NCBI GenBank assembly: GCA_022705265.1
Contig: JAKJEU010000002.1
Coordinates: forward strand, 1-32,041
DNA: 32,041 bases
DNA from: Pseudomonadota bacterium
Lineage (GTDB): Bacteria; Pseudomonadota; Alphaproteobacteria; JAKJEU01
Direction: 5' to 3'
This document shows, piece by piece, positions 1 through 32,041 of this stretch; the stretch's first letter is position 1, and each line of letters begins with the position of its first letter. The notes below the pieces were generated by a model. The model did no database searches. It saw nothing but the letters and a program-made list of their open reading frames with translations, and was not told the DNA's origin. The position numbers were made by a program, and so were the translations under genes.

Positions 1-307
1 CTCTGGTCAAAGGAACTCTTTCCATGCTTCTTTCACTTGGGTCGCCAATACAAGCGGTAAAATCGCCAAATAATATGAAAATTTTATGCCCTAATTGCCT
101 GAATTGCTCCATCAACATAAAGTTTTGAGCATGACCTAAATGAAGCGAGGTATTGGTTGGGTCAAAACCAATGTAAAAATTTAATCTTTTGTTTAATAAT
201 TGTTCGATAAAGGCCTCTTTTGAAGGAAGCACGCTATCAATTAATCCCCTTGCAAAAATTTCGTTAATTTTTTGTAATTTTTCTTCTTTTGTAAGATTAT
301 TTGTCAT
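1..307 (-). CDS. tyrS: Tyrosyl-tRNA synthetase, N-terminal fragment (the gene runs off the left edge of the window)
   Basis: My own reverse-strand translation from ATG 307-305: MTNNLTKEEKLQKINEIFARGLIDSVLPSKEAFIEQLLNKRLNFYIGFDPTNTSLHLGHAQNFMLMEQFRQLGHKIFILFGDFTACIGDPSERSMERVPLT. It has the class I HIGH motif (HLGH) in the GFDPT..SLHLGH context and the IGDPS motif typical of TyrS. An AAGGA Shine-Dalgarno lies about 9 nt upstream. It is absent from the ORF track because it is truncated. Confidence 0.85.
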   Translation of the reverse strand, partial: MTNNLTKEEKLQKINEIFARGLIDSVLPSKEAFIEQLLNKRLNFYIGFDPTNTSLHLGHAQNFMLMEQFRQLGHKIFILFGDFTACIGDPSERSMERVPLTR

Positions 308-340
308 CTTTATAAATTCCTTTTTATTCGTTAAAAATTT

Positions 341-383
341 AAAAAGGGTTTCGCTTTTTTAATCCCTTAAAGTGCGAAACCCT
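341..383 (-). terminator. Intrinsic-terminator-like hairpin in the tyrS 5' leader, also downstream of the GNAT gene
   Basis: Minus strand: AGGGTTTCGC (383-374), a 19-nt loop, then GCGAAACCCT (354-345). This is a perfect 10-bp stem followed by a T run (TTTT then AAATTTTT). It ends about 35 nt before the tyrS ATG. Confidence 0.6.
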
Positions 384-499
384 CCAACATTTTCAATCGA
401 ATGACGGACACTTTAAGGGAAAATATAGTAGTAGTATGCAAAAAGTTTATTTTGCACATTCGCTACATTTTCCAAAAAAGCACCATTCAAAGAATTCAT
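341..499 (-). promoter_or_regulatory. Candidate leader-peptide transcription attenuator for tyrS: 28-codon Tyr-rich leader ORF, 12-bp alternative helix and terminator
   Basis: Leader ORF ATG 499-497 to TAA 415-413 encodes MNSLNGAFLENVANVQNKLFAYYYYIFP, with TAC TAC TAC TAT at 436-425. A 12-bp perfect helix pairs 420-409 (TCCCTTAAAGTG, containing the leader stop codon) with 374-363, which is the loop plus first base of the terminator hairpin. A small hairpin, TGCAAAA/TTTTGCA (456-437), sits just before the Tyr codons. Confidence 0.4.
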
Positions 500-571
500 A
501 AAATCATTCATCCATAAAAATTTATCTCTTACATATAATGCTATCACTTATATTTTTTTAAGCAAGATGAA

Positions 572-1105
572 TTATAATAATTTAGCAATAATGTAATCAT
601 CGTACCATTTATCATTAATTAAGGCTCTTTTTTTCCTTAAACCTTCAATCACAAATCCGCATTTAATATATAAAGATATTGCTTTGGTATTTGTGGCACG
701 AACTGAACCTTCTATTCTTACCATGTCTTTTAATCTTGCCCAATCTTCCAATTTTTTCATGATAATTGAGCCCAGCCCTAAGCCTTGGACCTCTGTTAAA
801 AAGCCAATCCCAAATTCAGCCGTTTTACATAACCATGGATGGTCTGGTTTTAATATTTGAATGCTTGCCGAACCAACGACTTTGTCTTGATAAAAAGTTC
901 CAATAAACAAGCTATGCTCGCTTTCGTACTTTTTTACCATATCCGCTCTATCCCTTTTTGGTTGCCCTGGATATTGGTTGGTAAAAATATTTTCACACGA
1001 AAATTTATCAAGATATTCTTGAACCATATCAAAATCTTCGGCTTTAAGATTTCTTATTAAAACTTGCCTGCCACATTTAAGTTTTATATTTTCGTTTATT
1101 ATCAT
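572..1105 (-). CDS. GNAT-family N-acetyltransferase (RimJ/RimL-like)
   Basis: 177-aa ORF. It has an acetyl-CoA binding motif A-like segment, VQGLGLGSIIMKKLEDWA, and the overall GNAT layout (LIRNLKAEDFD ... AISLYIKCGF). Confidence 0.75.
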   Translation of the reverse strand: MIINENIKLKCGRQVLIRNLKAEDFDMVQEYLDKFSCENIFTNQYPGQPKRDRADMVKKYESEHSLFIGTFYQDKVVGSASIQILKPDHPWLCKTAEFGIGFLTEVQGLGLGSIIMKKLEDWARLKDMVRIEGSVRATNTKAISLYIKCGFVIEGLRKKRALINDKWYDDYIIAKLL

Positions 1106-1113
1106 TATCTCAC

Positions 1114-1452
1114 CTATAACTTCTCCGAACTTAATTTTATGAATGGAAGATATTTAGTAATCGTTTCAAGCTGGGCATTGGTATATTTTTTTCGTTCTGT
1201 CCTCGCTTCGTTTTTGCAAATAAATCTTGATACTTTTATATGTTCTTTTTCAGCTTCGATATCTTTCATTCCTGTGTATTCATTATTATAAAAATAATCT
1301 ATTGCAACGCTGTGTTCCCCCATATCGCAAAGAATTATATCTCCATTCGACAAAACCCAACAATCACAACCTTCTTTTATTGTTCCTAAAAGCTCTTTTG
1401 TTGGTTTTACTTCTTTTATTCTATCTTTTTTTGTGTACGATAATATTTTCAA
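1114..1452 (-). CDS. Hypothetical protein (112 aa, lysine- and glutamate-rich, no recognisable domain)
   Basis: Clean ORF packed between eptA (19-nt gap) and the GNAT gene (8-nt gap) on the same strand. I recognise no motif in it. Confidence 0.5.
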   Translation of the reverse strand: MKILSYTKKDRIKEVKPTKELLGTIKEGCDCWVLSNGDIILCDMGEHSVAIDYFYNNEYTGMKDIEAEKEHIKVSRFICKNEARTERKKYTNAQLETITKYLPFIKLSSEKL

Positions 1453-1471
1453 AATTCACCTAAAAAAATAA

Positions 1472-3091
1472 TTACTTGGTTAAACACCCTTTAAACATAT
1501 TGAAATCCTCGTTATATATTTTGGTATCTATTTCCATAAGCCATAACAAAGAATGAAACAAGTTATCATGAGAAAATTGTCCTTTTGATGCCTTATCCTT
1601 TAAACATTCATAATTTATAAAATCGTATTTTTTCATATTATCAGACATCCATATCATCATAGGAACACTTGTTTGAGATTTAGGAGCAATTGAATAAGGC
1701 ATACCGTGCAAATATATTCCATTCTCACCCAAAGACTCTCCATGGTCAGAAACATAAATAAGACCTATTTCTAAATTATTAAACTTTTTCAATATATCTA
1801 TTGCCGAGGATACTATAAAATCCGTGTATAAAATAGTGTTATCATAAGTATTTACTATTTCTTCTTTGCTACAATTTTGAATATCAGAAGTATCACAAGA
1901 AGGAACAAATTTCTTAAATTCATCAGGATAACGATTATGATAACTTGGGCCATGACTTCCCATAGTATGAAGAACAATTACAGTATCATTTTTAATGTTT
2001 TTTATTACATCTTCTAAACCATCAAGTAAGACTTCATCCTTGCAATATGACGAAGTGCAATATTTTGGATTTCCTATTTTTACCATTTCTTCGGTTTTTA
2101 CTCTGTCACAAACACCTTTGCAACCATCATCATTTTCACGCCACAAAATGTCATATCCACTTTTCTTCATCAAATCCAAAAGATTTTCCGTATATTTGGC
2201 ATCATTAGAATCAAAATTATTTTTATTAAGATAAGAAAACATACATGGCACAGAAATAGCAGTAGCAGTACCACATGAGGAAGTATTTTTAAAAAACGCT
2301 ATGTTTTGTTTAGATAAAAGAGGATTCGTTTCTTTTTCATATCCATTAAGTGAAAAATTATCAACTCTTGCAGTTTCACCCAAAACGAATACAAAAACCG
2401 TATATACATCATCTGGATTAGGGACAAGTTTTGCTTTATCATCAAGAATTGTAAAAGCCCTTTTTTCTAAGCGAATTTTTTTATAATATTTAACCGTTCC
2501 ATGAATGTAATTAAAAACATTAATAAGCTTTTTAATTTGCTTATTGTTTCGACCAAAAGAGGCATAATCTTTATAAACAAGTGGAGCAAAAATAAAAAGA
2601 GAAAATAAAAGTATAAAAGTTGACACAATTCTGAAACTTAATTCAGACTTAAATTTTTTAAACTCTATATCAAAATAAAAAATGATAAATAATGGTAAAG
2701 CAACACTAAATAAAACAAATAAAAATAAATTCATGCTTAGCAAATCTGATGCTTCTCTTATATTTGTTTCAAACACATTTTGTATCATCGAATCATCAAT
2801 ATAAACCCCAAGTTTATACATCATGTAATTTGTAATTCCCGACAAAATTACAAACAAACTTAAAACAGGTTTATATATTTTTGGAATAATAATTAATGAA
2901 AAAAACAACCATAAAGGAACAAAAATAAAAAGAGGAAGAGATAACGCAAATAAAAAATCGTAAAAATTTGAAACTTCGACTTTTTCGGTTATGAAACGCC
3001 AAAAAGAAAGATTGAAAACAGACCCAAAATAAAAAGCCATAAAAGCAATCATGCTTGAACTTTTTATTAATTTTGATTTCTTTAAAAACAC
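1472..3091 (-). CDS. eptA: Phosphoethanolamine transferase (EptA/MCR-like lipid A PEtN transferase)
   Basis: 539 aa. The N-terminal region has about five hydrophobic helices, followed by a sulfatase-type periplasmic domain. Family-typical motifs: GETARVDNFSLNGY, SCGTATAISVPCMFS (nucleophile Thr context), HTMGSHGPSY and YVSDHGESLGENGIYLHG. Confidence 0.9.
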   Translation of the reverse strand: MFLKKSKLIKSSSMIAFMAFYFGSVFNLSFWRFITEKVEVSNFYDFLFALSLPLFIFVPLWLFFSLIIIPKIYKPVLSLFVILSGITNYMMYKLGVYIDDSMIQNVFETNIREASDLLSMNLFLFVLFSVALPLFIIFYFDIEFKKFKSELSFRIVSTFILLFSLFIFAPLVYKDYASFGRNNKQIKKLINVFNYIHGTVKYYKKIRLEKRAFTILDDKAKLVPNPDDVYTVFVFVLGETARVDNFSLNGYEKETNPLLSKQNIAFFKNTSSCGTATAISVPCMFSYLNKNNFDSNDAKYTENLLDLMKKSGYDILWRENDDGCKGVCDRVKTEEMVKIGNPKYCTSSYCKDEVLLDGLEDVIKNIKNDTVIVLHTMGSHGPSYHNRYPDEFKKFVPSCDTSDIQNCSKEEIVNTYDNTILYTDFIVSSAIDILKKFNNLEIGLIYVSDHGESLGENGIYLHGMPYSIAPKSQTSVPMMIWMSDNMKKYDFINYECLKDKASKGQFSHDNLFHSLLWLMEIDTKIYNEDFNMFKGCLTK

Positions 3092-3104
3092 TTTGAAATT
3101 ACCC

Positions 3105-3470
3105 CTATATAAAACTTAAAATCATAAAAAACCATACTCCTGCCCTAAAAACAAAAGAAAGCAAAACCAAAAGACTTCCTATATCCTTTGCTTTTTTGGA
3201 AAGCTCATGATATTCCTCAGAAATTCTATCAACCACAGTTTCAATCGCCGTATTTACAAGCTCCATAATAATTATTAATACCAAGGGAAAAATAAGAATT
3301 ATCTTTGAGATAACATCACAAGGTAAAAATAAAGCAATAACAAAGAATATCAAACAAAACAATAAATCTTGTCTGAACGCTTCTTCTGATTTGAAACTTG
3401 ATATAAAACCTGAATACGAATATTTAAACGCGTTAAAGATTCTTTTTATTCCTTTTTCTGTTGCTTTCAT
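3105..3470 (-). CDS. dgkA: Diacylglycerol kinase
   Basis: 121 aa with three TM segments. Conserved DgkA segments: AFRQDL and ELVNTAIETVVDRISEEYHELSKKAKDIGS. Confidence 0.9.
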   Translation of the reverse strand: MKATEKGIKRIFNAFKYSYSGFISSFKSEEAFRQDLLFCLIFFVIALFLPCDVISKIILIFPLVLIIIMELVNTAIETVVDRISEEYHELSKKAKDIGSLLVLLSFVFRAGVWFFMILSFI

Positions 3471-3473
3471 TTG

Positions 3474-4118
3474 CTAAACCCCTAAATATTTTTTGCCTTC
3501 AATTATTCGCTCAATCATAATTAATATTTTAAGCATATATTCGTTTTTATGGTCAACAAAATCTTTTAAACCGACCTCTTTTGTAAATGGCAACAAATTA
3601 TAATTTTCGTCAAATTCATAGCCGTTGATTGATACTGTTTCGACTTCTTTGCTAAAAAGTTTAAAAGCATCCTTTAAAGACAACTTAAAAATCCCTCCTA
3701 ACTCTTCTTTTTGGAGTTTAAAATCGCTCAAAAGTGTATTGTTTTTCAACAAATAAGTATAACAAAATTCACGATTTTTATATGACTTTATTTTGAAATC
3801 ATTAGAATCGCAAACTTCTAACTGAATCCCAATATATTTAAGGTCATCATAATCAACATTTATACCAAGTTCTTCTTGCAATTCTCTGATACCGTCTTTT
3901 TCGCTTTCACCGCTTGCAATATGACCAGCAGCAGAAATATCCAGCAAATTTGGGTGAGTCGATTTATCCTTTGACCTTAATTGAAAAATAACATTACCCT
4001 CATTATCGAAAATCCAACAATGAAAAGCCTTGTGCCATAAGCCCTGTTTATGAGCTTCATTTCTTTCACTAACCCCAACAAAGTTCATGTTTGCATCAAA
4101 AATATCCAAATTTTCCAT
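3474..4118 (-). CDS. NUDIX hydrolase (IDI-like subfamily)
   Basis: 214 aa. Nudix box GHIASGESEKDGIRELQEELGI (GX5EX7REUXEEXGU), preceded by GLWHKAFHCWIF. Confidence 0.8.
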   Translation of the reverse strand: MENLDIFDANMNFVGVSERNEAHKQGLWHKAFHCWIFDNEGNVIFQLRSKDKSTHPNLLDISAAGHIASGESEKDGIRELQEELGINVDYDDLKYIGIQLEVCDSNDFKIKSYKNREFCYTYLLKNNTLLSDFKLQKEELGGIFKLSLKDAFKLFSKEVETVSINGYEFDENYNLLPFTKEVGLKDFVDHKNEYMLKILIMIERIIEGKKYLGV

Positions 4119-4166
4119 TAATTTTCCCTCAATAATTGCTTAATGTTTTATTTACATTCTAACATT

Positions 4167-4199
4167 AAAAAAAAAGGCATTTAAACCGTAAAATGCCTT
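4167..4199 (-). terminator. Rho-independent terminator after the L,D-transpeptidase gene
   Basis: Minus strand: AAGGCATTT (4199-4191), an 8-nt loop, AAATGCCTT (4182-4174), then 7 T (4173-4167). The 5' arm overlaps the stop codon at 4198-4200. Confidence 0.8.
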
Positions 4200-4722
4200 A
4201 TTCTTTTATCTCTATTTTTATGCCGTCTTTGACATTTGCCCAAATTTCATCAATTTCTTCATTATCAAGAGCAATACAACCCAAAGTCCAGTCAAAATTT
4301 TTATGAACTCCTTTCATAAAAGCAAAAATCTTACCAAGCCCATGAATCATTATAAAACCACCTGGCGATACATTTTTTGACTTTGCAACTTCTTTATCTT
4401 GTTCATTCGGATAGCTGATATGAAGAGATTTGTAATAACGCCTTGAAAATTGGCGATAATCAATTTCATAAACACCTTCTGGAGTTTTACCGTCTCCTTC
4501 CCTTTGTTTATGACCTTTTGGATTGAAACCCAAGGCTATTTTATAGGTTTTTAATGCTTTATCATCTTTATCCACCAAACTTAATTGCCTTAATGACTTA
4601 TAAACAACGATTTTTTCAACATTGTCATAGATTTTTATGTCTGATTTTTTTAAAACAAGGTAAGAATTATATCCAATTATCAAAAATAGAATAAAGCATA
4701 AAACGATTAAGACATATTTCAT
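4198..4722 (-). CDS. L,D-transpeptidase family protein (YkuD domain, YafK-like)
   Basis: 174 aa with an N-terminal signal/anchor helix. The catalytic region IMIHGLGK...DWTLGCIALDNEEIDEIW carries the His...Gly-Cys motif. Confidence 0.85.
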   Translation of the reverse strand: MKYVLIVLCFILFLIIGYNSYLVLKKSDIKIYDNVEKIVVYKSLRQLSLVDKDDKALKTYKIALGFNPKGHKQREGDGKTPEGVYEIDYRQFSRRYYKSLHISYPNEQDKEVAKSKNVSPGGFIMIHGLGKIFAFMKGVHKNFDWTLGCIALDNEEIDEIWANVKDGIKIEIKE

Positions 4723-5109
4723 TTAAACAAGCCTTATCAAATCTTGTTTAATTTCCTCTAACTCTTGAATCAATGCTTCGACATCAAAACTTGGAACAGC
4801 AACGACAACCTCTTTGACATTTTCGTTAACGACATCAAGGCTTGGTAATTCTTGTTTTAAAATTTCTTTGAAATGACCGCTATCAATTGCTTTTTGAACA
4901 CTTTTAATGGAATAGCTGTGATTATAAAGCAAGTCCTTAATCTTTTTTAAAATAAAGATATCCTCGCTACTATAAAATCTTCTTCCTCCGGCTCTTTTTA
5001 TCGGAGTTATAATAGAAAACTTAGTCTCCCAAAACCTTATGACATGAGTTGGGATTTTTAACTCGTCTGCAACTTCTGATATAGGTTTATAAAGCCTTTC
5101 ATCAGCCAT
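4723..5109 (-). CDS. MerR-family transcriptional regulator
   Basis: 128 aa. MerR wHTH: ISEVADELKIPTHVIRFWETKFSIITPIKRAGGRRFYSSEDI. It sits directly downstream of ihfA with an 8-nt overlap. Confidence 0.85.
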   Translation of the reverse strand: MADERLYKPISEVADELKIPTHVIRFWETKFSIITPIKRAGGRRFYSSEDIFILKKIKDLLYNHSYSIKSVQKAIDSGHFKEILKQELPSLDVVNENVKEVVVAVPSFDVEALIQELEEIKQDLIRLV

Positions 5110-5392
5110 TTTTCTCTATCTCGTCCTTAAGGTTTTTTGAAAATTTGAACGAAATTACTTTTCTTGGAGTTATAGTATGCTCTTCATTAGTCTTAGGATT
5201 ACGACCAACTCTTGTTTTCTTGTGCTTTACATAAAAATTGCAAAAAGAAACAATTTTAACCGCCTCTTCCTTTTTCAAAGCATCCGTCATAATATCAAAA
5301 ATTTGTTCCAACATTTTCGAAGAATCGGTTTTTGACAAACCAATTTTTTCGTATATAGCATTACTTATATCAGCTCTTGTAAGATTTTTCAT
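5102..5392 (-). CDS. ihfA: Integration host factor subunit alpha
   Basis: 96 aa of the HU/IHF fold. The N-terminus LTRADISNAIYEKIGLSKTDSSKMLEQIFDIM and the DNA-binding arm RVGRNPKTNEEHTITPRKVISFK match the family. Confidence 0.9.
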   Translation of the reverse strand: MKNLTRADISNAIYEKIGLSKTDSSKMLEQIFDIMTDALKKEEAVKIVSFCNFYVKHKKTRVGRNPKTNEEHTITPRKVISFKFSKNLKDEIEKNG

Positions 5393-5402
5393 AACACTTT
5401 AT

Positions 5403-6359
5403 CTACCACTTAATTAAAGAAGCACCCCAAGTGAAACCACCGCCCATAGCAGTAAGAATCACATAATCATTCTTTTTAATCTTGCCAGACTTTACCCCGC
5501 TTGTCAAAGCCAAAGGAATAGAAGCAGCAGAAGTATTAGCATGACCATCAACTGTAACAATTACTTTTTCATCTTCTAAGCCGAGTTTTTTTGCAACACC
5601 TGAAATAATTCTCATATTTGCTTGGTGAGGAACAATCCAATTAATATCATCAGAGGTAACCTTGTGATTTTCCAAGATTTCATTAACCGCAGAAGACATG
5701 TTAGTAACAGCGTGTTTAAAAACTTCTTTACCGTTCATTTTAACGAAACCAGAACTTCTTGTAGTTGAAACTCCGCCATCAACATACAAAGCATCGTAAA
5801 AACGACCATCACTTTTTAAAACGGTTTGGACAATGTGAGAATCCTCATTTTCCGTAGCTCTTAAAACCACAGCACCAGCACCATCACCAAATAATACATA
5901 AGTATTTCTGTCGGTATTATCCAAAAGCCTTGTAAAAGTTTCAGCACCAATAACCAAAGCCACCTTTGCTTGACCATTTCTTATCGCATTATCAGCACAA
6001 GAAAGACCATATAAAAAGCCCGAACAAACCGCTTGAACATCAAAAGCAAAGCCTTGATGAATTCCAAGCATTCCTTGAACCTTAGTCGCAGTTGAGGGAA
6101 AAACATTATCAGGAGTCGTAGTAGCAAGCACCACCATATCAATTTCGTCGACATTAACGCCCGCGTCTTTAATCGCTTCCATAGCTGCATTATAAGCAAG
6201 AGTCGAGGTCAATTCATTATCAGCCGCAAAATGTCTTTGCTTTATGCCAGTTCTTTCAACAATCCATTCATCAGAGGTTTCAACTTCTTTTTCCAAGTCA
6301 AAATTAGTAACAATTCTTTCTGGTAAATAACTTCCAACTCCGATGATTTCTGAAAACAT
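5403..6359 (-). CDS. fabH: Beta-ketoacyl-ACP synthase III
   Basis: 318 aa. Active-site Cys context DVQAVCSGFLYGL, plus WIVPHQANMRI and the C-terminal GGGFTWGA. Confidence 0.95.
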   Translation of the reverse strand: MFSEIIGVGSYLPERIVTNFDLEKEVETSDEWIVERTGIKQRHFAADNELTSTLAYNAAMEAIKDAGVNVDEIDMVVLATTTPDNVFPSTATKVQGMLGIHQGFAFDVQAVCSGFLYGLSCADNAIRNGQAKVALVIGAETFTRLLDNTDRNTYVLFGDGAGAVVLRATENEDSHIVQTVLKSDGRFYDALYVDGGVSTTRSSGFVKMNGKEVFKHAVTNMSSAVNEILENHKVTSDDINWIVPHQANMRIISGVAKKLGLEDEKVIVTVDGHANTSAASIPLALTSGVKSGKIKKNDYVILTAMGGGFTWGASLIKW

Positions 6360-7408
6360 TATAATAACTCCGACAAAATATGATAATTTTCAACACTTTC
6401 TTTAATTTTTCGCTTAATGTCATGCTTTACAAGGTTGTTTGCAGCCTCAATGGCTTTTGAAAAAGCAAAACCATCAGCGTTTCCATGACTTTTAATCGAA
6501 ATTCCGTCAAGCCCAATAAACATAGCACCATTATGAATTCTTGGATCGTATTTTTTCTTAAATTCCTTTAACATAGGAAGAAGAAATAAAAAACCAATCT
6601 TTGCAAGCCAAGATTTTTTGAAACCATCTTTAATCGAGCCTGCAATCATCTTAGCAGTACCTTCCATAGTTTTCAAAGCAATATTTCCAGAAAATCCATC
6701 AGTAACCACGACATCAACGACGCCTTGGCCGATTTCATTACCTTCGATAAAGCCATGAAAATTAATTTCTTCTGGATTCCCCTTTAAAATTCTTGCCGCT
6801 TCTTTTACTTCATCTCGTCCTTTAATATCCTCAGAACCGATGTTAAGAAGCCCAACCGTAGGATTTTCAACCCTAAGCATTGCTTGGCAATAAATTTTGC
6901 CCATCACAGCAAACCTTGCCAAATCCGCAGCATCGCTTTCGATATTTGCACCCAAATCAAGCATAACGAATCTTCCGTTTCTTGATGGCACAACCGATAC
7001 GATTGCTGGTCTTGAAATGCCTGACAACATTCTTAAACTTAACTTTGACATAGCCATCAAAGCACCCGTATTGCCAGCAGAAACACAAGCATCAGCAACA
7101 CCTTGCTTAACCGAGTTTATTGCAAGCCCCATGGAACTTTTACGACCACTTCTTACAGCAACAGAAGGCTTTTCATCAGATTTAACATAAGAATCTGTAT
7201 GAATTATTTCTTTGACCGATTTTTTTGCATATGGATATTTCTCAAGCAAAGGTAAAATAAGGCTTTCATCACCGAAAACCTTAAAACTTACATCTTTGTG
7301 AGATTTAGCAAAAATATCAATCCCCTCAATCGTGCAATCGGGAGCATAATCGCCCCCCATCGCATCAATCGAAATAACAATTGCTTTTTTACTATCGCCT
7401 GTTATCAA
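6359..7408 (-). CDS. plsX: Phosphate acyltransferase PlsX
   Basis: 349 aa with IDAMGGDYAP near the N-terminus and GNTGALMA. TTG start at 7408, abutting the rpmF stop codon. Confidence 0.95.
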   Translation of the reverse strand: MITGDSKKAIVISIDAMGGDYAPDCTIEGIDIFAKSHKDVSFKVFGDESLILPLLEKYPYAKKSVKEIIHTDSYVKSDEKPSVAVRSGRKSSMGLAINSVKQGVADACVSAGNTGALMAMSKLSLRMLSGISRPAIVSVVPSRNGRFVMLDLGANIESDAADLARFAVMGKIYCQAMLRVENPTVGLLNIGSEDIKGRDEVKEAARILKGNPEEINFHGFIEGNEIGQGVVDVVVTDGFSGNIALKTMEGTAKMIAGSIKDGFKKSWLAKIGFLFLLPMLKEFKKKYDPRIHNGAMFIGLDGISIKSHGNADGFAFSKAIEAANNLVKHDIKRKIKESVENYHILSELL

Positions 7409-7597
7409 CTATTCTTCTTCTGTCTTTTTTGTTAAAACAGATTTTTGATTGTAATAACCACAGCTTTCGCAAACATGGTGAGGTCTTTTGATTTCACCGC
7501 AATTTGGGCATTCACTTACCATTGTTGCGCTTAAAGCGTGATGTGATCTTCTCATATTTCTGACCGATTTAGAGGTCTTTCTCTTTGGCACTGCCAT
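7409..7597 (-). CDS. rpmF: 50S ribosomal protein L32 (zinc-ribbon form)
   Basis: The 62-aa protein begins [19 protein letters not shown] and carries CPNCG...CESCG. Confidence 0.95.
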
Positions 7598-7678
7598 TTT
7601 CTTAATTCCCTAAAAAATAAAAATTAAAATTAATAAGTTACATATATATATAAAAATATTCAAATAAGCAAGAATATT

Positions 7679-8176
7679 TTATTTTTTTAAATTTTTTAAG
7701 ACGCTAAAAGGATTGCTTTCTTGAATTTCTTCGTCCTTAAATTCAAATGAAACCCCTTCCTTCCTTGGAAAATCAGGTATAAGAAGAGATAATTGTTCTG
7801 CTACTACCTCTGCTATATCGACCATTCCGTCTTTTACTTCTGTGACTATATCATCATCCATATCAAAGTCAAGATTGTCTTCATTTAACTTTTTTGTTGT
7901 AAAAATTTCGGAAAATTTGCCCTTGATAACCTTATCAAAATTTTCCAAAGTTATGCCACATGTCAGAGTCACTTTTGCTTCAACTTCCCCCATCAAAGTA
8001 AAATCATGTTTGTTTTCAGGCATCATTTCAAGATTAGCCCTTAAATATTCAATCTTAGGCAACTTAAACCTTATCGCAAGGCTTTCCAGCTGTTTTTTAC
8101 TAGCATTAAGTTTATATTCGCAACCTTGTGGCTTTACTTGCCTTAAATCAATTACATGAGTAAATTCGTTTTTCAT
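7679..8176 (-). CDS. yceD: YceD/DUF177 family protein
   Basis: 165-aa acidic protein at the conserved position upstream of rpmF-plsX. The C-terminal PFSVLKNLK motif is typical of the family. Confidence 0.75.
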   Translation of the reverse strand: MKNEFTHVIDLRQVKPQGCEYKLNASKKQLESLAIRFKLPKIEYLRANLEMMPENKHDFTLMGEVEAKVTLTCGITLENFDKVIKGKFSEIFTTKKLNEDNLDFDMDDDIVTEVKDGMVDIAEVVAEQLSLLIPDFPRKEGVSFEFKDEEIQESNPFSVLKNLKK

Positions 8177-8223
8177 AAATTTTTACCTTTAAAGTTTTTT
8201 AGCTTTGATATAATATAATCATC

Positions 8224-8646
8224 ATGAAAAAAATAACAATGATTTTATTTACAATATTTATGGCAAGCTGTGCTCAGGTCGAGATTCGTGGAAATCTCCC
8301 TGAAAAGGTTGTTCTTAACGAAATTTCAATCGGAATGCATAAGTCAGAAGTTACAAAACTTATCGGCTCTCCTTCTATTGTTCCTGCTTTTTCTGATGAT
8401 GTTTGGGTTTACATTGGCGGAAAACTTAACAAAAAGGCTTTCTTTGATGCAAAAGAAGAACAAAGACAAGCTGTTTATATAAAATTCAACTATTTCGGAC
8501 GAGTCCAAGATATCGAGGTAAAAGAAATTTCAGACGGAATGAATGTCGCATTTTCAAAGGATAAAACCAAAAGTTTGGGACAAAATTACGGAATCATAAA
8601 ACAATTAATCGGAAATATCGGAAGATTTAATCCTGATTTAAAATAA
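8224..8646 (+). CDS. bamE: Outer membrane protein assembly factor BamE (SmpA/OmlA lipoprotein)
   Basis: 140 aa. Lipobox FMASC, then the GMHKSEVTKLIGSPS...DVWVY pattern of BamE. Confidence 0.8.
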   Translation: MKKITMILFTIFMASCAQVEIRGNLPEKVVLNEISIGMHKSEVTKLIGSPSIVPAFSDDVWVYIGGKLNKKAFFDAKEEQRQAVYIKFNYFGRVQDIEVKEISDGMNVAFSKDKTKSLGQNYGIIKQLIGNIGRFNPDLK

Positions 8647-8651
8647 TTCTT

Positions 8652-9371
8652 TTAAATTTCCAATATTTTTGCATTTCTTAAAATTTCATTAGCATTTTCA
8701 GTATAGCTTCCATCTTCGTTATGAAGAATTAAACCTTTTGCAATTGAAAAAGGTTCTTTGCTTTCTTTTCTTGCTTTTACAATTGCTCTTTTACAAATGT
8801 CATTTTCCTTTGAATATAAAGGAAAAAGCCTTATCGCACCGCATTTTTCATTTAATATGCTAATAACCTCTGGGATTCTTACAATATCGATAATGATGGA
8901 AATAAATCCACGATAACAAACCCGCCTTACACAAAAATTAAGCCATTCTTGTAAAGAAATATCCCGTTCATGATGGGCAAGTTTTTTTGTATCGCCTTTG
9001 CTTAGCGTTCCTTCTTTGAAATAAGGTGGATTCGTAACCACAAAATCAAACGATTCGTTTTTCAAAGGATTCGTCTTAATATCAAAATTTAAAAAATTAA
9101 CATCAAGCCCGTTTATTTTGGCACTTTTTTTAGCATTTTCAATTTCTTGTTCATTAATGTCGATTCCAAAAACCTCACAATCGTTATTATGATATTTTGC
9201 AATAATTGAAATTGCACCGTTTCCACAACCTACATCTAAAATCTTTGAACCAGACTTAGCCTTAACCGAACTGCCGAGCAAAACCGCATCAGAAGTAGCT
9301 TTATAAGAAGGTTGAAATAATTTTATTTTACCTTGAAAAAAATCGTCTATATTATTATCCATATTAGTCAT
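8652..9371 (-). CDS. tRNA1(Val) (adenine37-N6)-methyltransferase-like SAM-dependent methyltransferase
   Basis: SAM motif ILDVGCGNGAISI and the catalytic motif VVTNPPYF. I place the start at ATG 9371 (MTNMDNNIDDFF). The 327-aa ORF in the track (to 9635) extends antisense through the neighbouring gene and is probably spurious there. Confidence 0.75.
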   Translation of the reverse strand: MTNMDNNIDDFFQGKIKLFQPSYKATSDAVLLGSSVKAKSGSKILDVGCGNGAISIIAKYHNNDCEVFGIDINEQEIENAKKSAKINGLDVNFLNFDIKTNPLKNESFDFVVTNPPYFKEGTLSKGDTKKLAHHERDISLQEWLNFCVRRVCYRGFISIIIDIVRIPEVISILNEKCGAIRLFPLYSKENDICKRAIVKARKESKEPFSIAKGLILHNEDGSYTENANEILRNAKILEI

Positions 9372-9402
9372 GAGTTTAATTATATAACGGAAGAAAAAGA
9401 AA

Positions 9403-10083
9403 TTGTTAAGTATCATTTTAAAAAATCCACAAATGTCTGAAAATGTTGGCGCTGTTGCACGGGCTATGAAAAATTGTTGTTTGACTGATTTAAGGGTGGT
9501 TGCACCTAAATGCGAAATTACAAACGATAAAGCAAGAGCTTCTTCTTCTGGGTCTGAGGATATTTTATTAAATGCAAAAATTTTCAAAACCTTAGAAGAA
9601 GCAACCAGCGACCTTAACACCGTCTTTGCCACCACCGCAAGAGACAGAAGTATGGAAAAACCTTTATACCTTCCTCATGAGGCTATGGAAAAATTAACTG
9701 AAAACTCTGGTGTAATTTTTGGTTGTGAGAGAACAGGGCTTACCAATGATGATTTGATGCTTGCCGATGCTATTATTAACATTCCATTGAACCCAAATCA
9801 TTCTTCGTTAAATCTCGCTCAGGCGGTTTTAATTGTTTCTTATGAACATTTTAAGCTTGGAGTAAAGCCTCATGACAATTCAAAAGAGCTTGCAACGAAA
9901 TCTGAACTTGCCCATTTTTTCAAAAATTTAGAAGAAAAATTAGATACCAAAGAATATTTCAAAATCGAAGAAAAAAGACCAAGAATGTTAAGAAACTTGC
10001 AAAATATCTTTAATCGTTCTATGCTTACATCACAAGAGATAAGAACCTTGCACGGGGTTATAAATCATCTTTCAAAAGATTAG
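9403..10083 (+). CDS. SpoU/TrmH-family RNA 2'-O-methyltransferase (TrmJ-like)
   Basis: 226 aa. The N-terminus IILKNPQMSENVGAVARAMKNCCLTDLRVV resembles TrmJ, and LNLAQAVLIVSYE lies in the knot region. TTG start at 9403. Confidence 0.75.
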   Translation: MLSIILKNPQMSENVGAVARAMKNCCLTDLRVVAPKCEITNDKARASSSGSEDILLNAKIFKTLEEATSDLNTVFATTARDRSMEKPLYLPHEAMEKLTENSGVIFGCERTGLTNDDLMLADAIINIPLNPNHSSLNLAQAVLIVSYEHFKLGVKPHDNSKELATKSELAHFFKNLEEKLDTKEYFKIEEKRPRMLRNLQNIFNRSMLTSQEIRTLHGVINHLSKD

Positions 10084-10098
10084 GTTTAAGGTATTTTT

Positions 10099-10572
10099 AT
10101 GAAAAAATTTTTATTTGTTTTAGCTTTTTTACTTCTATCAAGCTCTTATGCTTTTTGCCAAGGCATGAAAGAAGACAGAGTTAGAAAAAATGATTATTTT
10201 GATCTTGAAATATATCTTGAATCGCTTTGGACCAATGTTTCAAACCGCGATTCAACCTTTCCTCAAACAACCTTAATAACCGTTACTCTTATTCCTGTTC
10301 GCGGGGCGTATTTTGAAATTTGTAAAAATACTCCTTATATAATTGACGCACTTATCATTGAACTTAATAAAAATCCCCCAACCCAAGCTCAACTTGAAAC
10401 CGTCGAAAGAGCGGAACTTAGCACCCATCTTACAAAGGTTGCAAAAAATGTTCTTAAAAATCCTGATAAGCTTTTTTCGGTGGAAGTAATGCTTGGCGTT
10501 AAGCGAGGTCTCCAAACTTTTCAACGAAGAGAAACCCGTTCTTGTTCAAGCGGAAGAATTAACGAGCCTTAA
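10099..10572 (+). CDS. Hypothetical exported protein
   Basis: 157 aa with a clear signal peptide, MKKFLFVLAFLLLSSSYA. I can assign no domain with confidence. Confidence 0.5.
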   Translation: MKKFLFVLAFLLLSSSYAFCQGMKEDRVRKNDYFDLEIYLESLWTNVSNRDSTFPQTTLITVTLIPVRGAYFEICKNTPYIIDALIIELNKNPPTQAQLETVERAELSTHLTKVAKNVLKNPDKLFSVEVMLGVKRGLQTFQRRETRSCSSGRINEP

Positions 10573-10577
10573 AAACC

Positions 10578-11834
10578 ATGCAAACAAAAGATTTTTATAC
10601 TGTAACCGAAATATCTTCTGCTATTGCTTTGCTTTTTTCCGAAAATTTCAGCGGACTTATCAAAGTAAAAGGAGAAATTTCAGGACTTAACGCTTCCCCT
10701 TCGAACCATTGGTATTTTTCGATAAAAGACAATGATACTTTATTAAATGGAGTTTGTTGGAAATTCCGTACTTCAAGTCTTAAATTCGTGCCTAAAAACG
10801 GTGATGAAGTTTTTTGTTATGGCAAACTTAAAACTTATGCTGGGCGTTCTTCTTACCAACTGGATGTCGAAAAATTTGAACCTTTTGGTCAAGGCGACCT
10901 TGCGTTAAAATTATTAGAGCTTAAAGAAAAATTTTTAAAAGAAGGGCTTTTTAACGAAGCTCATAAGAAAAAACTTCCCTTTTTACCAAAAAAGATTGGG
11001 GTTATTACCTCACCTACTGGTGCGGTTTTTCATGACATTCTTAAAACTTTGGAAGCTATTTATCCTTCCCATGTCGTGCTTTACCCTGTCCCTGTTCAAG
11101 GAGTTGGAGCGGGCGAAAAAATTGCAAAGGCGATTAAAGATTTCAATGAAATGAACAATGTTGATGTCATAATCGTGGCAAGAGGTGGTGGCTCATTAGA
11201 AGATTTATGGGAATTTAACAGCGAAGTTGTTGTTCGTGCTGTTTTTGATTCAAAAATTCCTGTTGTTTCTGGGGTTGGACATGAAACCGATACAACTTTG
11301 ATTGATTATGTCGCTGATGAAAGAGCTTTAACCCCTACTAAGGCGGCTATGGCTGTGGTTCCAAACATTGTTAATCTAAGAAATAATATAAATTCTTTGT
11401 CCATAAGGCTTAACAACGCCATAAATCAAATAATAAGCCACAACGAACTTAAACTTAAAGCTTTGAAAATAAATGATTTAAGTTATACCCTTGACATTAA
11501 ACAACAAAAGCTTAATGATTTGTCTGATAAAATGGCTATGATTATGAAACAAAGGCTTGAACTTGCCAATAACCGTATAAAAAATACTGACGGTAAGTTG
11601 GAATTCATGATAAATCACAGTTTTCAAAAAAATAAGGATAAACTTAAAAGATTGTCAGAGCTTTTGGAAAGTTACTCATATAAAAATGTCTTAACCCGCG
11701 GTTTTGTTATGATAAAAGATGAAAATGAAAATCCGCTGACTTCAATTAAACAAATAAACAAGGATGATAAAATTGCAATACATTTCAAAGATGGTAAAGC
11801 TATCGCTGATATTAGCTCTGTTATTTCTGGCTAG
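10578..11834 (+). CDS. xseA: Exodeoxyribonuclease VII large subunit
   Basis: 418 aa. N-terminal OB-fold region VTEISSAIALLFSENFSGLIKVKGEISG...HWYFSIKD, catalytic core ARGGGSLEDLWEFN and GVGHETDTTL, and a long coiled-coil C-terminus. Confidence 0.9.
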   Translation: MQTKDFYTVTEISSAIALLFSENFSGLIKVKGEISGLNASPSNHWYFSIKDNDTLLNGVCWKFRTSSLKFVPKNGDEVFCYGKLKTYAGRSSYQLDVEKFEPFGQGDLALKLLELKEKFLKEGLFNEAHKKKLPFLPKKIGVITSPTGAVFHDILKTLEAIYPSHVVLYPVPVQGVGAGEKIAKAIKDFNEMNNVDVIIVARGGGSLEDLWEFNSEVVVRAVFDSKIPVVSGVGHETDTTLIDYVADERALTPTKAAMAVVPNIVNLRNNINSLSIRLNNAINQIISHNELKLKALKINDLSYTLDIKQQKLNDLSDKMAMIMKQRLELANNRIKNTDGKLEFMINHSFQKNKDKLKRLSELLESYSYKNVLTRGFVMIKDENENPLTSIKQINKDDKIAIHFKDGKAIADISSVISG

Positions 11835-12591
11835 TAATTCTTATGCCTGCCCTTTTAAACTTGATAGAGAACTTTATCAAGGTGGGATTGCATATGGCAA
11901 AATTGATGAAGGTTACGATTTATTTTTGGACAAGAAAAAAATTCCAACCAAAAACGGTAATTTTATCATCGGAATTCATCGCGACCGCAAAGTAAATGCT
12001 TTGTTTAAAGCCTTTGATAACAAAACAAAAAAGCAAATTAATTGTGAAATTGAAGTTAAAAAATTCAAGTGGAAAATCGATTATGTAAATGGGGTTGAAG
12101 GCGAAAAAGTAACTCCTCCTAAATCATATTTTGACAGAATTCAAAAAGAACAAAATTTAATGGTAAATGCAAGGAAAGCTTTATTAACCAACCATTTTCC
12201 AACCTCTTTTATAATGCCTGTGCATGGCCGTATTTCAAGCCCCTTTGGTGGGCAAAGAGTTTTTAACGGACAACCTCGCTCCCCTCACAGCGGAATTGAT
12301 ATAGCCGCAAAACAAGGAACACCTATAAAAGCGATTGAAGATGGTAAAGTTATGCTTGCTTATGACGAAATGTTTTTTTCAGGCAAAATTATCGTAATTG
12401 ACCACGGTTTTTATGTTAATTCCACCTATGCTCATTTAAGCAAAATAAATGTCAAAAAAGGCGACACAGTAAAAAAAGGCGACATTATTGGTGAAGTTGG
12501 CTCTACGGGTCGTTCAACTGGGCCTCATTTACACATTACAATTAATATTTTTGGAGTTAATGTCGACCCATTGAAAGTTTTAAAAGATTAA
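11764..12591 (+). CDS. M23-family metallopeptidase (murein DD-endopeptidase-like)
   Basis: Motifs HSGIDIAA, DHGFYVNSTYAHL and GSTGRSTGPHLHI. The alternative start ATG 11791 gives a canonical signal peptide, MVKLSLILALLFLASNSYA. Either start overlaps the xseA 3' end. Confidence 0.85.
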   Translation: MIKLQYISKMVKLSLILALLFLASNSYACPFKLDRELYQGGIAYGKIDEGYDLFLDKKKIPTKNGNFIIGIHRDRKVNALFKAFDNKTKKQINCEIEVKKFKWKIDYVNGVEGEKVTPPKSYFDRIQKEQNLMVNARKALLTNHFPTSFIMPVHGRISSPFGGQRVFNGQPRSPHSGIDIAAKQGTPIKAIEDGKVMLAYDEMFFSGKIIVIDHGFYVNSTYAHLSKINVKKGDTVKKGDIIGEVGSTGRSTGPHLHITINIFGVNVDPLKVLKD

Positions 12592-12839
12592 ATTTCTGAT
12601 AAAGTTTCAAGCATTTTTGCGGTCATCAAAACACTGTCTTTGATACTTGTTGCTGTGTTTTTGTCTGAATTATTCTCAATTTGAATTTTTGCAATCATTT
12701 CTTGCAATATTTCTTGTTGCTCTTCTTTTTTCTCACTGAAACCTTCGATAAAATTCTTATATGCCACCGCCCTTGTTTTATAAGACAAGCCTAAGCTTTC
12801 GGTTATATTAAGATAATCTGAAACACCACTCATTTTCAC
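12588..12839 (-). CDS. Hypothetical small acidic protein (81-83 aa), third gene of an uncharacterised three-gene operon
   Basis: ORF with GTG 12839, or ATG 12833 preceded by AGGGTG. It starts 6 nt after the upstream gene ends. No recognisable domain. Confidence 0.5.
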   Translation of the reverse strand: MKMSGVSDYLNITESLGLSYKTRAVAYKNFIEGFSEKKEEQQEILQEMIAKIQIENNSDKNTATSIKDSVLMTAKMLETLSEI

Positions 12840-12845
12840 CCTACT

Positions 12846-13307
12846 TTAAGCCATTTGAAGAAGACTTGAAACCACATCATCACTTAATGAATTACCCTTT
12901 AACACATTTTCTTTTTGTTCTTTTTTGATTTCGTTTCTTACAATTTCTTCAATTCTTTTTTTAAGCTCATCCATAACGAGTTTTTCTTGCCTTATCCTTT
13001 CTTCCGAAGGCATTTTTGCCAAACTTTCCTTTGTAACTCCCATTTCTCCCATAATTTGTTCAGCAATTTTCTTTTTTAAATTTTTAAGTTGCCAAGACCA
13101 ATAACCTTCCGCTCCTTTTGAAGTTATTTCTTTTAATGTATCATAGGAATCTTTGACATCTTCAAAAATTTCATTAAATTCTTTGTCAATTTGATTGGCA
13201 TACGAGTCTTGAATAAAGTTTGAACTTGAACTCGCCGGAGAATTATCTTTGTTAAAAACCCCATAATTAGTCAAAGTTTTAGAAGATGAAACAGAAGATA
13301 TCAACAT
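12846..13307 (-). CDS. Hypothetical protein (153 aa), paralog of the upstream gene
   Basis: I prefer ATG 13307 (MLISSVSSS...) because a GAGG Shine-Dalgarno sits 7 nt upstream. The track's GTG 13319 lies inside that SD. It shares the N-terminal M(L)ISS(V/L)S, a central G-E-x-G-(V/L)-T...MP motif and a C-terminal V(V/I)S(S/T)LL motif with 13331-13756. Confidence 0.55.
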   Translation of the reverse strand: MLISSVSSSKTLTNYGVFNKDNSPASSSSNFIQDSYANQIDKEFNEIFEDVKDSYDTLKEITSKGAEGYWSWQLKNLKKKIAEQIMGEMGVTKESLAKMPSEERIRQEKLVMDELKKRIEEIVRNEIKKEQKENVLKGNSLSDDVVSSLLQMA

Positions 13308-13330
13308 GTTAAACCTCACTTATTAATATT

Positions 13331-13756
13331 TTAAACCGCAAATAATAAAGTCGAAATAACCTTATTACTTAACATCTCTCCTCTTAAAAAACCTACATTA
13401 TTAACAGAATTAACATCACTTTTTATAAAACTTTTCATTCTTGATTGAATTTCTTCGGAAATCTCACTTTGGAGCAACATTTTTTCCGATAAAGGCATAG
13501 AATTTAATTTTTGACTTGTAAGACCTTTTTCACCCAAGATTTCCTGGGTAAATTTTTCCTTTAACTCGGAAACTTTTGACAATGAATATTTATCAGAAAC
13601 TCCATTTGCTGATGTTTCGCTACTATCTTCAAATAAGTTTATTGGCTCGATTTTATATTCTTTTGATTTAACCTTATAAGCATCTTGCATAACATTTCTT
13701 GCATTTGCTATGCTTTTCATCATGCTTGCATGGTTATTGCTTAATGAGCTAATCAT
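13331..13756 (-). CDS. Hypothetical protein (141 aa), first gene of the three-gene operon
   Basis: AAGGA Shine-Dalgarno 8 nt upstream of ATG 13756. It lies downstream of the rpsU terminator, so it probably has its own promoter. No recognisable domain. Confidence 0.55.
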   Translation of the reverse strand: MISSLSNNHASMMKSIANARNVMQDAYKVKSKEYKIEPINLFEDSSETSANGVSDKYSLSKVSELKEKFTQEILGEKGLTSQKLNSMPLSEKMLLQSEISEEIQSRMKSFIKSDVNSVNNVGFLRGEMLSNKVISTLLFAV

Positions 13757-13831
13757 GGCTTTTATCCTTTAAAATTAATAAAACTTTAAAGGTAATTATG
13801 CAATTTTCATGCCTAATACAATTTTAGTTAT

Positions 13832-13862
13832 AAAAAAAGACTTCCTAATATTAAAGGAAGCC
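13832..13862 (-). terminator. Rho-independent terminator after rpsU
   Basis: Minus strand: GGCTTCCT (13862-13855), loop TTAATATT, AGGAAGTC (13846-13839). The stem is 8 bp including one G-U pair, followed by 7 T (13838-13832). Confidence 0.75.
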
Positions 13863-13887
13863 TTTTCTTAAATTTTGGAAATTTTAA

Positions 13888-14094
13888 TTAAAATCCGTCT
13901 CTTTCGACTCTTTTTCTTTCCATTTTACGAGCTCTTCTTTGTGATTCAGCTTGTTCACGGACTCTTTTTTCGGAAGGCTTTTCGAAGTTACGACGCAACT
14001 TAATTTCACGAAGAACACCTTCGCGTTGCAATTTTTTCTTTAAAACTCTTAATGCTTGTTCAACATTATTGTCTCTAACAACTACTTGTACCAA
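13888..14094 (-). CDS. rpsU: 30S ribosomal protein S21
   Basis: 68 aa: [47 protein letters not shown] start preceded by the extended SD GGAAGGAGGGGAG. Confidence 0.95.
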
Positions 14095-14180
14095 TTATCT
14101 CCCCTCCTTCCTAAATTTTCTCTAATGATTTTCTATGCTTTCAAAGTATACCCTTTTACTATAAATAGCAACCTTTTAAT

Positions 14181-15190
14181 TTAAAACCTTTGTTGAGCTT
14201 GTTTTTTTCTAAGTTCTGGGTATAAATCTTGTGCCTCAACTCTATAAATGATGCTTTCTTTTTCTTTTTTCAAGCCACCTTCGGTAAAATTCGCATAAAA
14301 ATTGTTATCCATCGCGCCATTTTTTACCGCAGAATATCTTAAAAACTCAAAAACTTCTTCTCTTCCTCTTGCACAAGCCCCTTGTTTAGAAATGGTATAA
14401 GCAACCTCGGTCGACTCTCTTTCAACTTGTTCTTTTCTTGCACCAATGTCTTCCATAAAAGCGACCAAGCCTCTGTCAAATTCCTTTGGCTCTTTGATAT
14501 CAGAAGTCAAACCTTTTTCATTAAAATTAAACTCATCTTGGAATTTTTTTGCCAATTCCATACTTTGTTCATGAGTCGAATGGATTGCCACTTTTATTAA
14601 ATTATTTGCTCTTTTTTTATCATTTGAAATGAAATTATTTTCAAATTCATCGACACTTAAAATTTCCGAAGGCTTGTCTTTCTCACCCTTTAACAAATAA
14701 GCCCCCTCTTTGCCAATTTTTTTAACTTCACCATTTTTAAATTTAAACTCGGTATCAGGAAGAATAAAAGAAGCCTTATCTTTGTTTTTCTTTCATCAAG
14801 CACCGCAAATTCTCGTTTATTCCGATTTATTGGGATTAATTTTTCGTCCTCACCCAAAGATTTTATCATCAAGCCTTTACCATTTCGTTCAAAAAAAGAA
14901 GTCAAAATTTGAACTTGGTTAGGGGTTACAATATCATAAGGAGGATATTTTGTTATGCTTGAAATAAAGCTTTTTAACGCATTTTCACGAGTTTTATCAA
15001 GATTATATATGGCAATTTTACCCTTGCCATCATTTGAAATTGTTTGAAGCTTTCCTGTTTTTGGATTTTTAAAATTTATATCCACCTTATCCTTGCCACG
15101 ATTAAAACCTTTTAAATCGATTAAGAATATTTTTTCAATAGGGTTTATTGGAGTAAAACGATCAACATCTTTTTCATTTACAACATGCAT
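14181..15190 (-). pseudogene. Gene of unknown function (about 336 codons) split by a 1-nt frameshift at an A5 run. It appears in the track as two overlapping ORFs, 14690-15190 and 14181-14696.
   Basis: The downstream frame is open upstream of its TTG as far as 14792 and reads sensibly there: KKNKDKASFILPDTEFKFKNGEVKKIGKEGAY, running on into LLKGEKDK. After ...REFAVLDER the upstream frame turns into a hydrophobic out-of-frame-looking tail, KTKIRLLLFFLIPSLNL. Adding one A to the coding-strand AAAAA (plus-strand T5 at 14785-14789) gives one continuous ORF, ...AVLDERKNKDKASF.... Confidence 0.6.
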
Positions 15191-15236
15191 AAAATTTGCC
15201 TTTTTTCATGATAAAATTTTTATTTAAAACATTATA

Positions 15237-16016
15237 TCACAAATTTTTGACAAAAACCATACTTCTATTGATATTTGCAATATCTTTGCTTATTTTCACC
15301 AATGAAAGTCCTTTATTTTTCATGATTTTTTCAACATCCATTTCTTGGTTTTGTCCGATTTCCAAAATTAAATAACCACCGTTTTTGATGATTTTTTCAT
15401 TAAAATTTTGATAAAAATCCAAACCACTTGCACCTCCATCAAGAGCAAGTGATGGGTCGTACTTCGTTTCTTTATCCAAAAATGCCATTTCTTCGCTCCT
15501 TAAATACGGAGGGTTAAAAAGGCATAAATCAAAACCAAAATCATGGAAATAATTCATATCCATATTTATAAAATCGCAACGGTTTTGAAGTCCCAAATTA
15601 TCAGCATTTTGTTTTGAAACCAAAATTGCCTTATCCGAAATATCAAGCAAAGTTAAATTGGAATTTGGATATTCAAAACAAAAAGAAAGCCCAAGACAAC
15701 CCGTCCCAGAACAAACATCAATGACTTTTAAATCTTTGTTTTTATCCTTGAATATTTCAAAAGCATCATATAACAAAACTTCGCTATCGGCTCTTGGGTC
15801 CAGCGTATCTTTGGTGGTTATAAATTCGTGTTTATAAAACCCCTTTGAACCAAGTATCTTTGCCAAAGGTTCAAAATTAAGCCTTCTTTTTAAATTTTCA
15901 TCTAAAAGGGAAGGCTTAGAATATTTTACCAACCATCTTGCTTCAAGCTCTGGATTATCAATTCCCTCCTCTTTTAAAGCCCTAGCTAAGTTCTGATAAT
16001 TTTTTGAGTTGATCAT
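15237..16016 (-). CDS. prmC: Release factor glutamine N5-methyltransferase
   Basis: 259 aa. SAM motif [13 protein letters not shown] and catalytic motif LFNPPYL. It sits immediately downstream of prfA with a 35-nt overlap. Confidence 0.9.
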
Positions 16017-17055
16017 CTTCGATTAATGCCGAAATAATTTCATCAAGACCCGCACCTTCCATAACTTCGTCAATTTTATACAAAGTAAGATTGATGCGAT
16101 GATCGGTAACTCTTCCTTGTGGAAAATTATATGTTCTTATTCTTTCCGACCTATCGCCTGAACCAACTTGTTCCTTACGGTTAGAAGACATTTCATTTTC
16201 GATTCTTTGTCTTTCGGCATCGTAAATATAAGCCCTTAACCTTGCCATTGCTTTGTCACGGTTTTTAAACTGAGAGCGTTCTTCTTGGCATTCCACAACA
16301 ACCCCTGTTGGAATATGAGTAAGACGCACAGCACTGTCTGTTTTGTTAACATGCTGACCACCTGCACCTGATGCTCTGAAAGTATCCATTTTGATATCAG
16401 CTTCATTAATTTTAACATCAACTTCTTCTGCTTCTGGCAAAACCGCAACCGTTGCTGCTGAAGTATGAACTCTTCCTGAGGCTTCGGTGTCTGGAACTCT
16501 TTGAACTCGATGAGCTCCTGATTCAAATTTTAACTTTGAAAACACATCTTTCCCAGATATAGAAGCAGCCGCCTCTTTATATCCGCCAATACCAGTTTCA
16601 TTAAGGTTCAAAATTTCGAATTTCCAACCTCTTGAATTTGCATATTTTTCATACATTCTGAATAAATTTGCCGCAAACAAGGCCGCTTCTTCACCGCCTG
16701 TTCCTGCTCTTACTTCTAATATAGCATTTTTGGCATCAGCTTCGTCTTTTGGAATAAGGAGAATTTTGATTTTCTTTTCCGCTTCTGGTAATTCTTCTTT
16801 TAAAGAATAATATTCTTCTTCGCCCATTTTTCTCATCTCGCTATCCATAGAAGCATCTTCCATAATAGCCTTAGCCTCAGCCATATTTTTCTTTAACTCT
16901 TTATAAGCTTGAATGGTTTCCACCATCTCGTCAAGAGATGCCATTTCCTTGCTTAACCTTACGAATTCTTGACCATCAACATTGCCAGTTGAAAGAAGAG
17001 CTTTAAGCTCGTCATGTCTTGATACAATTGTTTCTAATTTTTCATCAAAATTCAT
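15982..17055 (-). CDS. prfA: Peptide chain release factor 1
   Basis: 357 aa with the GGQ motif [11 protein letters not shown] and the RF1-type tripeptide region [15 protein letters not shown]. Confidence 0.95.
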
Positions 17056-17058
17056 ATA

Positions 17059-18291
17059 TTAAATTTCCTTTGATATTTCTTTTATACTTACTTCTTTTTG
17101 GTTTCCGCTGTCTAAATCCTTGATTACGACATTGCCACGATCAAATTCGTCTCCACCAACGACAATCGCCTTAAAAGCGTTTGCCTTATTTGCTTTTTTA
17201 AATCTTTTACCAACATTACCGTTAAAAGCCATGTCAACGAAAACACCCTCGGCTCTTAAATCATCAGCGATTTTCAAAGCTTGATATTTGTATTCGTCAT
17301 TCAAAGGAATAACCGCAACCGGTCTTTGTTTATTTGGAGTTTCCTTTAACAACAAAGCAAGTCTGTCCACTCCTGATGCAAAACCAACCCCAGTAATTTT
17401 TGGTCCGCCAAGCTCGCTTACCAAATCATCATAACGACCCCCTGCCAAAACTGTGCCTTGGGAACCAAGTTCGTCAGTGATAAATTCGAAAACCGTATGG
17501 CGGTAATAATCAAGCCCACGAACCAATTTTGAATTGACTTTATATTCGATTTCAAGAGCGTCCAAACCTTTTAAAACTTCGTCAAAAAAGTTCTTTGAAA
17601 ATTCGTTCAAATAATCATTCATTTTAGGAGCATTTTCACAAATAACCTTATCACATTCTTCTTTTGAATCAAGGATTCTTAAAGGGTTTGTGTGAAGTCT
17701 CCTTTTCGAATCTTCTGATAAATTTTCTTCATAACCTTTGAAATATTCAAGCAAGGCTTTTTTATATTCTTCACGGCTTTCAACATCGCCCAAAGAATTG
17801 ATTTCAAGAGTGATTTTTCCCTTAACTCCAACCTTTTTAAGAAAAGAATTAGCCAAAGCAATAACTTCGACATCCGCGTTTGGAGTATCAACCCCAAAAA
17901 GCTCTACACCTGCTTGATAAAATTGTCTGTATCTTCCTTTTTGAGGCCTTTCATATCGAAACATTGGGCCGATATAATAAACTTTCAAAGGTAAATCTTG
18001 TGCCAAACCGTTTGAAACCAAAGCTCTTGCTGCGCCTGCTGTTCCTTCTGGTCTTAAAGTTATGCTTTCACCACCTCTGTCGTTAAAGGTATACATTTCT
18101 TTTGATACAACATCGGTTACTTCGCCCATACCTCTGGCAAAAACTTCGGTAAATTCGAAAATAGGAGTAATAATTTCGCCATATCCGTAACAATGAGCAA
18201 CATGATGCATTCCATCTGTTACAAATTTTTGTGCCAGAATTTCATCACCATATAAATCTCTTGTGCCTCGTGCAGGCTGATACGCTTTCAT
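17059..18291 (-). CDS. hisS: Histidyl-tRNA synthetase
   Basis: 410 aa. Class II motifs include LRPEGTAG, YYIGPMFRYERPQKGRYRQFYQAG and GGGRYD-like LAGGRYDDL. Confidence 0.95.
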   Translation of the reverse strand: MKAYQPARGTRDLYGDEILAQKFVTDGMHHVAHCYGYGEIITPIFEFTEVFARGMGEVTDVVSKEMYTFNDRGGESITLRPEGTAGAARALVSNGLAQDLPLKVYYIGPMFRYERPQKGRYRQFYQAGVELFGVDTPNADVEVIALANSFLKKVGVKGKITLEINSLGDVESREEYKKALLEYFKGYEENLSEDSKRRLHTNPLRILDSKEECDKVICENAPKMNDYLNEFSKNFFDEVLKGLDALEIEYKVNSKLVRGLDYYRHTVFEFITDELGSQGTVLAGGRYDDLVSELGGPKITGVGFASGVDRLALLLKETPNKQRPVAVIPLNDEYKYQALKIADDLRAEGVFVDMAFNGNVGKRFKKANKANAFKAIVVGGDEFDRGNVVIKDLDSGNQKEVSIKEISKEI

Positions 18292-18311
18292 TTATTTTCT
18301 CCTTAAAAAAC

Positions 18312-19409
18312 TTATTTTTTATCAATCGCTGAGGCTTGTTCATAAGCAAGCTCAACAACTTTTTCAATTACATCTTCACTTTTTACAAAACCAACTTGCT
18401 TGCCTTTTACATAAAGCATATGGTTGTTTGCTCCACCACCCGCAACCCCGATATCAGCGTGAAGAGCTTCACCAGGTCCGTTAACCACACAACCCATAAT
18501 TGCAATAGTCAAAGGTGCGGTTATTTTTGACAATCTTTCTTCCAAAGTCGCCACAATATCAATCACATTATAACTTGTTCTTGCACAAGTTGGGCATGAG
18601 ATGAGTCTTATGCCTCTGTGTCTTATATCCAAGGTTTTCAAAATTTCAAAACCAGCTTTTACTTCGTGAATAATGTCGGCTGTTAATGAAACTCTTAAAG
18701 TATCGCCTATACCTTCGGCAAGCAAGGAACCAATTCCAAAAGCAGATTTGATTAAACCAGAATGGAAACTTCCTGTTTCGGTAATACCAAGGTGTAAAGG
18801 ATAATCGCAAGCCTTTGACAATTTACGATAAGCGTCCATAGTCATCAAAGTATTGGACGATTTAACCGAAATCTTAAAATTGGTAAAATCCTCATCTTCA
18901 AGCATTTTAGCCTGCATCAAAGCACTTTCAACCATCGCATCAGAACAAGGTTCACCATATTTTTCAAGCAACCCTTTTTCCAAAGAACCGCCATTAACAC
19001 CGATACGAATTGAGCAATTATTATCTTTTGCAGCCCTTACAACTTCCTTAACCCCTTCGATTGAACCAATATTACCTGGATTAATTCTTAAACATGTTGC
19101 TCCTGCTTTTGCTGCCTCAATCCCTCTTTTATAATGGAAATGGATGTCCGCAATAATTGGAACCTTAACATTTTTAATAATTTCAGGCAAAGCCAAAGTC
19201 GAAGCTTCATCAGGGCAAGATATTCTCATGATATCCACACCTGCTTCTTCTGCTTTTCTTATTTGCTCGATAGTAGCCTTAACATCAGCAGTTTTAGTGT
19301 TAGTCATAGATTGCACAGAAATTTGTGCACCATCGCCCACCGCGACATGCCCCACATAAACTCTTTTTGTTTTTCTTCTTACGATATTATTTATAAAAAC
19401 TTTATCCAT
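18312..19409 (-). CDS. ispG: 4-hydroxy-3-methylbut-2-en-1-yl diphosphate synthase (MEP pathway)
   Basis: 365 aa. TIM-barrel N-domain RISCPDEAS and RINPGNIG. 4Fe-4S ligand region ISCPTCART and [10 protein letters not shown]. Confidence 0.95.
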
Positions 19410-19415
19410 GATAAA

Positions 19416-20360
19416 TTAAAGTCCTTTTTTCTCAATTAAAGAGGAAGCATCCAAAATAACTCCTCTTTTAACTTCGCTTAAAACCCCAGCTTTATTAATG
19501 AGCTTGCCATCGACATAAATTTCAATACCACCAGCATTTCCAGTATCCATAATCACTGCCTCATCATTCGAAGAATAAGGAATTTCATATGATTCGTTCT
19601 TTTTAAGCATACCGCTAAACAAAGTTTCACGACCTCTGCTTAATTTCATCCAAGCATCGTCCACAGATTTCAAAGAAATTCTTCCTTTTTTATTTACTTC
19701 TTTTTCATCCTTTTTAGGAGTAGTAGAAACATCTGGTATTGTAGTTTCTGACAAAACATTCTGCAAATCCACCTTTTCCAAAGATTCGAGCAACAAAGAA
19801 TCAGCTAAATCATGAGTTTCTGTATTTGTATTTTCTTGTTTATTTTCCTCAACTGTCTCGACTATTTCTTCGGCATAAGAAGGAGTTTCATCGCTTTTGT
19901 CCTTTATTGTAAAGGTATACCAAACACAGTAAGCAACAACAAGCACAACCAAAGAAATAAGCAACATACCAAATTTAGGCATCATAGAACCCATACCAAG
20001 TTCTTCCATTTCTCTTTTCTTATGATTTAAATAACTTTTAGAAGAAATTTCCTTTTTATAAAGACTTAACATCTCACTTTCATCAAGTCCAAGCATAACC
20101 GAATATGATTTAACAAACCCAAGAGCATAAGCCTCGCCAGGCAATCCTCCGTACACATTTGATTCAATCAATTCAATATAGGATTGTTTGATGCAAAGCC
20201 TTTTTGCGACTTCTTCTGATGAAAGACCTTTTTTTGTCCTTACCTTTTTAAGCATATCGCCGACAAGATATTCCTTATCAGCTTCTGCTATTTCAAAATT
20301 TTCTTGCTTTAAACTGCCAACAGATTCCAAAGAATCCTTTTTGTTAAAATTCTCAACCAC
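19416..20360 (-). CDS. rodZ: RodZ-like cytoskeleton protein (HTH, TM segment and DUF4115-like C-terminus)
   Basis: 314 aa. XRE-type HTH (LKKVRTKKGLSSEEVAKRLCIKQSYIELIE), one TM helix (MLLISLVVLVVAYCVWY) and a C-terminal beta domain (DTGNAGGIEIYVDG). The rodZ-ispG adjacency is conserved. Confidence 0.75.
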   Translation of the reverse strand: MVENFNKKDSLESVGSLKQENFEIAEADKEYLVGDMLKKVRTKKGLSSEEVAKRLCIKQSYIELIESNVYGGLPGEAYALGFVKSYSVMLGLDESEMLSLYKKEISSKSYLNHKKREMEELGMGSMMPKFGMLLISLVVLVVAYCVWYTFTIKDKSDETPSYAEEIVETVEENKQENTNTETHDLADSLLLESLEKVDLQNVLSETTIPDVSTTPKKDEKEVNKKGRISLKSVDDAWMKLSRGRETLFSGMLKKNESYEIPYSSNDEAVIMDTGNAGGIEIYVDGKLINKAGVLSEVKRGVILDASSLIEKKGL

Positions 20361-20569
20361 GAATAATTCTCTTAATTTATAAAGTTAAAATGTATATTGA
20401 TTCTTAATAAATACTATAAAATAATAATCCAATCAAGAATAGACTTTTTAAATTCTATATCAATAAAAATATTTTTTAATTTATGATTTTTATTGAAATT
20501 AAATTTTTTAAATAGTATTTTAAAGTACTGTGAATTTTATGTATTGTAAGCTTTAAAAGGGTAAATAAA

Positions 20570-21805
20570 TTGGCGTTAATTGTACAAAAATATGGCGGTA
20601 CTTCTGTTGCTGATGTCGACAGAATTAAAATCGTCGCAAACAAAGTCAAAAATGAAATTGAAAAAGGAAATCAAGTTGTTGTAATCCTTTCGGCTATGTC
20701 TGGGGTTACTAATTCTTTGGTTAAATTTTGCAATGACATAACAACTTTTTATGACAATCGCGAATATGATGCGGTTGTTGCAACTGGCGAACAAGTAACC
20801 ATTGGATTACTTGCTATTGCTTTGCAAAATATGGGAATAAAGGCAAGATCTTATGCTGGCTGGCAAGTTCCTATTATCACTGACAATGCTTTTGGTAAGG
20901 CAAGAATTAAAGAAATTAAGCCTGATAATCTTTTAAAATCTCTTGAAAATGGCGAAGTTCCTATTATCGCTGGATTCCAAGGAATTGAAATCGAAAGCGG
21001 TCGTGTTGCAACGCTTGGTCGTGGTGGTTCTGACACTTCTGCGGTTGCGGTTGCTGCTGCTATTAATGCTGATTGTTGCGATATCTTTACCGATGTTGAA
21101 GGTGTTTATACAACCGACCCAAGAATTGTTAAAGTTGCAAAAAAACTTGAAAAAATAACCTTTGAAGAAATACTTGAAATGGCTTCTCTTGGTGCAAAAG
21201 TTTTACAAACTCGTTCGGTCGAGCTTGCAATGAAATATAAAGTAAAATTAAGAGTGTTATCAAGTTTTGTTGACGCTCCTGGAACATTAATTTGTAGCGA
21301 GGATGAAATCGTGGAAAAAGAAGTTATAAGTGGTATAACATACAATAAAGATGAAGCAAAATTTACATTAGTTAATATTGACGATGTACCTGGTGTTTCT
21401 GCTAACATATTCAAAGTTATGTCAAATGCTGGCATTAATGTTGATATGATTGTTCAAAGCGTATCAAGTGGAACAAAAACAAATATGACATTTACTGTTC
21501 CTGACAGTGAATTTGAAAAAGCTAAAAAAGCAATTGAAGCAAACAAAGATCTTTTAAATTACGAAAGCTTCTTGTTTGACAGAAAAGTTGTAAAAGTATC
21601 AATCGTTGGTATTGGTATGAAATCTCATTCAGGTGTTGCTGAGACTATGTTCAGAGCCTTGGCTGAAAAAAACATTAACATTATGGCTATATCAACTTCG
21701 GAAATTAAGATAAGCGTTTTAATCGCTGATGAATATACCGAACTTGCTTTAAGAGTATTACATACCGCCTTTGGTTTAGATAAAGAAATATCAGAAAAAG
21801 AATAA
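20570..21805 (+). CDS. lysC: Aspartate kinase
   Basis: 411 aa with a TTG start. Motifs VQKYGGTSV, LGRGGSDTSA and the C-terminal tandem ACT region. Confidence 0.95.
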   Translation: MALIVQKYGGTSVADVDRIKIVANKVKNEIEKGNQVVVILSAMSGVTNSLVKFCNDITTFYDNREYDAVVATGEQVTIGLLAIALQNMGIKARSYAGWQVPIITDNAFGKARIKEIKPDNLLKSLENGEVPIIAGFQGIEIESGRVATLGRGGSDTSAVAVAAAINADCCDIFTDVEGVYTTDPRIVKVAKKLEKITFEEILEMASLGAKVLQTRSVELAMKYKVKLRVLSSFVDAPGTLICSEDEIVEKEVISGITYNKDEAKFTLVNIDDVPGVSANIFKVMSNAGINVDMIVQSVSSGTKTNMTFTVPDSEFEKAKKAIEANKDLLNYESFLFDRKVVKVSIVGIGMKSHSGVAETMFRALAEKNINIMAISTSEIKISVLIADEYTELALRVLHTAFGLDKEISEKE

Positions 21806-21816
21806 GAAAGAAAAAA

Positions 21817-22845
21817 ATGACACAAAAAGAAGTATTAGAAAAATTATGGAAAAGAGGTTGCGAGTTTTTAGGAACTGAAAAAGCGATTTTAGGCGGGGCT
21901 ATGTCTTGGATTTCAGACAGCGATTTAGTTGCTGCTATCAGTGAAGCTGGCGGTTTCGGCGTTCTCGCTGGCGGTGCTTTGCCTCCTGAATTGTTGGACA
22001 AGTGGATTAAAGACACTCAAAGCAAAACAAAAAAGCCTTTCGGCGTTAACTTAATCACTATGCACACTGCTCTTGATACATTAATTGATGTTTGTGCCAA
22101 TAACAAAGTAAGTCATGTGGTTTTTGCTGGCGGTCTTCCAAAAACTGAATCAATTGCAAAAGCAAAATCTTTGGGAATGAAGGTTATGTGCTTTGCTCCT
22201 GCTACTATCATTGGTAAAAGAATGATAAAAGCTGGTACTGATGCTTTGATTATCGAAGGTCACGAAGCTGGCGGTCATATCGGACCTGTATCAACAACAA
22301 TCCTTGCCCAAGAAATTTTACCTGCACTCTCACAGCAAGTACCTGTATTTGTTGCTGGTGGTATTGGAACTGGTAAAATGATGGCATCATATCTTATGCT
22401 TGGTGCTTCTGGGGTTCAAGTTGGAACAAGATTCGTATGTACTCATGAATGTAATGCTCATGCAAAATTCAAAGAAATCTTTATCAAATCTTCTGCTCGT
22501 GATGCTATGCCAACCGTTCAAGTAGATCCAAGATTTCCTGTTATCCCTGTTCGTGCTATTACTAACGAAGGTTCAAGAAAATTCATGGAAATTCAAACCG
22601 AAATCGTTAACAAATATAAAAACGGTGAAATCGAACTTAAAGAAGGTCAATTACAAATCGAATCTTTCTGGATGGGTTCATTAAGAAGAGCTGTGGTTGA
22701 AGGTGATATCGAAACTGGTTCTTTGATGGCTGGTCAAAGCGTTGAATTTGTGAAAAAAGAAATGTCAGTAAAAGAAGTTATCGATGAATTAACCGATGAT
22801 GCGATTGCTGAATTGAAATTTTACGATGGATTACTTGCTAAGTAA
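21817..22845 (+). CDS. fabK: FabK-like enoyl-ACP reductase II / nitronate monooxygenase family flavoprotein
   Basis: 342 aa. GGAMSWISDSDLVAAISEAGGFGVL, PFGVNL, EGHEAGGHIG, GGIGTG and VQVGTRF align by eye with FabK/NMO proteins. Confidence 0.7.
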   Translation: MTQKEVLEKLWKRGCEFLGTEKAILGGAMSWISDSDLVAAISEAGGFGVLAGGALPPELLDKWIKDTQSKTKKPFGVNLITMHTALDTLIDVCANNKVSHVVFAGGLPKTESIAKAKSLGMKVMCFAPATIIGKRMIKAGTDALIIEGHEAGGHIGPVSTTILAQEILPALSQQVPVFVAGGIGTGKMMASYLMLGASGVQVGTRFVCTHECNAHAKFKEIFIKSSARDAMPTVQVDPRFPVIPVRAITNEGSRKFMEIQTEIVNKYKNGEIELKEGQLQIESFWMGSLRRAVVEGDIETGSLMAGQSVEFVKKEMSVKEVIDELTDDAIAELKFYDGLLAK

Positions 22846-22866
22846 TTAAACAAAAAAAGCAATTAA

Positions 22867-22912
22867 AAGTATAATCCCGTAACATAAAAGCCAAGGGATT
22901 ATACTTTTTTTT
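22867..22912 (+). terminator. Rho-independent terminator after the lysC-fabK pair
   Basis: A 12-bp perfect stem, AAGTATAATCCC (22867-22878) with GGGATTATACTT (22895-22906), a 16-nt loop, and a T run through 22912. Confidence 0.85.
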
Positions 22913-22986
22913 AATATTATTTACCGATTTATATTGAATATACATACATGAATGTATATATTTATAAGCAAAGGATTAAATTTTAG

Positions 22987-24390
<1,404 letters not shown>

Positions 24391-24395
24391 ACAAA

Positions 24396-24794
24396 GTGAA
24401 AATAAAACTTCAAACCCCTACTGGAAACGTTTTGGATTGCGAGGCTTTGTCAGTTGATTTCGAAGCCTTAGACGGACATTTCACAATATTGCCAAAACAT
24501 GCTGATTTTGTAAGCGTTATTGCAACTGGGATTATTTTAATTAAAACCAGCGACAACAAAGAAATTTATGTCGCAACAAATTCTGGGATTTTAAGCAAAA
24601 AAGGAAGTCAGGTAAGTATTTCTGTAAGAAACGCTATTTTAAACGAAGATATTGATATTTTAACCAACATCATTGAAACCGAATTTAAAAAATTTAACGA
24701 AGAGCGAAAAGAAACAAACACAGCCATGGCAAGGCTTGAAATCGGAATTACCAGAGGGTTTATGAAGCTTAACAAAGGTGAAATTAATGTCTAA
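24396..24794 (+). CDS. atpC: N-type ATPase epsilon subunit
   Basis: 132 aa with a GTG start. It has an epsilon-like N-terminal beta sandwich (LDGHFTILPKHADFVS) and sits directly after beta. Confidence 0.8.
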   Translation: MKIKLQTPTGNVLDCEALSVDFEALDGHFTILPKHADFVSVIATGIILIKTSDNKEIYVATNSGILSKKGSQVSISVRNAILNEDIDILTNIIETEFKKFNEERKETNTAMARLEIGITRGFMKLNKGEINV

Positions 24795-25143
24795 TAACGA
24801 AAAAAATCACGAAAGACGATTGATAAAAAAATTAATCGTAAAGGCAAGAAAAAGAGCCGAAAGAAAAAACAATAAAATCTTCCTTAACGCTGGTATTATG
24901 GGAGTTTTTGGTTGGCATATTTGTACTCCGGTTATTTTGGCGACTATTTTAGGGCTTTGGCTTGATAAAAAATTTGATATGAACGGCTCACTTTTTATTG
25001 CTTTTTTAATCATTGGTTTTATGGTCGGTGGATATAATTCATATCGCTGGGTTAAGGAAACTTTGAAATTCAAAATAAGACAAAAAGAAGAAGATAGTGT
25101 CATTTTACAAGATGAAAAACCAATTAAAACAGGTGAGGAATAA
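24787..25143 (+). CDS. atpQ: AtpQ (AtpI/AtpZ-like membrane protein of N-ATPase operons)
   Basis: Basic N-terminus followed by two TM helices (GIMGVFGWHICTPVILATILGLWLD ... LFIAFLIIGFMVGGYNSY). I prefer ATG 24787, preceded by AAAGGTGA, over the track's GTG 24778. Confidence 0.7.
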   Translation: MSNNEKNHERRLIKKLIVKARKRAERKNNKIFLNAGIMGVFGWHICTPVILATILGLWLDKKFDMNGSLFIAFLIIGFMVGGYNSYRWVKETLKFKIRQKEEDSVILQDEKPIKTGEE

Positions 25144-25437
25144 ATGGTTCAAACCATAATTACATACTTATTAATCGGTGCTTTATTAGGGGCTTTGTAC
25201 TTTTACGGACTTTGGGGTTCGTTATTACTTATGCCAAAATTTCAAAATAAAAAGGCATATCTTTTGATAACTACGATTATAAGGTTTTCAATCCTTCTTA
25301 CTTGTTTTTATTTCATCATAAAAACAAACAGCTTTGGTATAATGTTCACAATAATCGGTTTTGTTATTTCACGAATCTTTATAGTAAGAAATAAAGGGCT
25401 TAACGATTTCGTTAAAGGAGGTCAAAATAATGGTTGA
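25144..25437 (+). CDS. atpR: AtpR (N-ATPase-specific small membrane subunit)
   Basis: 97 aa with three hydrophobic segments. It has the GALYFYGLW motif in TM1 and an intramembrane Arg (R47). Its position between atpQ and the a subunit is diagnostic of N-ATPase operons. Confidence 0.7.
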   Translation: MVQTIITYLLIGALLGALYFYGLWGSLLLMPKFQNKKAYLLITTIIRFSILLTCFYFIIKTNSFGIMFTIIGFVISRIFIVRNKGLNDFVKGGQNNG

Positions 25438-26119
25438 AAATTTTGATGCGATTATAATTTTCCATATTTTTGGCTTTGGAATTAATGCGACCATTTTTTC
25501 AACATGGATTGTTATGGCAATTTTGCTTATATTGGCAAAGCTTGCAACAAAAGATTTAAGCAATTCCATCGATGGTAAAGTATCAAGACTTCAAATCGCA
25601 ATGGAAGCCATTGTAAAAGGAATTAACGACCAAATTCGTGAGGCCAGCGGAACTAATCCTATGATTTTTATGCCTATGATTGGGACTTTTTTCTTATTCA
25701 TTGGGGTTTCAAATTTATTAAGCATTATTCCATGGTTTATGCCTCCTACTGCGTCGCTTTCAACCACGGTTTCATATGCGATGTGTGTGGCAATTGCTAT
25801 GCCATATTACGGAATTAAACATGTTGGTATCGTAAGATATTTGAAAAAATATATCGAACCAACTCCGATTATGCTTCCTTTTAACATTATTGGAGACATT
25901 GCTTCGATATTCTCGCTTGCAGTTCGTCTTTATGGAAATGTGTTAAGCGGTTGTGTGATTGGCACTATATTACTTTCTCTTGCACCATATCTTATACCTT
26001 TGCCATTGCAGATTTTAGGGCTTTTAACAGGAACAATCCAAGCCTATATCTTCTCGATGCTTGCAATTATGTATATTTCGTCGATTGGTCTTGAAGAAGA
26101 AAACAAGTTAATAAGATAA
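25430..26119 (+). CDS. atpB: N-type ATPase a subunit
   Basis: 229-aa polytopic protein. The essential Arg context is LAVRLYGNVLSG. AAGGAGG Shine-Dalgarno. Confidence 0.9.
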   Translation: MVENFDAIIIFHIFGFGINATIFSTWIVMAILLILAKLATKDLSNSIDGKVSRLQIAMEAIVKGINDQIREASGTNPMIFMPMIGTFFLFIGVSNLLSIIPWFMPPTASLSTTVSYAMCVAIAMPYYGIKHVGIVRYLKKYIEPTPIMLPFNIIGDIASIFSLAVRLYGNVLSGCVIGTILLSLAPYLIPLPLQILGLLTGTIQAYIFSMLAIMYISSIGLEEENKLIR

Positions 26120-26144
26120 TTTTTAAATTTAAGGAGAAAATAAA

Positions 26145-26423
26145 ATGGATAATATCGGTTTAGTTGGTGCTGCTTCTGTTCTTGCTGCTGGTCTTGCGAT
26201 TGGTATTGGTGGTATTGGTTCTGGGGTTGGTGAAGGCCATGCTGCTAATGCTGCATTAAAAGCGATTGCACAACAACCAGACGAAGCAGGAAACATCACA
26301 AAGACATTATTCGTATGTATGGCGATGATTGAATCTACTGCTATTTATGCTTTCGTTATCACTATGATTATTTTGTTTGCAAACCCATTTTGGGACCATG
26401 TAATCAACCTTGCAGGAAAATAA
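26145..26423 (+). CDS. atpE: N-type ATPase c subunit
   Basis: 92-aa helical hairpin: GIGSGVGEGHAANAALKAIAQQPD ... MIESTAIYAFVI ... FANPF. Confidence 0.95.
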   Translation: MDNIGLVGAASVLAAGLAIGIGGIGSGVGEGHAANAALKAIAQQPDEAGNITKTLFVCMAMIESTAIYAFVITMIILFANPFWDHVINLAGK

Positions 26424-26465
26424 TTATAAATAAAACGAATATTTTAATTTAAGGACAAATTCATA

Positions 26466-27221
26466 ATGGGTATCGATTGGGTAACATTTAGCGCACAAAT
26501 TGTTAATTTAATAGTCTTAGGATGGCTTTTAAAGCGGTTTTTATATAAACCTATATTAAATGCAATTGACGCAAGGGAAAAAGCGATAAGTTCACGAGTG
26601 AGCGAAGCAAACGACCTTGCAAAAAAGGCTGAGCAAGAAATTTCTGATTTAAGGCTTAAAAAAGACAGCTTTGAAAAGGATAAATATGCAATTTTGAGCA
26701 AAGCAAAAGAAGAAGCCGAAAATACAAAAGAAAGGCTTTTAAGAGATGCTAAAATCGATGTCGAAATCCAAAAAGAAGTTTGGTTTAACGATCTTGAAAA
26801 ACAAAAACAAGCGTTTTTTGATAATGCTAATGATGCGATTATTGCAAGCTTCATAAACCTTGCAAACAAAGCTTTGACCGACCTTGCTTCCAGCAATCTT
26901 GAAACTCAAATGTTGGAAGTTTTCAAACAAAAGCTTAATAAAATTGACGCGGTTGAAAAAGAAGCTTTTGTTAAAAATGCAATCGAAGATGGCGTAATCA
27001 AAGCAGTATTTAGTTTTGATATTGACGACAAAGAAAATGTATCAAAATTTATCAAAAATTCGTTAAATCTTAAAAATGATGTCGAAATTATATTCGAAGT
27101 GGATAAAAAACTTATTTGCGGTGTTGAATTAAAGGCAAAAGAAAAATCACTTTCTTGGAGCATGAAAGAACATCTCAACAACTTTACAAAAGAACTTAAA
27201 TCTGCTTTGAACGGGGAATAA
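26466..27221 (+). CDS. atpF: N-type ATPase b subunit (elongated form)
   Basis: 251 aa. An N-terminal TM helix (FSAQIVNLIVLGWLLKRFLYKPI) is followed by a long charged coiled coil and an extra C-terminal domain of about 100 aa. Confidence 0.85.
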   Translation: MGIDWVTFSAQIVNLIVLGWLLKRFLYKPILNAIDAREKAISSRVSEANDLAKKAEQEISDLRLKKDSFEKDKYAILSKAKEEAENTKERLLRDAKIDVEIQKEVWFNDLEKQKQAFFDNANDAIIASFINLANKALTDLASSNLETQMLEVFKQKLNKIDAVEKEAFVKNAIEDGVIKAVFSFDIDDKENVSKFIKNSLNLKNDVEIIFEVDKKLICGVELKAKEKSLSWSMKEHLNNFTKELKSALNGE

Positions 27222-27225
27222 TCAA

Positions 27226-28755
27226 ATGTTAGAAGAAAAAACAAAAAAGGCTTTCGAGGCTATTAACAATGCGACAAGCAAGACAACTCAAAATGTGAAT
27301 GTTGTTGAAACTTCCGAAGTTGTGTCAGTCGGTGCTGGAATTGCTGAAATATCTGGTCTTATGAATGCAAGATTAGAAGAAATGCTTATTTTTAATGACA
27401 ATGTAACAGGAATTGTTATGTCATTAAACCGTGACAGCGTGGGTGCAGTATTTTTGGACGACCCAACCGAAATCAAATCAGGCGACAAAGTAACAAGAAC
27501 TAATCGTGTGGTTGATGTTCCTGTGGGTGAAGAACTTTTGGGTCGTGTTATAAACCCGATTGGTAAAGCTTTGGACGGACTTGGTTCTATTAACACCGCC
27601 GAAAGAAGAGGTGTTGAAAGAGAAGCATATCCAATTATGTCTCGTTCCCCAGTTGACACTCCACTTCAAACAGGTATCACAGCCGTTGACAGCTTCACTC
27701 CAATTGGAAGAGGCCAAAGAGAATTAATCGTAGGAGACAGACAAACCGGAAAAACCGCGATTGCTTTGGACACTATTATCAACCAAAAAGACAGCGGAGT
27801 AATTTCAATTTATTGTGTCATTGGGCAACGGGCTTCTGCTACTGCTAAAATCATTGCTGACCTTAAAAAACATGGTGTTATGCAAAATACGATTATCGTG
27901 GTTGCAAGCGGTGATGACCAACCTGGCATGCAATATCTTGCTCCTTATGCTGCTACTTCTATTGGTGAATATTTCATGGAAAAAGGCAAAGATGTCTTGG
28001 TCGTTTATGATGATTTGACTTGCCATGCTCGTGCATATCGTCAAATGATGTTGCTCCTTCGCCGTCCACCTGGTCGTGAAGCTTTTCCTGGCGATATTTT
28101 TTATATTCATTCAAGATTGTTGGAGCGCTCTACCCATTTAAGAGAAGAATTTGGCGGCGGTTCTTTGACTTCTTTACCAATTGTGGAAACTGAGGCTGGA
28201 AATATCTCGGCATATATTCCAACCAACATTATTTCGATTACTGATGGTCAAATTTATCTTTCCACTTCGCAATTTCAAAAAGGTATTTTGCCTGCAATTG
28301 ATACTGGTAAATCCGTTTCTCGTGTTGGTGGTGATGCTCAATTACCTGCATATTCTGCTTTGGTTGGAAGACTTAAACTCTTTTATTCTCAATTCGAAGA
28401 GCTTGAAAGCTTTGCTAAATTCGGCACTCAACTTGACAAAGAAACCGAAAGAAGACTTAACCGTGGTCGTGCAATCCGTTCGGTTATGAAACAAATTCAA
28501 TATCGTCCTATTCATGTGGTTGAACAAATCGCAATTTTGATGGCGACTAATAAGGGTTTGCTTGACAATCTTAACGACGAACAAAAGAAATTCGCAATCG
28601 AGAAAATCAGAGCTTCGGTTCGCACTGATTACCCTGAAATTGTTGATAAAATTTTGGACCGTAAAAAATTAAAAGACGACGACAAGGCAATATTGCTTGA
28701 TGGATTTAAGAAAATGCTTAAACAAGAAGGCTTGAACTTATCTTCTGAGGAATAA
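27226..28755 (+). CDS. atpA: N-type ATPase alpha subunit
   Basis: 509 aa with Walker A GDRQTGKT, plus LLLRRPPGREAFPGDIFYIHSRLLER. Confidence 0.95.
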   Translation: MLEEKTKKAFEAINNATSKTTQNVNVVETSEVVSVGAGIAEISGLMNARLEEMLIFNDNVTGIVMSLNRDSVGAVFLDDPTEIKSGDKVTRTNRVVDVPVGEELLGRVINPIGKALDGLGSINTAERRGVEREAYPIMSRSPVDTPLQTGITAVDSFTPIGRGQRELIVGDRQTGKTAIALDTIINQKDSGVISIYCVIGQRASATAKIIADLKKHGVMQNTIIVVASGDDQPGMQYLAPYAATSIGEYFMEKGKDVLVVYDDLTCHARAYRQMMLLLRRPPGREAFPGDIFYIHSRLLERSTHLREEFGGGSLTSLPIVETEAGNISAYIPTNIISITDGQIYLSTSQFQKGILPAIDTGKSVSRVGGDAQLPAYSALVGRLKLFYSQFEELESFAKFGTQLDKETERRLNRGRAIRSVMKQIQYRPIHVVEQIAILMATNKGLLDNLNDEQKKFAIEKIRASVRTDYPEIVDKILDRKKLKDDDKAILLDGFKKMLKQEGLNLSSEE

Positions 28756-28758
28756 AAA

Positions 28759-29685
28759 ATGACAATTGAGGCTTTACAAAAAAGAATAAAAACCACTAAC
28801 GAATTAAGAAACATCGTAGGCACGATGAAGTCTTTGTCGACGGCTAGTATTTTACAGTATGATGAAGCCTCAAAAGCTTTGAAAAAGTATAATGAAACCA
28901 TTATTCATGGGCTTCAAAGTGCGGTTAAAAATGGAATTTGGAATAAGCCTTATTCTTCTAAAACTCCGATTGAAAAACAAAAAATTATCGCAATTATTAT
29001 TGGTTCTGATAACGGTTTAGTGGGAAAATTTAACCGTGACATTATTTCTTGTGCCGAAAAATACTTCAAAGAAATCGGTGCGGATAAAAACAATGTTTCT
29101 TATGTCGGAATCGGTAAAAGAATTATCGGGATTTTAGAACGAAATAAATGTGAAATTGATGAAAAATATGCGGTTTCAAATTCGGTTAAAAATATATCTT
29201 TAATTGCCAATTCGGTTGTGATAAGGCTTGATGAAATTATGGCGAAAAGAAAGGCTGAAAGGGTTGTTATTTTTTATAACGAAAAGCCAAGCCGTTCTGC
29301 TCCTTTTAAAAATTCTTATAAAACTTTGCTTCCAATTGATGAGGAATTTTATCAAAATTTAAGAAAACAACCATGGAATTCAAGAGGCTTTCCTTTAATC
29401 ACAATCGAAGACAACATTTTTGTTTCAAATTTAATAAAAGAGCATATAATGATGTCACTCGTTGGTGGTATTACTGATTCCTTAAAGGCTGAACATCATA
29501 CAAGGCTTAATAATATGCAAGCTGCGGAAAAGAATATTGATGAAAATTTGGAAAAAATGAATCTTGAATATCAACAAATGAGGCAAGAAGCGATTACTTC
29601 CGAGCTTTTAGATGTTGTTAGTGGCTCTGAGGCTTTAAGAAATCGTCTTAAAAAAGAAAAAGAAGCAAGAAACAAAAAGAAATAA
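28759..29685 (+). CDS. atpG: N-type ATPase gamma subunit
   Basis: 308 aa. N-terminal helix IKTTNELRNIVGTMKSLSTASI and C-terminal helix QEAITSELLDVVSG, as in gamma subunits. Confidence 0.85.
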   Translation: MTIEALQKRIKTTNELRNIVGTMKSLSTASILQYDEASKALKKYNETIIHGLQSAVKNGIWNKPYSSKTPIEKQKIIAIIIGSDNGLVGKFNRDIISCAEKYFKEIGADKNNVSYVGIGKRIIGILERNKCEIDEKYAVSNSVKNISLIANSVVIRLDEIMAKRKAERVVIFYNEKPSRSAPFKNSYKTLLPIDEEFYQNLRKQPWNSRGFPLITIEDNIFVSNLIKEHIMMSLVGGITDSLKAEHHTRLNNMQAAEKNIDENLEKMNLEYQQMRQEAITSELLDVVSGSEALRNRLKKEKEARNKKK

Positions 29686-29691
29686 AAAATT

Positions 29692-31068
29692 ATGTCATCT
29701 GTTGAATTAACACACATGGGATCTCAAAAAATCCCAAAATTACTTATGCAATTTGCAATCCCTATTGTCATTGGAATGCTTGCAAACGCCATGTATAACC
29801 TTGTTGACAGGGCTTTTATCGGTAATTTCATAAATAAACAAGCCTTAACCGCGGCAACCGTTTATCACCCGTATTTTATGCTTACCATTGCTTTTTCATG
29901 CATGGTGGGTTCTGGTTCTACTGCTTATGTTTCTTCGTCTTTTGGATCAAAAGATTATCCCCTTGCCCAACGAATTTTTACAAATGCAATTACCTTGGTT
30001 TTGGTTTTTATGTTACCTCTTACCTTGGTTGGAATGCTTTTTGCACCAACCATTTTAAAAGCAAGTGGGGCAAGCCATGAAATTTTACCCTTGGCATTAG
30101 AATATTTTTATGTCATGGCTTTGGGTGCTCCTTTTGGAGGGCTTGCCTTTGTTTTATCTTGCTTAATTCGAAGCGAAAACCACCCAAAATGTGCCTTAAA
30201 AGTTACTTTGGTGGGCGCTTGTTTAAATGTAGTGTTAGACGCTTTGTTCATTATTGTTTTTAAAATGGGAATTTTTGGCGCTGGTCTTGCCACCGCAATT
30301 TCTCAGGTCGTATCTCTTATTTATGCTATTTCTTTTTATTATCGCAAGGAAAGTGTACTTAAACTTAAAGGTGTTCATCTTATTCCTGAAAAAATGATTG
30401 CTAAAAAAGTCATTTCCATTGGCATAAGTTCAAGCATTGTTATTTTGTCTTTTGGACTTTTCAGCCTTTTGATGAACAAAACTCTTTACCAATATGGTGG
30501 AGACGATGCAATCGCGGTCATGGGAATTTTGATGACTTTGGATTCGTTATTATTCCTTCCAATAATTGGTATTTGTGATGGGGCTCAACCAATTTTTGGT
30601 TACAATTACGGAGCGAAAAATTTCAAAAGAATCTATGAAACTTTGAAATTTGGAACTTTGATAACCTTTCTTTACGCTTGCATAAGCTTTGTTATAGTTT
30701 TTACCCTTTCAAAATATTTAATCGCAATTTTCACAAACAGCGAAGAAATAATAAAAGAAGGTGCAAAGGCATTAAGATTTTCTTATTCAGCCGTTTTTTT
30801 TGCAGGTTTTGGAATTATAATGTCCTCACTTTTCCAAGCCTTGCAAAGAGTCAAATATTGTATTTTCTTAGGTCTTGCAAGGACCTTATTAATATTCATA
30901 CCTTTGATTTATATTTTGCCTCCGTTAATGGGGCTTAACGGTGCTTGGCTTTGCCTTCCTGCTATTGATTTTTCGGGTTCTTTATTCGGCGCCATCTTTT
31001 TTTATTTCGAAAGAAAGCGCCTTAACAAAGAAGAAGAAGCCTTATCCTTGCTTCAATCTGAATCTTAA
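29692..31068 (+). CDS. MATE-family efflux transporter
   Basis: 458 aa with about 12 TM segments. The N-terminus LLMQFAIPIVIGMLANAMYNLVDRAFIG is typical of MATE/NorM-DinF proteins. It starts 6 nt after the atpG stop. Confidence 0.85.
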   Translation: MSSVELTHMGSQKIPKLLMQFAIPIVIGMLANAMYNLVDRAFIGNFINKQALTAATVYHPYFMLTIAFSCMVGSGSTAYVSSSFGSKDYPLAQRIFTNAITLVLVFMLPLTLVGMLFAPTILKASGASHEILPLALEYFYVMALGAPFGGLAFVLSCLIRSENHPKCALKVTLVGACLNVVLDALFIIVFKMGIFGAGLATAISQVVSLIYAISFYYRKESVLKLKGVHLIPEKMIAKKVISIGISSSIVILSFGLFSLLMNKTLYQYGGDDAIAVMGILMTLDSLLFLPIIGICDGAQPIFGYNYGAKNFKRIYETLKFGTLITFLYACISFVIVFTLSKYLIAIFTNSEEIIKEGAKALRFSYSAVFFAGFGIIMSSLFQALQRVKYCIFLGLARTLLIFIPLIYILPPLMGLNGAWLCLPAIDFSGSLFGAIFFYFERKRLNKEEEALSLLQSES

Positions 31069-32025
31069 TTTTATGGCTTTATAGATGCTGGAATAATCAT
31101 CGGTGAAATATTTAATTTCATCATTTTGTTTCAATTCTTTAAAGCCATATTTTTCTTTGAAATTAGTCAAATCAGCCTTTGATAAAACCACCCATTTCGA
31201 TGAAAATGTTTTCTGTAAACTCTCGTTTTCTCCACCTTCTGCAACCAAAGCTTTTATTCCTGTGCCTTTTATTGCCTTATCAATTACTCCTTCAAGGTCA
31301 ATATAAAGATTGCTTATATGAAATAACATTAAACCATCTTCTTTTAATTTTGAAAGATATACTAAAAACGCCTCTCTGGTCAAAAGATGGGAAGGTATGG
31401 CATCAGAGCTGAATGCGTCAATTATAATTGCATCATATTTTTTATCTTGGTTAGCAAGCATTACTCTTCCATCACCAATTATTATTTTTGCATCTTTCTT
31501 ACAATCCCTCATAAACGGAAAAACATTCTTTTCGGTGCTAAGCTTTACAATTTCCTCGTCAATTTCATATATATCAAGAGATTGAGTGTCCTTGAAATAA
31601 CATAAAGAAGCACCAGCACCAAGCCCAATTAAAGCAAAATCCCAATTTTTATTATTAACTTCTGTTTCTTTGAAAAAAGAACCTAGGGGGCTTTCTTCGC
31701 TATAATAACCTATTTTACTTAATGGCGAATTCATATCCATAAATCCATGAAAAATATTACCATGTCTTAACATTTTAAAATAAGAATTATCGTTTTTTTC
31801 CAACAAAACTTGATATGTTCCATAAAAATTACGACCTTTAAGTTCTAATTCGTATTTGCTTTTTTTAATAAAAAGATTTGCTGAAATTAAGCAACCTGAA
31901 AATAATATAAACAAAAGAGGGATATTTTTCTTAAAAAACACAAAAGCATAGCCAAATATAAGCCAAAAAATAAAGAAATAAGCATCTAATTGATTTTCTT
32001 TGCTCACAAATCTTATCGAAACCAT
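31042..32025 (-). CDS. Spermidine-synthase-like (class I methyltransferase fold) membrane protein. The reading frame is still open at the right window edge.
   Basis: N-terminal TM helices precede LIGLGAGAS...YEIDEEIV...IIIDAFSSDAIPSHLLTREAF, a spermidine synthase family pattern. There is no in-frame stop between ATG 32025 and position 32040, so the true start may lie outside the window. Confidence 0.65.
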   Translation of the reverse strand: MVSIRFVSKENQLDAYFFIFWLIFGYAFVFFKKNIPLLFILFSGCLISANLFIKKSKYELELKGRNFYGTYQVLLEKNDNSYFKMLRHGNIFHGFMDMNSPLSKIGYYSEESPLGSFFKETEVNNKNWDFALIGLGAGASLCYFKDTQSLDIYEIDEEIVKLSTEKNVFPFMRDCKKDAKIIIGDGRVMLANQDKKYDAIIIDAFSSDAIPSHLLTREAFLVYLSKLKEDGLMLFHISNLYIDLEGVIDKAIKGTGIKALVAEGGENESLQKTFSSKWVVLSKADLTNFKEKYGFKELKQNDEIKYFTDDYSSIYKAIKLRFRLKQG

Positions 32026-32041
32026 ACAAATTAAGATTATA

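Follow-up and report, generated by a model that had tools for sequence, protein, structure and literature searches.

A candidate ribosome-mediated attenuator upstream of tyrS in a low-GC Gram-negative bacterium

Genes for aminoacyl-tRNA synthetases are controlled by T-boxes (mostly in Gram-positives), by protein autoregulation (thrS) or by a leader peptide (pheST). The 264-nt minus-strand spacer between a GNAT acetyltransferase gene and tyrS raises the question of whether a gene for tyrosyl-tRNA synthetase (TyrRS) may be controlled by a leader peptide as well. A preliminary description of this DNA had read the spacer as a ribosome-mediated attenuator, composed of a promoter, a short ORF with consecutive Tyr codons, a long helix and a terminator-like hairpin, and re-reading of the sequence located all of these elements at their minus-strand coordinates (Table 1). 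That interpretation is supported by the layout, reading frame and covariation found in five relatives, and on the strength of these sequence comparisons we consider it quite likely that the tyrS leader is a ribosome-mediated (leader-peptide) transcription attenuator responding to the supply of charged tRNA-Tyr.

The tyrS locus and its leader ORF

Apart from this region, the window, meaning the whole 32,041-nt stretch of DNA that was analyzed, is unremarkable chromosomal DNA of a Gram-negative bacterium with low GC content (about 33%), and its genes include eptA, dgkA, bamE, rodZ, fabH, plsX, xseA, prfA, hisS, ispG, lysC and an N-type ATPase operon. The tyrS fragment, which leaves the window after 102 codons, encodes a class I synthetase of the Tyr/Trp type (Pfam tRNA-synt_1b). 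Folding of the entire spacer gave a minimum free energy of -77 kcal/mol, with z = -7.7 relative to shuffled sequence, and the complete element forms a compact module of about 190 nt. A search of public sequencing runs found the sequence in one DNA run only, an anaerobic-digester metagenome, and in none of the RNA runs; two short contigs of the same species carry a leader identical to that of the window. The region upstream of lysC in the window holds no leader comparable to the tyrS leader, and the antiterminator arm sequence has no other copy in the 32 kb. A MITE or repeat origin was rejected, since no further copies occur within the window.

Table 1 Features of the tyrS upstream region, with coordinates given as positions in the window
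Feature	Coordinates	Strand	Detail	Basis
GNAT acetyltransferase ORF	1105-572	minus	stop codon 574-572	Pfam GNAT
Putative promoter P1	538..565	minus	-35 TTGCTT 565-560, 16-nt spacer, extended -10 TGaTAGCAT 546-538	read from sequence
Leader ORF	413..499	minus	ATG 499 to TAA 415-413; 28 codons + TAA, MNSLNGAFLENVANVQNKLFAYYYYIFP	translation
Region 1, 5' strand of predicted anti-antiterminator	463..489	minus	pairs with 428-402	nascent-RNA fold
Small hairpin	435..458	minus	GUGCAAAAU/AUUUUUGCAU, within the leader ORF, immediately ahead of the Tyr codons	RNA fold
Regulatory Tyr codons	425..436	minus	TAC TAC TAC TAT	read from sequence
Region 2, antiterminator 5' strand	403..420	minus	UCCCUUAAAGUG 420-409, U408, extension CCGUC 407-403; includes stop codon 415-413	fold and conservation
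Region 3, antiterminator 3' strand	363..384	minus	G375 and CACUUUAAGGGA 374-363, extension partners 384-380	fold and conservation
Predicted intrinsic terminator	341..385	minus	tail UUUUUAAAUUUUU running to 333	fold and conservation
tyrS start codon and Shine-Dalgarno (SD)		minus	ATG 307-305; AAGGA 323-319	read from sequence

The leader ORF is present as the preliminary description had claimed, and its translation ends in ...KLFAYYYYIFP*. An alternative in-frame ATG at 511 would extend it to 32 codons. Neither ATG 499 nor ATG 511 is preceded by a convincing SD, which is a weak point of the leader reading in the window. The Tyr run itself is unusual: 0.27% of 20,000 dinucleotide shuffles of the spacer produced an ORF with four or more Tyr among seven codons (P = 0.0027), and the pattern TAYTAYTAY occurs at this site and at one other in the 32 kb. 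The first bases of the four Tyr codons lie 16, 13, 10 and 7 nt 5' of the antiterminator strand. The small hairpin that folds just ahead of them may possibly act as an RNA polymerase pause hairpin.

The hexamers of the promoter proposed earlier stood where they had been placed. P1 is a weak match to the consensus (3/6 for TTGCTT and 4/6 for TAGCAT) and was not called by a sigma-70 scan of the window; an extended -10 TG at 546-545 can be added to it. Transcription from P1 is predicted to start near 531-530, giving a 5' UTR of about 20-32 nt.

Conservation of the element at related tyrS loci

Protein searches and exact look-ups led to five further tyrS loci with the same layout (L032, L045, L046, L040 and L043), making six sequences in total that fall into two clades. 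The TyrRS proteins are 58-70% identical to that of the window (65% for the L032 fragment and 62-63% for L040 and L043), and the window's GFDPTNTSLHLGHAQNFM motif is also present in L045 and L046. In all six loci, the stop codon falls within, or immediately 5' of, a conserved strand, CCCUUAAAGUG, whose complementary partner, CACUUUAAGGG, occupies a hairpin loop; after the hairpin come a U tract and, ~20 nt further on, the tyrS SD. The four complete leader ORFs comprise 28, 28, 30 and 28 codons, with unrelated N-terminal halves, and those of L032 and L043 are partial, the upstream sequence being cut off (Table 2).

Table 2 Leader peptides and conformer energies (kcal/mol) at the six tyrS loci
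Locus	Leader peptide	Codons	Antiterminator enforced	Terminator enforced
Window	as in Table 1	28	-24.5	-20.9
L032	...GVNSFYAYYYICP*		-28.2	-20.2
L045	MLNEKDIFGVNSVLGKAVAYAYVYYIRP*	28	-19.3	-20.9
L046	MMMMCKNTFCGDAAAGQRLGCAYYYAYMRP*	30	-22.4	-21.8
L040	MMIKQFMDFNRLCSLSPACVDGFYYGAY*	28	-25.0	-22.4
L043	...VCVRGFYYTY*		-26.7	-26.1

Conservation of the Tyr run, of its frame and of the paired arms in relatives had been suggested as a check on the attenuator interpretation, and all three were found across the six loci. The Tyr frame is open in 6/6, with 3-4 Tyr within the last 6-9 sense codons, and TAT and TAC interchange among homologous leaders. Length differences preserve the frame: L040 and L043 differ by 3 nt (GGCGCC versus ACC), and L045 and L032 by 7 codons (21 nt) between a shared GVNS and the stop codon. 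Counted from the first base of region 2, Tyr codons start at positions -22 to -6 in the six loci. The start of the stop codon is at +5 (within region 2) for the window clade and at -3 (abutting region 2) for L040 and L043. The linkers measure 21-34 nt between the arms and 6-11 nt 3' of arm 3, and vary in sequence too.

Four different genes precede the element, encoding a GNAT protein, a peptidase, a fucosyltransferase and, in L040, an ORF without identification. Together with the promoter found between upstream gene and leader, this indicates that the element belongs to tyrS, and it speaks against the earlier suggestion that the hairpin might simply terminate the GNAT operon. In L045, the promoter has the same layout of a TTGCTT -35 and TG-extended -10 as P1 of the window, and that of L046 is similar. 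The promoters between upstream gene and leader in L040, L045 and L046 are good ones, with the -10 hexamers TACAAT, TACACT and TATTAT, respectively, the last two with an upstream TG. In each of these three loci the hexamer ends exactly 6 nt 5' of the leader ATG, which suggests that the leader mRNA is leaderless; judging from this spacing, the three leader ORFs are probably translated from leaderless mRNA. The window departs from this layout, its best promoter, P1, lying well upstream of ATG 499.

More distant relatives were also surveyed. Among one-genome-per-species representatives searched with the 102-aa TyrRS fragment, the nearest TyrRS genes (<=57% identity) have neither a Tyr-rich ORF nor a T-box upstream. 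In 28 tyrS loci at greater distance, there was no Tyr enrichment other than three ORFs that look like chance occurrences (L002, L019 and L035); those of L019 and L035 were dismissed because they lie upstream of or overlap the promoter. The TyrRS family to which L040 belongs is very large, with about 8,000 candidates scored, a few of them labelled 'MAG: Alphaproteobacteria bacterium', and two loci of this family were inspected. When a covariance model of the element (R1) was run over 238 kb, its matches were confined to the sequences on which it had been trained. In a metagenome scan with the pattern CCCTTAAAGTG-N20-50-CACTTTAAGGG, the matches listed were three copies of one unrelated GC-rich palindrome, and scans of viral contigs with DNA patterns and with proteins gave no match.

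Terminator, antiterminator and region 1

The 10-bp hairpin with U tract of the preliminary description (383-374 with 354-345) is present, and extends to 12 pairs including two G.U (385-374 with 354-343). Its loop of 19 nt explains why it was missed by a simple terminator scan. When the terminator arms of the six homologues were aligned in a manual register, counted from the base pair adjoining the U tract, 60/60 cells were paired and 5/10 positions had changed on both sides (A-U/U-A, G-C/C-G/U-A, U-A/U.G/C-G, C-G/U-A and C-G/G-C). All six loci have a stem of 10-12 bp, a U tract of 5-8 and a loop of 17-22 nt; the loop is unusually large because it houses region 3.

The 12-nt arms of the antiterminator (420-409 and 374-363) are 100% complementary, so that the perfect 12-bp helix containing the leader stop codon, as previously described, was confirmed. 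Region 3 fills the terminator loop and overlaps the terminator 5' arm. Over the six loci (alignment A5), the 13-pair antiterminator core is 97.4% paired, compared with 19-60% in slid controls, and both sides have changed at three pairs: U-A, G-C and C-G all occur at the terminal pair, pair 8 changes from A-U to U-A, and pair 9 from A-U via G.U to G-C. The covariation score of the core is 0.169 versus 0.065 in shuffles, a value reached by 1/500 shuffles. RNAalifold independently returned the same helix as its consensus. Since the members of the window clade do not differ from one another in the 11-bp core, and L045 and L046 have a G-A mismatch as the terminal pair, it is mainly the L040/L043 clade, together with the terminal pair, that supplies the evidence of covariation in the core. 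Both helices covary across the six loci, as had been proposed for testing.

The preliminary description had cautioned that the two helices share only G374, and this caveat no longer holds. In a constrained alternative fold of the window, five further pairs form: U408.G375 and, beyond a 4-nt bulge, C407-G380, C406-G381, U404-A383 and C403-G384. L032, L045 and L046 have an extension helix of the CUGAU/AUCGG type, for which 19/20 cells are paired and both sides have changed at two positions; in L040 and L043 the core itself enters the terminator stem by 2-3 pairs and is followed by a wobble-rich extension. The antiterminator takes 5-8 of the 10-11 nt of the terminator 5' arm, and it is this extension into the arm that would make the two structures mutually exclusive; by these folds, the question of whether the antiterminator excludes the terminator appears largely resolved. 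The energies of the two enforced conformers are close in all six loci (Table 2), with the terminator slightly more stable in L045, and barring region 2 from pairing gave the terminator fold in 6/6 loci. Since most of the antiterminator sits in the terminator loop, an H-type pseudoknot holding both helices is conceivable in principle, especially with the window's 8-nt linker 3' of region 3.

A further pairing, overlooked in the preliminary description, was obtained when folding was restricted to the RNA existing before region 3 is synthesized. In the window, region 1 (489-463) pairs with 428-402, including GGAAAAUGUAG/CUAUAUUUUCC; in L032 the pairing consists of GCAAAU/AUUUGC and ACAUUUUAA/UUAAAGUGU, and in L045 of GGGGUGAAUA/UAUUCGCCCU. 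The helix is equivalent in these three members and built from different sequences. On average, region 2 is unpaired with a probability of 0.34 in the window, 0.16 in L032 and 0.10 in L045. The corresponding values for L046, L040 and L043 are 0.44-0.49, with 1:2 pairing weak or absent, so the helix is not established for these loci. The predicted pairing of regions 1 and 2 would complete the classical attenuator scheme in the first three members.

In full-length folds the tyrS SD is paired. Its partner in the window is the leader start region (502-488), with an unpaired probability of 0.05, and in L046, L040 and L032 it is CCCUU of region 2.

Proposed mechanism, alternative readings and known systems

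The structural features by which an attenuator is recognized are present in this leader: a leader ORF, a cluster of cognate codons, an intrinsic terminator, an antiterminator that excludes it in silico, and the positions of codons and stop. In the mechanism that we propose, transcription would start just upstream of the 28-codon leader ORF. When Tyr-tRNA is plentiful, the ribosome would reach the stop codon at 415-413 and, because this codon sits inside region 2, cover region 2 (420-403). Region 3 would then be free, the terminator (385-343) with its U tract would form, and transcription would stop about 35 nt before tyrS. With Tyr-tRNA in short supply, the ribosome would stall on the first of the Tyr codons (436-431), at a distance of 13-16 nt from region 2 on its 5' side, and leave region 2 exposed to pair with region 3 through the 13-bp core and a second helix at the base of the terminator 5' arm. 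Region 3 is transcribed before the terminator 3' arm, so a free region 2 could capture it first; with regions 2 and 3 paired, no terminator would form, and the polymerase would read into tyrS. In the absence of translation, region 1 (489-463) would hold region 2, giving termination by default.

The mRNA protected by a ribosome extends roughly 12 nt beyond the first A-site base in the 3' direction. With this reach, a ribosome at the first or second Tyr codon would leave region 2 free, and one at the stop codon would cover all or nearly all of it. Leader translation, stalling, termination and the direction of the response are what we infer for this locus, and the direction would be physiologically sensible for a synthetase gene.

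The same structures could be read without a translating ribosome, with a protein, tRNA-Tyr or a small ligand binding the helix or pseudoknot and with UAY as an untranslated recognition element. Such a sensor would be in keeping with the arms, which are unusually conserved in sequence, beyond pairing, with the two helices that could in principle stack as an H-type pseudoknot, and with the Tyr T-box that a sister clade puts on the same gene. We regard it as improbable, however: no T-box or other Rfam match appeared even at E <= 10, and the unpaired linkers vary in length and sequence, so that no conserved pocket is visible. Moreover, the Tyr triplets move yet keep one open frame, with a fixed ORF length and in-frame indels, and the ATG that follows the -10 hexamer by exactly 6 nt in three members fits translation. 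Control mainly through translation initiation or mRNA stability, by SD access or a pseudoknot, would instead reduce the hairpin to a constitutive or leaky terminator. The SD partner differs between members, leaving no single conserved SD-sequestering helix; the hairpin with U5-U8 is a canonical intrinsic terminator, conserved with covariation; and the antiterminator specifically consumes the terminator 5' arm. These observations make that reading unlikely, even though the tyrS SD is paired in full-length folds and, in L041 of the sister clade, a Tyr uORF lies within a long hairpin that sequesters the tyrS SD.

It is also conceivable that the parts have nothing to do with one another, and that an ordinary terminator or insulator of the upstream gene has come to lie beside a (TAC)n repeat and an ORF that both arose by chance. 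The genome is AT-rich, short ORFs and A/U helices are common in it, and the promoter match in the window is weak. A chance association nevertheless appears very unlikely from the comparison of the loci, in which the arrangement accompanies tyrS behind four different upstream genes, with a promoter between, and in which divergence of the flanks has spared the Tyr run and its frame, the position of the stop and the two helices; the shuffle probability of P = 0.0027 applies to the Tyr run alone.

Leader-peptide attenuation of this kind is classically represented by E. coli pheST, with the pheM leader peptide, and by trp, his, pheA, thr and leu. The tyrS leader resembles these attenuators in its leader ORF with cognate codons, in the masking position of the stop codon and in the alternative antiterminator and terminator, and may share with them a 1:2 pairing that would make termination the default, predicted here in three members; it resembles pheST also in that the regulated gene encodes an aminoacyl-tRNA synthetase. 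Unlike them, it involves tyrosine and tyrS, and it has no sequence or covariance-model likeness to the Rfam leaders. Its regulatory codons come after region 1 and before region 2 instead of forming part of region 1, and the conserved core of region 3 is the terminator loop, with only 5-8 nt of the 5' arm taken. Three members, in addition, appear to translate the leader from leaderless mRNA. The design is unusual in placing region 3 in the terminator loop and in the probably leaderless ORFs of some members.

At the gathering score, an Rfam search of the window returned neither a T-box nor any of the known leader families (His, Leu, Thr, Trp, Leu/Phe), and at E <= 10 the first 1.2 kb gave noise only. 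The tyrS T-box of the Bacillus subtilis type (RF00230) acts on the same gene, on the same signal of tRNA-Tyr charging and with the same antitermination output, whereas Stem I, the specifier loop and the T-box sequence are all missing from the window, and sensing by the ribosome is proposed in place of direct tRNA binding. A tRNA-anticodon mimic of the thrS type was considered and set aside, as no conserved GUA-containing loop was seen by eye. In Corynebacterium glutamicum, the aroR leader upstream of aroF reportedly has tyrosine among its regulatory codons. It shares Tyr codons in the leader with the element described here, and differs in controlling aromatic amino-acid biosynthesis and in its unrelated sequence and structure.

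In the part of the literature that was covered, tyrS is not reported to have a leader-peptide attenuator, and no synthetase gene is reported to have one that is specific for tyrosine. A broad Russian-language survey, reportedly of attenuators before synthetase operons (Lopatovskaya et al. 2010) and cited by other papers, may hold a prior description. The element belongs to the known class of leader-peptide attenuators, and we could not find a description of tyrosine sensing for tyrS within that class, so this variant is apparently new. It would add a missing amino acid to the attenuator repertoire, and its antiterminator-terminator-loop module is directly testable in a cell-free system. The element would also allow better annotation of a bacterial group that is represented by metagenomes only, and whose related TyrRS family accounts for thousands of database entries.

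The Rfam search that left the window empty identified a genuine Tyr T-box in L041 (95.8 bits, UAC specifier). Because L041 carries this T-box, one TyrRS gene family can be said to use both a T-box and a putative attenuator, and the two solutions alternate within the family. A broader generalization is offered tentatively, and we hold it to be possible but rather doubtful: that Tyr-sensing leader peptides are the standard control of tyrS throughout a large group of low-GC Gram-negatives that is uncultured and has some relatives carrying the label of Alphaproteobacteria MAGs, with leaderless mRNAs and at least two architectures, namely the terminator-loop attenuator and, in L041, a tandem of Tyr T-box and YYYYY uORF that would control access to the tyrS ribosome-binding site. 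If this were true, a leaderless 5' AUG would allow the ribosome to load the moment the AUG emerges, and in the tandem design of L041 one gene would read both uncharged tRNA and translation speed.

Leader start and predicted pairing of the tyrS Shine–Dalgarno region

The distance between the end of the −10 hexamer and the leader ATG is exactly 6 nt in three homologous tyrS leaders (L040, L045 and L046), and none of these has a Shine–Dalgarno (SD) sequence before the leader ATG. This close spacing and the missing SD suggest that their leader peptides are translated from leaderless mRNA. The window is unlike these three loci, with about 20–32 nt separating the best promoter from the leader ATG. 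Here, a mini-ORF from ATG515 stops at TGA506-504, overlapping ATG507, and the ORF from ATG507 in turn stops at TGA498-496, overlapping ATG499, the leader start. The chain may be a chance occurrence in AT-rich sequence, or may provide a termination–reinitiation route to the leader start.

In the full-length fold of the window, the tyrS SD region AAAGGAAUUUAUAAAG is paired with the leader start region UUUUAUGAAUUCUUU, leaving the SD with P(unpaired) of 0.05. The predicted SD partner in L046, L040 and L032, a further locus of the same layout, is instead the CCCUU of region 2, the 5' strand of the predicted antiterminator, and no single conserved SD-pairing helix was found. Such predicted SD pairing could constitute a second, translational layer of control.

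Coordinates of the features discussed
Feature	Location	Strand	Basis
Overlapping mini-ORF chain directly 5' of leader ATG	window 496-515	minus	
Leader start region paired with tyrS SD region	window 488-502 with 308-322	minus	full-length fold
−10 hexamer to leader ATG	L040:285-301; L045:2298-2313; L046:2299-2314		
T-box and uORF before tyrS	L041:164-500		
Promoter and short ORF before tyrS relative	L044:140-325		
tyrS called as two ORFs	L032:176-1347; L033:1249-2457; L036:3001-4018; L040:482-1359; L042:50-1270		
112-aa ORF between GNAT gene and eptA	window 1114-1452	minus	
eptA/dgkA and ATPase operon	window 1472-3470 and 22996-29685		

Upstream regions of other related tyrS genes

The sister-clade locus L041 (tyrS 61% identical) has a true T-box for Tyr, scoring 95.8 bits against RF00230, with a UAC specifier and its own terminator. 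Downstream of it lies a uORF, MDSDYYYYYFDDCNLINCTNYLGGNENDKGRKV, which is preceded by a strong SD (GAGGAGG), contains a run of five Tyr codons and overlaps the tyrS start. A long hairpin encloses the uORF (fold z = −6.6), with predicted pairing between the U tract of the T-box terminator and the tyrS SD/start region. L041 may combine transcriptional and translational Tyr sensing in tandem.

At L044 (tyrS 59% identical), a consensus promoter (TTGACT/TATAAT) precedes a short ORF, MKNFVFSYSYFYGVARR, distinct from the other leaders, in which Tyr and Phe alternate. The small hairpins 3' of it are non-homologous, and the L044 fold was no better than shuffles (z = −0.9).

Two-part tyrS calls in related contigs, and genes of the window

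In several related contigs tyrS is annotated as two ORFs, overlapping or separated by a short gap, with the break at varying sites; the first protein searches consequently gave only short fragments. Frameshifting, misassembly or recoding of a stop codon may account for the splits.

Across its full 32 kb the window has no match to any Rfam family, tRNA included. The 112-aa ORF has no Pfam match, and is also found in two contigs of the same species (L030 and L031). dgkA (diacylglycerol kinase) adjoins eptA (phosphoethanolamine transferase), and the window also contains an N-type ("alternate") F1Fo ATPase operon encoding beta, epsilon, AtpQ-like gene 1, a, b, alpha and gamma.
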